DNA of 64,000 nt from Candidatus Latescibacterota bacterium. Lineage in GTDB: Bacteria; Latescibacterota; UBA2968. The DNA lies in assembly GCA_965205975.1 (NCBI GenBank), contig OZ242195.1, positions 1,664,001-1,728,000 of the forward strand, given 5' to 3'. Position numbers and translations under genes: made by a program. Below the pieces are notes generated by a model that saw only the letters and a program-made list of their open reading frames with translations, searched no databases and was not told where the DNA came from. Below are positions 1-64,000 of this stretch, piece by piece (within the stretch, counting starts at the first letter, position 1; each line of letters starts with the position of its first letter).

Positions 1-534
1 CGCCTGACCAGGCAATTTGCGATGATGGGCGTCAGGGCCATGTTCTTTTTAGACGTGGATAATGTGTTTAATCTCAAGCGACTCAATAGCAGTTCTGCCA
101 ACCCGGGGCTCGAAGACTGGGAATTCTATATGGTATCCCTGCATTTGCCAGAAGACACATTTGGCGAGTTCGAACCGCCCTATCAGTTCATTCCCGGCAA
201 TGACTCACCCGGCAGTTTCAGAGATTACGGCACGCAATTTGTGCCCATTGAAATTGTCAATGCAGCTGGCGATTTGCCCGCCAATGGATTGCCCGGCGAT
301 GCGGAAATCACGGCTGTACTGCCCACGGGCCTCGAACCCGACCGCCGCGTGTTGTGGTATGTGCAGGAAACCGGGCAATATCACGAATATCAAAACGGAA
401 ACTGGGCGCAGGCCAATCAGGACTTTGTAGATGAAGTCCTGGACAATAAGCTGTATATCGACATGCCCAACAACGACACTATCTGGTTCTTGAACCCGCG
501 CCGCGTGAACCTGGGCTTGCGGTTCTCGTTCTAA
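1..534 (+). CDS. TonB-dependent receptor-like outer-membrane protein, C-terminal part (5' end outside window)
   Basis: Frame open from the window edge; ends NPRRVNLGLRFSF (terminal beta-strand with C-terminal Phe); FFLDVDNVFN...N motif; lies upstream of a CTD protein and PorV. Confidence 0.75.
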   Translation, partial: RLTRQFAMMGVRAMFFLDVDNVFNLKRLNSSSANPGLEDWEFYMVSLHLPEDTFGEFEPPYQFIPGNDSPGSFRDYGTQFVPIEIVNAAGDLPANGLPGDAEITAVLPTGLEPDRRVLWYVQETGQYHEYQNGNWAQANQDFVDEVLDNKLYIDMPNNDTIWFLNPRRVNLGLRFSF

Positions 535-584
535 ATTCAAATGCAACCACAGAGTTTATCTCTGGTTTCAACAGGAGAAGTATA

Positions 585-2759
585 ATGAACAGATTGTTAA
601 AACCGCTGGTTGGAGCAGCTTTTGCACTTGTGGCTCTGGTGTTCTGGGGCCAGCCAGCCAAAGTACAGGCGCAGGCTGACCTGGCGTGGTTGGATGTGGG
701 CGATTATCACTATCGATACGCCTCGACAGGCACAGAGCCTTCAATCACAAGCCCTCCGTTCCGGGCACGTGTGAAATACTGGCCCGGTATTTATTTTCGA
801 GAGGGTGGAACCCATGTGCGTTCGCGTCACTATATTGGTGTGAGAGATTTTATAGATGAAAATGGCCAACCCTGGCCATTTAAGGTCGCCCGTGCGGGAC
901 CGCGCGTATTTGACCTGGGCGAACACTTTGCCCTGCAAATGGAACTGATCGGCAAATTTGACAAACCCGACGTGTTTGTCGATGGGTTTCAATCTTTTCC
1001 CAGGCCCACAGTATTGACCCGCGTCGATCCTTCTATTCCATCAGATCGAATGATCATTCGCGGTGCCCATACCAATGTAGGCATTACCTGGGAAGAGAGG
1101 ATCTACGCATTTTCCAATCCCTATCACGATGACTACCACATCCGGGAAATAACCTGGACAAATACGGGCAATGTCGATGCCGATGAAGAGATCGAATTGC
1201 CCGATCAAACCGCGAACGAGGTGATGTTGTCCTTTGCCGCCAAAGAGCACCTATGGGGACCTCGCGGAGTTACGGGTGCGGGTGTCTCCGGCACAATGTG
1301 GGATTATGTGGGCGACGGCAAGGAGCCTCTGGGCAAATGGGAAGGCATACGCGCCACGCTCGGCTGGATGGGCAATGGTACGAATGTGTCCTTCCTGAAC
1401 CGCCTTGGAGGTCCTACCTGGAGAGGTGGGCGCGGAAATGCTAACTATCGGATTACAGAAGGCGATTCCATTGGTCGGCTCGGCGGTGCTTATATGCTGA
1501 CCCGCGCGATCTTGCACGCAGATACAAGCCCAGCAGATCCGACAAATGATCCTGGACAGCCCAGAACTACGGGCTTCACCCGAGGCGGCGAATCGAATAC
1601 CAACCCGTCGTTTGGCGATGCCGAACAGATGGCAGACACCTACCATTTTATGCACCCGGACCTGAGCTATGCCGAATATGGCAACCCGGGTGACGATGGG
1701 CACTTTTTCCCGCACGAAGCCGACCGTTCAGCGCCGACAGAGCCTGCGGGTCCTTTCGATTCGGAATCGTGGTACGAACGCATGGGGGCACAAACTGATG
1801 TCTCTCGCATGAGAAGTGGAGGTATGGTGCCAGTGTTTGCCTTTGGTCCCTACACACTGGCTCCGGGCGAAAGTGTCAGTGCGGTCTGGATTGAAGGTAT
1901 GCACGGACTGAACCGGGATGTGGCTGTTGCAGTGGGCACGGCTTACAAAAATTCGGGTTATGACGATACACTGCCCATTACCTATGAAGGCCAGACCCAC
2001 ACGAAAAATCGCTGGGTACTGGGCTCCCGGGATTCGATCTATCACATGATCCGAAGAGCAACGGCAAACTGGCAATCGGGGTATAATATTCCACATCCCC
2101 CACTACCGCCCAGAGTTTTCAATGTGCAGTCCGGCTCTGATCAAATTGTGCTTTCGTGGGAGACCTTTGCCAATGCCAATCACACGGGTTTTGAGATCTG
2201 GCGCACGCGCAACTTGTTCGAAGGCAATGTGCAAGACCTCTGGGAATACCAGTTGATCGCCACCCTGGGGGCAGGGGACCGCGAATACGTAGATACGGAC
2301 GTGGTGCGCGGCATCAGTTATTTCTACTATATCCAATCCGTAGGACAGGTGAACAGCGATGGAACTGGACTCACGCCCACCGGCATGGTGATGAAAAGCA
2401 GCCGGTATTATACGCAGACCTATGATCCCGCGTTTTTGAAGCGTCCGCCCGGCGGCGTAATGAGTGACGTGCGCGTTGTGCCCAATCCTTATGTACTGGA
2501 AGCCGATCAGAATATTCGATTCCCAGACCAGCAGGACAAGCTGGCATTCTTCGAAATTCCGGGTGAATGTACCATCCAGATTTTCAGCGAACTGGGAGAA
2601 TCGATTTTCACCATCGAGCACACAGATGGCACAGGGGATGAATTTTGGAACCTGACCACAGAATCGAATCAGGTGATTACAAGCGGCATTTATTTTGCGG
2701 TGATCACAGACCTTCAGACCGGCGAAAAGATAATCAAAAAATTCGTCGTTATTCGTTAA
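585..2759 (+). CDS. Secreted protein with FN3-like domain and C-terminal T9SS/FlgD-Ig-like sorting domain
   Basis: Signal peptide (AKVQA-Q); PPLPP...IVLSWE...GFEIWR FN3-like segment; C-terminal VRVVPNPY...TIQIFS..GE...WNL...SGIYF...KFVVIR; RBS AGGAG. Confidence 0.75.
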   Translation: MNRLLKPLVGAAFALVALVFWGQPAKVQAQADLAWLDVGDYHYRYASTGTEPSITSPPFRARVKYWPGIYFREGGTHVRSRHYIGVRDFIDENGQPWPFKVARAGPRVFDLGEHFALQMELIGKFDKPDVFVDGFQSFPRPTVLTRVDPSIPSDRMIIRGAHTNVGITWEERIYAFSNPYHDDYHIREITWTNTGNVDADEEIELPDQTANEVMLSFAAKEHLWGPRGVTGAGVSGTMWDYVGDGKEPLGKWEGIRATLGWMGNGTNVSFLNRLGGPTWRGGRGNANYRITEGDSIGRLGGAYMLTRAILHADTSPADPTNDPGQPRTTGFTRGGESNTNPSFGDAEQMADTYHFMHPDLSYAEYGNPGDDGHFFPHEADRSAPTEPAGPFDSESWYERMGAQTDVSRMRSGGMVPVFAFGPYTLAPGESVSAVWIEGMHGLNRDVAVAVGTAYKNSGYDDTLPITYEGQTHTKNRWVLGSRDSIYHMIRRATANWQSGYNIPHPPLPPRVFNVQSGSDQIVLSWETFANANHTGFEIWRTRNLFEGNVQDLWEYQLIATLGAGDREYVDTDVVRGISYFYYIQSVGQVNSDGTGLTPTGMVMKSSRYYTQTYDPAFLKRPPGGVMSDVRVVPNPYVLEADQNIRFPDQQDKLAFFEIPGECTIQIFSELGESIFTIEHTDGTGDEFWNLTTESNQVITSGIYFAVITDLQTGEKIIKKFVVIR

Positions 2760-2774
2760 GAATGGAGTATTTCA

Positions 2775-3830
2775 ATGACCAGAAAATTTCTTACACTTGT
2801 CGCGCTGAGTCTGATGTGTCTGACGCCGCTCTATGCACAGGACCCTGTGGATACGACAGATCCAGACGATCTTCCCGTGCCCGAACCGGGACAGGATCTT
2901 CCGCGCGAACGCCGCGCACAAGCGGGCTTTAAGTTTTTGAGCGTATCGCCCGATGCGCGCGCCGCCGCCATGGGCGATGCGTATTCCGCATTGAGAGTGG
3001 GGGCATCGGCGATGTTTTACAACCCCGCATCAATGGCGTATGCCACTCGCAAATTTCAACTCGCCGCCGGTCAGATCCAGTGGATCGCAGATGTGACCTA
3101 CAACATGGGTAGTGTCGCATTGAATACGGATTGGGGCGTTTTCGGATTGTCAATGATTTCCGTCAATTACGGCGATTTTGAGCGCACCATCCGCGCAGAC
3201 AACGAAAAGGGATTCCTCGACGTGGGTACGTATAGCCCATCTGCCTGGGCAATCGGACTCGGTTATGCCCGCGCAATTACTGACCGATTTTCTGTGGGCG
3301 GCAATATACGCATCGCCAAGCAATCCTTCGGCAATGTTCCCGTGGGGCTTGAAGGCGCATCACCTGTAAACAAAACTTTTGACGAGCGCTCGACCATTGT
3401 CGATTTTGGCGTGCTCTACTGGACGGGATATAAGAGCCTGACATTGGCGCTGAACACGCGAAATTTCTCTCAGGAAAACAAGTATAGCGAAGAGAGTTTT
3501 GAATTGCCGCTGACATTCCGCATGGGGTTGGCGATGGATTTGATCGATTTCACGGATATGGACAAGGATACCCATTCCATCATTCTATCGCTGGACACCG
3601 AGCGCCCGCGCGACTTTTCCGAGCAAGTCAAAATCGGGGTGGATTATACGATTATGAAAACCCTGTCTTTGCGCGCCGGATATATAACGCCAACCGATGA
3701 ACAGGGCATCTCTCTGGGCGTCGGCTTTGGCCGCGACCTGGGCAGCCTCGCTTTGCGCGTGGATTATGCGTACACCGATTTTGGCGTATTTGACGGTGTC
3801 AACCGCTTGACGCTTCAGGCGGGCTTTTAG
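2775..3830 (+). CDS. PorV/PorQ-family (UPF0164-like) outer-membrane beta-barrel
   Basis: FLSVSPDARAAAMGDA, MFYNPA, LRAGY, VDYAY motifs; terminal Phe; signal peptide. Confidence 0.85.
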   Translation: MTRKFLTLVALSLMCLTPLYAQDPVDTTDPDDLPVPEPGQDLPRERRAQAGFKFLSVSPDARAAAMGDAYSALRVGASAMFYNPASMAYATRKFQLAAGQIQWIADVTYNMGSVALNTDWGVFGLSMISVNYGDFERTIRADNEKGFLDVGTYSPSAWAIGLGYARAITDRFSVGGNIRIAKQSFGNVPVGLEGASPVNKTFDERSTIVDFGVLYWTGYKSLTLALNTRNFSQENKYSEESFELPLTFRMGLAMDLIDFTDMDKDTHSIILSLDTERPRDFSEQVKIGVDYTIMKTLSLRAGYITPTDEQGISLGVGFGRDLGSLALRVDYAYTDFGVFDGVNRLTLQAGF

Positions 3831-3851
3831 ACTCTATTCCCCGCCATTTTG

Positions 3852-3886
3852 AAAAGGGAGCCAGTTTTTGACCGGCTCCCTTTTTT
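3852..3886 (+). terminator. Rho-independent terminator
   Basis: aaaagggagcc...ggctccctttttt stem-loop with T-tract after the PorV gene. Confidence 0.85.
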
Positions 3887-3921
3887 ACGTGAAGTCCACA
3901 GGCTAATCTCTGACTCCTACC

Positions 3922-5892
3922 ATGGCAGAATCCACACAAAATATTCAGACCCAAAAGCTGAGTAGCAGGAGTTTACGCACGTATCGAACCGCCCTTGCAT
4001 CGGTCGCCATGATCCTGGTCAGTGTGCTGTGGAATGAGTGGATGCCGTATTACACATCGGGATCCAATATCAGCCGCAGCCATTTTCCCGTAGCGCTCTA
4101 CTATCCCTTTTTGATTTTGTGTATATGTAACTTGCTGGCAAATCATCGGCAGTTGACCTGGGCATTGACGCGATCGGAATTGCTGGTGGTCCTGGCTTCT
4201 GGACTGGTCGGCATCTCGGTGTCTTACGACGGGGTCAGTGGGCATCTGGTCGGCGTGGTAGCCGCGCCCTATTATTTCGCCTCAACGGAAAACGGCTGGA
4301 CGACGTACTTGCTCGAACATATCCCGCACTGGCAGGTGCCGACCAATGCGGGCGGAGAGATGACGCGGTTTTACGAGGGCGGACAGGGAACATTCCCCTG
4401 GCGCGTATGGGTCGCACCGATATTCTGGTGGATGTGCTTCCTGGGCGCGATGGGATTTGCGGTATTCAGCGTGGTGGTGATTTTGCGAAAGCAATGGGTG
4501 GATTACGAGCGGTTGGCATATCCGCTTGTCGAGGTGGGAAGCCTACTGACCGAGACTGAGCCGGGTGGCACGCTGGAAAAAATGCTTCGATCCCCATTGT
4601 TCTGGATAGCGTTTGGCCTGGTGATGGCGTTAAAGATGTGGAATATTGGATCTTATTTTTCTCCTGCTTTCCCGCATATTTCTATTGAGGGAATGAACTG
4701 GCGGGCTTTTCCCGATTTTCCAGCATTGCCCTTTCGCCTCAGTTTTTACGCCATAGGTTTTGGCTATTTTGCGCGATTAGATGTATTGTTCAGCGTGTGG
4801 TTTTTTATCGTCTTGACGGCATTTCAGATCTATGCCTCGAATATTTTCGGATACCCTCTCGGTTCATCCAGTCTGCACTGGGAAAATGAGCTATTAAACT
4901 GGCAGAGCATGGGCGCACTCATTTTTCTCGCAGTATGGGGTTTGTGGATGGCGCGCGCACACTTGAAGGCCGTGTGGCGCAAAGCGTGGGATCCGAGTTG
5001 TGAAATAGATGACCGCGGAGAGTTATTGTCATATCGCACGGCTGTATTTGGCCTTGTGCTCTCGCTCGTATTTGCAACGTGCTGGCTGGTTGCAACCGGC
5101 ATGGCGTTATGGGTCGCGATAGTATTTCTGATTCTGGCAATGTTGTTATTCTTGGGCCTGGCACGCGCTGTTTCCGAACTGGGTCTGGTCTATGCCTATT
5201 ATCGGTTGGAACCAAATGACGCGGTCGTGCAGGCATTTGGCTCGGCGTCAATCATGGGGGTTTCGAGCATCATCGCGCTGGCATTTATGCGGGTATTCAA
5301 TTTTTTTCCCGACATCGGCAAAGGCTTTTTGATGCCGTCGTTTTCGCAGGCGGTGAAAGCAGTGGATAAGACCGTAACACCCCGGCGGATTACAGGCGTG
5401 ATCTGGGCATCGCTCGCCGTGGGCTTTGTGATTTCGATTGTCAACACGCTCTACTTGAGTTATGAATACGGGGCGTACAATCTGGGAAATATGGGCCTCA
5501 AACACGTTGGCCCGCGGGCATTTGATTTTGCGATGAACGCGATCCGCAATCCCCTGGGGCTCGGAGGTGATGGCCGCGTGATGTGGGCGGGAGTTGGCGC
5601 CAGTGCGATGGCGATTTTGACTGTAGTTCGCTACTGGATCCCTGCCTGGCCGCTGCATCCAATTGGCCTGGCCATGCAAGGGAACTACGGCGTGAGTAAA
5701 ACCGTATTCTCAGTATTTATTGTGTGGTCAATCAAAGTTGTTGTGATGAAGATGGGCGGTGTACAGCTATACGAAAAAGGAAAACCGTTTTTCATCGGCC
5801 TGCTGGCAGCGCAAGCATTCAGCACCGGGCTGGTATTTGTCATAGATTGCATCTGGTTCCCCTTGCAGGGACACAATGTACACAATTTCTAA
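3922..5892 (+). CDS. DUF6785/DUF6784-type polytopic membrane protein (putative transporter), copy 1
   Basis: 656 aa, many TM segments; LRKQWVDYERLAYPL, WPLHPIG, YEKGKPFFIGL motifs. Confidence 0.7.
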   Translation: MAESTQNIQTQKLSSRSLRTYRTALASVAMILVSVLWNEWMPYYTSGSNISRSHFPVALYYPFLILCICNLLANHRQLTWALTRSELLVVLASGLVGISVSYDGVSGHLVGVVAAPYYFASTENGWTTYLLEHIPHWQVPTNAGGEMTRFYEGGQGTFPWRVWVAPIFWWMCFLGAMGFAVFSVVVILRKQWVDYERLAYPLVEVGSLLTETEPGGTLEKMLRSPLFWIAFGLVMALKMWNIGSYFSPAFPHISIEGMNWRAFPDFPALPFRLSFYAIGFGYFARLDVLFSVWFFIVLTAFQIYASNIFGYPLGSSSLHWENELLNWQSMGALIFLAVWGLWMARAHLKAVWRKAWDPSCEIDDRGELLSYRTAVFGLVLSLVFATCWLVATGMALWVAIVFLILAMLLFLGLARAVSELGLVYAYYRLEPNDAVVQAFGSASIMGVSSIIALAFMRVFNFFPDIGKGFLMPSFSQAVKAVDKTVTPRRITGVIWASLAVGFVISIVNTLYLSYEYGAYNLGNMGLKHVGPRAFDFAMNAIRNPLGLGGDGRVMWAGVGASAMAILTVVRYWIPAWPLHPIGLAMQGNYGVSKTVFSVFIVWSIKVVVMKMGGVQLYEKGKPFFIGLLAAQAFSTGLVFVIDCIWFPLQGHNVHNF

Positions 5893-5898
5893 AGCACA

Positions 5899-6945
5899 AT
5901 GATTACGAGAAGAACATTTATACAGCAAAGCCTCGCAACTGCAGGCGCACTGGCAATTGCACCGTCGGCTTTTGCATCAGCGCCACAGGTGATGACTGTA
6001 ACCGGACCGATAGCTCCCGAGCAAATGGGGTTCACCCTCCCCCACGAACACATCATGTCCATTTTTGGTGGGCAACCGGTCAAAGTGGCGCAATACGACG
6101 AAGAAAAATTATTCGCTAAGGTTATCCCCTATCTCAAAATGTTAAAAGTATTTGGCGTGCAAACGCTTTGTGAATGCACGGGGGCTTATTTTGGACGTCG
6201 CGTGGATTTGCTCCGGCGCATCTCACAAGAAACCGGGATGCAAATACTGACCAATACCGGATACTTTGGCGCAGCGCACGATCGCTATGTGCCAGCGCAC
6301 GCCTTTGAAGAAACAGTTGATCAAATTGCCCAACGCTGGATTGATGAATGGGAAAACGGGATTGACGGGACAGATATTCGCCCGGGATTTATCAAAATTG
6401 GCGTTGACCCCGGCATGCCCTCTGACATAGACAAAAAACTCATTTTGGCAGCGGGCAAAACCCATCTCAAAACGGGCCTGACAATTGTCTCGCACACAAG
6501 TGGCAGTACGGATGCGGCTGTCGAGCAGGTTGCGATGCTCGAACAAATGGGCGTCCATCCCGAGGCATGGATCTGGGCACACGCACAACGCGTCAAAGAT
6601 CCCGCCGACTTACCTCCGGTTGCACAGGCAGGTGCGTGGATCGGACTGGATAGCATTCGCGACGAAACCCTCAATCAGCATCTCGATATGCTGCGCCACC
6701 TGAGAAGATTTGGCGTTTTGCACCGGGTTTTGCTTTCTCACGACGGCAATTCATTTGGATATGGCGACCGTCCCTTTAAGCCTTATAACGCCATTTTTGA
6801 TCAATTTATTCCACTGATGCGAAAAGCGAATTTTACCGATGAAGAAATCCACCGGATCACAGTAGAAAATCCGCAAGAAGCTTATGCCATTCGAGTTCGG
6901 AAAAGTCAAGTGCAACCACAGATGAACACAGATGAACACAGATAA
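5899..6945 (+). CDS. Phosphotriesterase-family (PTE/PLL) metallohydrolase, Tat-exported
   Basis: TRRTFI Tat motif; TLPHEH, GFIKIG, SHT, WAHA, LLSHD metal-ligand motifs. Confidence 0.9.
   Translation: MITRRTFIQQSLATAGALAIAPSAFASAPQVMTVTGPIAPEQMGFTLPHEHIMSIFGGQPVKVAQYDEEKLFAKVIPYLKMLKVFGVQTLCECTGAYFGRRVDLLRRISQETGMQILTNTGYFGAAHDRYVPAHAFEETVDQIAQRWIDEWENGIDGTDIRPGFIKIGVDPGMPSDIDKKLILAAGKTHLKTGLTIVSHTSGSTDAAVEQVAMLEQMGVHPEAWIWAHAQRVKDPADLPPVAQAGAWIGLDSIRDETLNQHLDMLRHLRRFGVLHRVLLSHDGNSFGYGDRPFKPYNAIFDQFIPLMRKANFTDEEIHRITVENPQEAYAIRVRKSQVQPQMNTDEHR
6917..6945 (+). repeat. Short tandem repeat CACAGATGAA x about 3
   Basis: cacagatgaa cacagatgaa cacagataa; supplies the tail and stop codon of the PTE gene. 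Confidence 0.85.
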
Positions 6946-7044
6946 AAAGCAAAAGAGCGGGAGGTTGAGGGGTTGGGTCTAATAGCTGACTGCTGATAGC
7001 CTGGGCTGCTGGGGGTTGGGCGGCCTAACCAACCGGAGATAATC

Positions 7045-8487
7045 ATGAACAGACGCGAATTTATCAAACAAACTGCCGTCGCGACCGTTGCAATGCCATC
7101 GCTCCTTCGGGCGCAGGCAGATGATCGCCCCAATATTGTATTGTTTTTAGCCGACGATATGACGTGGCGAGACTGCGGCGTATATGGCAATGCAGAAGTG
7201 CAAACGCCAAATCTGGATCGCTTGGCGCGTGAAGGCAGGCGTTTTGATGGCTGTTTTACCTCCACGTCCATTTGCGCGCCCACGCGGCAGCAGTTGTACA
7301 CGGGAATGTTTCCAGTACGCAATGGCGCGTATCCCCAGGGGGGATTTGTGCGTACGGGCGTTAAGAGCATGGCACATCATTTCAAAACACTGGGCTATCG
7401 CATTGGAATCATTGGCAAGCAACACTACGGACCGCCCGAATCGTTTCCATTTGAAGTATTGAAAACAACCAGCACCAATGAATTGCTGGACACCGATGCG
7501 TCAATCCGCGTTATTCAAGAATTCATCAATCGAGAACCGGGACAGCCCTATTGTCTGGTCGTCGCATCGCGCAACCCCCATTTGCCATATACAAAGGGAC
7601 CGCAGGATCTGTACGATCCAGACAAAGTGACCATTCCACCGTATTTAATCGACACCCCGGAAACGCGAAAACGATTGGCGGCGTATTATGCAGAAATTAC
7701 CGCACTGGACGCCGAGTTAGGCCGATGTATGCAAGTCATATCGGATAACACCCTCGTAGTTTTCTCAACAGAACAGGGATCGGCATTCCCCTATGGCGGC
7801 AAGTGGACGTGTTATGAAAACGGATTGCACACCGGATTAATCATGCGATGGCCGGGCAAAATTGAGGCGGGTTCTTCCTGCGATGCCCTCGTGCAATATG
7901 TGGATATATTGCCAACGCTCCTACAAGTTGCAGGTGGCGATCCCACGCAAGTCGATACGGGCAGGGCAGGCGCGCCAGACGGGGGTTCTGGATTTGACGG
8001 GAAAAGTTTTTGGCATCTCGCCATGGGAAATGGCAATCACCACCGGGATTACGTATATGGCACTTATACAAATCGCGGTGTTCGAGACGGAACAGATTAT
8101 CCGATTCGCTCGGTGCGCTCCAACAGATACAAATATATTGCAAATCTCAATCACGAAGGTGTGTTTCAGTGCAATGTGACGCGATTTATGGACGAAATGG
8201 GATGGGCAGAGGCAGCCGAAAAAAATCCAGCCCTCGCCCCCCGGGTACACGCCTTGAGGCATCGCCCGGCAGTGGAATTTTACGACCTAAAAAACGATCC
8301 CTACGAGTTGAAAAACTTATCTGAAGATGCACAATACGCAGATATCATGAAAGAACTGCGAACCGAACTCGATACGTGGATGGCGCAACAAAATGACCGC
8401 GGTATGGAGACAGAATTGGAAGCGTATGCCCACGTAAATCCGGCATCGGCAAAGTACAAGCAATATCGTGAATCCCAAGATCAATAA
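7045..8487 (+). CDS. Formylglycine-dependent sulfatase (S1; SGSH/N-sulfoglucosamine sulfohydrolase-like), Tat-exported
   Basis: NRREFI Tat motif; PNIVLFLADD; CAPTR (CxPxR); GKQH; EFYDLKNDPYELKNL. Confidence 0.92.
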   Translation: MNRREFIKQTAVATVAMPSLLRAQADDRPNIVLFLADDMTWRDCGVYGNAEVQTPNLDRLAREGRRFDGCFTSTSICAPTRQQLYTGMFPVRNGAYPQGGFVRTGVKSMAHHFKTLGYRIGIIGKQHYGPPESFPFEVLKTTSTNELLDTDASIRVIQEFINREPGQPYCLVVASRNPHLPYTKGPQDLYDPDKVTIPPYLIDTPETRKRLAAYYAEITALDAELGRCMQVISDNTLVVFSTEQGSAFPYGGKWTCYENGLHTGLIMRWPGKIEAGSSCDALVQYVDILPTLLQVAGGDPTQVDTGRAGAPDGGSGFDGKSFWHLAMGNGNHHRDYVYGTYTNRGVRDGTDYPIRSVRSNRYKYIANLNHEGVFQCNVTRFMDEMGWAEAAEKNPALAPRVHALRHRPAVEFYDLKNDPYELKNLSEDAQYADIMKELRTELDTWMAQQNDRGMETELEAYAHVNPASAKYKQYRESQDQ

Positions 8488-8503
8488 AAAACAGGAGTAT
8501 TTT

Positions 8504-9940
8504 GTGTCCACAGATAGAACAGATCAAAAAGCAGCACCCTGGGGCGAGGGCGAACCCATTGGACGTGAGTATCCGTCGATACCACTGCTCGAAAAAATCG
8601 CTTATGGCGTCGGCGTCTTGCCGATGAATACAAGTGTCAATTCGATCAAAAAGCTCTCAGGCCCCATTTTTAATATTACACTGGGCATGCATCCATCTAA
8701 GGTTGGCACTGTCCTGTTGCTCTCCCGAGGCTGGGATGCGATTACCGATCCCTTTATGGGATGGCTTTCGGACAACACAAAATCTCGCTGGGGCCGGCGC
8801 AGACCCTATCTCTTGTTGGGCGCGATTTTGACAGCCATTGGCTACTCACTCATCTTGAACGTGCCCCAAGGACTGAATCAAGACGCACTGTTTGCGTATT
8901 TTCTAATTGGCAGCCTGGCACTCTATACCTGTGTCACCATTTTACAGGTATCCTACAACAGCCTGGGCTTTGAACTGAGCCACAATTATCACGAGCGGAC
9001 AAATATCTTTGCGTACCGCTCGTTTTTCCAGCAGATCAGCACCATTCTCGTGGGCTATCTCTTTTATTTTTGTACGCTCGATATTTTTGGCGACACCATG
9101 ACAGGAGCCAAATATGTCGGCATTGGCGTTGGACTGGTCATTTTTATATTTCTGTTGCCCACTATTTTCCTCGTGCGCGAAGGCCACTCAGAACAGGCGG
9201 CCAAACAGGAAAAAGTACCCGTCTGGTGGGCTATTAAAACAACCATGAAGACCAAACCATTTCTGGTTCTCAGCGGTTTGACAGTCGTAACCATTTTTGG
9301 TGGTAATTTCACACTGGCATTGGGACCTTATGTCAACATTTATCACGTTGCTCAGGGCGATGTAAAATTTGGAGCCGAGATACAGGGGCACGCAATTCTC
9401 ATCGGAACTATCGTGTCCTTCGCCGCCATTCCCGTATTGGCCTATTTGTCTCCTCGGATCGGAAAGGTCAAAACCCTTGGGATTTCAATCTCCTCCCTTC
9501 TCCTCGGTTCTATCTTAAAGTGGTTTTGCTATACGCCAGCAATGCCCTATTTGCAACTTATCGTACAGCCTTTTATCCGCATCGGCGAGATGGGCTTCTG
9601 GCTTATTATTACGTCGATGAAAGCCGATATCTGCGATTGGGACGAGTGGAAAACCGGCTTTCGGCGAGAAGGCATGTACGGCGCGGCAACGGGCTGGTTT
9701 CAAAAAGTAACACAGGCGACGACATTCGCGCTCGGGCAGGGATATATTCTGGCAATCATCGGATTTGACGCTACAAAAGGCGTGGCGCAGGATCCGGGCG
9801 TAATGTTCTGGATGCGCTTTCTCTTTGCCGTATTGCCCGCGGTCCTGGCCGTGGCGGGATTGATCTTATTGAAATTTTATGAAATCGACGACGAAAAAGC
9901 CAAAGAGATTAAGGCAGATTTGGATAAACGAAATAACTAA
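8504..9940 (+). CDS. MFS transporter, GPH/MelB (glycoside-pentoside-hexuronide) family
   Basis: WDAITDPFMGWLSDNTKSRWGRRRPY and DWDEWKTGFRREG motifs; GTG start at 8504 after AGGAG. Confidence 0.9.
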   Translation: MSTDRTDQKAAPWGEGEPIGREYPSIPLLEKIAYGVGVLPMNTSVNSIKKLSGPIFNITLGMHPSKVGTVLLLSRGWDAITDPFMGWLSDNTKSRWGRRRPYLLLGAILTAIGYSLILNVPQGLNQDALFAYFLIGSLALYTCVTILQVSYNSLGFELSHNYHERTNIFAYRSFFQQISTILVGYLFYFCTLDIFGDTMTGAKYVGIGVGLVIFIFLLPTIFLVREGHSEQAAKQEKVPVWWAIKTTMKTKPFLVLSGLTVVTIFGGNFTLALGPYVNIYHVAQGDVKFGAEIQGHAILIGTIVSFAAIPVLAYLSPRIGKVKTLGISISSLLLGSILKWFCYTPAMPYLQLIVQPFIRIGEMGFWLIITSMKADICDWDEWKTGFRREGMYGAATGWFQKVTQATTFALGQGYILAIIGFDATKGVAQDPGVMFWMRFLFAVLPAVLAVAGLILLKFYEIDDEKAKEIKADLDKRNN

Positions 9941-9949
9941 GTGAAAATC

Positions 9950-11908
9950 ATGGCAGAACAATTCAAACAACTCTCAGAAACAACGCCCGTGCGAGCGGTG
10001 ACAACGCGGTCGGTAATTGCATCGGTAGTGGTGATTACTGCAAGCGTGTTGTGGAACGAGTGGATGCCGTACTATACGTCGGGATCGAATATCAGCCGCA
10101 GCCATTTCCCCATGGCGTTTTTCTTCCCATTTTTGATCGCGTGTACTCTCAACCTGACATTGAATCACTTGCGAGCGGGATGGGGGCTTTCGCGTTCGGA
10201 ATTGCTGGTGGTTCTGGGATCGGGTTTTGTGGGAATCGCGCTGGCTTACGACGGGTTGACCGGCCACTTCTTCGGCGTTCTGGCAGCCCCTTATTATTTC
10301 GCATCTGTGGAAAATGGATGGGGTTTTATACACAACACCATCCCCACATGGCTCGCGCCGTCGAATGCCACTGGCGAAATGACGCGGTTTTTTGAAGGCG
10401 GAGGCGGATCTCCCCCGTGGCGCGTATGGGCAGTACCCGTTTTCTGGTGGATGTGCTTTTTCGGCGCAATGGGCTTTGGGGTATTTTGCCTGGTCGTAAT
10501 TTTGCGAAAGCAATGGGTGGATTACGAGCGCTTGGCTTATCCACTTGTCGAAGTCGCACAATCTCTGGCAGAAACAGAGAAAGGCGGCGGACTGGAGAAA
10601 ACATTTCGCTCTCCCCTATTCTGGATCGCATTCTCCCTCGTCATGCTCTTGAAATTGTGGAATATCGCGTCTTATTTCACCCCGGCATTTCCACATATAG
10701 ACATTGAACAAACACAGTGGCAACCGATTCCCGATTTTCCCTGGATGGTAAATCGCCTGAGTTTTTACGCCATTGGATTCGGGTATTTTGCGCGCCTGGA
10801 CGTTCTGTTCAGCGTGTGGTTCTTCATTATTTTGACCGCGTTTCAGGTATATGTATTCAATATCTTTGGGTACCAAATCGGCGCAGCAACCCACCACTGG
10901 ACAAGCGATGCCCTGGGCTGGCAGAGCATGGGCGCATTGATCTTTTTGTCTGCCTGGGGATTGTGGATGGCGCGAGCGCACTTGAAAGCCGTGGTGCGAA
11001 AAGCCCTATATCCCAACTGCGAGGTGGATGATAGCGGCGAGTTATTGTCCTATCGCATGGCAGTATTCGGCTTATTGGGCGCATTTGCATTTGTCTCGGC
11101 CTGGCTATATACGGCGGGCATGCCCTTGTGGGTGGTATTCTGCTTTCTCATTTTGGCGATGTTGTTATTTTTGGGCCTTGCCCGCGCCATTGCGGAATTG
11201 GGATTGGTCTATGTGTATTATCGCATTCAGCCCCACGATGCCGTGGTGCAGGCATTTGGCTCGAATATGGTAGGGCTTTCCGGTGTGGTGGTGCTCGGAT
11301 TTATGCATGTATTTAATCAGTGGCCCGATATTGGCAAAGGATTTTTAATGCCGCCGTTTACGCAGGCGGTAAAAGCGGTGGATAAGGTCGTCAGTCCGCG
11401 GCGAATTACACCCGTGCTGTGGCTGGCACTCGCACTGGGTTTCACCATTTCAATAGTGGATACCCTGTATTTGAGTTATGAATACGGAGCCTATAATCTG
11501 GGCAACATGGGGATGAAGAAGACGGGACCCGTGGCGTTTGATTTCGTAATTACAGAAATACGAAATCCCCTGGCGCCCGGCGGCAATGGCAGGGTCATGT
11601 GGGCATTTATCGGGATGGGACTGATGGCGGTTTTGACGACCGTTCGCTACTGGGTGCCGTGGTGGCCCCTGCACCCGATTGGCCTGGCCATGCAGGGGAA
11701 TTACGGCGTGAGTAAGACGGTCTTTTCGATTTTTATTGTCTGGTCAATCAAAGCGGTCGTCATGAAAATGGGCGGCGTACAATTATACGAAAAGGGAAAA
11801 CCATTTTTCATCGGCTTGCTCGCAGCACAGGCGGTCAGCACGGGCCTGGTATTTATCATAGATTGGTTCTGGTTCCCTCTGCAAGGGCATAATGTGCACA
11901 ATTTTTAG
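9950..11908 (+). CDS. DUF6785/DUF6784-type polytopic membrane protein, copy 2
   Basis: Colinear paralog of 3922..5892 with long identical peptide runs; start ATG 9950 or GTG 9941. Confidence 0.7.
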   Translation: MAEQFKQLSETTPVRAVTTRSVIASVVVITASVLWNEWMPYYTSGSNISRSHFPMAFFFPFLIACTLNLTLNHLRAGWGLSRSELLVVLGSGFVGIALAYDGLTGHFFGVLAAPYYFASVENGWGFIHNTIPTWLAPSNATGEMTRFFEGGGGSPPWRVWAVPVFWWMCFFGAMGFGVFCLVVILRKQWVDYERLAYPLVEVAQSLAETEKGGGLEKTFRSPLFWIAFSLVMLLKLWNIASYFTPAFPHIDIEQTQWQPIPDFPWMVNRLSFYAIGFGYFARLDVLFSVWFFIILTAFQVYVFNIFGYQIGAATHHWTSDALGWQSMGALIFLSAWGLWMARAHLKAVVRKALYPNCEVDDSGELLSYRMAVFGLLGAFAFVSAWLYTAGMPLWVVFCFLILAMLLFLGLARAIAELGLVYVYYRIQPHDAVVQAFGSNMVGLSGVVVLGFMHVFNQWPDIGKGFLMPPFTQAVKAVDKVVSPRRITPVLWLALALGFTISIVDTLYLSYEYGAYNLGNMGMKKTGPVAFDFVITEIRNPLAPGGNGRVMWAFIGMGLMAVLTTVRYWVPWWPLHPIGLAMQGNYGVSKTVFSIFIVWSIKAVVMKMGGVQLYEKGKPFFIGLLAAQAVSTGLVFIIDWFWFPLQGHNVHNF

Positions 11909-11925
11909 AAAATGCCCGCACCGCC

Positions 11926-14448
11926 CTATAGCCACTCGTCCATCCCCGCGTCTTGCAGAGCACCCAACAAATGGGGCACGCCAAAAAACAGCAGACTCAA
12001 GTACATAGGGCTCATGCCCACTGCGCCGCGCCTTTTGGGATCGTCGCTCCAATCCTGCGATTCGGCCAGGCGGCGTAGCAGTTGTCGCCCCACCTCCAAA
12101 TAGCCCCGCTCGCCTGTCAGCCTGTACGCATAGCTCAGGTGGCGACACAGCACCCCGCCGTAGCGCTGCTTCCATGCCATTTCGGGATCGAAAACGCCAG
12201 GCCCACCGCAAAACCAATCCACAGCCCGCAGATAACACTTTGCCACATCGGTCCGGCCGGTCAGCCGGTGCAGCAATTCGAGACCGATCATTAAATAATG
12301 AGTCTGGTAGCCCTTTTGGTCGGCGTAGGACAGCACTTGCTTGCCCGCGGCAGAAGCCCCGCCCAGAGCCTTGTGCTCAGCCGGGGTAAAAGGTGCTGCG
12401 GTACCCATTTCCACGGCCAGGGTCGTGCCTTCGGTGGCCATGCCGTAGGGCGCCTGGTCCGGCAGCCGATCGGGGGTGGAAACCTGAAAGCGCTTGTGCC
12501 AACTGCCGTCGTCGTTCTGACCCCGGGCGATGACCTGAAAAATTTCTTCGGCGCGCTGTTTGAAACGCGCTTTGCCCGTTAGTTCCCACAAGTACAGCAG
12601 GCCGCGCAAGGTGTTGGCAATGCTGCGCAAACTAAAGGAGAAACGGGGATCTTCGCTCCAGCGATAGCGCAGAAAAAATTCGCCAGCTTCCCCGAGTACC
12701 TCCAATGTCCGGTGGTCGCCCGTCAAGTAGTAATAGTCGATCCAGTTGTCGATAAAGGTGTGCGAAGCGCAAGGCTCGTCGCCAAAGTGGTCGATGCTGT
12801 GCCGGAAACAACCGCCGACCCAATACGACCTGAGCGGGTGGTAGTGGCAGGTATCGACATCCATCGAGTGCCGGGTCATGGCCTCACCGAGACGGAACCA
12901 ACGCCCTGACCCGCTGCGCAAATACTGGATCCACACCCCGTGGCGCGGGTCCCACTCGCTGTTGCACCAGCCCCACCGCCCCCGGAAGCGCCAGTCGCCG
13001 GTCGATTCCTCCCATGCTACGAGCACATCACCCCAGTCAAAAAAACCGCGCCAGCGGTTGACTTCAATGCTGCGCGCCATCCACTCGAGAAAGCCGTCGA
13101 GCATGCGCTCGGAATGCGGGAAGGCATCTACCGCACGGACCGCAAAGCCGCCAGTAACCTGGCAGTGAGCCATCCAGCCAGGATCAACCGCGACGTGTGG
13201 CCAATCGAGCAAAGCCGTCAGCCGTTGGGGGGCTTCTTCGCTGGTATTGCGTTGGAAATAATCGATGAAAAATTCCGAAGTTTTAGCCGTGCCCAGGCCA
13301 TCGCTGTACACGCCTTCTCCCTCGTGCCAGGCCACTTCCTCGGCATAGCGCCTGAAATGCAGTCGCCCACCGTCCGGATCTTTCCACAAAAAGACGTCGA
13401 TTCCCCCTCGATCCACACCTATGGCTTTGGGGTATTCCTCAGCCATATAGCGCAACGCCACCCCAACCCCGGCTTCCTCGCCCTCCAACACGGCCCACCC
13501 ACTGGCCCGTTCGCCTTCTGCCATCCTCTCTGAGCGTCCGCCGCGCCGCCGTTCCAGGCGGAAGTGGCGATCCTGACGCTGGGCCAAAAGCAGGCCTTCG
13601 TCCTCACCCAAAACACCTTCCATCCATCGTTTTCCACCCAGCCGGTAGCGCCGTTTTCCCTCCCACGCCACGGGAATCCGCACAGCCAATTCCCGCAATT
13701 CGGTCTGATTTGGATCGCAGGCCACCACTACGGTGTGCAGGACTCGCAAAAAGGCGTGACCGGCAAAGGCGTATATCCGCGTCACGAAACGAAAGGGTTG
13801 GTAGCCGACGTAGTGGTGCATGGGTGCCTCGGATTCCAGGGCGCCTTCGCAGCGGATCACCGCCCGCAAAGGCCCGGATTCTTCCACCTGGACTCGGTAC
13901 GCACTTTCCCCCAGCGATGCCCGGCACATCCCGCCCATGCCGTAAATTCGCCGCTGGGTCTCCCCGACTTCAAAAGCCTCGCAAATATCGGCCCAACTGT
14001 CACCGCCTTGCGAACTCACAGCGACTTCTTCGACAAAACCATCGGCCTCCTGCCTCCCCAATGATACCGCGTGTATCAATCCATAGCATCGCCGACTCAC
14101 GGCAAAGCGCAGGGGGCCGGTACACACGACAATGCGCTCGTCGCTCTCGCTTATTTGCAGTCGATTCGCTGGAACAGCGCGAGGGGCTTCACCGGCATAA
14201 CACAAGTGGTAAACCGCCGATCCGACCACGTCGGCTTGAAAATCGACCAGGACCCACTTGATACTGCCGTCGGGCCAGTGACTCAGGGAACGACTTTGCA
14301 GGGGTACAGACCGTCCCCGAGCATCCTCTAACCACAAATCGGCGCATTCGGCTACATCCCCTTGTGGCAGGGGCACGCCCCGGGTCACAGGCCACGCGCG
14401 GCGTTCGATCCCGCTCTCTTCCTGGACAGTCAATGCTATACGTTGCAT
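11926..14448 (-). CDS. YetA/PcRGLX-like exo-rhamnogalacturonan lyase family protein
   Basis: N-terminal PVTRGVPLPQG...HWPDGSIKWVLVDFQ; WRGFFDWGD, WCNSE, RHSMDVD motifs; ATG at 14448 after GGAGG. Confidence 0.75.
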   Translation of the reverse strand: MQRIALTVQEESGIERRAWPVTRGVPLPQGDVAECADLWLEDARGRSVPLQSRSLSHWPDGSIKWVLVDFQADVVGSAVYHLCYAGEAPRAVPANRLQISESDERIVVCTGPLRFAVSRRCYGLIHAVSLGRQEADGFVEEVAVSSQGGDSWADICEAFEVGETQRRIYGMGGMCRASLGESAYRVQVEESGPLRAVIRCEGALESEAPMHHYVGYQPFRFVTRIYAFAGHAFLRVLHTVVVACDPNQTELRELAVRIPVAWEGKRRYRLGGKRWMEGVLGEDEGLLLAQRQDRHFRLERRRGGRSERMAEGERASGWAVLEGEEAGVGVALRYMAEEYPKAIGVDRGGIDVFLWKDPDGGRLHFRRYAEEVAWHEGEGVYSDGLGTAKTSEFFIDYFQRNTSEEAPQRLTALLDWPHVAVDPGWMAHCQVTGGFAVRAVDAFPHSERMLDGFLEWMARSIEVNRWRGFFDWGDVLVAWEESTGDWRFRGRWGWCNSEWDPRHGVWIQYLRSGSGRWFRLGEAMTRHSMDVDTCHYHPLRSYWVGGCFRHSIDHFGDEPCASHTFIDNWIDYYYLTGDHRTLEVLGEAGEFFLRYRWSEDPRFSFSLRSIANTLRGLLYLWELTGKARFKQRAEEIFQVIARGQNDDGSWHKRFQVSTPDRLPDQAPYGMATEGTTLAVEMGTAAPFTPAEHKALGGASAAGKQVLSYADQKGYQTHYLMIGLELLHRLTGRTDVAKCYLRAVDWFCGGPGVFDPEMAWKQRYGGVLCRHLSYAYRLTGERGYLEVGRQLLRRLAESQDWSDDPKRRGAVGMSPMYLSLLFFGVPHLLGALQDAGMDEWL

Positions 14449-14566
14449 ATCTTCCTCCGCTTGTGAACACACTGGATATTTTAAAACAGCTACTCAAAAA
14501 ATGCCAACATTTTACGCACTGCATTTGGACAAATTGACAATGCACAAACGCAAACCTTTCTTGTAC

Positions 14567-14595
14567 TTGACTCACAGCCCAAAAGCTGGTATTGT
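14567..14595 (+). promoter_or_regulatory. Sigma70-type promoter for the heme o synthase gene
   Basis: TTGACT-17 bp-TATTGT with extended TG. Confidence 0.55.
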
Positions 14596-14654
14596 TATGG
14601 CTTCTGAAAATAAGTGGTGCTTTTGATCAAACCCTTTTTTTGAGAATATCCTTT

Positions 14655-15536
14655 ATGAACGCCGAACTGGTACATGCAAAAACATTTGTGAATGACTTAT
14701 TTGTTTTAATTAAATTTCGGATTGGACTAATGGTCGTGTTCAGCACTTCTGTGGGATATGTGCTGGGCATGGGATATGTCCCCGATCCAATTCACATCTT
14801 CCATGTGCTATTCGCCACATTTTTGACCACTTCTGGCACAGGTGTTTTGAACCAGTTTATGGAGCGCGAGCGCGATGCGAGAATGGGACGCACGGCTGAC
14901 CGACCCCTGCCTGCGGGACGCATTGCGCCAGAATTGGCCTGTTGGTTCGGGCTAATTTTAAGTGGTATGGGCATTGTCTATCTGGGAGTACTCGTCAATG
15001 TTTTGACCGCGCTGATGGGCTTATTAACCGTAGTGATATATTTGCTTCTCTATACGCCCTTAAAGCCCAAAACACCGCACAATACAGCTATTGGGGCCAT
15101 CGCTGGTGCACTCCCGCCAGTGGGTGGATGGACCGCAGCAACAGGCGTTTTGAGTGGCGAAGCACTGGCACTGTTTGGCATTTTGTTTTTGTGGCAATTT
15201 CCCCATTTTTTGTCTATTGCCTGGCTTCACCGAGAAGATTACGCACGAGGTGGGTTTCGCATGCTGCCCATAGAAGACCCACAAGGCCATAGAACCGCCC
15301 ATCAAGTGGTGCTTTATACCCTGGTCTTGTTGTCGTGCAGCCTGATGCCAGCGCTATTGGGTATGGCTGGTGTGGCGTATTTTGGGGTTGCCGTATTACT
15401 CGGCCTTGGCCTGTTGTACGCCAGTTTGACCTTCGCGCAGTCGCGCACAGATATGCAAGCACGCCGCCTGATGCGGGCAACGCTCATATATCTGCCGGTG
15501 TTGTGGACAGTAATGATGTTGGACAAAATTGCGTAA
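14655..15536 (+). CDS. cyoE: Protoheme IX farnesyltransferase (heme o synthase)
   Basis: NQFMERERDARMGRTADRPLPAGRI, YTPLK, GAIAGALPP, WQFPHF, EDYARGG motifs. Confidence 0.93.
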   Translation: MNAELVHAKTFVNDLFVLIKFRIGLMVVFSTSVGYVLGMGYVPDPIHIFHVLFATFLTTSGTGVLNQFMERERDARMGRTADRPLPAGRIAPELACWFGLILSGMGIVYLGVLVNVLTALMGLLTVVIYLLLYTPLKPKTPHNTAIGAIAGALPPVGGWTAATGVLSGEALALFGILFLWQFPHFLSIAWLHREDYARGGFRMLPIEDPQGHRTAHQVVLYTLVLLSCSLMPALLGMAGVAYFGVAVLLGLGLLYASLTFAQSRTDMQARRLMRATLIYLPVLWTVMMLDKIA

Positions 15537-15569
15537 CAAAAAAATGTGTATCCGACCTGAAAAAAACAG

Positions 15570-15600
15570 GAGGTGATAGGCTGACCTATCACCTCTCTTT
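15570..15600 (+). terminator. Stem-loop between cyoE and the ABC ATPase gene (terminator/attenuator-like)
   Basis: gaggtgatagg-ctga-cctatcacctc, 11-bp perfect stem followed by tcttt. Confidence 0.55.
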
Positions 15601-15620
15601 GTATGTGCAGGAGCGGTCAA

Positions 15621-16538
15621 GTGCAAGCAGCAATATATGTCGAAAATGTAAGCCACAAATTTGGCGAGCGCATTGCCTTAGATGACATTACGTTACAGGT
15701 AATGCCCGGAGAAATGTACGGCCTTTTAGGCCCAAATGGCAGTGGAAAAACCACCTTATTCCGCATGTTGTGTACGATGCTGCCCCCCGATCAGGGCAGG
15801 ATTTGCCTGCTGGATAAAAACGCCGGTGCTGTACGCGCACACATAGGGGTGGTTTTTCAGCATCCCAGCTTGGACGCGCGTTTGACCGTACTGGAAAATC
15901 TGCGCCATCAAGGTCATCTCTACGGTTTGAAAGGCCGCCCGCTCTCGCAACGCATCGAAGAAGTACTGGACATGATGACTCTCACAGACCGCGCAAAAGA
16001 CCGGGTGGAAGTACTATCTGGCGGATTACAGCGACGCGTTGAACTGTGCAAAAGTTTGTTGCACCACCCAGAAGTATTGATCTTTGATGAACCCTGCACC
16101 GGGCTTGATCCCGGCGCACGCCGAAGGTTTTGGGATGATCTGGATATTTTGCGGCGAACCTACGGCACGACACTCGTGCTCACAACCCATTTTATGGAAG
16201 AGGCCGAGCGCTGTGATCGCATTGGCATTTTAGATCGCGGACGGCTAATTGCCGAAGGCTCGCCCGAGGAATTGAAGCGTACAGTGGGACGCGAGGTGAT
16301 CACCCTCGAGACGCGTGATCCCAAAGGCTTGCAATTGCAAATCGAAAAAATTGTACGCCGCGATATCCAGATAATTGACGGACAGGTGCGTATTGCCTGC
16401 GATGATGGGCAAAGGCTGTTGGCACAGTTGTATCCCCTTCTGCGAGAAGAGGTTCAAGCCATGACCTTGAGTGTCCCCACACTTGAGGATGTTTTTGTGC
16501 AGCGAACAGGACACGGATTTCAAGTGGAGGATCTATAG
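15621..16538 (+). CDS. ABC exporter ATP-binding protein (DrrA/NodI-like)
   Basis: Walker A GPNGSGKT, LSGG, IFDEP; GTG start after AGGAG. Confidence 0.92.
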   Translation: MQAAIYVENVSHKFGERIALDDITLQVMPGEMYGLLGPNGSGKTTLFRMLCTMLPPDQGRICLLDKNAGAVRAHIGVVFQHPSLDARLTVLENLRHQGHLYGLKGRPLSQRIEEVLDMMTLTDRAKDRVEVLSGGLQRRVELCKSLLHHPEVLIFDEPCTGLDPGARRRFWDDLDILRRTYGTTLVLTTHFMEEAERCDRIGILDRGRLIAEGSPEELKRTVGREVITLETRDPKGLQLQIEKIVRRDIQIIDGQVRIACDDGQRLLAQLYPLLREEVQAMTLSVPTLEDVFVQRTGHGFQVEDL

Positions 16539-17308
16539 TGCGAATGGCTTTCTGGTTGCCTGTCGTGTCGCTGTGGCGGCGCGAGTTGGTGCGCTTTGCT
16601 CGAGACCGCAATCGATTATTCGGTGCAATAGGCCAGCCTCTCGTGTTCTGGTTGCTATTGGGCGCTGGTTTTGAAAAGTCTTTCGCATCCCAGGGAATTG
16701 CCAGTGGATATCTGGAATATATTTATCCGGGAATATTGTTGCTGATTCTATTATTTACAGCGATCTTTTCAACCATTTCTGTAATTGAAGACCGGCGCGA
16801 AGGATTTATGCAATCGGTGCTGGTCGCACCTGTATCGCGGATCGGATTGGTTCTCGGCAAGGTCCTGGGCGGGGGAACCCTGGCATTTTTGGAAAGCCTG
16901 ATATTTCTGGTATTTTTGGTATTTTTGGATATTCCCATCAGCATTGCGTCTTTGGGCCTGACCCTCATTTTTTTAGCTGTAATGGGCATTGCCCTCACAG
17001 CTTTGGGATTTGCGATAGCCTGGCAGGCTTCATCTACTGCAGGATTTCACGCGGTAATGAATTTGCTTTTATTCCCTATGTGGGTACTATCCGGCGCGTT
17101 TTTTCCCGCAGAAGGCGCGGCGCGTTGGCTGGCATATCTGATGGCAATAAATCCATTGACTTATGGTATGGATGGTTTGCGCCAATCTCTTTATCTAACA
17201 ACATCCGGTACTAATACCCATTTGTGGTTTTGTGTTATAATAAGTGTGGCATTTGCAGCCCTGACCCTCAGTGCAGCCGTATGGCAGGTATATCGGAAAG
17301 AGAAATAA
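16538..17308 (+). CDS. ABC-2 type exporter permease
   Basis: About 6 TM; EDRREGF..VLVAP, LSGAFFP, NPLTY motifs; overlaps ATPase stop. Confidence 0.9.
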   Translation: MRMAFWLPVVSLWRRELVRFARDRNRLFGAIGQPLVFWLLLGAGFEKSFASQGIASGYLEYIYPGILLLILLFTAIFSTISVIEDRREGFMQSVLVAPVSRIGLVLGKVLGGGTLAFLESLIFLVFLVFLDIPISIASLGLTLIFLAVMGIALTALGFAIAWQASSTAGFHAVMNLLLFPMWVLSGAFFPAEGAARWLAYLMAINPLTYGMDGLRQSLYLTTSGTNTHLWFCVIISVAFAALTLSAAVWQVYRKEK

Positions 17309-17406
17309 GTGAAGACTGGGGAACTTCACAAATTTCTGGAACAGATGCTTTATTTAGTTGTTGGATATTGTATTGACAAAATGAATCCTTTGCGTATGGT
17401 CTTGCC

Positions 17407-18141
17407 ATGCAGAAACTAACGCATCTATTATTTTTTACCTGTGTCTGTATGTCCTGCCTTGGTGGCTGTAGCTTACTCGACCGTCAACAAGGTCCCAAAT
17501 TGCTGGATTTGCGTACAGATCGCGGGTCTGACCCATCGGTGGGGCGCGGGCAGGAAGTGCAAATTACCATCGTGACGGATGATCCAGACAATGACGAGTT
17601 GGATTTTCGCTGGATTGCGACCGGAGGCGAATTTGAAGCCAGCCGTGCGGATACACTGATTGATCTGTTTCAAGATTCGGTAACAGTTGTATGGAAAGCA
17701 CCCATTGAACCCGGCGTTTATGAGTTATTTTTAGAATTGGGTGACGGCCAATCTGAGACACTGGTGACCTCAGGGATGCGTATTGCCGTAACACAAGCCC
17801 CTCCCATTGCTGTTGTCGGTCCAGATCGGGAATTGGATTTCCGCGATGAGTTGCGCGTGGTTTTAGATGGCACTGGTAGTTCGGATCCAGATCAAGATGC
17901 ACTGATGTATTTTTGGAAACAGACTGCCGGACCGCGTGTGGGATTGCAAAATAGCAGTGGACCATCGCCCGAGTTTCCTGTGCCTGCACCGGCGGATTAC
18001 ATTTTTGAATTGCGCGTGGCGGACTTGATACAAGGTGTGGGCGATACGAGCAATGTGGCAGTAACGCGTGTTCGCGTAACAGACCGCACTGGGCGCGTGA
18101 CCGAAACAGGCCTGGCTCGGTTATTGGAGCAAGGGCAGTAA
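17407..18141 (+). CDS. Lipoprotein with Ig/PKD-like domains
   Basis: Lipobox LGGC; DPDNDELDFRW and LDGTGSSDPDQDALMYFWKQTAGP PKD-type motifs. Confidence 0.75.
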   Translation: MQKLTHLLFFTCVCMSCLGGCSLLDRQQGPKLLDLRTDRGSDPSVGRGQEVQITIVTDDPDNDELDFRWIATGGEFEASRADTLIDLFQDSVTVVWKAPIEPGVYELFLELGDGQSETLVTSGMRIAVTQAPPIAVVGPDRELDFRDELRVVLDGTGSSDPDQDALMYFWKQTAGPRVGLQNSSGPSPEFPVPAPADYIFELRVADLIQGVGDTSNVAVTRVRVTDRTGRVTETGLARLLEQGQ

Positions 18142-18169
18142 AAGAAAGTGCGAGCCTCTACATAGGGAC

Positions 18170-18201
18170 AAAAAAGAGCAGGTAATTACCTGCTCTTTTT
18201 T
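18170..18201. terminator. Bidirectional terminator
   Basis: Perfect 32-bp palindrome aaaaaagagcaggtaattacctgctctttttt between convergent genes. Confidence 0.9.
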
Positions 18202-18202
18202 A

Positions 18203-20329
18203 TTAGAACAGGCGGAGTTGATCGCGTGCGACGGGTTGGATCAAGGGAAACAGGCGGCGAAATTCGCCATCGGGAAATAGAACGCGAAAACGCTCGGCCA
18301 TATCGTGCAATCGGCGCAGCAAGTAGCCCCGATCTTCGTCGTGAGTAAAAAATTCTGCGCGGGACAGGGAGCCATCCTGACACTGGTAAACCGCGATGCG
18401 CTCGCCAATGCGACAGCCTTCGGCAGCCCTGGCAAGCCGCCTTAGATTCGGGTTGGAAAAGGTTTTTTTCGTAATGCGCTCAAACCGACAAAAATCTTCG
18501 GGATCAATCTTGCCGTCTTGCAACTTGCGTCCAAGGGATAGATATGCGCGAGAAACGGCTTCTGTGTCGCCATCGATGAGCAAGGGTGCGAGCTGTGCAA
18601 TAAATTGGCGAAAAATGCGTTCATCGCGACGGCTTCGCAGGCTACTGCCCACAAGCGATATACCGCCATCGTAATCGACGAGAATATAATTTTTTGCCTT
18701 GAGACTGATCATCCCTTTAAAGCGACCATCGTGCGAAAGATGAATGCCACGGGGCAAAGTAGCTGAAATCTCTTCAATGAGCTGTTTCTCATCAACCTCT
18801 GTTTTGACATGCGGCGGCGCGACAAAATAAGCCCCATCGGTATCCACTTCTATAATTTCCCCACCGGCATCGCGCAACTCAGATACGAGTTGGCGGGCGA
18901 TTTGCTGCCCGATTACAGTAATTTTTTCCGCGGCGTGGTAGTCATTAAAACACGCGCGTCCGTATCCCAGGTATCCGTAAAAAGAATTGATGAGAATTTT
19001 GTAGCTGCTCTGCAACCCATTCCAGTATGCGCGATCAGTTTCGTCATGCGCGCTTTGATAATTGTTTTTTGCCTCAAGGCGTCGCTGCGTGAGATGTTCG
19101 AGCATGGGCAAAAAAGCATTTTCAGTGTCAGTCGCCGGGCGGATCTGTTGGGTTAACATAATCGATGGATAAAGACTTTCCACATCGGCTTTGACCACAC
19201 GCTTAAAAATGCCCGAAGCCACGAGTCGCGTATAGCCTCCGCTAAAGCCCTTTGAGGGACGCGGTTTGGGAATGGCGAGATTGCGCCGCAGATAAAGCCC
19301 AACCATCAGGGCGTTGATTTTCTCTCCTGGCCCGCTGAGTGCGGCGTCTTGAAAGCCATAAGGCAAGATCTGTGTCTGATAAAATTCGGTGGGAACAACC
19401 ACCTCGCTCAGTGCTTTGACATCGCGCACATCGTCGAGTGCGTAGTTGATGAGACGTTGCGGATTGGTGCGCCAGGTGCGGGCAATATCTTCCCCATCGA
19501 CAAACGTGCGCCCCGCCCGTTCAAGCCCGAGTGCATGGATGACCTGCTTGAGGCCATAGCGCTCCAGCTTACCCCCGGTATCATAACGCTGCACTTGCTG
19601 TAGAGTATCGATGATATGTCGCCCGTGAACATAAGCCGGGCGAAAACCCGGGATTTGTGCCCCAACTTTGAAGACGCGCTGCCCGTTTCCCGCGCGCAAT
19701 GCCGACCCGTCTCTCCCCCATGTGAGGGCAATACCATAGTGCTGGGCGCGCGCGACGAGATAGGGCAAGTCAAACTCAAAAATATTGTGGCCTTCAATCG
19801 TATCGGGGTTGCGCGCGTCAATCACTTTGTTGAGGTTGCGAAGCAGATCTGCCTCGCTCATATCCGTAGCACTCAGCACGGTTTCAAAGCCACGCGAATC
19901 GGAAATTGAGATGAGAATGATTTGTGCATCGGGTGCCTGGGGATCAAGCGTGAGGGTCTCGATATCGAGTTGCAATCGGTGGAGATCACCGTAGCGCATG
20001 CCGCGAAATAGAGTTTGGCCCGAAAGCGTCAGATGCTGCCGCACGGGATTATTGAAGTTAAAATGCGGTATGCCATCCTGGGCGAGGCGGTCGCGTGCGT
20101 TAAGAAAATGAGACCAGTTGTGAAAGTGTATCCGCGCGCGAAATTCGCCGCCGCCTTTTAGACGCATGCAATCTGAAACCCCTGAAAAGCCAGATCGAGC
20201 GAACTCTTCGGGTGTCTCAACGAGCAACCACGGGGAAAAGGGTTGCAGGTCACAATGATCGCGCGTGTAGAGCGCCATCTGATTCCCGCCGACGAGTTCG
20301 GCAGCGAGAACACCGGGGAGATAAGCCAT
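18203..20329 (-). CDS. Family B DNA polymerase (Pol II-like) with 3'-5' exonuclease
   Basis: Exo motifs LDIET, HNIFEFD, YALDD; pol motifs DVESLYPS, KILINSFYG, EVDTDG, KNY; start uncertain (20329-20368). Confidence 0.9.
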   Translation of the reverse strand: MAYLPGVLAAELVGGNQMALYTRDHCDLQPFSPWLLVETPEEFARSGFSGVSDCMRLKGGGEFRARIHFHNWSHFLNARDRLAQDGIPHFNFNNPVRQHLTLSGQTLFRGMRYGDLHRLQLDIETLTLDPQAPDAQIILISISDSRGFETVLSATDMSEADLLRNLNKVIDARNPDTIEGHNIFEFDLPYLVARAQHYGIALTWGRDGSALRAGNGQRVFKVGAQIPGFRPAYVHGRHIIDTLQQVQRYDTGGKLERYGLKQVIHALGLERAGRTFVDGEDIARTWRTNPQRLINYALDDVRDVKALSEVVVPTEFYQTQILPYGFQDAALSGPGEKINALMVGLYLRRNLAIPKPRPSKGFSGGYTRLVASGIFKRVVKADVESLYPSIMLTQQIRPATDTENAFLPMLEHLTQRRLEAKNNYQSAHDETDRAYWNGLQSSYKILINSFYGYLGYGRACFNDYHAAEKITVIGQQIARQLVSELRDAGGEIIEVDTDGAYFVAPPHVKTEVDEKQLIEEISATLPRGIHLSHDGRFKGMISLKAKNYILVDYDGGISLVGSSLRSRRDERIFRQFIAQLAPLLIDGDTEAVSRAYLSLGRKLQDGKIDPEDFCRFERITKKTFSNPNLRRLARAAEGCRIGERIAVYQCQDGSLSRAEFFTHDEDRGYLLRRLHDMAERFRVLFPDGEFRRLFPLIQPVARDQLRLF

Positions 20330-20454
20330 TGTGTTGCTCCAATTTGTTGCGGGAGAAGGGGAAAGCAACTTGTTTAAATATAGCCAATTTTTTCCTGCCT
20401 TGCAATGTGACGGGTTCGCAAACTACGAAGTCACGCATTTCTCAAGCCTTTTGA

Positions 20455-20483
20455 TTGACGTATAAATCTGTAAAGGCTATGTT
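20455..20483 (+). promoter_or_regulatory. Sigma70-type promoter
   Basis: TTGACG-17 bp-TATGTT upstream of the large lipoprotein gene. Confidence 0.5.
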
Positions 20484-20538
20484 ATATGGAACCTGGAAGA
20501 CGTGATTGCGTAAAAAGGTTCAGGAGAGGAGATTTATC

Positions 20539-23526
20539 ATGAATAACACACTGTTCAACATCGCGGTGATGTTTATTGCAGGAACAATGGCTATTGGCTG
20601 TACTGCTAATAACCAAACACCTGCTGATCACACCGTATTCGAGGGCGGCATTGCCATAACCGATACCAGTAAAGTGTCGCGCCAAATGCTTCCGTGGAAA
20701 ATGCGCGATGGGCGCTTGTGGTGGCATGGTAGCGATGGGCTTTATTTGCAAGATGGAGATATGTGGCAAAAATTCACATTGCCAGAAGGTGGTTCATTGA
20801 ATTACATCAATGCCTTTATGCAAGCACGCAATGGCTCAGTGTGGTTTGCTGGCTCGTATAAAGGTCGCCCGATTATCGCGAATTTTATTGGAAAAACCTG
20901 GCGTATATGGGATAGCAAAACGGGTTTGGGAAAACACGGAGTTGGATTTAAATTTGCCGAAGATCTGAACGGCGGTATATGGATACGCACGAGCAATAAA
21001 GATATTAAAGCTCGCGGTGGCGCTGATCGCGTCAAGGGTGGAAACGGGGTTTTGCACTTTGATGGCAAAACGTGGCACAACTATACTGTGGCAGATGGAT
21101 TGATTCACAATAGAGTTTACGATGTGGAAGCCGATCCCAATGGCGGGATGTGGATCGCAACCCTTCGCGGACTGAGCCATTACAAAGATGGCAAATGGAC
21201 ATCTCACCTTGTCGATAATATTCCCGTTGAAGAGATACGCAGCACCCATGTGTACGAGGGACGCAAAACCTATAAGCTATTTTACGATCAAAAAGGCACG
21301 CTTTGGGCCGTACATGGATCGGTTATTGGGCGCACCATAACGCGGTGCAGAGGAGGTATATCCAGCTTCGACGGCACAGCCTGGACACACTACGATGCAC
21401 ATGATGGACTGCCTATAAATGCGTCTCGAAATATCTGGCAAACAGAAAATGGCGATCTGTGGTTTGGTACACATCGAGATGATCAAACAGTGGTAGAAGC
21501 CAGAGGCTTGATGCGGTATAAAGATGGGATGTGGTTGCGATTGACGCGCAAACACGGTATTCCCCGCGATTCTGTATGGGGTCTGGTTGAAAAAGGCGAT
21601 GGGTCTTTTTATCTGGGTGTTTCTGGTATTGTATCTTATAAGCCACCTATCGATCATCTGACAACAATATCTGGTAAAGTGACCGACCAGCGCGATGGCC
21701 AACCCGTAGCAAATATGGGCATATGGGTTGAATACGACGATGGCGAGGTGCATGCCGGAACCATGACAGATGAAGATGGCCGCTATCGCGTCGAAGTCAC
21801 CCCGGGCGTATATCGCGTACGGATCGCGTCTAAGAATGCAACTGAACCCGCGACTGTTGACGCTGAATCTGATCGTGAAATTGACAATGTCGATCTGATC
21901 TTGCTCAACTCGCGCCGCGTATCAGGTTTCGTACGCGACACCTCTGATAATCCGATTGCCAATGCCGTTGTAGTGATTTCCGATGATACTTCAAATGATC
22001 GGCGATTGTCCCCTCAAGTTGTAACCACAGATGCCAATGGGAAGTTTGAAGGCTGGCAGGTCGCTGGCCCACAAGCTACTTTCGAGGTTACCGCAGAAGG
22101 ATATGCACAAACCGCGCTAACAGTTGAAAATGCAGCCACAGGCCTGATAGCAATTGCCCTAAAAGAAGGAATAACCTTACGCGGTCGCATTGTCGATGAA
22201 TCTGACCAACCCGTTGTCGAGGCGCGCGTAGCCCAGGGACGATCCCCGGTTCCCGGTGCTAAATATACAGCAGCACCTCCCCTTCCCTTTCACCGCAATA
22301 CCTATACCGATACATCGGGTTTATTTACCCTTCAGAATATAGATGCGTTCAAAGGTCATATATGGGTAACCCACCCCGAGATTGAAATCGCGAATCAAAA
22401 AATTGTACCTGTCGATAATACAATAAAACTCAAAATTGACGATGCAGGGCAGGCTGCGATGGACATAGATATCCCCGTGAAACGTATCCGTGTGTATTCT
22501 GTTGCAGGCGTGGTATCGCTAAATGAAGGTTCTATGGAAGGGCTGGAAATCACGGCTTTTTCATTTGAAAGATCAAGTGGTCCTATTTATCCGGAAACGG
22601 ACCATACAGATGCTAATGGTGCATATCGTTTAGACGATCTGGAGCCAGGGGAATATCATATTTCCGTGAGAGCGCCTGAAGAAATGGAAATAGACGGGCG
22701 CAAGATGACAATACATCGCCCAATTCAAGCTCAGACACTGGTCGTTGAAGATCGCGATGTGACGCTGAACTTTGAACCCCTGGGCGATGCGCGAATCACC
22801 GGTGTTGTAACTTACAACGACCAGCCTATTTCAGATGTTTATGTAAATACCCATATTGTAGCCGATAGCCCTGATAATTTTGTCGCACTAAGCGGTGCGA
22901 AAACGGATAAAGACGGGCGGTTTGAGTTGCGAGATCTACCTTCCGGACGGATTGCCATTTCTCTTCACAAAATGGACAACCCCGATTCTGGAGGAAAACG
23001 ATGGAGCAAAGTCGATACTATTGATCTGACAAATAAGAAAGAATTGAGTTATATGGCGACATTGGAAATGGAGGAACGCCCGACTTTGAGCGTGGGAGAT
23101 ATAGCCCCTGAATTTGAGGCTAAGCGACTAAATGGTTCAACCTTCCGACTCGCAGATTACCGGGGCAAAAAAGCCGTGTTGATCGACTTTTGGGCAACGT
23201 GGTGTCCTCCGTGCGTCGATGAAATTCCAGCAATTAAAAGCATTGCCGAAACCTATCGGGATCAGGGCCTGGAAGTCGTAGGCGTGAGTTTGGATCACGA
23301 TGAGCAAGCACTGCGAGATTTTGTAAAAGAAAAAAAGTTGAGCTATGTGCAGGTATTTGACGAAGAAAAGGCGCGGACAATAGCAAAATCCTACGGCGTA
23401 TGGGGCATCCCATCGGTATTTCTGGTAGATAAAAACGGCGTCCTCAACGCGCTGAAGCTGCGTGGTGATCGCACAGAAGCGGCTGTGAAGGCGTTATTGA
23501 CCAGTGGATCTATTTCGGCTAATTGA
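20539..23526 (+). CDS. Multidomain lipoprotein: beta-propeller repeats, carboxypeptidase-regulatory-like Ig domains, C-terminal TlpA/redoxin
   Basis: Lipobox AIGC; YTVADGLIHNRV..G.MWIAT propeller repeats; ISGKV/TDxxGxF Ig repeats; DFWATWCPPC; ATG at 20539 after GAGAGGA. Confidence 0.85.
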   Translation: MNNTLFNIAVMFIAGTMAIGCTANNQTPADHTVFEGGIAITDTSKVSRQMLPWKMRDGRLWWHGSDGLYLQDGDMWQKFTLPEGGSLNYINAFMQARNGSVWFAGSYKGRPIIANFIGKTWRIWDSKTGLGKHGVGFKFAEDLNGGIWIRTSNKDIKARGGADRVKGGNGVLHFDGKTWHNYTVADGLIHNRVYDVEADPNGGMWIATLRGLSHYKDGKWTSHLVDNIPVEEIRSTHVYEGRKTYKLFYDQKGTLWAVHGSVIGRTITRCRGGISSFDGTAWTHYDAHDGLPINASRNIWQTENGDLWFGTHRDDQTVVEARGLMRYKDGMWLRLTRKHGIPRDSVWGLVEKGDGSFYLGVSGIVSYKPPIDHLTTISGKVTDQRDGQPVANMGIWVEYDDGEVHAGTMTDEDGRYRVEVTPGVYRVRIASKNATEPATVDAESDREIDNVDLILLNSRRVSGFVRDTSDNPIANAVVVISDDTSNDRRLSPQVVTTDANGKFEGWQVAGPQATFEVTAEGYAQTALTVENAATGLIAIALKEGITLRGRIVDESDQPVVEARVAQGRSPVPGAKYTAAPPLPFHRNTYTDTSGLFTLQNIDAFKGHIWVTHPEIEIANQKIVPVDNTIKLKIDDAGQAAMDIDIPVKRIRVYSVAGVVSLNEGSMEGLEITAFSFERSSGPIYPETDHTDANGAYRLDDLEPGEYHISVRAPEEMEIDGRKMTIHRPIQAQTLVVEDRDVTLNFEPLGDARITGVVTYNDQPISDVYVNTHIVADSPDNFVALSGAKTDKDGRFELRDLPSGRIAISLHKMDNPDSGGKRWSKVDTIDLTNKKELSYMATLEMEERPTLSVGDIAPEFEAKRLNGSTFRLADYRGKKAVLIDFWATWCPPCVDEIPAIKSIAETYRDQGLEVVGVSLDHDEQALRDFVKEKKLSYVQVFDEEKARTIAKSYGVWGIPSVFLVDKNGVLNALKLRGDRTEAAVKALLTSGSISAN

Positions 23527-23587
23527 TCATATCAATCAAATTGTGACGTATGGTTTTCTACCATACTGAGCTTCTGATATGCGTCCC

Positions 23588-23624
23588 AAACCGCCCAGCA
23601 ACAACGGGCGGTTTATTTTTTTTT
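23588..23624 (+). terminator. Rho-independent terminator
   Basis: aaaccgccc...gggcggttt followed by a long T-run. Confidence 0.85.
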
Positions 23625-23651
23625 AACTTCAATCCCCTGTATAAAAAATAT

Positions 23652-23735
23652 TGCTAATTATTTCGCATTTTAGGCTTGACAACGAATTTTTAATCAGCTA
23701 TCTTTCTCAAAATTAATATGCTAATTATTTCGCAT
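23652..23735 (+). promoter_or_regulatory. blaI-like promoter flanked by two identical 17-bp candidate operators
   Basis: TGCTAATTATTTCGCAT at 23652-23668 and 23719-23735; TTGACA (23676) -17 bp- TATCTT (23699) between them. Confidence 0.75.
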
Positions 23736-23757
23736 AATAAATAAAAAGGAGCTAAAA

Positions 23758-24141
23758 ATGGCAAGACTGCGACAAGAGGGATTGACCACTCGCGAAATGG
23801 AACTCATACAGGTACTCTGGCAACAGAAAGAAGCAACCGTCGAGGTGATCCAGGCAAAATTACCCAACCGATTAGAAGGATCAACCATTCGCACACTCCT
23901 GCAAATCATGGAAGACAAAGACTATGTGACGCATGAAAAGCAAGGACGTGCCAATGTGTACCGCCCCATAATCGAACAACATCGGGTCCAATCCTCTGCA
24001 ATGAAACACATCATTCAAAAACTATTTGGCGGATCAACCGAACTCTTGTTGGCACGGCTGGTTGAAGACGAAGAGATAGACATGGACGACGTAGCGCGAT
24101 TGCGTGAAAAACTCAAGCGTCGCAAAGGAGGCACATCATGA
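23758..24141 (+). CDS. BlaI/MecI/CopY family transcriptional repressor
   Basis: LTTREMELIQVLW...TIRTLLQIMEDKDYV...GRANVY..LFGGS..LL; RBS AAGGAG. Confidence 0.92.
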   Translation: MARLRQEGLTTREMELIQVLWQQKEATVEVIQAKLPNRLEGSTIRTLLQIMEDKDYVTHEKQGRANVYRPIIEQHRVQSSAMKHIIQKLFGGSTELLLARLVEDEEIDMDDVARLREKLKRRKGGTS

Positions 24142-24470
24142 TCGGCACATTGGTCAATGTCCTGGACCCGATTGCCATCTTTCTCCTTGATGCGACTGTA
24201 AAGACCACGCTCTTTATGGGTCTTGTTCTACTTGCCGTATGGCTCCTAAGCACGCGCCAGGCAGCAAAGCGCAGTTTGCTTTTGAACTGGTGTCTTATTG
24301 GCGTACTCGTCATTCCCATCGCGTCTTTGTGTATGCCTTCACTGCGATTTCAATTTGATTCGCCATCGTCACCTTCGGAACCAGCAGTACCGCCCGCCGA
24401 ACGTGTTGTTGCGCCCGATACACCTCTGGCAAAATCCACACCTGCCCAGCAACAAAGGGTATCTACCAAA
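24138..24470 (+). pseudogene. 5' fragment of a BlaR1/M56-type membrane sensor gene, truncated by an inserted cassette
   Basis: ATGA-coupled to blaI; LLDATVKT..., AAKR.L...L TM pattern of BlaR1 N-termini; frame runs into the TIR at 24471; no HExxH core. Confidence 0.75.
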
Positions 24471-24676
24471 GGGAATTATATACTAAAGTGACCAAATTTA
24501 GAAGGCGTGTGGTTTAGGTTCACACGTCTTTTTTCTTTTCAGGGCTTTGATTGGAACGCTTGGAATACAATAAAACTGGTTGCCTGTCAAGTGTATTTTG
24601 TTATATTGTTGACAAGTTACGAGTTCTCTGTAATGCTCATTTGTTCAGCTTAAGATTATCGGTAAGGAAATAAGAT

Positions 24677-25069
24677 ATGGCTATCACAGAAGAAACGAAC
24701 CCAATAGACAAACGTCTTGACAAAGTAGAGAGTGCCTGTATTGAATTGAAGAATGGACAAACAGAGATAAAGGGGCGATTGGACAAAATAGACGGACGCT
24801 TAGAGGGGGTAGAGGGTACGTGTATTCGATTGCAAAAAGGCATTGCCGATTTACAGAGAGGGCAGGCAAGATTAGAAAAAGGACAAGAAAAGTTAGAAAA
24901 AGGACAAGTAGAAATAAATAAGCGTTTGGACGGAATGGATAAGAGATTTGACGGAATGGATAAGAGATTTGACAGAATGGATAAGAGATTTGACAGAATG
25001 GATAAAAGATTTGACAGAATGGAAAATGATATATCCGAGATAAAGGATTTACTCAAGAAATCTCGCTAA
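24677..25069 (+). CDS. Heptad-repeat coiled-coil protein (cassette cargo)
   Basis: 130 aa; DKRFD(G/R)M and LEKGQ heptads; RBS AAGGA; A-rich coding strand. Confidence 0.7.
   Translation: MAITEETNPIDKRLDKVESACIELKNGQTEIKGRLDKIDGRLEGVEGTCIRLQKGIADLQRGQARLEKGQEKLEKGQVEINKRLDGMDKRFDGMDKRFDRMDKRFDRMDKRFDRMENDISEIKDLLKKSR
24918..25022 (+). repeat. 21-bp tandem repeat x5 (ataagagatttgacagaatgg-like)
   Basis: Five adjacent near-identical units; two more 21-bp LEKGQ-coding units at about 24871-24912. Confidence 0.9.
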
Positions 25070-25155
25070 AAGCGACAAACAATGGGTAGGTAAATTGACC
25101 GATGGGACATGGGGATTATCTCTATGTCCCACCTGTTTTTTAGACGAGGTGTGTC

Positions 25156-25359
25156 ATGTTTAATGGCGTCATAAACTGTGTATTTCTCTTGCTGGTGTCT
25201 ATATCGGTGTCCCATGCCGACCATATCGCTCAGGGCGATTTTGACCAAGACGGCGATGTAGATTTCGCCGATTTTCTGGTCTTTGCAAACAACTTCAACA
25301 AGCCAATATCCGAACAGACGCTTGTTCAGCACAGCCCCGATACGGTAGTCGTCAGGGAC
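25156..25359 (+). pseudogene. Secreted EF-hand/dockerin-like protein, truncated by an IS3 remnant
   Basis: Signal peptide then GDFDQDGDVDFADFLVFANNF; RBS GAGGTG; interrupted at 25360. Confidence 0.65.
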
Positions 25360-25824
25360 TGGACTTGACCCGTTTCGGTGGGTACCTTAAAGACCTGATG
25401 GATATGGGTATCCTTGTAGGTAAGAAGCGCGTAGCGCGTCTGATGCGTGAGATGGGCATTTGTGGCGTTTCTCGCCGCAAGAGCACGCAAACGACGCGTA
25501 AGGCGCAACGGTCTGATAAGGCTCCTGATCTGGTAAAGCGCGACTTTACTGTGCCAACGGTCAATAAACTCACTGTGGCTGACATCACTTATGTACCCAC
25601 TTGGTCGGGCTTCTTGTATCTATCTGTTGTCGTGGATGCCTTCTCCCGCCGCGTCGTGGGCTGGGCAATGGCAACACGCTTGCAAAGTGAGTTGGTCGTC
25701 TCAGCTTTAAATATGGCCCTGTACCAGCGCCGTCCCGAAGACGTGATCCACCACTCTGACCAGGGGGCACAATATACCTCGATAGCGTTTGGAAAGCGTT
25801 GCCGTGAAGCTGGCGTGCGTCCCT
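25360..25824 (+). mobile_element. IS3-family remnant (left IR fused to part of orfB, internally deleted, 3' truncated)
   Basis: Begins TGGACTTGACCCGTTTCGGTGGGTACC (IS3-like IR); VARLMR, ADITYV, LYLSVVVDAFSRRVVGW, HHSDQGAQY motifs; catalytic E region missing. Confidence 0.88.
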
Positions 25825-25999
25825 ATGTTAAACGGCCAAGAATAATATAACGGGCAGTGGCTTAAGCTACTGCCCCTAAACACACAATATTTCCCCTAAT
25901 CTTTCTACCAGTGCTTTTTCAATGTTCAACAGCCTTTCCTTGTCGCAGTTCTATCCAAAATCTTTATTCAAGTTTTGGTCACTTTAGTATATAATTCCC

Positions 26000-27460
26000 A
26001 AAATTTGAAGGCTGGCAGGTCGCGGGACCACGAGCTACTTTTGAAGTCGCTGCAAAAGGATATGCACAAACCGCGCTAACAGTTGAAAACGCAGTCGAAG
26101 GCCGGATAGATATAGCTTTGAAAAAGGGAATAACCCTGCGCGGTCGCATTGTCGATGAATCCGACCAACCCGTTGTAAGGGCACGTGTGGCCTTTGGCCG
26201 CCCTCCGATTCCTCGTGCTAAATATACAGCACCACCTCCCCTCCCCTTTCACCACAATACCTATACCGATACATCGGGTTTATTTACCCTTGAAAATATA
26301 GATGTGTTCAAAGGTCATATATGGGTAACCCATCCCGATATCGGAATTATGAATCAGCAAATTGTATCTGCCGATACAATAAAGCTCGAAATTGACGACG
26401 AAGGTCAAGCAGTGATGGATATAGATATCCCGGTGAAGCGTTTCCGTGTGTATTCTGTTTCAGGCGTGGTATCCCTCAAAGAAGACGTCGTAGAAGGGCT
26501 GGAAATCAGAGCTTTTCCAGTTGAAAGATCAAATGAGCCTGCGTATCCAATCGTTTAGAGGATCTGGAGCCTGGGGAATATGGCATTTTCATGAGCGTAC
26601 CCAGGCCCGAAGAAATGGAAATAGATGGTCACACGATAACAATACATCACTCTGGTCAATCTCGGACAGTGGTAATCGAAGACCGCGATGTGACACTAAA
26701 CTTTGAGCCTCTGGGAGACGTGCGACTTACAGGTATTGCAACTTATAACGGACAGCCTGTCTCAGATGTCTATGTAAGCACCCATATTTTAGCGGATGAT
26801 CCTGAAAATTTTGTCTCATTAGGCGGTACTGAAACAGACAAAGAGGGACAATTTGGATTGCGCGGTCTGCCTTCTACGCGGATTGCCATCAGGTTTCGCA
26901 AAACAGACCACCTCGGTTCTGGTAGAAAATACTGGAGCAAAGTAGATACAATTGATCTAACGAATAAAAAAGAATTGCGTTATAGGGCGGAATTGGAAAC
27001 GGAGGAACGCCCGACCTTGAGCCTGGGAGATATGGCACCTGAATTTGAGGCCAAACGGTTGGATGGATCAACATTCCGACTATCAGATTACCGGAACAAA
27101 AAAGCCGTGTTGATCGACTTTTGGGCAACGTGGTGTGGTCCCTGCATTGATGAAATTCCGACAATTAAAAGAATTGCTGAAACCTATCGCAATCAGGGCC
27201 TGGAAGTCGTAGGCGTGAGTTTGGATCGCGATGAGAAGGCACTACGAGACTTTGTCAAAAAAGAACAGTTAAGCTATGTGCAGGTATTTGACAAAGAAAA
27301 GGCGCAAGCAATTGCAAAATCCTACGGTGTATGGGGTATTCCATCGGCATTTCTGGTAAACCAAAATGGTCTCATCAATGCGCCGAATCTGCGCGGAGAC
27401 CGCGTTGAAATTGCTGTGAAGGCATTATTGACCAATGGGCCTATTCCAGCTAAAAACTGA
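26000..27460 (+). pseudogene. 3' part of a paralog of 20539..23526 (Ig domains plus TlpA WCGPC), 5' truncated and frameshifted
   Basis: Aligns with about 22040-23526 from KFEGWQVAGP onward; net 31-nt deletion near 26550 splits it into ORFs 26118..26558 and 26591..27460. Confidence 0.85.
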
Positions 27461-27499
27461 ACTGACAAAAACTATTTACAGTATTGGCACAAAAAAAGG

Positions 27500-29887
27500 A
27501 TGAGAATGCGGTTCACAATTTATATCGGATTGATCGCGTTGATCAGTTTCTTTAGTACTGGCTCGTCCAGGGGCGCAACGGCAATAGACTCGCTATTTCA
27601 CGCAGCAGAGCAGCAAATCGGCAAGGTGAGCCGTGAAGAAAGCATTGCGACATTTCGCGACATTCTTTCACGCGATGATGCGTATGCCCCTGCATACAAC
27701 GCATTGGCGAACCTGTATTTACAAGCCAATACCGTGAATGACCGACAGCGCGCAATGCGGATGATACAGCATGCTATCGCGATTGACCCTGATAATACTG
27801 AATATCGGCTGACACGCGGGAAAATCTGGTGGGCACAGGGCTTTCGCTCACGAGCATTGGGTCAATACGAAAATGTGAGCGAAAAACATCCGGACAATGC
27901 AGAAGCTCTCAATAGTGTGGGTATGTATTGGGTATATGATTTTCTGGTACAAACTGATAGAAGAAGTCAACATCATTCAAAAGATTTCAAGATATTTGCC
28001 CAGGAAGCCAAAAGAGAAGCAGAACAAACGCTGAGAAAAAGCATCCAATTGGATGCGATGAATCAGAAATCTTATTATTTACTGGGCATACTTTACTTTG
28101 AAGATGAGGATTGGAGTTCCTTTCAAGCCTTGATGCAAGATCTCCACACCCAATATCCAGATGACAAAAATGTGTTGCTATTTTGTGGTCTTGCTCACTA
28201 TCAGCTTGGTGAATACAATGAATCGCATGAATGCTATCAGCGCGCTTATGACTTGATGAGTATTGAGGAGCGCGAGTTGCTCGATTCTATTGATCTGCTT
28301 GTCCTTATAGAAGATCATGCACCCCGCGATACGATGCAGACGGTTGATGAGCAATTGGAACGTGCGATGTTTTGGAAGAGCCAGGACCCGCTCTATTTAT
28401 CAGACTTTAACGAAAGGAAAATGGAACACTTTGGCCGTCTGGCTTATTCAAATCTGCGGTTTAAACGATTTTCTGCTAATGTCGAGGGGTGGCAGACGGA
28501 CATGGGAAAGACCTATATCAAATTTGGAAGATATAGACGACGGATATCCGGTTATGGCAGTTGTGGAAAGACGGCCAATCTGATGGAAACCTGGTTTTAC
28601 GAAACTTTCAAGATCCAATTTTGTGGTGATGGTACTGATCGTTGGAGTTTTGGTGGCGGTGATGAGGTCGGCGGTGTCAGTTTTATTCCCCCAAATAGTA
28701 GTCTCTTTGACTACTGGGACGAAGCACCTGAAAATGCTTTTAGACAGCGAACATTTTCTTTTCCCAGTACACCTCAAGAAGCCTCACATCATACCTTTCG
28801 AAAAATAGCCCAACGCTTTGTCGATCCGTATTTGAAACGAAAATACACCCTACCCTATCAGGTCGCTGCCTTTGAAGAACGAGATAGCGTGCGCGTGGAA
28901 CTCAGCTATATGATTCCCAAAAACCGATTAGAATCAAATCCCGAGACTGGCGAGGTGAGCTTTTGGGATGGCGTGTTCTTCTTTGATGAGCAGTGGCAGG
29001 ACATTTATACGTATCGCAAAGCCGTAAACTTCAAACGCAAATCCGTGAATTCCACAGTGTCGCCTCAGAAGCCGACCCAAAATGCCGCCGCGCAGCATCG
29101 CAATGATCACTTGCTGGTCTCGCGCATGTTATCCGTCCCTCAAGGCAATTATCATTTTTCAGTAGAATTATTGGATCAGACATCCGGTGCAATTGGCATA
29201 GCACGCGATGAGGAGCAGTATGTCTATGACGATGAGACCTTTCATCTGAGTGATTTGCTGGTCGGTAGTAATATCCAAGCGAGGAATGCATTGCCTGAAG
29301 GTCGTGATGACCTGATCATCACACCCAATCCCGTCCGCACGTTTTCACCGTCTGAATCGGTCTTTATCTATCTGGAACTGTACGATCTCAAACGCGATGA
29401 CTTTGGTAGTACGCAGTATGAGATCTCCTACACCATCGGCAAGCCAGAGGTAGATACCCTGTCTCCTACCTTATTCGCGTCTCAAAACCTGATTGATACG
29501 ATGGGTAAAACGGAGATTGATCTGCGGAGTGGACAAGGATATTACACCGCTTCCGAGGGTTTGCAAACCGGGCGTTCGCAGGATAGCGATGGGGTTGGTA
29601 GTATATTCGCCGATAGCAATATATGGGGCGAGACGAAGGTTTATACGAGTGGTGGGCAGGTCCATCACATTGCCGCTGAGGGCTTGAAGATCGAGCGATC
29701 ACAAGATGGGGATTTGACCCGCACAGTGACAGCCGATTATGAAGGTAGTCGGGAAAATGATTTCACGTATTTGCAGATCGATGTAAACCAGGTACCTGAA
29801 GGGATTTATCAATTGACGGTGCTGGCGAGGGATAAGAGAACTGAGCAGACGGATAGAAAATACGTTTATTTTCGCATTGTAGAGTAA
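27500..29887 (+). CDS. TPR and GWxTD domain secreted protein
   Basis: Signal peptide; TPR-like helices; FWKSQDP, NERKMEHFGR, EGWQTDMGKTYIKFG; C-terminal Ig-like FIYLELYDL. Confidence 0.85.
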   Translation: MRMRFTIYIGLIALISFFSTGSSRGATAIDSLFHAAEQQIGKVSREESIATFRDILSRDDAYAPAYNALANLYLQANTVNDRQRAMRMIQHAIAIDPDNTEYRLTRGKIWWAQGFRSRALGQYENVSEKHPDNAEALNSVGMYWVYDFLVQTDRRSQHHSKDFKIFAQEAKREAEQTLRKSIQLDAMNQKSYYLLGILYFEDEDWSSFQALMQDLHTQYPDDKNVLLFCGLAHYQLGEYNESHECYQRAYDLMSIEERELLDSIDLLVLIEDHAPRDTMQTVDEQLERAMFWKSQDPLYLSDFNERKMEHFGRLAYSNLRFKRFSANVEGWQTDMGKTYIKFGRYRRRISGYGSCGKTANLMETWFYETFKIQFCGDGTDRWSFGGGDEVGGVSFIPPNSSLFDYWDEAPENAFRQRTFSFPSTPQEASHHTFRKIAQRFVDPYLKRKYTLPYQVAAFEERDSVRVELSYMIPKNRLESNPETGEVSFWDGVFFFDEQWQDIYTYRKAVNFKRKSVNSTVSPQKPTQNAAAQHRNDHLLVSRMLSVPQGNYHFSVELLDQTSGAIGIARDEEQYVYDDETFHLSDLLVGSNIQARNALPEGRDDLIITPNPVRTFSPSESVFIYLELYDLKRDDFGSTQYEISYTIGKPEVDTLSPTLFASQNLIDTMGKTEIDLRSGQGYYTASEGLQTGRSQDSDGVGSIFADSNIWGETKVYTSGGQVHHIAAEGLKIERSQDGDLTRTVTADYEGSRENDFTYLQIDVNQVPEGIYQLTVLARDKRTEQTDRKYVYFRIVE

Positions 29888-29922
29888 AGAGCGGATACTA
29901 CTCTCGAATTATATCCTGATCT

Positions 29923-31089
29923 TCACCCCACCTGTTCTGCGCCATTGACCGCTGAACAAACGTAAATCTCAGGCGTCAAACCCGTTGTCCGGGGATACCG
30001 CTCATTTATCGCATCTGTCAGGGCTGGTACAGCATCGCGTTCGACGATATTCACAGTACATCCTCCAAAACCCGCGCCAGTCATCCGCGCGCCGAACACC
30101 CCCGGCACATTTAGAGCGATTTCTACCAGCAGATCGAGTTCTTTACCACTCACTTCATAATCACCTCGCAAACTCTCGTGAGATGCGACCATCAACTGTC
30201 CAAACCCCGACAAATCCCCATCCTTGAGCAATGCGACCGCCCGTTGCGTGCGTTCATTTTCCGTTATCACATGGCGACACCGCTTCAGCACTGTCTCCGA
30301 CAACGCACCACCGTACACATCCAGAATTTTCATCGACACATCGCGCAGTGCCCTTAAATCTGCCTCCATCGCCCGCGCGAGAAGCGAAACCCCACTTTCA
30401 CAGGCAGACCGCCGATCATTATATGCCGAATCCGTCAGACCTCGCGTCACGCCCGAGTTGCAAATTACAATCTGCACATCATCGCCAAAAAGAGGGACAA
30501 GCTCAAACAAGAGATCGCGGCAATCGAGAAACAGCGCGTGACCTGCCCGACCATTTGCCGAGATAAACTGATCCATGATCCCGCAATTAACACCCACAAA
30601 ATGATTTTCTGCGCGCTGTCCCAAAAGAGCCAGATCAGGCCCGCTTATTTCAATGCAGTTTAACACAACCAACCCCATGCCCACCGCCATCTCCACAGCA
30701 GCCGAACTGCTCAACCCCGCTCCCATAGGCACATTGCCCACAATCGCCGCATCAAAACCACACAGCGAATACCCGAGCTTTTGAAACTCGCGTACCACGC
30801 CCTTTGGATAATCTGCCCAATTGCCCTGTGCCTCCAACACATCATCGGCCCGGAACTCAGCCAACTCGTCGTGCATCGCCGAGTAAATCCGCACCCGCGA
30901 ATCAACTCTCGACCGCGCAGCAACAACCGCCCAGCGGTCAATTGCCGCGGGAAACACAAAGCCCTCATTGTAATCCGTGTGTTCCCCAATCAAATTGACG
31001 CGCCCCGGTGCCTGCACGGTGACATCCGCCTGCCCCTCAAAAACCGATTCAAAAGCGTCCCTCGCCTGTGTGATAATAGGATGCAACAT
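29923..31089 (-). CDS. galK: Galactokinase
   Basis: APGRVNLIGEHTDYN, GAGLSSSAA, CGIMDQ, GARMTGAGFGG. Confidence 0.96.
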   Translation of the reverse strand: MLHPIITQARDAFESVFEGQADVTVQAPGRVNLIGEHTDYNEGFVFPAAIDRWAVVAARSRVDSRVRIYSAMHDELAEFRADDVLEAQGNWADYPKGVVREFQKLGYSLCGFDAAIVGNVPMGAGLSSSAAVEMAVGMGLVVLNCIEISGPDLALLGQRAENHFVGVNCGIMDQFISANGRAGHALFLDCRDLLFELVPLFGDDVQIVICNSGVTRGLTDSAYNDRRSACESGVSLLARAMEADLRALRDVSMKILDVYGGALSETVLKRCRHVITENERTQRAVALLKDGDLSGFGQLMVASHESLRGDYEVSGKELDLLVEIALNVPGVFGARMTGAGFGGCTVNIVERDAVPALTDAINERYPRTTGLTPEIYVCSAVNGAEQVG

Positions 31090-31094
31090 CGAAA

Positions 31095-33251
31095 TTAATC
31101 CTTCTCAACTTTTCGTATCGCCCACCGGATCTCCTCTGCCGTCATATCCGGATCTGAGGGATTGATGAGATTGCCAAAAATATCTGCCCCCACCACATGT
31201 TTCCGCAAACCAGGTCCCCGCAAAAGCGACGTAATGTGAATTTGCATGTGATAGCCGCGATCTACGCCATCTGTTGGTGCTTGCATCAATGCCAGGCTAT
31301 AGTGATACGGCGCACCAAACAACTCGTCTAACCCGCCGAGAACATCGCGCAACCCCACTGCCAGATCGCGCCGACCTTCCCTTTCCAAATCCAGCAAACT
31401 CGCAACATGTGCCTTTGGTACAATAATTACATCATAGGGAAATTGCGCGGCAAACGGAACATAAGCCATTACATGAGGGCGATCAACAATAACTCGCCGG
31501 CCATCTCCGGCTTCCAGACGATTGGCATCGCACACAAAACAGCGTCCCGTTTTCTCGCGATGAGATTTAAACATAGCCAATTGCGGTTTTACCATCAAAT
31601 CCGGAATCTCGCAATACGCATAAACCTGTCCGTGCGGATGCGGTTGAGAATTGCCCATCACCGTGCCCCGGTTCTCAAAAATCAGCGGATACACAACATC
31701 AGGCTCCTTCCCCAACCGATCGTAAATCTCTGCCCATGCGTCAATCACCTGAACGAACGCGTCCAAAGATAGCGTTGACAAACGCTGTGCGTGATTCGGT
31801 GTATAGACCACCACCTCGCACACACCCCGAGATGTACGCGAGAGATATGGACCCAATTGCGCCTGCGTTTGATAGGCGTCCAATACCAACGTGGGAAAAT
31901 CGTTCTCGAATGTCCACACGCCCTTGTAATTGGGATTTACATCGCCCGTCGCGCGCATATTCCCGGGGCAGAGATAGCATTCGGGATCATAAGCCTTATC
32001 ATCTCCCCCCTCCATAAGCTGCGTTTCTCCGCGCCAGGGTCTGTCTGCGCGATGGGCGGCAATATTGACCCACCGATTCCAAAAAGGATTAAATCGCTCC
32101 TCCTGCACAACCCGATACCCCTGAGGATGAAGGCGATGCCAGTGCCAGGCGGATTCCAGCGTCTCGTGTAGCGTTTCCCTCGCAACCCATCCCATATCGC
32201 GCTGAATGCGACTCGCATCGGCAATAAGCGTTGCGGGATCGCCACTTCGCGGCGGTCCAATCGTTTCGGGAATTGCCTGGCCAGTCACCTCGCGCGCGAC
32301 TTCCAAAATCTCACGCACACTCACGCCCTGTCCCCTACCGAGATTGTACGTCGCAGACCGCCCCCCTGCCAACAATATATCCAGGCTCTTAATATGGGCA
32401 TCGGCTAATTCCACTACAGAAATATAATCTCGTACAGCCGTGCCATCGGGGGTTGCATAATCATCGCCAAATACTGTCATCTGTTCGCGCTGCCCCAAAG
32501 CCACTTGCAACACAATGGGAATCAAATGCGTCTCGGGATCGTGATCTTCACCAATCAACCGCGAAGGATCGGCACCTGCGGCATTAAAATAGCGGAGAAC
32601 AACATATCTTCCACCAGCCTCTCGCTCGGCATGCAGCAGTATGCGTTCATCCATCATTTTCGTAATGCCATAAACATTCGTGGGAATTTTTAGTAGAGCA
32701 ATATCTTCTTCGGAGAGTTTGAAAACGATGTGTTTTTTATACCACCCCAAAAGTGTCTCAAAATCTACTGCAGCGGGCATTAACTGGCTTTTCTCAAAGC
32801 CGCCATCAGCGATCCATTTCCGCTGATAATTTTCCTTCAAGGGAATGTGTTCTGCGCGGGGTTCGCCATAAGTCGCCGCCGTAGATGATTTCACAATGGG
32901 CAATCCTTTGCCCACATCCAACAAATTCTGAAAAGCAATCACATTATTCTCAAAATATTTGTACGGCATATCTTGAGATTCTCCTACCAGCGTCCGAGCG
33001 GCAAAATCGATAATGCCACAAAAATCGTGACTATCAAAAACAGAAACCAGAGCACTGCGATCGAGCAAATTGACATGCTCGAAACAAAATTGCTCTGGCC
33101 CATACACCCGATCAAACAGAGTAACAACTTCCCGGTGTCCCTTTGACAGGTCATCCAGCACCACAACCCGGCGGTGATCTTCCAACAAACGCCGCACCAC
33201 GTGACTGCCAACATAGCCTGCCCCACCTGTCACCAAAACAGCATCTACCAT
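31095..33251 (-). CDS. galE-galT: Fused UDP-glucose 4-epimerase (GalE) and galactose-1-phosphate uridylyltransferase (GalT)
   Basis: N-terminal VTGGAGYVGS, YGITK, LRYFNAAGA; C-terminal RPW.G, CYLCPGN, FENDFP, NSQPHPHGQ; one frame; ATG 33251 after GGAG. Confidence 0.9.
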   Translation of the reverse strand: MVDAVLVTGGAGYVGSHVVRRLLEDHRRVVVLDDLSKGHREVVTLFDRVYGPEQFCFEHVNLLDRSALVSVFDSHDFCGIIDFAARTLVGESQDMPYKYFENNVIAFQNLLDVGKGLPIVKSSTAATYGEPRAEHIPLKENYQRKWIADGGFEKSQLMPAAVDFETLLGWYKKHIVFKLSEEDIALLKIPTNVYGITKMMDERILLHAEREAGGRYVVLRYFNAAGADPSRLIGEDHDPETHLIPIVLQVALGQREQMTVFGDDYATPDGTAVRDYISVVELADAHIKSLDILLAGGRSATYNLGRGQGVSVREILEVAREVTGQAIPETIGPPRSGDPATLIADASRIQRDMGWVARETLHETLESAWHWHRLHPQGYRVVQEERFNPFWNRWVNIAAHRADRPWRGETQLMEGGDDKAYDPECYLCPGNMRATGDVNPNYKGVWTFENDFPTLVLDAYQTQAQLGPYLSRTSRGVCEVVVYTPNHAQRLSTLSLDAFVQVIDAWAEIYDRLGKEPDVVYPLIFENRGTVMGNSQPHPHGQVYAYCEIPDLMVKPQLAMFKSHREKTGRCFVCDANRLEAGDGRRVIVDRPHVMAYVPFAAQFPYDVIIVPKAHVASLLDLEREGRRDLAVGLRDVLGGLDELFGAPYHYSLALMQAPTDGVDRGYHMQIHITSLLRGPGLRKHVVGADIFGNLINPSDPDMTAEEIRWAIRKVEKD

Positions 33252-33378
33252 ATCTGCTCCTCTACAGAATGGTGTACAACGAAAAAAAATTATCACTTTG
33301 CACACAAATATACACATTGAACAAGAAGAGACTGAACTATTTTCACAACGCGATATATACCTCGCATTTGTTTTGAAC

Positions 33379-33407
33379 TTGACATCTTGTCATAAAGGCC
33401 TTATTTT
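33379..33407 (+). promoter_or_regulatory. Putative greA promoter
   Basis: TTGACA-17 bp-TATTTT. Confidence 0.55.
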
Positions 33408-33457
33408 CTACATATATAGACGACACATTGCCCTTTCCTATTATGCTGTGTGCAAAA

Positions 33458-33509
33458 AAAAGTCTATCTCGAAACCCAATATCGGCTTCCGAGATAGACT
33501 TTTCATTTC
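33458..33509 (+). terminator. Terminator-like hairpin in the greA leader
   Basis: aaaagtctatctcg ... cgagatagactttt, 14-bp stem followed by catttc, about 20 nt before the ATG. Confidence 0.7.
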
Positions 33510-33522
33510 ATGGGATATTATT

Positions 33523-33996
33523 ATGAACCGCGTTTACTTAACCAAAAACGGGTATGAGAAAATTCGAACTGAGTTGATCCGTCTGCAAACCAAAGAACGA
33601 CCAACTGTCATAGCGGCGATCAAAAAGGCACGCGAGTTTGGCGATCTGAGCGAAAATGCCGAATACCACGCAGCCAAAGAACGACAGGCATTCCTCGAAA
33701 AGAAAATTGTCGAATTGCAAGAAAAACTCACGAACTCGGAAATTATCGACGAAAGCCAAATCCCCAAAGACAAAGCCTATTTGGGTGCAACGGTTAAATT
33801 ACAGGATAAAAAAAATGGCAGAGAAATGCAGTACACGCTGGTCACTGTAGATGAAGCCGATTTTGATCAGAAAAAAATATCGACAGCATCGCCCATTGGC
33901 AAAGCTCTGTTGGGAAAACGCGTTGGCGAGGTCGTCGATGTACAGGTGCCCGTTGGCATACTCACTTATGAGATTCTCGATATATCAAGAGACTGA
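33523..33996 (+). CDS. greA: Transcription elongation factor GreA
   Basis: GDLSENAEYHAAKE, ISTASPIGKALLG. Confidence 0.96.
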   Translation: MNRVYLTKNGYEKIRTELIRLQTKERPTVIAAIKKAREFGDLSENAEYHAAKERQAFLEKKIVELQEKLTNSEIIDESQIPKDKAYLGATVKLQDKKNGREMQYTLVTVDEADFDQKKISTASPIGKALLGKRVGEVVDVQVPVGILTYEILDISRD

Positions 33997-34034
33997 GTTT
34001 TTTTACAAATTTTTTGTCTTTCAAATCACAAATA

Positions 34035-34070
34035 AAAAGGGCAAACCGACATCTGTCGGTTTGCCCTTTT
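34035..34070. terminator. Bidirectional terminator between greA and rplQ
   Basis: aaaagggcaaaccgac-atct-gtcggtttgccctttt. Confidence 0.9.
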
Positions 34071-34085
34071 AAAATACATAGAAGG

Positions 34086-34532
34086 TCAAGCTTCTTTTTT
34101 CTTTTCTTCTCCTGCTTCCTCTTCTTCAGCAGAAGTGTCAGACTCTGTTTCCACATCATCAGTTTCGGATATTGTGCCATCGACCACCAGCTCAATCAAA
34201 CACAATTCGCTGCTATCACCTCGTCTGGGACCGAGCTTGAGAATGCGCGTATATCCGCCACTTCGATCAGCAAATGAAGGGCCAATTTCTTCAAATAACT
34301 TTGTGAGCACCACCTTATTCTGAATGCGTCGTAAGACTTGACGCCGCGCATGCAAGTCGCCACGCTTGGCAAAAGAGATCAATCGTTCAGCGACACCGCG
34401 CAATTCTTTCGCCTTTGGCAGTGTAGTACGCACCTTGCCGTTGTCAAACAGAGATGTGGCCATATTGTTGAGCATGGCTTTTTTATGGCTCGCCGTGCGA
34501 CCCAGCTTTCTGCCCCTTTTCCCGTGCCTCAT
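34086..34532 (-). CDS. rplQ: 50S ribosomal protein L17
   Basis: MRHGKRGRKLGRTASH; acidic C-terminal tail. Confidence 0.97.
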   Translation of the reverse strand: MRHGKRGRKLGRTASHKKAMLNNMATSLFDNGKVRTTLPKAKELRGVAERLISFAKRGDLHARRQVLRRIQNKVVLTKLFEEIGPSFADRSGGYTRILKLGPRRGDSSELCLIELVVDGTISETDDVETESDTSAEEEEAGEEKKKEA

Positions 34533-34543
34533 TGGTTTCCTCG

Positions 34544-35560
34544 TTAAAAATCGTCGTCCAAAATCGAGATGTGATCAGATTCGGCAGCGACGTCTTGATA
34601 TTTGCTTACATCAATGCCAAATGCAATGCCTAAATCTTCGAGAATAGCTGTCAATTCATTGAGCGATTTACGGCCAAAATTGCGAAATTTGAGCATTTCG
34701 TTTTCCGTTTTTTGAACGAGATCTTCAAGTGTTATAATATTGGCAGCTTTTAAGCAATTGGCCGACCGCACAGACAATTCTAACTCATCTACAGGCCTCT
34801 TGAGCAGTGTTGCAATGCGGCGCGTTTCCTCATCGACAACTTCTTCCAATTCTTCTTCTGGCTCTTCTTCAAAGTTGATAAACAACTCGAGATGATTTTT
34901 CAATATTCTCGCGGCATGAGCTACTGCATCATCGGGGCGCACAACGCTGTTTGTCCAAACAGCCAATGAAAGTTTATCGTAGTCGGTCTGCTGTCCCACT
35001 CGCGCATTATCGACTTCATAATGCACTTTGCGGATTGGGGAAAAAGCAGCATCCAGCACAATGGTCCCCATGGGCTGCTCTATCTGCTTGTTCGCCTCTG
35101 CCAGCACATAGCCCCGACCTTTTCCAACGGTGATTTCCATGTCGAGCACACCGTCTTTGTCGAGTGTCGCAATATGTAAATCGGGATTCATCACTTCGAC
35201 ATCAGCATCGACTTGCAGATCGCCAGCCTTGAGTTCTCCCGGTCCTTCTTTTTTTACATATAGCAGTTTGTCTGCATCTGTATGCACGCGCAGACAAATT
35301 TCCTTGAGATTTAGAACGATTTCCGTCACATCTTCCACGATGCCTTCAACCACGGTAAACTCGTGCTGAATCCCTTCAATTTTCACGGCCTTAATCGCAG
35401 CCCCCTCAATAGAGGAGAGCAAAACGCGGCGCAAAGCATTCCCAATTGTAGCACCAAACCCGCGCTCAAGAGGTTGAACACTAAACAGACCGTAATTGTC
35501 ACTCAGGCTTTCTTCATCGATCTGTACAAATCGAGGCATTTGAAAATTTTTTGCGTCCAT
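34544..35560 (-). CDS. rpoA: RNA polymerase alpha subunit
   Basis: PLERGFG.TIGNALRRVLLSS; LSVRSANCLK; start 35560 after AGGAG. Confidence 0.97.
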   Translation of the reverse strand: MDAKNFQMPRFVQIDEESLSDNYGLFSVQPLERGFGATIGNALRRVLLSSIEGAAIKAVKIEGIQHEFTVVEGIVEDVTEIVLNLKEICLRVHTDADKLLYVKKEGPGELKAGDLQVDADVEVMNPDLHIATLDKDGVLDMEITVGKGRGYVLAEANKQIEQPMGTIVLDAAFSPIRKVHYEVDNARVGQQTDYDKLSLAVWTNSVVRPDDAVAHAARILKNHLELFINFEEEPEEELEEVVDEETRRIATLLKRPVDELELSVRSANCLKAANIITLEDLVQKTENEMLKFRNFGRKSLNELTAILEDLGIAFGIDVSKYQDVAAESDHISILDDDF

Positions 35561-35586
35561 AAACAAAAGCTCCTGGTGCGCGTCCA

Positions 35587-36216
35587 TTACTTGGAATAAA
35601 GCTCAACAATGAGCTGCTCTTCAACAGGCGTCGGTATATCATCTCGCTTTGGATATTCTACAAGCGTACCACTCAAGTTCACTTTATCTACCGAAAGCCA
35701 GGACGATTGACCTGCATCACCAGTGCGCGTGAGTGCATCGTGAATGAGTTGCATCTGGCGACTTTTTTCTCGTACCTGCACAGTATCTCCCGGCGAAACC
35801 TGAAATGAGGGAATATCTACGGTTCGTCCATTGACAGCGATGTGGCGATGTCTCACGAGTTGTCGCGCTGATTTTCGAGATGGCGCAAAACCCAAACGAT
35901 ATATCATGTTATCCAGACGACATTCGAGCATCTGCAAAAGCAACTCACCCGTCACACCCTTTCTGCGAGCGGCTTTTGAATAATACGTGCGAAACTGTTT
36001 TTCCAGTACGCCATAGATACGCTTTGTTTTTTGTTTTTCTCGGAGTTGAAGCGCGTATTCCGATGGCTTTCGACGCATATTTTGTCCATGCATGCCGGGC
36101 GCATAACTTCGTCGGTCAAATGAACATTTGTCCATTTGACACCGCGCACCTTTGAGAAACAATTTCATACCTTCTCGGCGGCACAATTTACAACTTGAGC
36201 CAGTGTATCTCGCCAT
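35587..36216 (-). CDS. rpsD: 30S ribosomal protein S4
   Basis: MARYTG..CKLCRREG; LIVELYSK. Confidence 0.97.
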   Translation of the reverse strand: MARYTGSSCKLCRREGMKLFLKGARCQMDKCSFDRRSYAPGMHGQNMRRKPSEYALQLREKQKTKRIYGVLEKQFRTYYSKAARRKGVTGELLLQMLECRLDNMIYRLGFAPSRKSARQLVRHRHIAVNGRTVDIPSFQVSPGDTVQVREKSRQMQLIHDALTRTGDAGQSSWLSVDKVNLSGTLVEYPKRDDIPTPVEEQLIVELYSK

Positions 36217-36239
36217 TCAATATCTCCCTGTTTTCTGTG

Positions 36240-36623
36240 TTAAACGCGACGTCGCTTAGGAGGGCGGCACCCATTGTGTGGAATTGGCGTAACATCTTTG
36301 ATCGCTGAAATTTCCAATCCAGCTCCCTGCAGCGATCGCACGGCGGCTTCTCGTCCAACGCCAGGTCCTTTGACCCAGACTTCTACCCGACGCAAACCCA
36401 TTGCCATCGCCTCTCGCGCCGCATCCGTAGCAGCCAGCTGAGCAGCATAGGGTGTACTTTTTCTCGAGCCCTTAAACCCCACTTTTCCCGTTGATGACCA
36501 GGAAATAACTCTGCCTTCACGATCACTCAGGGTGACAATAGTATTGTTAAAACTGGCATTGACGTGTGCGACGCCATGAGCTTCAACGCGTCTATTCCGT
36601 CGTCTCCCTCTTCTGACTGCCAA
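36240..36623 (-). CDS. rpsK: 30S ribosomal protein S11
   Basis: [30 protein letters not shown] start after AGGAGG. Confidence 0.96.
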
Positions 36624-36654
36624 ACGACTCCTCCTTTGATTGTCCTGCGTTTTG

Positions 36655-37029
36655 TTATACAGTTCGCCTTCGACTGCCAATACCGGGTTTCTTTCCCTTG
36701 CGCGTCCTGGCATTGGTGCGCGTCCGCTGGCCTCTCACCGGCAATCCCCGACGCCACCGCAAACCGCGATAGCATCCAATATCCATCAATCGCTTGATGT
36801 TCATTGCAACTTCGCTTCGCAGGTTTCCTTCAACCTGGTATTCGCCTTCAACAACTGAGCGCAATTTAGCGACTTCCTCATCAGTCAAAGTATCTACGCG
36901 CGTATCAGGCGAAATCTGCGTCTGTGTCAAAATTTTTTGTGACGTACTCAAACCAATGCCCAAAATATATGTCAACGCAACTTCCACGCGCTTTTCTCTG
37001 GGAATATCTACACCTGCAATTCGAGCCAT
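36655..37029 (-). CDS. rpsM: 30S ribosomal protein S13
   Basis: [27 protein letters not shown]. Confidence 0.97.
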
Positions 37030-37050
37030 GTTATTGCGTCTCCTATGAGG

Positions 37051-37167
37051 TTATCCCTGTCGCTGTTTATGTCGCGGATTGACTTTGCAAATCACGCGCA
37101 CAACACCGCGTCGGCGAATAATTTTGCAGTGATTGCAACGACGGCGAACGGATGATTGGACTTTCAT
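37051..37167 (-). CDS. rpmJ: 50S ribosomal protein L36 (not in the ORF track)
   Basis: Read manually: [38 protein letters not shown]. Confidence 0.95.
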
Positions 37168-37194
37168 AAATAAATCTCCAGCATTTAAAATAAA

Positions 37195-38538
37195 TCAGGC
37201 TCGGCGCCCTCGAATACGGCCTTTTTTCATAAACCCATCGTAGTGGCGCATCAACAAATGCGATTCAACCTGCTGTAAAGTATCGAGCGCCACACCGACC
37301 ATAATCAACAAACCCGTGCCGCCAAACACTTGCTCGAGACCAGGATGAACCCCCATAGAATTAATGATAAAGTATGGGCCAACGGCTATTGCAGCTAAGA
37401 AAATCGCACCCGGCATGTTGATTCGCGTAAGCACCCGGTCAATAAAGTCTGAGGTGCGTTTGCCCGGTCTGACGCCGGGAATAAATCCGCCTTGCCGTTT
37501 CATATTATCAGCCAGATCAATCGGATTAAACACAATGGCAGTATAAAAGTAGGCAAAGAAAATGACCAACAATGAGTAAATCGACCAGTAGGGCAATGAC
37601 ACCCAGGACATACTCGGCGTAAAAGCGGCCGCGAGATTTTGCATAAATTCATTATTAGGGGCAAATCCGGCCATTGTCGCAGGTAAAAACATAATGGCCT
37701 GAGCAAAAATAATAGGCATCACGCCAGAAGTATTGACTTTAAGTGGTATATGTGTGCTTTGCCCACCATATACTCGCCGCCCAACGACGCGTTTGGCGTA
37801 TTGTACCGGAATTCTACGCGTACCCTGTGTGATGAGCACCACCAGGGCGGTCAATGCAACAACGATAACTAAAACAGCTATTTCGATCAAAATTGGTTTG
37901 TCATTGGTCACAAAATCCCGATATTCCTGCCGCACGACAAAGGGCAATGCCGCAATAATGCCAATAAAAATAAGTAGCGACATCCCGTTGCCGATGCCGT
38001 GTGCATCAATCTGTTCGCCCAACCACATAATAAACACGGTTCCGGCAGTAATTGTCAATACAGTCAACAGACGGAAGCCCCATCCGGGATAGAGTACGAC
38101 CGAAAGGCCAGTTTCTGGCGACTGAAGGCTTTCCAGAAAAAAACTCACTCCCAGAGACTGCGCTGCTGCCAGTGCAACTGTGCCATACCGCGTATATTGA
38201 ATGATCTTTTTGCGCCCTGCTTCACCTTCTTTTTGCAACTTTTGGAGAGATGGCACCACAGCACCCATCAATTGAAAAATAATGGACGCACTAATATAAG
38301 GCATAATACCCAGAGCAAATACCGTTGCACGGGTAAACGCACCACCTACAAACATGTCGTAGAGGCCAAAGATCGTCTGGCTGGTGCCTGCAAAAAATTC
38401 ACCCAGAGCAACCCGATCTATTCCGGGTATGGGAATCTGCCCACCCAGGCGATAAATCGCCAGAATACCCAGCGTAAATAATACCTTATTTCGCAGTTCC
38501 GGAATCTTAAAAACGCTCTTGACGCTCTCGAGCAACAC
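37195..38538 (-). CDS. secY: Preprotein translocase SecY
   Basis: FALGIMPYISASII, GIGNG.SL, FIPGVRPG. Confidence 0.97.
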   Translation of the reverse strand: MLLESVKSVFKIPELRNKVLFTLGILAIYRLGGQIPIPGIDRVALGEFFAGTSQTIFGLYDMFVGGAFTRATVFALGIMPYISASIIFQLMGAVVPSLQKLQKEGEAGRKKIIQYTRYGTVALAAAQSLGVSFFLESLQSPETGLSVVLYPGWGFRLLTVLTITAGTVFIMWLGEQIDAHGIGNGMSLLIFIGIIAALPFVVRQEYRDFVTNDKPILIEIAVLVIVVALTALVVLITQGTRRIPVQYAKRVVGRRVYGGQSTHIPLKVNTSGVMPIIFAQAIMFLPATMAGFAPNNEFMQNLAAAFTPSMSWVSLPYWSIYSLLVIFFAYFYTAIVFNPIDLADNMKRQGGFIPGVRPGKRTSDFIDRVLTRINMPGAIFLAAIAVGPYFIINSMGVHPGLEQVFGGTGLLIMVGVALDTLQQVESHLLMRHYDGFMKKGRIRGRRA

Positions 38539-38557
38539 CGCCTCCTCTCAGCCGTGC

Positions 38558-39022
38558 TCAGTCGGTTTTGGCCGCGCCACCGATGTTGGCCTCAACTTGT
38601 CCCCCAGCTGCAAGAACTTTTTTTGCTGCTGCAGCTGATATCGCCTGAACTCGAATCTGTAATGGTGCAGAAATTTCGCCTCGCCCCAAAATCTTCACAG
38701 GGCGTTTTGTAGAGGCAATCAAACCTGCGGTTTTGAGCACTTCAGGGGTAATCTCACCCGAAAGTTCTCTTTCCGCCAGGTCGTCGAGATTTACGACCTG
38801 ATAGGTCACCCGAAAAGGATTGTTAAACCCAACTTTCGGCAAGCGCTGCTGCAGGGGCATTTGTCCCCCTTCAAACCAAATTTTGCGCTTGGATCCCGAG
38901 CGCGCCCGCTGTCCTTTGTGCCCTTTGCCCGCAGTTTTACCTGTTCCGGAGCCAGGACCAATGCCCAAACGTTTCTTCTTAAAAGTTGCCCCTTTGGGCG
39001 GAGAGAGATTCCCAAGTTTCAT
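38558..39022 (-). CDS. rplO: 50S ribosomal protein L15
   Basis: GKTAGKGHKGQ, FEGGQMPL. Confidence 0.96.
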   Translation of the reverse strand: MKLGNLSPPKGATFKKKRLGIGPGSGTGKTAGKGHKGQRARSGSKRKIWFEGGQMPLQQRLPKVGFNNPFRVTYQVVNLDDLAERELSGEITPEVLKTAGLIASTKRPVKILGRGEISAPLQIRVQAISAAAAKKVLAAGGQVEANIGGAAKTD

Positions 39023-39038
39023 TATCGCATCCCGTGTT

Positions 39039-39230
39039 TCAAGTTTCTTCAACTTTGACCAGATGTGCAACAGTCGCCAGCATGCCGCGCAATTGGGGAG
39101 AATCAGCGTGTTCCACAGTGTGCCGAATGCGGCGAATTCCCAACGCATCCAGCGTCTGTTGTTGTTTTTTTTGCCGCTTAATTGCACTGCGAATTTGTGT
39201 AACCCGCAGTGTTTTTTGATCGCCCATCAC
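39039..39230 (-). CDS. rpmD: 50S ribosomal protein L30
   Basis: LRVTQIRS...LDALG...RGML..V.HLV. Confidence 0.93.
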   Translation of the reverse strand: MMGDQKTLRVTQIRSAIKRQKKQQQTLDALGIRRIRHTVEHADSPQLRGMLATVAHLVKVEET

Positions 39231-39745
39231 TACCCCCGTACAGAAACCAATTCGGATTCTTCTACACCGCGCAATAGCGCAAACATTCTCGCATCTTTCA
39301 ACCGCGTTAATCCCTCCATCGCGGCTTTAACGGCATTCTGGGGGTTTTGCGAACCCAATGACTTTGTCAACACATTTTGAACGCCAGCCAGTTCCAAAAC
39401 CGCACGCACACCGCCTCCTGCAATAATACCCGTGCCGGGCGCGGCGGGTTTGAGCAAAACGCGAGAAGCACCAAACTTTCCAATAATCTCGTGCGGCAAT
39501 GTACCATCAACGACTGGCACGCGCACCAGATTCTTTTTTGCCTCATCAGCAGCTTTGCGAATGGCTTCAGAGACTTCGCCGGCTTTCCCCATCCCAATGC
39601 CAACAATACCTTTTTTATCACCAATTACACAAAGCGCGTTAAAAGCAAAACGCCGTCCACCTTTGCGAACGTGAGAGACCCGCTTAATACTGTTGTTGAT
39701 GACGATTTCCGTCAGATCTAGACCCGTGGCTTCAATTCTGCCCAA
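39230..39745 (-). CDS. rpsE: 30S ribosomal protein S5
   Basis: [21 protein letters not shown]. Confidence 0.96.
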
Positions 39746-39761
39746 AATCGACTCCTTAACA

Positions 39762-40136
39762 TTAAAATTTCAATCCGCCTTCGCGTGCACCTTCTGCCAA
39801 TGCTTTGATACGGCCGTGATAGAGATAACCGGCACGGTCAAAAACAACCTGCGAAATTCCAGCTTCCTGCGCTTTTACAGCCAAAGCTTTGCCCACCTCG
39901 CGACTCCTATTGCATTTGCCTTCAACAGTTTTTAACTGATCTTGGAGTTGCGGAGTATTTGAGGATATCCCCATTAGAGAACATCCATTCACATCATCAA
40001 TCAATTGCGCCTGAATATGTTTTAGGCTCCTGAAAATCGTCAGACGCGGGCGATCAGCCGTTCCCAGAAGTCTCTTTCTTATACGCATTTGACGGCGTTT
40101 GTGCATCTTTGTCTTTTTAATTTGCTTGTCTGCCAT
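39762..40136 (-). CDS. rplR: 50S ribosomal protein L18
   Basis: [21 protein letters not shown]. Confidence 0.96.
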
Positions 40137-40152
40137 TAAACAACCTCAAAGT

Positions 40153-40719
40153 TTAAGCTACTGCGGCCTTGCCAGCCTTGCGCCTCACATATTCGCCGCT
40201 ATAGCGGATACCTTTCCCCTTATAGGGTTCGGGAGGCCGAATACTTCGGATGTTCGCCGCTGTGCGTCCCACGAGTTCTTTGTCGGCCCCACTGATCTTG
40301 ACCAGCGCTTGAGAGTTTTCTATCTCAGTGGGAGGGGCATCGATACTAAATTCAATTCCCTGAGGCGCTTCAACCGTCACTGTATGGCTGAACCCCACGT
40401 TGATGTCCAAATTCTTCCCTTTCATATCTGCGCGATATCCCACCCCAACAACTACCAGTTGCTTCTCAAAACCAGCCGAAACACCCTGAACAGCATTTGC
40501 CAATAAGGCACGCGTGAGACCCCAAATAGATTTGTGATGTCGGTCTTCGGGATCTTGTACCGTAACGGAAAGGGATTCGCCCTCTTGCACGACCTGAGTG
40601 AGCGGATGTAAAGGTACCTGTAAAGTCCCTTTAGGCCCTTTTATTTCTGCCTGTGTGTCCCCTAATTGCACATTGACGCTACCTGGAACGTCAATCGGCT
40701 GTTGACCTATTCTCGACAC
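40153..40719 (-). CDS. rplF: 50S ribosomal protein L6
   Basis: SRIG, PEPYKGKGIRY; GTG start. Confidence 0.96.
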   Translation of the reverse strand: MSRIGQQPIDVPGSVNVQLGDTQAEIKGPKGTLQVPLHPLTQVVQEGESLSVTVQDPEDRHHKSIWGLTRALLANAVQGVSAGFEKQLVVVGVGYRADMKGKNLDINVGFSHTVTVEAPQGIEFSIDAPPTEIENSQALVKISGADKELVGRTAANIRSIRPPEPYKGKGIRYSGEYVRRKAGKAAVA

Positions 40720-40739
40720 GATGCACTCCTTCCAGACCT

Positions 40740-41135
40740 CTACCAAACACTGCAAATAACTTCACCACCAACACCTTCTCGACGCGCAGTACGATCAGTC
40801 AAAACACCTCTTGATGTCGATAAAATAGCGACACCTAATCCATTGAGTATTCGAGGAATTTCGTCTTTGCCCACATATTTCCGCAAACCGGGGCGACTTT
40901 CGCGCTTCACTCCTTGAATCGCGCTTTCCTCGTCGTGACTGTATTTGAGATAAAGGCGTAAATAACCCTGTCGGTTGTCATCAATATACGCATAATTGTG
41001 AACAAAACCGCTTTCTTTTAAAATACGGGCAATTTCGCGCTTCATCCTGGAACTCGGAATATCCACCTTGCGATGTCCAGCGCGACATGCATTTCGCACA
41101 CGCGTCAACATATCGGCTATCGGATCCGTCATCAT
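40740..41135 (-). CDS. rpsH: 30S ribosomal protein S8
   Basis: DPIADMLTR, SRPGLR, GGEVICSVW. Confidence 0.96.
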   Translation of the reverse strand: MMTDPIADMLTRVRNACRAGHRKVDIPSSRMKREIARILKESGFVHNYAYIDDNRQGYLRLYLKYSHDEESAIQGVKRESRPGLRKYVGKDEIPRILNGLGVAILSTSRGVLTDRTARREGVGGEVICSVW

Positions 41136-41152
41136 GTGTGCTTCCCCCTCAA

Positions 41153-41338
41153 TTACCAACTTGCTTTTGTCACGCCGGGAATCTCACCAGCGAGGGCCAA
41201 CTCGCGAAAACATATACGGCAAATCCCAAATTTGCGCAAATAACCACGTGGCCTGCCGCACCTGTGACATCGGTTATAGCGTCGGACCGCAAATTTCTGC
41301 TTGCGCTTTGCTTTGGCAATCATAGACTTTTTAGCCAT
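41153..41338 (-). CDS. rpsN: 30S ribosomal protein S14 (zinc-binding type Z)
   Basis: RCHRCGR...CRICFRE. Confidence 0.96.
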
Positions 41339-41369
41339 ATTGGATCTGACCTCGTGTTAATTTTTTTAT

Positions 41370-41918
41370 TTAATCTTGATTTTGAAACGGCATGCCCATT
41401 TCGTTAAGCAGTTCAAAAGCCTCTTCATCGGTAGAGGCCGTGGTGACCAGAGTCACATCAAGGCCCCGAATTTTATCGATCTGATCGTAGTCAATTTCGG
41501 GAAAAATAATCTGTTCTTGAATACCGATCGTATAGTTGCCTCGCCCATCAAATGAGCGCATTGAAAGGCCGCGAAAGTCGCGAATACGCGGCACAGAAAA
41601 ATTAAAAAACCGGTCGAGAAATTCGTACATACGAGATCTGCGAAGGGTGACAGCACAGCCAATGGGTACACCCTGTCGCAACTTAAAATTTGAAACGGCT
41701 TTTCTCGCCCTGCGAATGGAGGGGCGCTGTCCTGCAATGCGGGTCAAATCCTCAACAGCATTTTCGATGACCCTGGCATTGAGGACGGCTTCACCAACGC
41801 CCATATTTAAAACAACCTTTTCTAATTTGGGCACCTGCATGCGATTTTTATACCCAAACCGCTGGATGAGCTCAGGTACAACTTCATTTTCGTAGTATTC
41901 TTGTAATCGGGTTGCCAT
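41370..41918 (-). CDS. rplE: 50S ribosomal protein L5
   Basis: [20 protein letters not shown]. Confidence 0.97.
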
Positions 41919-41928
41919 GTCGTCCTCG

Positions 41929-42249
41929 TTATTCAACTTCGGGAATTTGCTCATCACTTTTTTTTGCAATGCGCACACGCGCTCCGTCTTCAAGGCGTTG
42001 AATGCGAATCCTGGTCCGCTCATCGGTTTGCGGATCGACGATCATGAGATTGGACACATGCAAGGGCGCTTCCTTTTCCACAATGCCGCCTTGCTGATTA
42101 TTGGGATTGGGTCGCGTATGGCGCTTGACATTGTTGATCCCTTCCACCAACACGCGTTTTTTCTTTGGCCATACATTCAAAACGCGCCCGCGTTGACCAG
42201 TATAAACACCGCTTATCACCTCAACTTGATCACCCTTGCGAATCCTCAT
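41929..42249 (-). CDS. rplX: 50S ribosomal protein L24
   Basis: [16 protein letters not shown]. Confidence 0.96.
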
Positions 42250-42272
42250 CTCAACACACTTGCCTTTCTTTT

Positions 42273-42641
42273 TTAAATCACTTCGGGCGCCAAAGATACA
42301 ATGCGCATAAATCGCCTCTCGCGCAACTCGCGAGCGACAGGTCCAAATATGCGCGTCCCTCGAAGTTCGCCTTCCTCGCTAATCAAAACAGCGGCGTTGT
42401 CATCAAATCGAATATAGGACCCATCTGCCCTTCGCGTCTCTTTCTTTGTGCGGACGATCACGGCACGAGTAACATCACCGCGCTTTACACCGCTGTTTGG
42501 CTGTGCATCTTTAACTGAAACCACAACGGTATCACCGAGTTTGGCATACTTGCGTTTGGTGCCTCCTAAAATGCGAAAACACATCACCTTTCGGGCACCT
42601 GTATTATCCGCGCAATTTAATACCGAATATTCCTGGACCAT
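42273..42641 (-). CDS. rplN: 50S ribosomal protein L14
   Basis: [20 protein letters not shown]. Confidence 0.97.
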
Positions 42642-42652
42642 GTTTTCTCCGT

Positions 42653-42913
42653 CTAATGCGCCTTTTTGATAATTTCCACCAACCGCCAGCGTTTGGTCTT
42701 ACTCAAAGGCCGCGTTTCAACAACCATCACTTCATCACCTGTTCTGGCTTCATTGCTCTCATCATGTACTGCCAATTTTGAACGTCTTTGCATAACTTTT
42801 CCATAAAGGGGGTGTGGCACCTGCCGCCGTACCTCAACGACAATTGTTTTATTAGATTTGTCGCTGACTACCAACCCTACACGTGTTTTGCGATGCCTAC
42901 GAGTTTCCACCAT
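42653..42913 (-). CDS. rpsQ: 30S ribosomal protein S17
   Basis: [17 protein letters not shown]. Confidence 0.96.
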
Positions 42914-42933
42914 ACAGCGATTCTCCTTAAAAA

Positions 42934-43146
42934 TTACGCATTGGGAAGTTCGCGAATACCCAACTCGTGTTCGCGCAACACGGTTTTTAGCCGAGCGAGA
43001 TCCCTACAAGCATCTCGAAACGCAATTGGATTATCGAGCTGACGCGTAGCCAACTGAATGCGAAGATTTACAAGTTCATCTTCCTGTTCAGCAATTCTTT
43101 CCCTTACATCGCTTGCGGTTAGATCTCGAATTTCATTCGGTTTCAT
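42934..43146 (-). CDS. rpmC: 50S ribosomal protein L29
   Basis: Position in S10 operon; LDNP...ARLKT. Confidence 0.93.
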
Positions 43147-43562
43147 TCGTCGTGCCCCCCGCGTTCTACAAAGCGGACTTTAATGGGCAATTTCTGGCCG
43201 GCCAATTTGATTGCGCGTTGCGCGCTTTCGCGTGGCACGCCCTCAATTTCAAACATGATCCGCCCGGGTTTGATGACTGCTACCCAGTATTCGGGATTGC
43301 CTTTGCCTTTTCCCATACGGGTCTCTGCTGGCTTAACCGTAAGGGGTTTATCTGGAAAAACGCGAATCCAAATTTTCCCACCGCGTTTCAATGATTTGGA
43401 AATTGCCACGCGGGCAGCTTCGATCTGTCTGTTGGTAATCCATCCCGGCTCAAGGGCCTGCAAACCGTATTCGCCAAAAGAAATATTAGCCCCTCGAGAG
43501 GACATACCTTTGCGACGGCCCCTCTGCTGCTTTCTCCATTTGACCCGTTTTGGCATTAACAT
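43143..43562 (-). CDS. rplP: 50S ribosomal protein L16
   Basis: [18 protein letters not shown]. Confidence 0.97.
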
Positions 43563-43584
43563 AATAGCGCTCCTATCCCTACGC

Positions 43585-44235
43585 TTAAGTTGCCAGATGG
43601 GCGTCCTGGCCCATTTTTTCCCCGTGACAGATCCAAACTTTTACCCCTACAGTACCCGAGGTTGTATAAGCAGTAGATCTGGCATAGTCTATGTCAGCGC
43701 GAAGTGTATGGAGTGGAACACGCCCTGCAGGCTCTGATTTTTCAACGCGAGACATTTCCGCTCCACCAAGACGGCCTCCACACACAACTTTAATCCCTTC
43801 AGCCCCCATGCGTACCGCCGAAGCAACGGCTTTTTTCATTGCACGGCGAAATGAGACGCGTTGCTCAAGTTGTCGGGAGATGTTATCGGCGACGAGTTGG
43901 GCGTTGAGTTCCGGTCGCTTAATTTCGTTAATGTTGATATAAATTTCTTTACCTGTCAGATGCTTTAACTCATCTCGCAATTTATCGACCTCTGCACCTT
44001 TACGCCCAATTACAATCCCAGGACGAGCAGTGTGAATCGAAATTGTCACCCGCTTAGGCGCACGCTCAATGTCTATTTGTGCGACGCTTGCTCGCTGCAG
44101 ACGGCTGGTAATATATCGTCTGAGCATGAGGTCTTCTTGAAGCAGGCTGGCAAAATCGCGATTGGCAAACCAGCGCGAGCGCCAATCTTTGACAATCCCT
44201 AACCTCACTCCGATTGGATGCGTTTTCTGGCCCAA
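43585..44235 (-). CDS. rpsC: 30S ribosomal protein S3
   Basis: [20 protein letters not shown]. Confidence 0.97.
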
Positions 44236-44244
44236 AGTGATCTC

Positions 44245-44586
44245 CTATTCCTCATCTGAAACAACCAGCGTTATGTGGCTATATCGCTTGCGAATCATGC
44301 CAGCAGCACCACGTGGCTGAGGACGCAACCGCTTTAAAGCGATACCGCCATCAACAAATGCTTCTTTCACAAAGAGCGCTTCTTCAGCCGCGGATTCTTC
44401 TTCGCGGTTGATCGCATTTGCAACCGCGGATTGCAAGGTGCGCTCTACAATACGCGCGGCCTTCTTAGGTGTAAATTGAAGGATGTGGAAAGCTTCTTCC
44501 ACATCTTTACCCCGCACGAGATCAACCACCTGTCGTACCTTGCGCGGTGAAATTCTTGAATAGCGCAATACCGCCCGAGCTTCCAT
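44245..44586 (-). CDS. rplV: 50S ribosomal protein L22
   Basis: SPRKVR, SAVANA, SHITLVV. Confidence 0.96.
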   Translation of the reverse strand: MEARAVLRYSRISPRKVRQVVDLVRGKDVEEAFHILQFTPKKAARIVERTLQSAVANAINREEESAAEEALFVKEAFVDGGIALKRLRPQPRGAAGMIRKRYSHITLVVSDEE

Positions 44587-44608
44587 TTAAAATTCCCGTC
44601 TCAAAATA

Positions 44609-44899
44609 TCACTGTAAAGAAGTGGCGCGTTCAGTAGATCGTCCCGCACGCGCGCCCCGATGCGTGCGCGTGGGGGCAAATTCACCGAGTTTGTGTCCCA
44701 CCATGTTTTCTGTAATATAAACGGGGATAAATTTATTTCCATTGTGTACAGCCAGTGTATGGCCAACAAATTCTGGCGCGATTGTCGATCGTCTCGCCCA
44801 TGTCTGAATAACCCGCTTATTACCAGCTTTATTCATCTGCTCGATCTTTTTTATGAGACTCGGCTCAATAAAAGGCCCTTTTTTAATTGACCGTGCCAT
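44609..44899 (-). CDS. rpsS: 30S ribosomal protein S19
   Basis: [19 protein letters not shown]. Confidence 0.97.
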
Positions 44900-44915
44900 A
44901 AAATAATACTCCTGA

Positions 44916-45740
44916 TTACTTGCGCCGCTGAATGATCATTTGGTCAGATTTGTTTTTCTTTTTGCGCGTTTTATATCCTTTTGTGGGTTGCCCCCAAGGC
45001 GTCACCGGATGCCTGCCGCCTGTTGCCCGACCTTCTCCACCACCGTGAGGATGATCAATTGGGTTCATAGCAACACCACGCACTTTTGGACGTTTGCCCA
45101 ACCAGCGAGTCCGTCCCGCTTTTCCGACAACGACATTTTCATGCTCTAAATTGCCGACCTGCCCAATGGTCGCGTAACACGATATCAAGACCTGCCGACG
45201 CTCGCCAGAAGGCAGACGAAGAGTTGCAAAATTGCCTTCTTTAGCCATCACCTGAATTTCAGCACCTGCTGAGCGACCAATTTGTCCGCCTTTTCCTGGC
45301 TTGAGTTCTACATTGTGCACATTGCTACCCAAAGGAATATTCGCCAGGGGAAGCGCGTTGCCGGGGCGAATCTCTGCATCTGCACCAGATGCGACCTCAT
45401 CGCCAACACTTAAGCCAATTGGTGCCAAAATATAGCGTTTTTCACCATCGACATAATGCAAAAGTGCAATGCGTGCCGATCGATTTGGATCGTACTCAAT
45501 GCTATGCACAATTGCAGGCACACCGACTTTATCGCGCTTGAAATCAATTCGGCGATACTGGCGCCGATGCCCACCACCGCGACGACGGCTCGTGATACGC
45601 CCCCGATTATTGCGTCCCCCAGATTTTTTATTGGGTTCAACAAGTGATTTCTCAGGTGTATTTTTGGTAATTTCTTCAAAAGAAGAGACTGTCTTAAATC
45701 GCAACGAAGGCGTTAATGGGCGAAACTTTTTGACCGGCAT
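44916..45740 (-). CDS. rplB: 50S ribosomal protein L2
   Basis: [23 protein letters not shown]. Confidence 0.98.
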
Positions 45741-45745
45741 GAGAT

Positions 45746-46033
45746 TTATCCTTCAAAGAAGTCGATGCTGTATCCATCGGCAAGGGTGACAACGGCCTTT
45801 TTCCAGTTGGAACGACGGCCCTGAAACCGTCCAAGTCGTTTGATCTTACCGTGCACTGTGCTCGTATTGACCTTTACGACCTCGACCTCAAACATAGCTT
45901 CAACCGCACGCTGAATATCGACTTTGTTTGCACCGCGGAGAACTTCAAATACATATTTATTCTGGCTTTCTTGCAAATTAGAAGCCCGCTCTGTAATAAC
46001 GGGACGCCGAATAATCTGCATAGAATTTTTCAC
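45746..46033 (-). CDS. rplW: 50S ribosomal protein L23
   Basis: [16 protein letters not shown] start overlapping the rplD stop. Confidence 0.95.
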
Positions 46034-46662
46034 GAGGCCCCCCACAGAGTACGAATGCGAGAAACTGCACCGCAAGTGAGAACCAGAACATCGGCATTGA
46101 CCACATCATAAGTGGAAACTTGCGAAACAGGTAATACGGAAAGTCTGGGGATATTCCGACAAGATTTGACGATATTTTCAGCAACATCATCTGTCAAGAG
46201 CAATATCTTTTGTCCCTGAATTTCAAATATTTGTGTCATTTGTGCCATTCGCTTTGTTTTGGGCTCCTCAAGCTCAAAATCTTCCAGAACAGATATAGCT
46301 TTGCCGAGTGCTTTTTGCGAAAATGCCGAGCGTATAGCCAATTTTTTGACTTTCCTGGGCACCCGTTCCCGAAAATATCTCGGTCTGGGGCCATGGGCTA
46401 CCCCACCGCCGATCAGAATAGGCGACCCAGCCGTTCCCTTACGGGCACGACCAGTACCTTTTTGTCGGTACATCTTACGTTTTGTCCGATTGACTTCTGA
46501 GCGGGTTTTGGTCGAGGCATTGCCTTGCCGCTGATTGGTCAAATACGCTTTAACAACATAATAGATTGCGTCAGCCGATGGTTCAATTCCAAAAACTGTT
46601 TCGGGTAGCTCCATCGAGCCAACTTCTTCACCTTCAAGATTGCAAACATCAACAGATGCCAT
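46030..46662 (-). CDS. rplD: 50S ribosomal protein L4
   Basis: RQGNASTKTRSEV, QKGTGRAR. Confidence 0.97.
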   Translation of the reverse strand: MASVDVCNLEGEEVGSMELPETVFGIEPSADAIYYVVKAYLTNQRQGNASTKTRSEVNRTKRKMYRQKGTGRARKGTAGSPILIGGGVAHGPRPRYFRERVPRKVKKLAIRSAFSQKALGKAISVLEDFELEEPKTKRMAQMTQIFEIQGQKILLLTDDVAENIVKSCRNIPRLSVLPVSQVSTYDVVNADVLVLTCGAVSRIRTLWGAS

Positions 46663-46679
46663 AATAGCCTTACCTCAAA

Positions 46680-47303
46680 TCAGCTGCGTTTCTCAATAAC
46701 AACCTTAGCTCCCTTACCGCCTGGCACGGCACCTTTTAAGAGGAGCAAATTTTGATCGGTATCTACACTCACGACCTTTAAGCCCCGAACAGTTACCCGC
46801 TCGTCACCCATATGGCCTGCCATGCGCATCCCCTTAAACACCCGTGAAGGATTTGAGCTTTGACCTATTGAACCAGGCGCGCGATGCCGATCTGATTGTC
46901 CATGGGTTTTGGGGCCGCCTCTGAATCCGTGCCGCTTGACACCGCCCTGGAATCCACGACCTTTTGATCGGGCAGTAACATCGACTACCTCGCCTGCCTC
47001 AAACATGCTGACATTGAGTGTCTCGCCTATAGCATATTCGGAGACATCATCAACGCGAAATTCTGCAAGACCTCGATGGGGATTAACACCAGCCTTCTTG
47101 AAAACCCCCTGATCCGCGCGGTTTAGCCGATTGGACCGAATCTCATCATACCCAATTCTCAAAGCCAAATACCCATCCGATTCCCTATTTTTAATCTGAA
47201 CAATAGGGCACGGAACAACTTCGAAAACTGTGACAGGCACCAGCATTTCTGCGTCATCAAATGCCTGAGTCATACCGATTTTTTTTCCAATCAATCCCAG
47301 CAC
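46680..47303 (-). CDS. rplC: 50S ribosomal protein L3
   Basis: GKKIGMTQ, KGRGFQG, HRAPGSIG. Confidence 0.97.
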   Translation of the reverse strand: MLGLIGKKIGMTQAFDDAEMLVPVTVFEVVPCPIVQIKNRESDGYLALRIGYDEIRSNRLNRADQGVFKKAGVNPHRGLAEFRVDDVSEYAIGETLNVSMFEAGEVVDVTARSKGRGFQGGVKRHGFRGGPKTHGQSDRHRAPGSIGQSSNPSRVFKGMRMAGHMGDERVTVRGLKVVSVDTDQNLLLLKGAVPGGKGAKVVIEKRS

Positions 47304-47305
47304 GA

Positions 47306-47614
47306 TTACACCTTGATTTCAATATCGATACCCGCAGGTAGATCCAGTTTCATCAGGGCATCTACCGTTTGGGGTGTTGAGTTGTGAATGTCGATAAGGC
47401 GCTTGTGTACGCGCATTTCAAACTGCTCACGCGCTTTTTTATCGACATGTGGAGATCGCAATACCGTATAGAGCGAACGCCTCGTCGGCAGTGGAATGGG
47501 GCCCGATATAAGCGCCCCAGTCCGTTTTGCTGTCCGAACAATTTCTTCAGCGGAACGATCCAGTGCATTGTGGTTGTATGCTTTTAGTCTAATTCTAATT
47601 TTTTGTGCAGGCAC
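47306..47614 (-). CDS. rpsJ: 30S ribosomal protein S10
   Basis: [21 protein letters not shown]. Confidence 0.97.
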
Positions 47615-47634
47615 AAGGCTTCCCTTTGCGGTTC

Positions 47635-48828
47635 TTATTCAACAATCTCAGTAATCACACCCGAACCAATGGTTCGACCACCTTCCCGCACGGCAAATCG
47701 CAGTTCGGTTTCCATAGCGATTGGCGTAAGCAATTCCACAGACATAGTCACATTATCGCCGGGCATCACCATTTCTACGCCTTCGGGCAACTCTACCTTG
47801 CCAGTCACATCTGTTGTGCGAAAATAGAACTGGGGTTGATAACCCGTAAAGAAAGGTTTACTCCGCCCCCCCTCTTTGTCTGTCAGCACATAAACTTCGC
47901 CTTTAAACTTTTTGTGAGGTGTCACTGAGCCTGGCTTGGCAACCACCATGCCGCGTTCAATTTCATCTTTGTCAACACCGCGAAGCAACAAACCGACATT
48001 GTCACCAGCCCTGCCCTCATCGAGCAATTTGCGGAACATTTCCACACCAGTAACTGTTGTTCTGCGACTCTCGCGAATGCCCACAATCTCAACTTCTTCA
48101 CCGACATTGACTATGCCGCGTTCTATACGCCCAGTACCTACAGTACCTCGCCCAGTAATCGTAAACACATCCTCAACCGGCATCAAAAATTCTTTGTCAA
48201 TCTCGCGCACAGGCTCTGGAATATTTTCATCTACTGCTTCCATCAGTTCCCAGATACAGGCACAATCTTCGGAATCGGGATCGTCAGACTCTAAAGCTTT
48301 AAGAGCAGATCCTTGAATCACTGGCACATCATCACCGGGAAAATCGTATTGATCCAGCAACTCGCGGACTTCCAGATCGACCAGTTCGAGCAATTCTTCA
48401 TCATCGACCATATCGACTTTATTCATAAATACCACGATAGAAGGCACATTAACCTGACGTGAAAGCAGAATATGCTCACGAGTCTGAATCATGGGACCAT
48501 CTGCAGCACTAACGACCAGAATCGCGCCATCCATCTGCGCGGCCCCCGTGATCATGTTCTTCACATAGTCAGCATGCCCGGGGCAATCTACGTGGGCATA
48601 GTGCCGGTTTTCTGTCTGGTACTCAACATGCGCCGTATTAATGGTGATTCCACGCTCTTTTTCTTCGGGTGCTTTGTCAATGTCGTCAAAGGGCATAAAA
48701 TCGGCAAGACCCTTGGCTGCCAGCGTCTTGGTAATAGCGGCAGTCAGTGTGGTTTTGCCGTGATCGACATGCCCAATTGTGCCGATGTTGACATGGGGTT
48801 TGTCCCGTTCAAATTTTTCCTTCGCCAT
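47635..48828 (-). CDS. tuf: Elongation factor Tu
   Basis: [17 protein letters not shown]. Confidence 0.99.
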
Positions 48829-48874
48829 ATTTTCCTCCTAAAAAGATCGAACGAAAGTAAAAAAACGCGTTCGC

Positions 48875-50968
48875 TTAAGTTGCAAATACATTGACTGAAG
48901 AGAGAATGTCTTCAGCGATGCTCTGCGGCATTTCCTCAAATTTGGAAAATTCCATTGAATAAATCGCGCGGCCCTGTGTAATAGACCGCAACTTTGTTGC
49001 ATAACCAAACATTTCACTCAGTGGCACAGTAGCTGATATGACCTGTGCATCGGGGCGGTTGACAATGCCTACAATATGCCCTCGACGCGCATTCAAGTCA
49101 CCCATAACATCGCCCATATAGTCTTCGGGTACAACAACTTCCACATCAAAAACAGGTTCCATAAGATAAGTTTTAGCCCTTCTGGCAGCCTCTTGAAAAG
49201 CTATTGAACCTGCAATCTTAAAGGCTATTTCAGAAGAATCAACATCGTGGTAGGAACCGTCAAACAACTCGACTTTGACGTCATCTATTGGATATCCCGC
49301 TAAGACTCCTCCTGTCATCGCTTCCTGAATTCCCGCACGTACGGCAGGAATATATTCAGACGGAATTGCACCACCTGTAATTTTGTTTTCAAAAACAAGT
49401 CCCTTACCAGACTCACCGGGTTCCAGATTGATAACAACATGACCGTATTGACCACGACCACCACTTTGGCGGACAAAGCGCCCGTGAATATTTTGAACAG
49501 CGTTACGGATGGCCTCTTTGTAAGTGACCTGTGGTTTGCCAACATTGGCCTCAACCCTGAATTCGCGTTTGAGGCGATCTACAATGATCTCCAGATGCAA
49601 TTCACCCATTCCCGAAATAATGGTCTGTCCGGTGTCGGGATCAACAACTACGTGAAAAGTCGGGTCTTCTTCGGTCAACTTGCTCAATGCGACGCCAAGC
49701 TGATCCTGATCAGCCTTGGTTTTTGGCTCAATTGCCACAGAAATTACGGGCTTGGCAAACTCCATTGCTTCCAGTATCACAGGCTCTTTTTCATCGCACA
49801 GCGTCTCTCCTGTTGCCGTGTCTTTTAGCCCAACAACGGCTGCGATATCACCCGCGAACACCGCATCAATCTCTTCCCTCTTATCTGCGTGCATTTGCAA
49901 CATACGTCCGATGCGCTCGCGTTTGCCCTTGTTGGCATTGAGAACATAAGAACCTTTATTTAGCTGACCTGAATATACGCGGAAGTAAGTCAACCGCCCA
50001 ACATAAGGATCTGTCATCACCTTAAAAGCCAAAGCCGCAAAAGGTACTTCGTCGGAAACCGGACGAGAAACCCCAATGTCGAAATTTTTGAGATCGTGTC
50101 CCACAATTTCAGGCACATCATGAGGCGAGGGCAAATATGCGACAATAGCATCTAACAAACGCTGCACACCTTTATTCTTAAAAGCCGACCCACAAAGCAC
50201 AGGCACAGCAGCACTGTTGATTACAGCCTGACGCAAAGCAGATCTAATCTCATCTTCGCTGATATCTTCACCTTCGAGAAATTTTTCCATCAAGGTATCG
50301 TCAAAATCTGATACAGCTTCCAGCAATTGCTCGCGGCCTTCATAGGCGCGTTCTGCCAGATCGTTTGGAATACTACCTTCCGTAAACTTGGTGCCTAAAG
50401 AATCATCCTCGTATGTCACGAGTTTCATCCTGATCAAATCAATCAAGCCCGTAAACATCTCCCCAGCCCCCACAGGCAACTGAACGGGAACAAAATTGGA
50501 CGCCAACCTTTCACGCATCATTTCTACTACGCGGTCAAAATCGGCACCCGTGCGATCCATTTTGTTGATAAATGCAATCCGAGGGACGGAATATTTATCA
50601 GCCTGACGCCAAACAGTTTCCGATTGGGGTTCAACACCTCCAACCGCGCAAAACAGCCCTACAGCACCATCTAAAACGCGCAATGACCGTTCGACTTCGG
50701 CAGTAAAATCAACATGCCCCGGCGTATCGATAATATTGATGCGATGGTCATCCCAAAAACACGTCGTAGCCGCCGACGTAATGGTAATGCCACGCTCGCG
50801 CTCTTGAGCCATCCAGTCCATGGTGGCTGCACCATCGTGCACCTCACCCATTCTGCGCAAAATGCCCGTATAATAGAGAATGCGCTCAGTTGTGGTGGTT
50901 TTGCCTGCGTCGATATGCGCCATAATTCCGATATTTCGGGTGCGCTCTAAGTCGTATTTTTTTGCCAT
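48875..50968 (-). CDS. fusA: Elongation factor G
   Basis: [25 protein letters not shown]; start 50968 or 50977. Confidence 0.99.
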
Positions 50969-50977
50969 CTTATTCAC

Positions 50978-51445
50978 TTACCAGCGATAATGCGCAAATG
51001 CGCGATTAGCTTCTGCCATGCGATGCGTTTCTTCTCGTCGCTGCATTGCACGTCCTTGTCCGTTTGCTGCATCCATAAATTCACCGGCCAAACGCTGAGC
51101 CATCGTCTTTTCGCTCCGTTCTCTAGCAAATAAAATCAACCAGCGAATAGACAGCGCAAGACGTTCATCGGGACGGACTTCTTCTGGCACTTGGTAAGTC
51201 GCACCACCGACGCGGCGCGACCTCACCTTGACAACCGGTTTGACATTGTCAAGTGCTTTTTCAAAAGTCTCTAAACCGGAATTTCCACTTCGCGCTTCAA
51301 CCAGATCAAGCGCTTCGTAAAAAATTCGTTCCCCGACACTCTTTTTACCCTTGCGAAACAAGCAGTTGACAAAACGCGTCACCAACAGACTGCTGTATTT
51401 GGGATCTGAAGCCAGATGTCGTTTTTCCGCTCGCCGTTTTCGCAT
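50978..51445 (-). CDS. rpsG: 30S ribosomal protein S7
   Basis: [24 protein letters not shown]. Confidence 0.97.
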
Positions 51446-51529
51446 ATCGGGATATACCTTCTTTACAATAAGGGGGATACACCACCAAGGTGGTATCCCC
51501 CATGTTTATCGAATAATAGGCACTTGGGA

Positions 51530-51901
51530 TTAACTCGCTTTTTTTGTGCCGTATTTGGAACGACCCTGTTTGCGGTCTTCCACACCAGTTGTGTCGAGTA
51601 CGCCCCGAAGAATGTGATACCTAACCGAAGGAAGATCCTTGACGCGACCACCTCGGATGAGTACCACGGAGTGCTCCATGAGATTGTGTCCTTCACCTGG
51701 AATATAGGCTGTTACTTCAAGACCATTCGTCAACCTGACACGCGCTACTTTGCGCAGAGCTGAATTGGGCTTTTTGGGCGTTGTGGTATAGACACGTGTA
51801 CAAACACCGCGTTTTTGAGGACAGGCTCTCAGAGCGGGTGCAGAAGAACGCTTGCGCTTGGCTTTCCGCCCCTTCCGAACCAGTTGATTAATTGTGGGCA
51901 A
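51530..51901 (-). CDS. rpsL: 30S ribosomal protein S12
   Basis: [20 protein letters not shown] start after GGAGG. Confidence 0.98.
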
Positions 51902-51955
51902 CTCAACCTCCTTAATTATGGGAGACTTGTAATATACCTGGTACAATGATAGCTG

Positions 51956-54900
51956 TCAAGCATTAATTGGAGGTAAACCAATGCTTTCAGTGCTCTCTTC
52001 TGCGAGGGCTTCAAAGACCTGCGATTCTTCCACCACATCTGTATCCAAATCGCGATATTTCAAAGCACCTGTACCGGCGGGAATGAGGTGCCCGATGATC
52101 ACATTTTCCTTTAATCCCAACAGCGCGTCAACTTTACCCTGTACTGCTGCTTCGGTAAGCACGCGGGTAGTTTCCTGGAAAGACGCTGCCGAAATGAAAC
52201 TCTCGGTCAAAAGAGAGGCTCGGGTAATCCCCAACAAGACGGGATTGTTAGTTGCGGGATCGCCCCCTTCAGCGAGGACCTTTTCATTTTCCTCGAGGAA
52301 GCGGAACCGGTCAACGAGTTCGTCTTCGAGAAAATTGGTATCTCCAGGATCTGTCACCTGCACTTTCTGCAACATCTGTCGGACTATGGTTTCAATATGC
52401 TTGTCATTGATTTTCACACCCTGGAGCCGATAAACCTGCTGAATTTCGTCAAGGAGATATTCTTGAACTTTCCGGTCTCCCAGAATAGCCAGAATATCGT
52501 GTGGATTTACCGACCCCTCAGAGAGACGGTCACCAGCGGTCACATGATCACCTTCTTGCACGCGCAGATGTCGTCCGTAGGGAATGGTGTATTTTTTTTC
52601 TTCGCCCTCATCCGCCGTGACCAGGACAACACGCGAGCCTCTCACCATACCACCAAAACGCACCGAGCCGTTGATTTCTGTTACCACAGAAGCCTCTTTG
52701 GGGCGACGCGCCTCAAAAAGCTCAGCAACACGCGGCAAACCACCTGTAATATCTCGTGTTTTGCTGCGTTCTCGCGAAATTTTAGCCAGTGTATCGCCAG
52801 CTTCTACTCGATCGCCATCGCGCACCACCAGACGCGCTCCGAGAGGAATGATATAATGGCCCAGTTCTTCGCCATCTTCATCAACAACCAGAATGTGCGG
52901 AGATAAGGTGCGATCCCGGTGCTCAATCACGACCAGTCCAGCAATGCTGGTGGTTTCATCAATCTCTTCGCGATATGTCATCCCTTCTACGAGATCCACA
53001 AACTGAACCCTACCAGCTTTGGGCGATACAATCACATTATTATAGGGGTCCCATTCGTAGAGTGCCTGGTCCTCTTCCACATTTTGCCCCTCCCGCACGC
53101 GCAACACGGCTCCATGCGGGACATGGTAGTGCCCCCCTCTTACACGCCCCTGATCATCCTGTACTTCGATCTCACCATTCCGCCCGACCACAACCCACGA
53201 ATTTTCATCGCGCTGGACAGACTCGAGATGCTTAAAGATGACTTTTCCCGCACGCTTTGCACCAATCTCAGCCTGCTCGGCAATGCGGTTGGTAGTACCA
53301 CCAATATGAAAAGTGCGCAATGTCAGTTGCGTTCCCGGTTCACCCACACTCTGGGCAGCGATAACACCCACAGCCTCTCCGATATCAACAGGTAGTCCGG
53401 TGGCGGGATTGCGACCATAACAGGCCATACAGACCCCTCGCCGAGTTTCACACGTCAGTACGGACCGCACCCAGACGCCTTCAATACCTGCATCGGCAAT
53501 TTTGTCAGCCAATTCTTCATCCAATAAAACGCCTGCGTCAACAATGCGGTCACCTGTAATGGGGTCTTCCACATCCTCTAGCACTGTGCGTCCTACAATG
53601 CGGTCAGACAGCGATTCAACAACTTCTTCTCCTTCTTTCAAAGCTTCCATTTCAATGCCTAATATCGTTCCGCAATCGGCTTCAGAAATAACCACATCTT
53701 GCGACACATCCACCATGCGACGCGTCAAGTATCCCGCTTCAGCGGTCTTCAAGGCCGTATCGGCCAGACCCTTGCGACTACCGTGCGTCGAAATAAAATA
53801 CTCAAGCACGCTCAGACCTTCTTTAAGCGACGAAATAATAGGTGTTTCAATAATTTCGCCAATCGCTCCCGTCAATTTCTTTTGCGGTTTATTCATCAGC
53901 CCGCGCATACCACCGAGTTGCTTGATCTGATCGTCGTTGCCTCGCGCGCCTGAATCCTTCATAATCCAGATCGAATTGAAGCCATTTTCAGCTTTTTCAA
54001 ATGCACCAATCATGGCCTGGGCAATGTGATTAGTCGTATGCTGCCACACATCAATCACTTTGTTGTAGCGTTCGCCCTCAGTAATAGCCCCGATCGCGTG
54101 TTGTTCAATAATTTTTTCTACTTCGTCCATAGCACCGGTAATCAACTCTTCCTTTTCAGGAGGCACGACCACATCGCTCACCGCAATCGAAATACCCGAA
54201 CGCGTCGCATAATCGTATCCCAATTTCTTTAAGCCATCGAGAAAATTTGTCGTAATGCGGTTGCCATACCGACTGTGGACTTCAGAAGAAACTTTGCGGA
54301 TACCTTTGTCATCGATCAACTCATTGATAAAGGGCATCGTTTCAGGGATAATTTCATTAAAAATGACGCGCCCAACTGTAGTTATCAAAAGTTTGCCATC
54401 AATGCGAACGCGCACGGCTTCGTGCAAGCCAATGCGTTCAAAATCATACGCCATGCGAGCTTCACCGGTACTGCTAAAGGTTTTGAGGTCCTCTTCCTTA
54501 CCGTGAACAATTTTTGTCAGATAATACAGGCCCAATGCTATTTCCTGGGGTTTATCGACCACAACAGGAGACCCGTCGGCGGGTTTGAGCAAATTGTTTG
54601 AAGACAGCATCAATACTCGCGCTTCAATCTGGGCCTCAAAAGAAAGTGGCAGATGCACGGCCATTTGATCACCGTCAAAATCGGCATTAAAGGCCGCACA
54701 GACCAGAGGATGAATGCGAATGGCTTTGCCTTCCACGAGCACGGGTAAAAACGCCTGAATCCCCAGGCGATGCAATGTCGGGGCGCGATTGAGTAAAACG
54801 CAGTGATCCTGGATAATTTCTTCGAGAATATCCCATACTTCGACGCGTTCGCGTTCGACCAATTTCTTTGCACTTTTAACGGTTTGCACAAGCCCCTTTT

Positions 54901-56047
54901 CTTCGAGCCGCCGAATAATAAATGGCTTGAATAATTCCAGAGCCATATGTTTGGGCAGACCGCATTGATAAAGTCTCAAATGAGGATCAACCACAATCAC
55001 AGAACGGCCCGAATAATCGACGCGTTTACCCAAAAGATTCTGTCGGAACCGGCCTTGTTTACCCTTGAGCAGATCGGAAAGCGACTTGAGGGAACGGTTG
55101 CCATCACCGCGAACAGCACGGGACCGACGACCATTGTCAAACAGAGCATCTACAGCCTCTTGAAGCATGCGTTTTTCATTGCGTAAAATGACTTCGGGCG
55201 CTTTGATTTCAATCAGTTTTTTTAGCCGATTATTTCTATTGATCACGCGGCGGTATAAATCATTGAGGTCCGAGGTTGCAAATCGCCCTCCCTCTAAGGG
55301 TACAAGAGGACGCAAGTCGGGCGGAATGACGGGAATCACATCGAGAATCATCCAATCGGGCTGATTGTCCGATTGACGGAACGCCTCAACGACCTTGAGG
55401 CGTTTGAGCGCCTCCTGTTTGCGTTGCACCGAAGTCTCGAAACGAGCTTGCGTTCGCAGTTCTGCAGACAAATCCTCAATATCGATATCAGACAGCAGTT
55501 TCTTGATCGCACCAGCCCCCATATCCACATCAAACGAATACCCCTCGTCTTCGAGATCAATCACTTCGTCTTCTGTTAACAAATCTTTGGATTTGAGATC
55601 GGGCGCGTCGCCAGGATCAAGCACCACATACGATTCGTAGTAAATGATCCGCTCGAGATTGCGAACGGAAAGATTGAGCAAATACCCCATGCGAGATGGC
55701 AGAGACTTAAAAAACCAGATATGTGTCACCGGAACCGCCAATTCGATATGCCCCAGCCGTTCTCGTCTGACTTTCGATTGGGTCACTTCTACCCCACACC
55801 GATCACACACCACCCCCCGATATCGAATGCGCTTGTATTTACCACAATGGCACTCCCAGTCTTTAACAGGTCCAAAAATGCATTCGCAAAATAAACCATC
55901 GCGCTCGGGCTTAAAAGACCGATAATTGATGGTTTCCGGTTTGGTGACCTCGCCGCGAGACCACCCGCGGATGGTATCTGGCGAAGCCAGTTGAATGCGA
56001 ATTGAATTAAAATCTAAGGGTTGATTAGCAAAATTGGCATCGGCCAC
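51956..56047 (-). CDS. rpoC: RNA polymerase beta' subunit
   Basis: NADFDGD, Zn-finger [18 protein letters not shown]. Confidence 0.99.
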
Positions 56048-56077
56048 GAGAGGACCCCCTTTTCAAATCTTATGTCG

Positions 56078-59000
56078 TCAGTCTATCTGCGCGCTTTCGA
56101 GTACCACGTCTAAACACAGGCTTTGCAATTCTTTAACCAGAACATTAAATGATTCCGGCACACCGGGTTCGGGTGGATTTTCTCCTTTTACAATGGTCTC
56201 GTAAATTTTGGATCTGCCCGCCACATCGTCGGACTTGACAGTGAGCATTTCCTGTAACATGTGTGCAGCACCATAAGCTTCGAGCGCCCAAACTTCCATT
56301 TCCCCAAAGCGCTGTCCACCAAATTGGGCTTTGCCGCCCAAAGGTTGCTGGGTGACCAGTGAATAGGGTCCAATCGAACGCGCGTGAATCTTATCACTGA
56401 CCAAATGCGATAGTTTCAACATATAAATGATACCGACCATCACTTCTTTATCAAATGGTTCCCCTGTTTTGCCATCGTAAAGGAGTGTTTTTCCGTTTTC
56501 GGGCAAACCAGCTTCTCGCAACATATCCTGGACATCGTCCATGCTCGCGCCATCAAACACAGGGGTCGCAAAGTGGAGGTCCAGTTTGTGGGCTGCCCAA
56601 CCTAAATGGGTTTCGAGGATTTGGCCAAGATTCATGCGAGAAGGTACACCGAGCGGATTCAAAACCAGGTCAATAGGTGTACCATCGGGCAAATAGGGCA
56701 TATCTTCTTCGGGCACAATAATCGAAATCACACCCTTATTGCCGTGCCTACCGGCCATTTTATCCCCTACCATCAGCTTTCTTTTTCGAGCGACATATAC
56801 CTTGACCAGTTGCACAATGCCCGGCGGGAGTTCATCTCCGCGTGCAATTTTTTCAAGCTCTCGCTCGAGTTCTTCTTCAGCCTGTTGCATCACGTAAGCC
56901 GCCAGTTCAATCAGTCGATCCACTTTTTGGGTTATCGCTGGACTATCACACCAATCCCCGTCGGGTGTTACAACGCCCAGGTCAAATTTTTCCAGCAACC
57001 TTTCATTCAGCGCCGTGCCAGCCTTTACAACCACCTTGCCGTCTTCATCGCGCAGGGTATTGACTTTGCGGTTTTTGAGAAGAGCCAAAACCTGCTGATC
57101 GCGGCTTTGTTTCAATGACTCAATCTTGTCAGAAATGCGTTTTCTGGCAGCTTCGGTCTTTCCTTTGTCTTCATTTCGCGTCTTTTCATCGCGCTCTTTA
57201 CGAGAAAAAACTTTGCGATCCATGACTACGCCATCCATTCCAGGGGGAGCTTTGAGCGATGCATCGCGCACATCGCCAGCCTTTTCGCCAAAAATCGCAC
57301 GCAACAAACGCTCTTCGGGCGACAATTCGGTTTCGCCCTTTGGGGTCACCTTCCCAACGAGAATATCACCCTGATTGACCTCTGCCCCCACGCGAATGAT
57401 GCCGTGTTCATCGAGATTGCGAACAGCCTGCTCACTCACGTTGGGAATTTCACGCGTAATTTCTTCTGTGCCGCGTTTGGTATCGCGGACCTGGAGTTCA
57501 AATTCTTCAATGCTAATTGACGTGAAAATATCCTTTTTAATGAGCCGTTCAGAAACAATAATGGCATCTTCAAAGTTGTACCCATGCCACGACATAAACG
57601 CCACGAGCACATTGGCACCCAGTGCGAGATCTCCTCTATCTGTGGCACAACCATCGGCTAATAACTGTCCCTTTTCAACTTTATCTCCAACCTGTACGGC
57701 TGGGCGCTGGTTGATACAAAAATCTTGATTGGATCGCTTGAATTTGGTCAGATCGTAAATGTCTTCATCAGACAGCGAAATGGTTTCAAGACTGCGACTT
57801 TTCCTGCGTTTAATGACAATTTTGTCAGCACTGACATACGTCACAACACCGGCGTTTTTCGCAATGATCACAGCCTTTGAATCAACGGCAACTTTGCGCT
57901 CGAGGCCCGTTCCAACACGCGGGGCGTCCGTGATTAAGAGAGGCACACCTTGCCGCTGCATATTGGACCCCATCAACGCGCGGTTGGCCTCATCGTGTTC
58001 GAGAAAAGGAATGAGTCCGGCGGCGGCACTCACAAGCTGGAAGGGTGAAACGTCCATATAGTCAATCACTTCGGGATCAACCACGGGAAAATCGCCTCGC
58101 CGCCTCGCCTGCACGACAGTATTTTGAAACTCGCCCTTATCATCAAGAGCCAGATTGGCCTGTGCAATAGTATGGCGATCTTCTTCGTCGGCAGGCAAAT
58201 ATGCAATATCCTGTGAAACTTTGCCATTTTTGACCTTCCGATAGGGCGTCTCGAGAAAGCCAAAGGGATTGACCTTGGCATACGTTGCCACAGACACAAT
58301 CAGGCCAATATTTGGGCCTTCTGGCGTTTCGATAGGACAAATGCGACCATAGTGCGTGTGATGCACATCACGCACCTCAAACCCCGCCCGATCGCGCGTT
58401 AATCCCCCAGGTCCTAATGCCGATAAACGGCGTTTGTGGGTCAATTCGTCAAGCGGATTGATTTGCTGTAAAAACTGCGACAATTGGCTGCTGCCAAAAA
58501 AGGCCTGAACCACAGTAGATACAGTCCGTGCGTTGACCAGATCGTGGGGAGTCAGTTGCTCGGAATCGCGCAAACTCATGCGTTCTCTAATCGTGCGCGC
58601 CATGCGTGCCAAACCAATACTAAATTGCTTGGAGAGCAACTCGCCTACAGAGCGCACCCGCCGATTGCCCAAATGATCGATATCATCGGTAAACCCATCC
58701 CCCATAGCCAGGATGAGTAGATAGTCAATGACTTTAATAAAGTCATCAATACACAGCATGGTGAAGTCGAGCGGAATATTATCGACCATATCCAGACGCT
58801 GGTTAATGCGATAGCGCCCGACAGTACCCAGATTATAACGCCGAGGACTGAAAAAATGTCGCTCGAGCAATCCGCGCGCAGTTTCAATATTGGGTGGATC
58901 GCCAGGGCGCAGCAGGCTATAAATCCGCGCGAGTGCTTCTTCTTCGTTATCACACGGATCTTTGTCCAGCGTATTGTTAATAATCCCGCCATCGTTTTCG

Positions 59001-59851
59001 GGATCGATATCCATCACAGTGATTTTGACGATCGCATTTTCCTTAAGGGCTAAGAGATGTTCCTCCGTCAACGTGGTATATGCTTCGACAATCACTTCTC
59101 CCGTCTTTTTATTAACCACATCTTCGGTAACAATGCAATCGACGAGTTCTTCAGTAACTCTGACTGTGGTATCACCGTGAAAAATACCCAGAATTTCCTC
59201 GGACTTGTCAAACCCCAAAGCTCTCAACAAAGTCGTAACAGGCAATTTGCGTTTGCGGTCGATATGGACGTACATAATATCGTTGATATCGAGACTAAAT
59301 TCGAGCCAGGCTCCGTTGTCGGGAATGATTCTGGCTGAAAATAAACGCTTGCCATTAGGATGAATGGAGTCGTCAAAAAATACGCCAGGAGAACGGTGTA
59401 ATTGGCTGACGATCACACGCTCTGAACCATTGATGACAAATGTACCTTCATTGGTCATCAACGGCAATTCGCCTAAAAACACTGTCTGCTCGACGATATC
59501 TTTAATGCGAAATTCGCTATTTCCCTGCTTTTCTCGGGAAACCAGACGAAGTGTCGAACGCAGAGGTACGGCATGAGTCGTACCGCGTTCGAGACATTCT
59601 TGTACATCGTATTTAGGAGTTCCAACGGAATAATCTACAAACTCTAAAGAATAGAGATTGTGGGCGTCTGTGATCGGGAAGATACCCTGGAAGACCGCCT
59701 GTAGCCCTTGCTTTTCGCGTACTACAGGCGGTGTATCCTTCTGTAAAAACCAGTCATAAGAATCGAGCTGGATATCCAGCAGATTCGGCATTTCGATTGC
59801 AGACGTGAGAGTTCCATACGATTTCCGGTCAATAAATCCTCTATCTGCCAA
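56078..59851 (-). CDS. rpoB: RNA polymerase beta subunit
   Basis: [21 protein letters not shown]. Confidence 0.99.
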
Positions 59852-59924
59852 GGGCTCACGCTCCTGTGCTGGAAGGCTAACGGTCAGTTACGGATTTGTA
59901 TTGCTGCACAAACTTACGACAACT

Positions 59925-60299
59925 CTACTTGAGTTCCACCACCGCACCGGCTTCTTCCAGTTCTGCCTTGATTTGTTCGGCTTCTTCTTTTTCCACGCCT
60001 TCTCTTACGGTGTTGGGAGCCCCATCAACCAGAGCTTTGGCTTCTTTAAGGCCCAATGAGGTAAGGCCGCGCACAACCTTGATCACCTGGATTTTTTTAT
60101 CCCCAGGAGACGACAAAACCACATCAAATTCTGTCTGCTCTTCTGCAACAGGAGCAGCATCGCCGCCACCACCGCCGGGTGCTGCAACAACAGCTGCCTG
60201 CGCAGTCACACCAAACTTTTCCTCAAGAGCTTTGACCAATTCGGCCAACTCTAGCACTGAGAGTTTTTCAATTTCGCTAATAATGGATTCAACAGCCAT
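59925..60299 (-). CDS. rplL: 50S ribosomal protein L7/L12
   Basis: EEKFGV.A, LGLKEAK. Confidence 0.97.
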
Positions 60300-60344
60300 G
60301 AACATGCCTCCATCCAACAATGAATTGGGTGTGTAATAAGCGGT

Positions 60345-60878
60345 CTATTCGCCGCTTTCTTCATCTTTTTTTTCAGCAACAGCTTGAAGTGTACCAACGA
60401 GTTTTTGCAAAATACCATTCAGCGTAAAGGCGAGACCACTTATCGGACTTTGCATTGCAGATACCATCTGGCCCAGCAGAACATCGCGCGAAGGTATTTG
60501 GGCCAGCCTCTCTATCTGGTCTGCGACAAATATATCACCATCGATATACCCGGCTTTAATCGCGGGCTTGCCTTCGGTATCTTCAGCGAATTTGGACAGC
60601 AAACGGGCCGGTGCTACGGGGTCTTCATCGGCGCAAACAAGCCCAGTGGGACCGCGAAACACATCGTCGAGCCCCTCAACTCCGGCTTGTTTAAGTGCCA
60701 ATTTAGCCAACCGATTTTTTATTACGCGATAAGAAACCGATTCCTCGCGGAGTTGCTTTCGCAACAGGGTGAATGAAGGAACGTCTAACCCCGTAAAATC
60801 AGTTAGATACACCCCCTTAGCCCGTTTTAAGATATCTGTCAATTCTGCGACAGTAGCCTCTTTTTCAGCAGTTGGCAT
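60345..60878 (-). CDS. rplJ: 50S ribosomal protein L10
   Basis: KNRLA, GPT, LAQIPSR. Confidence 0.95.
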
Positions 60879-60895
60879 TTCTGTACCTTCCTTGT

Positions 60896-61597
60896 TCAAT
60901 TGGCCGCCAGCGCCGTGCGGTCCAGGCGGATGCCCGGCCCCATTGTAGTAGATAATGTGACCGAGCGCATGTACTGCCCTTTTGTAGCAGCTGGACGCGC
61001 TCTAATAATTGCATCGATCAGTACCTGGGCATTTTCCCGAAGGCGCAGTGCATCAAAAGACGCTTTGCCCACAGGCGTATGCACATTGGCCGTTCTATCG
61101 ACTCGATATTCTACACGCCCCGCTTTGGCTTCCTGTACCGCACGCGCCGCATCGGGCGTCACTGTGCCACTCTTCGGATTGGGCATCAGACCTCGAGGTC
61201 CAAGAATGCGCCCCAATCGTCCGACCTGTCCCATCATGTCGGGCGTAGCAATAGCCACATCGAAATCTGTCCAGCCACCATTGATCTTTTCTACCAGGTC
61301 TTCGGCTCCTACAAAATCTGCCCCCGCCGCTTCGGCAGCAGTAGCAGGCTCCCCTTTGGCAAAAACTGCAACGCGTACGGATTTGCCCAGCCCGTGTGGC
61401 AAGACGACTGTGCCGCGCACGAGTTGATCGGCTTGCCGAGGATCAATGCCCAGCCGAAACGAAATCTCAACCGTTTCGTCAAATTTCCGAGTGGGCATTT
61501 TTTTTAAGATGTCAATGGCGTCGGCCAGATCGTAATGTGTTTGGCGGTCAAAAAGCGCAGCCGCTTGTTTATAGCGTTTGGATTGCCCTCGTGCCAT
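60896..61597 (-). CDS. rplA: 50S ribosomal protein L1
   Basis: [18 protein letters not shown]. Confidence 0.97.
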
Positions 61598-61609
61598 ACA
61601 TACCTCCGA

Positions 61610-62035
61610 TCAATTGTTGACGGTCAGGCCCATACTGCGAGCCGTCCCTGCAATCATGCGCTTGGCAGCCTCGACGCTGCCCGCGTTGAGGTCTTGAACT
61701 TTCATTTCTGCAATTTCCTGTAGTTGGGCATCGGTCACGGCCCCCACTTTGTCTCGGTTGGATTCCGGCGATCCTTTGGCAATCCCCGCTGCCCTTTTGA
61801 GCAATACGGATGCAGGTGGGCTTTTCAACACAAAAGAAAAACTCCTATCTGCGTAAACCGTGATAATCGCGGGAATGATCAAACCCTGTTTGTCCTGAGT
61901 TTGTGCATTAAAAGCTTTGCAAAACTCCATAATATTGACGCCGTGCTGTCCCAAAGCCGGACCAACCGGTGGTGTGGGAGTCGCCTGCCCAGCGGGAATT
62001 TGCAACTTGATTGTCGTGAGAATTTTTCTCGCCAT
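61610..62035 (-). CDS. rplK: 50S ribosomal protein L11
   Basis: [16 protein letters not shown]. Confidence 0.97.
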
Positions 62036-62048
62036 TGGTGCCTCTCAA

Positions 62049-62585
62049 TTATCGCGATTCGACAGCTTCTTCAACCTGCAAAACATCTAATTCTACGGGT
62101 GTGTTGCGCCCAAAGATACTAACCATTACTTTGATCTTGCTCTTTTCTGGATTGATGTCGTCAACCAGGCCAATAAAATCACTGAAAGGCCCATCTATCA
62201 CCTTGACGCGATCACCTACTTGATATGGAACATCAGAGGTTTCCTCAACGGGACGGCGCTCAATTTGCCCCAAAATGCGGTTCACCTCTTCCTCGCGCAA
62301 AGGTTGTGGTCTCCGACCCGGACCGACAAAGCTCGTCACGCCCGGCACACTGGTGACAAAATAGAGGGACTCTTTGTCCATATCCAGTTCAACCAAAAGG
62401 TAACTGGGCAAAAATTTCTTGAGGGAGGTCGTTTTCCGTCCATCCTTCATCTCGACGACTTCTTCAGTTGGCACAATCACCCGACCAATTTTGTCGCCAA
62501 CATCGATGTTTTCTTTGGCGGCCTCAATATAGCTCTTGACCTTATTTTCGTGCCCAGAATAAGTGTGGACAACGTACCATTTCAT
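62049..62585 (-). CDS. nusG: Transcription factor NusG
   Basis: WYVVHTYSGHE, KOW GPF, IFGR.TPVEL. Confidence 0.97.
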   Translation of the reverse strand: MKWYVVHTYSGHENKVKSYIEAAKENIDVGDKIGRVIVPTEEVVEMKDGRKTTSLKKFLPSYLLVELDMDKESLYFVTSVPGVTSFVGPGRRPQPLREEEVNRILGQIERRPVEETSDVPYQVGDRVKVIDGPFSDFIGLVDDINPEKSKIKVMVSIFGRNTPVELDVLQVEEAVESR

Positions 62586-62615
62586 CAGTCGAAGACTCCC
62601 TGACAAAAAATCCCG

Positions 62616-62801
62616 TTAAATCAGGATAAACTCCATAATACTCGCCAAAAAAGTATCTACAATATAAATGAACCCAGCCAGTGCAAGTGACAATATAAGT
62701 ACTATTGTAGTTGATGATTTGAGTTCGTCACGAGTAGGCCAGGTGACTTTTCCCATTTCAACGCGCACTTCGCTGAGAAATTGACTGATTTTGCCAAACA
62801 T
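62616..62801 (-). CDS. secE: Preprotein translocase SecE
   Basis: EMGKVTWP plus one TM. Confidence 0.95.
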   Translation of the reverse strand: MFGKISQFLSEVRVEMGKVTWPTRDELKSSTTIVLILSLALAGFIYIVDTFLASIMEFILI

Positions 62802-62817
62802 AAGAAAATAAAAAAAA

Positions 62818-62893
62818 TGGCAGGCCAGGCAGGACTTGAACCCGCAACCGTCGGTTTTGGAGACCGATGCTCTACCAGTTGAGCTACTGACCT
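62818..62893 (-). tRNA. tRNA-Trp (CCA)
   Basis: 76-nt cloverleaf; anticodon CCA; encoded 3' CCA. Confidence 0.95.
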
Positions 62894-62905
62894 ACCCAAA
62901 AACAA

Positions 62906-62981
<76 letters not shown>

Positions 62982-63006
62982 GTTGGGCAATCCCCACTTG
63001 AGATTC

Positions 63007-63083
63007 TGGAGCGGGAAACGGGACTCGAACCCGCGACCCTCAGCTTGGAAGGCTGACGCTCTGGCCAACTGAGCTATTCCCGC
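63007..63083 (-). tRNA. tRNA-Gly (TCC)
   Basis: GCGGGAA acceptor stem; anticodon TCC; encoded CCA. Confidence 0.95.
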
Positions 63084-63159
63084 CCGACTGTGTATAAAAA
63101 ACGACCCTTTTCTACAAAAGGGACCGGTATTGCCAAAAAATATTTTTCCGAGAATTAGC

Positions 63160-63188
63160 AAGATATGAAAAAGCCCGTCTAAGGTCAA
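63160..63188 (-). promoter_or_regulatory. Putative promoter upstream of tRNA-Gly
   Basis: TTGACC-17 bp-TATCTT on the minus strand. Confidence 0.5.
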
Positions 63189-63301
63189 GAAAATTTTGTA
63201 TAAACCCAAACCTGTGATAGATCAAAAAAGGTGAGTCGGTATCTTGTGTAATGCGAGCTTGGCACGTTCGCATTGTTTTGGGGGGAAACAGTTGGAGTTT
63301 T

Positions 63302-63387
63302 TGGTGGGGGGTGGCGGATTCGAACCACCGAAGGCATAAGCCAGCAGATTTACAGTCTGCCCCAGTTGGCCGCTTTGGTAACCCCCC
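63302..63387 (-). tRNA. tRNA-Tyr (GTA)
   Basis: 86 nt with long variable arm; anticodon loop CTGTAAA; encoded CCA. Confidence 0.95.
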
Positions 63388-63553
63388 AAATTGTACAGGC
63401 TTCAAAAAATACCAGAAGATATTTCGATAGTCAAGACCAAAATCGCTCACCGCCAATTGCAGATTGACAAATCTGCCGACCTTTACTATTTTCCGAGTTC
63501 AATTTTCGGCAGTTAATCTTCTCTTATCGGATGCCTGTTGTGAAAGGAGCAAA

Positions 63554-64000
63554 ATGACCGACCCTATTCAAAATTATGCGCGTATCGGTATTGTTCACTT
63601 TATGGCCTATAAAGCCTGCATTGGCGGCGAAGGCCCCATTTTGGAAACCCTGGAAAAAATTGCCCTTGACCCGTATTTCCAGGTCGTAGAAGTCACCCAC
63701 ATGAAAGACCCGCAAGTGCGAGCACAAGCACGCGACTTGCTCACCGCAGCCCACATGGATGTGGCTTTTGGAGCGCAACCCATTCTGCTGGGCAATCAAC
63801 TCAATATCAATGCCCCCGATGTCGCCCACCGTCAAAGTGCTGTTGACGCCGTCAAAGCGGGGATTGACCAGGCAGAAGAACTCGGTGCCCCAGGGTGTGC
63901 CCTGCTTTCAGGCGTAGATCCGGGTCCCGAGGGCCGCGAAGAAGGTCTCGACCTGCTGGTAGATTCTTTGAGCCAGTTCTGCGAGTATGCCGGCGAAAAA
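63554..64000 (+). CDS. Sugar-phosphate isomerase/epimerase TIM-barrel (AP endonuclease 2 family), 3' end outside window
   Basis: Read manually: MTDPIQNYARIGIVHFMAY...IDQAEELGAPGCALLSG; RBS AAGGAG. Confidence 0.7.
   Translation, partial: MTDPIQNYARIGIVHFMAYKACIGGEGPILETLEKIALDPYFQVVEVTHMKDPQVRAQARDLLTAAHMDVAFGAQPILLGNQLNINAPDVAHRQSAVDAVKAGIDQAEELGAPGCALLSGVDPGPEGREEGLDLLVDSLSQFCEYAGEK

What the first reader, a model, noticed from the sequence alone, without database searches (positions are those of the whole stretch)
58410..58500. RpoB rifamycin pocket carries D516Q and S522D, resembling a rifamycin producer's self-resistant enzyme
Seen: cluster I reads [22 protein letters not shown] versus the usual SQFMDQxNPLSExTHKRRxSAL. 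D516 is Gln (codon CAG, 58466-58468, two changes from any Asp codon) and S522 is Asp (GAC, 58448-58450), so a single miscall is unlikely. H526 and S531 are intact. Established: D516 and S522 are rifampicin-resistance positions. From memory, and to be verified, the producer Amycolatopsis mediterranei has Q, D and N at the 516, 522 and 531 equivalents. Inference: intrinsic, possibly convergent rifamycin resistance in the main housekeeping rpoB of a lineage not known as a producer.
Basis: partly seen in the sequence, partly recalled or inferred. Interest (0 to 1): 0.8.

Follow-up and report, generated by a model that had tools for sequence, protein, structure and literature searches.

The report
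Ancient paired rifamycin-pocket variant in RpoB
This uncultured bacterium's RNA polymerase carries two linked changes in the pocket where rifamycin antibiotics bind; the pair is an old inherited trait of its whole class and recurs in unrelated bacteria, so it probably gives natural drug insensitivity but is not a recent or producer-like adaptation.

Summary
In detail: the only full-length rpoB has Gln516 (CAG) and Asp522 (GAC), with His526 and Ser531 intact. Contigs from four public runs keep both residues. The genome is Ca. Latescibacterota. The pair is old: 60 of 60 genomes examined in the class carry it, and 7 of 20 outside the class carry Asp522. A single origin in the phylum is not rejected. 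The genome has no rifamycin-size PKS. Named Amycolatopsis RpoBs read Q/D/N531 and other actinomycetes Q/D/S531, as here; A. mediterranei itself was not fetched. Asp522 almost never coexists with Asp516: 79 of 80 metagenomic loci, 67 of 68 actinobacterial proteins, and 103 of 103 in a diverged mini-polymerase family. The phylogeny-aware test reaches only p=0.06. Best reading: a compensated pair giving reduced rifamycin sensitivity (about 0.75; untested). Whether drugs selected it here is open. The scan noted this pair before on other DNA.

The parts
56078..59851 (-). rpoB, housekeeping RNA polymerase beta subunit, 1257 aa; the only full-length rpoB in the genome
   Evidence: (tblastn on G000)
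58409..58495 (-). rifamycin-pocket cluster I (E. coli 507-535)
58466..58468 (-). Gln516 (CAG) in place of the near-universal Asp
58448..58450 (-). Asp522 (GAC) in place of Ser/Ala
58436..58438 (-). His526, intact
58421..58423 (-). Ser531, intact (Asn in the Amycolatopsis Q/D/N type)
51956..56047 (-). rpoC, downstream in an ordinary rplK-rplA-rplJ-rplL-rpoB-rpoC-rpsL operon; no biosynthetic cluster alongside
   Evidence: gene names assigned from my own knowledge of the translations

Best explanation
Gln516/Asp522 is a compensated two-residue state of the rifamycin pocket, fixed long ago in this branch of Latescibacterota and inherited vertically; it most likely makes the enzyme less sensitive to rifamycins. 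Shown: the residues, their fixation across the class, and near-mutual exclusion of Asp at 516 and Asp at 522 across unrelated lineages. Known from others: Asp at 522, and most changes at 516, each give rifampicin resistance in susceptible bacteria. Inferred: an ancestral Ala522 became Asp by one base change. Two carboxylates beside His526 are poorly tolerated, so Asp516 was then lost (Ala, Gly or Asn are one step away; Gln and Ser need more). That leaves one acidic residue to support the helix, but not where it contacts the drug. Also inferred, and weaker: the first step was favoured by environmental RNA-polymerase inhibitors, as seems likely in actinomycetes.
For: Class-wide fixation: 60 of 60 genomes in the class are Q/D; outside it 4 Q/D, 3 A/D and 13 Asp516 of 20. 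A metagenome scan that fixed Asp522 and left 516 free gave non-Asp516 in 79 of 80 loci (Q 58, G 9, A 7, S 5, D 1), spread over many deep branches, mostly 43-64% identical to my references. Among 120 actinobacterial proteins, 67 of 68 with Asp522 lack Asp516, and 52 of 52 without Asp522 keep it. In Actinomadura, one species is listed with two copies, one Asp516/Ala522/Ser531 and one Q/D/Ser531. Among 15 listed cluster members, Q/D (4) and Asn531 (7) never co-occur, and 4 are wild type. PMC12337354 says that in such two-copy genomes one copy usually carries the resistance changes. S. aureus A477D, the same position, was found in 17 isolates with MIC >128 mg/L, and the paper says it puts a carboxylate next to an existing one (PMC10604019). 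It slightly slows growth (PMC5784246). Position 522 does not touch the drug directly but acts through His526 (PMC8502021; modelling), whereas 516 and 526 bind a drug hydroxyl (PMC6963833). GCC/GCT reach an Asp codon in one step; Ser TCN codons do not.
Against: No MIC or enzyme assay exists for this allele pair; the single-substitution values for 516Q and 522D lie in supplementary or source data that I could not see. The phylogeny-aware test found 6 independent pairs on well-supported branches: 5 same way, 0 opposite, 1 no difference, p=0.0625, which is not significant. Exceptions exist: two Asp/Asp sequences (L224, P0176), one Asn516/Ser522 genome (G338), and a published isolate with acids at both positions. 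The same coupling holds in a mini-polymerase family whose other pocket residues vary freely, so it does not need drug selection. Amycolatopsis adds Asn531 on top of Q/D, which may mean Q/D alone is not enough for a producer. PMC12337354 warns that known resistance residues can be silent in other backgrounds. The order of events is inferred, not tested.
Confidence: 0.5

Rival explanations
1. Neutral structural charge swap. One acidic residue at either 516 or 522 does the same structural job. The Q/D state was fixed without drug selection in this lineage, and any resistance is a side effect.
For: The mini beta-beta' polymerase family shows the same exclusion: 103 Asp522 rows all lack Asp516, 12 Asp516 rows all lack Asp522, 3 have neither, of 118 ungapped rows, while its 531 column is T/R/S/I/Y. 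The pair is fixed for a whole class. PMC12337354 allows neutral or non-drug origins.
Against: In Actinomadura Q/D alternates with the known resistance residue Asn531 among close paralogues, and in Amycolatopsis it accompanies Asn531. The mini-polymerase tree gives only 2 independent pairs (p=0.5) and its alignment is gappy there.
Confidence: 0.22
2. Selected for a transcription property (speed, pausing or stringent-like behaviour), not for drug resistance.
For: Pocket substitutions change polymerase speed in E. coli, and such variants are common in nature (PMC10550828). The resistant paralogue of Nonomuraea behaves as a 'stringent' enzyme (PMC5431353).
Against: There are no data for this pair; neither paper mentions it in the passages seen.
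Confidence: 0.12
3. The two changes cancel: Asp522 restores the pocket's charge and His526 geometry, so the enzyme still binds rifamycins almost normally.
For: The other main contacts (Q513, H526, R529, S531, I572) are intact. Exactly one Asp is kept in nearly all sequences. Amycolatopsis carries an extra Asn531.
Against: Each single change is reported as resistant. Q/D occupies the divergent-copy slot in Actinomadura.
Confidence: 0.11
4. Recent, local adaptation of this genome or genus to rifamycins in a sponge-type habitat, or producer self-resistance.
For: Close relatives occur in runs labelled sponge metagenome (9 of 22 rows, 6 studies; two of these laid). Sponge-associated rifamycin producers are recalled, not checked.
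Against: The pair is fixed in 60 of 60 genomes across four families and also present outside the class. There are only 5 ketosynthase matches, in small one- and two-KS PKS genes. Ser531 is intact, and rpoB sits in an ordinary ribosomal operon.
Confidence: 0.04

Closest known systems
RpoB of rifamycin-producing Amycolatopsis (A. rifamycinica / A. mediterranei group)
   Same: Asp522 (PMC12337354); Gln516 plus Asp522 in named Amycolatopsis proteins such as A. ultiminotia and strain NEAU-NG30.
   Different: They add Asn531, and rpoB lies next to the rif cluster (PMC4551226; PMC7283461). Here Ser531 is intact and there is no such cluster. The A. mediterranei sequence itself was not fetched.
Q516/D522/S531 RpoB of Kutzneria, Kibdelosporangium, Actinokineospora, Nakamurella, Amycolatopsis QT-25 and Actinomadura second copies
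   Same: Identical state at 516, 522, 526 and 531.
   Different: Another phylum with separate origins; in Actinomadura it can sit beside a wild-type copy, whereas here it is the sole rpoB. No phenotype was found for them in the papers searched.
Clade-wide intrinsic rifampicin-resistance alleles (531N in Spirochaetia, 526N in Mollicutes, Erysipelotrichales and Bifidobacteriales)
   Same: An ancient, clade-fixed pocket variant in the housekeeping gene (PMC12337354).
   Different: Those are described as single-position variants. That paper's main text does not mention Latescibacterota or 516Q; its datasets were not seen.
Acquired A477D of Staphylococcus aureus
   Same: Asp at the position equal to 522 (numbering); MIC >128 mg/L.
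   Different: A recent clinical change on an Asp516 background with a small growth cost, not a fixed pair.
Duplicated rpoB(R)/rpoB2 of Nonomuraea and Nocardia
   Same: A naturally resistant pocket in a non-producer (PMC5431353).
   Different: It uses His526Asn and a second full-length copy; neither is present here.

Membership tests
Rifamycin-producer self-resistant RpoB (Amycolatopsis type) | Gln516 and Asp522 | tested here: met
Rifamycin-producer self-resistant RpoB (Amycolatopsis type) | Asn531 | tested here: not met
   Ser531, TCG
Rifamycin-producer self-resistant RpoB (Amycolatopsis type) | Rifamycin PKS cluster in the genome, beside rpoB | tested here: not met
   5 ketosynthase matches in a 98%-complete genome; the three large ones lie in one- and two-KS genes; the ten-module size of the rif PKS is recalled. 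The PF01041 search (17 matches) cannot single out an AHBA synthase.
Intrinsic RpoB-based rifampicin resistance (Bolourchi et al. 2025 definition) | At least one curated resistance residue in the housekeeping rpoB | tested here: met
   522D is named as a resistance mutation in PMC12337354; present here
Intrinsic RpoB-based rifampicin resistance (Bolourchi et al. 2025 definition) | Fixed across a clade | tested here: met
   60 of 60 genomes examined in the class
Intrinsic RpoB-based rifampicin resistance (Bolourchi et al. 2025 definition) | Measured resistance of cells or enzyme | not testable with these tools
   no assay data found
Duplicated rpoB system (rpoB2 / rpoB(R)) | Two full-length rpoB paralogues, one sensitive | tested here: not met
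   one full-length hit; the second hit is a 1062-aa fused mini-polymerase
Enzymatic rifamycin resistome | Arr ADP-ribosyltransferase | tested here: not met
   PF12120 not found in G000; the control rang in 1 of 14 genomes
Enzymatic rifamycin resistome | Rph, Rox, Rgt or HelR | not tested
   no search run

The most novel reading that the evidence does not exclude
The rifamycin pocket of bacterial RNA polymerase has a second stable state in which the conserved Asp moves from 516 to 522. This state has arisen many times across phyla, and even in a stripped-down single-chain polymerase. It is drug-insensitive and can be kept for very long times, so whole uncultured classes such as this one are naturally rifamycin-resistant through an epistatic pair that single-mutation screens cannot see.
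Probability: 0.4. Interest if true: 0.6.

Novelty: new member of a known kind. Interest (0 to 1): 0.4.

Why it matters
If resistance is confirmed, a large uncultured class that includes sponge-associated members is intrinsically insensitive to rifamycins. Rifampicin could then serve as a selective agent for cultivating them, and the result extends surveys built on cultured reference genomes. The 516/522 coupling is a clean natural case of epistasis in a drug pocket and is directly testable in vitro. It is not evidence of a hidden rifamycin producer or of recent antibiotic pressure.

Tried and rejected
Sequencing error: rejected.

Producer status: rejected; the PF01041 search was uninformative.

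Several origins within the phylum: parsimony gives 3 changes, but the AU test does not reject one clade (p=0.207), so convergence inside Latescibacterota is not claimed.

Reciprocal test (non-Asp516 without Asp522): two scans of viral contigs gave 7 chance matches that are not rpoB, and 0 matches. One scan of 285 genomes of a neighbouring phylum gave 1 match, Asn516/Ser522; that pattern does not cover Ala, Gly, Val or Glu.

Paper searches for the producer's three residues and for the pair gave no paper stating Gln516 for A. mediterranei; the single hits were seen only as listings and look unrelated. Three papers were not held. Supplementary files could not be read, so the single-mutant values of PMC10550828 and the datasets of PMC12337354 remain unseen and may bear on both phenotype and novelty.

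The single-sequence fold of the mini-polymerase failed (pLDDT 34.5). No side-chain distances could be measured, because coordinates are not returned. An Rfam scan found only three tRNAs. Rows X21 and X22 hold next to none of the words and were not used.

Full report
Observation. The window holds an ordinary ribosomal-protein and rpoBC operon. rpoB (56078-59851, minus strand) has Gln at E. coli position 516 (CAG, 58466-58468) and Asp at 522 (GAC, 58448-58450), with His526, Ser531, Val146, Ile572 and Arg687 intact. The numbering is fixed by the colinear match to E. coli beta. It is the only full-length rpoB in the single-contig, 98%-complete genome. Contigs of 4 runs, chosen from 22 listed, span the region and keep both residues, with only a synonymous change in codon 522.

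Organism and distribution. The closest named records (98-99% identical) are titled Ca. Latescibacterota. I read the pocket in 80 genomes of the phylum: the 30 loci, 10 new loci, 20 further genomes of the class chosen to cover its genera, and 20 of the 33 matched genomes outside the class. All 60 in the class are Q516/D522. Outside it, 4 are Q/D, 3 are A/D and 13 keep Asp516 (9 with Ala522, 4 with Ser522). Of the 80 loci, which partly overlap these genomes, 13 are Q/D and the other 67 have Asp516 with Ser or Ala522. Trees built without the pocket columns need 3 changes of the Asp522 state, but the deep nodes are open and one origin is not rejected (AU p=0.207, 23 of 60 rows). So the trait is ancient and inherited, with one to three origins in the phylum. 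Close relatives occur in runs labelled sponge metagenome (9 rows, 6 studies) and marine metagenome (4 rows, 1 study). I did not establish habitats for the other Asp522 lineages.

Not a producer. The genome has 5 ketosynthase matches, three of them in one- and two-KS PKS genes, far short of the ten modules I recall for rifamycin. Arr was not found; Rph, Rox, Rgt and HelR were not searched.

Comparison with producers. PMC12337354 (parts 1-4 of 6 of the main text read; supplements not seen) states that A. rifamycinica carries 522D and 531N and that about a third of the genus carries one or both. I could not fetch A. mediterranei, but named Amycolatopsis proteins read Q516/D522/N531. Amycolatopsis QT-25, Kutzneria, Kibdelosporangium, Actinokineospora and Nakamurella read Q516/D522/S531, the same state as the window. 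The window matches two of the three positions and is not a member of the producer type.

The two positions are coupled. Of the 80 listed, 79 have a non-Asp at 516, spread over many deep branches, though 22 belong to one clade. Among 120 actinobacterial proteins from a Q/D-seeded search, 67 of 68 with Asp522 lack Asp516 and all 52 others keep it. In the unrelated mini-polymerase family, of 121 rows (3 gapped, left out), 103 are non-Asp/Asp, 12 are Asp/non-Asp and 3 have neither. Corrected for kinship the signal is consistent but thin: 5 of 6 independent pairs go the same way and none the opposite way, p=0.0625; the mini family gives only 2 pairs. Exceptions are two Asp/Asp sequences and one Asn516/Ser522 genome among 285 scanned. 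Searches found no paper describing the pair. That is weak evidence of novelty, given the missing subscription journals and supplements.

How it most likely works. Position 516 and His526 bind a drug hydroxyl (PMC6963833, passages), while 522 acts indirectly through His526 (PMC8502021, passages, modelling). In E. coli nearly every change at 516 gave high-level resistance, and 522 lies on a helix critical for binding (PMC10550828; abstract, part 2 of 9 and passages). Its main text gives no value for 516Q or 522D. Asp at the 522-equivalent of S. aureus goes with MIC >128 mg/L and is said to sit beside an existing carboxylate (PMC10604019, passages). That paper names a histidine as the neighbour; I infer that the Asp at the 516-equivalent is meant, and the cited source was not held. 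The same change slightly slows growth (PMC5784246, passages). Ala GCC/GCT reaches Asp in one step. My inference is that Asp522 arose first from Ala, Asp516 was then lost because two acids there are poorly tolerated, and the result keeps the fold but lacks the drug contact. In Actinomadura, Q/D and Asn531 alternate among close paralogues, and one species has a wild-type and a Q/D copy. This fits drug selection in actinomycetes, given that two-copy genomes usually hold one resistant copy (PMC5431353, passages). The mini-polymerase pattern shows that the coupling can be purely structural, so selection by rifamycins in Latescibacterota is not shown. I put reduced sensitivity at about 0.75, and the full account (compensated pair with a drug-selected origin) at 0.5. 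PMC4551226, PMC7283461, PMC2919709 and PMC7349150 were seen as passages only; Floss and Yu 2005 was not seen.

Earlier scan notes. Two notes on other genomes reached the same class-wide reading. I had stated that reading before opening them and tested it here. Notes on the mini-polymerase were read after my own work on it.

Verdict. The feature is real and probably functional, but it is a new member of a known kind: a clade-wide natural variant of the rifamycin pocket. Interest 0.4.

Noticed in passing
L031:11523-14711 (-), outside the window (G000:C1 about 2016522-2019710): A 1062-aa single-chain beta-beta' RNA-polymerase-like protein with an intact Asp triad, directly behind an ECF-type sigma gene (L031:14723-15343). 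Found in 54 of 151 genomes of the phylum, and not in the 33 searched from families f7-f14. The sigma was found within 1.5 kb in 6 of 12 loci. Model pLDDT 90.5, matching both beta and beta' chains. It also reads Gln/Asp at the 516/522 equivalents. Earlier scan notes describe this family; I found it before reading them. It is probably more novel than the finding itself.
   Followed up: partly
P0246 and P0247: Two rpoB copies listed for one Actinomadura species, one wild type and one Q516/D522; other members of that cluster carry Asn531 instead. That both lie in one genome is inferred from shared names, accession prefixes and contig length.
   Followed up: partly
L056, L059 (family f13): These Latescibacterota keep Asp516 but have Asn526, another known resistance residue.
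   Followed up: no
P0164-P0188, P0143-P0149: Actinobacterial sets with Gly516/Asp522 (24 proteins, one clade) and Gln516/Asp522 (7); members labelled Acidimicrobiales occur in both.
   Followed up: no
L224, P0176, L305: Exceptions to the coupling: two Asp/Asp sequences (possible intermediates) and one Asn516/Ser522 pocket with further changes near 525-534.
   Followed up: no
L283-L285 (G000:C1 about 4.20-4.22 Mb and 2.08-2.09 Mb): A two-KS PKS with a methyltransferase domain, and a single-module PKS beside radical-SAM and sulfotransferase genes. They resemble the sup and swf types of sponge symbionts (names recalled, not tested).
   Followed up: partly
window, rpoB clusters I and II: Leu515 in families f1 and f2, Ile518 and Val573 in the genus, and Leu524. 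524L is described as a common 'fast' variant in PMC10550828.
   Followed up: no
P0249: A protein labelled Mycobacterium tuberculosis falls among Actinomadura RpoBs; probably a mislabelled record.
   Followed up: no
window 62821-63083 (-): Three tRNA genes upstream of the nusG-like gene, an ordinary arrangement.
   Followed up: no
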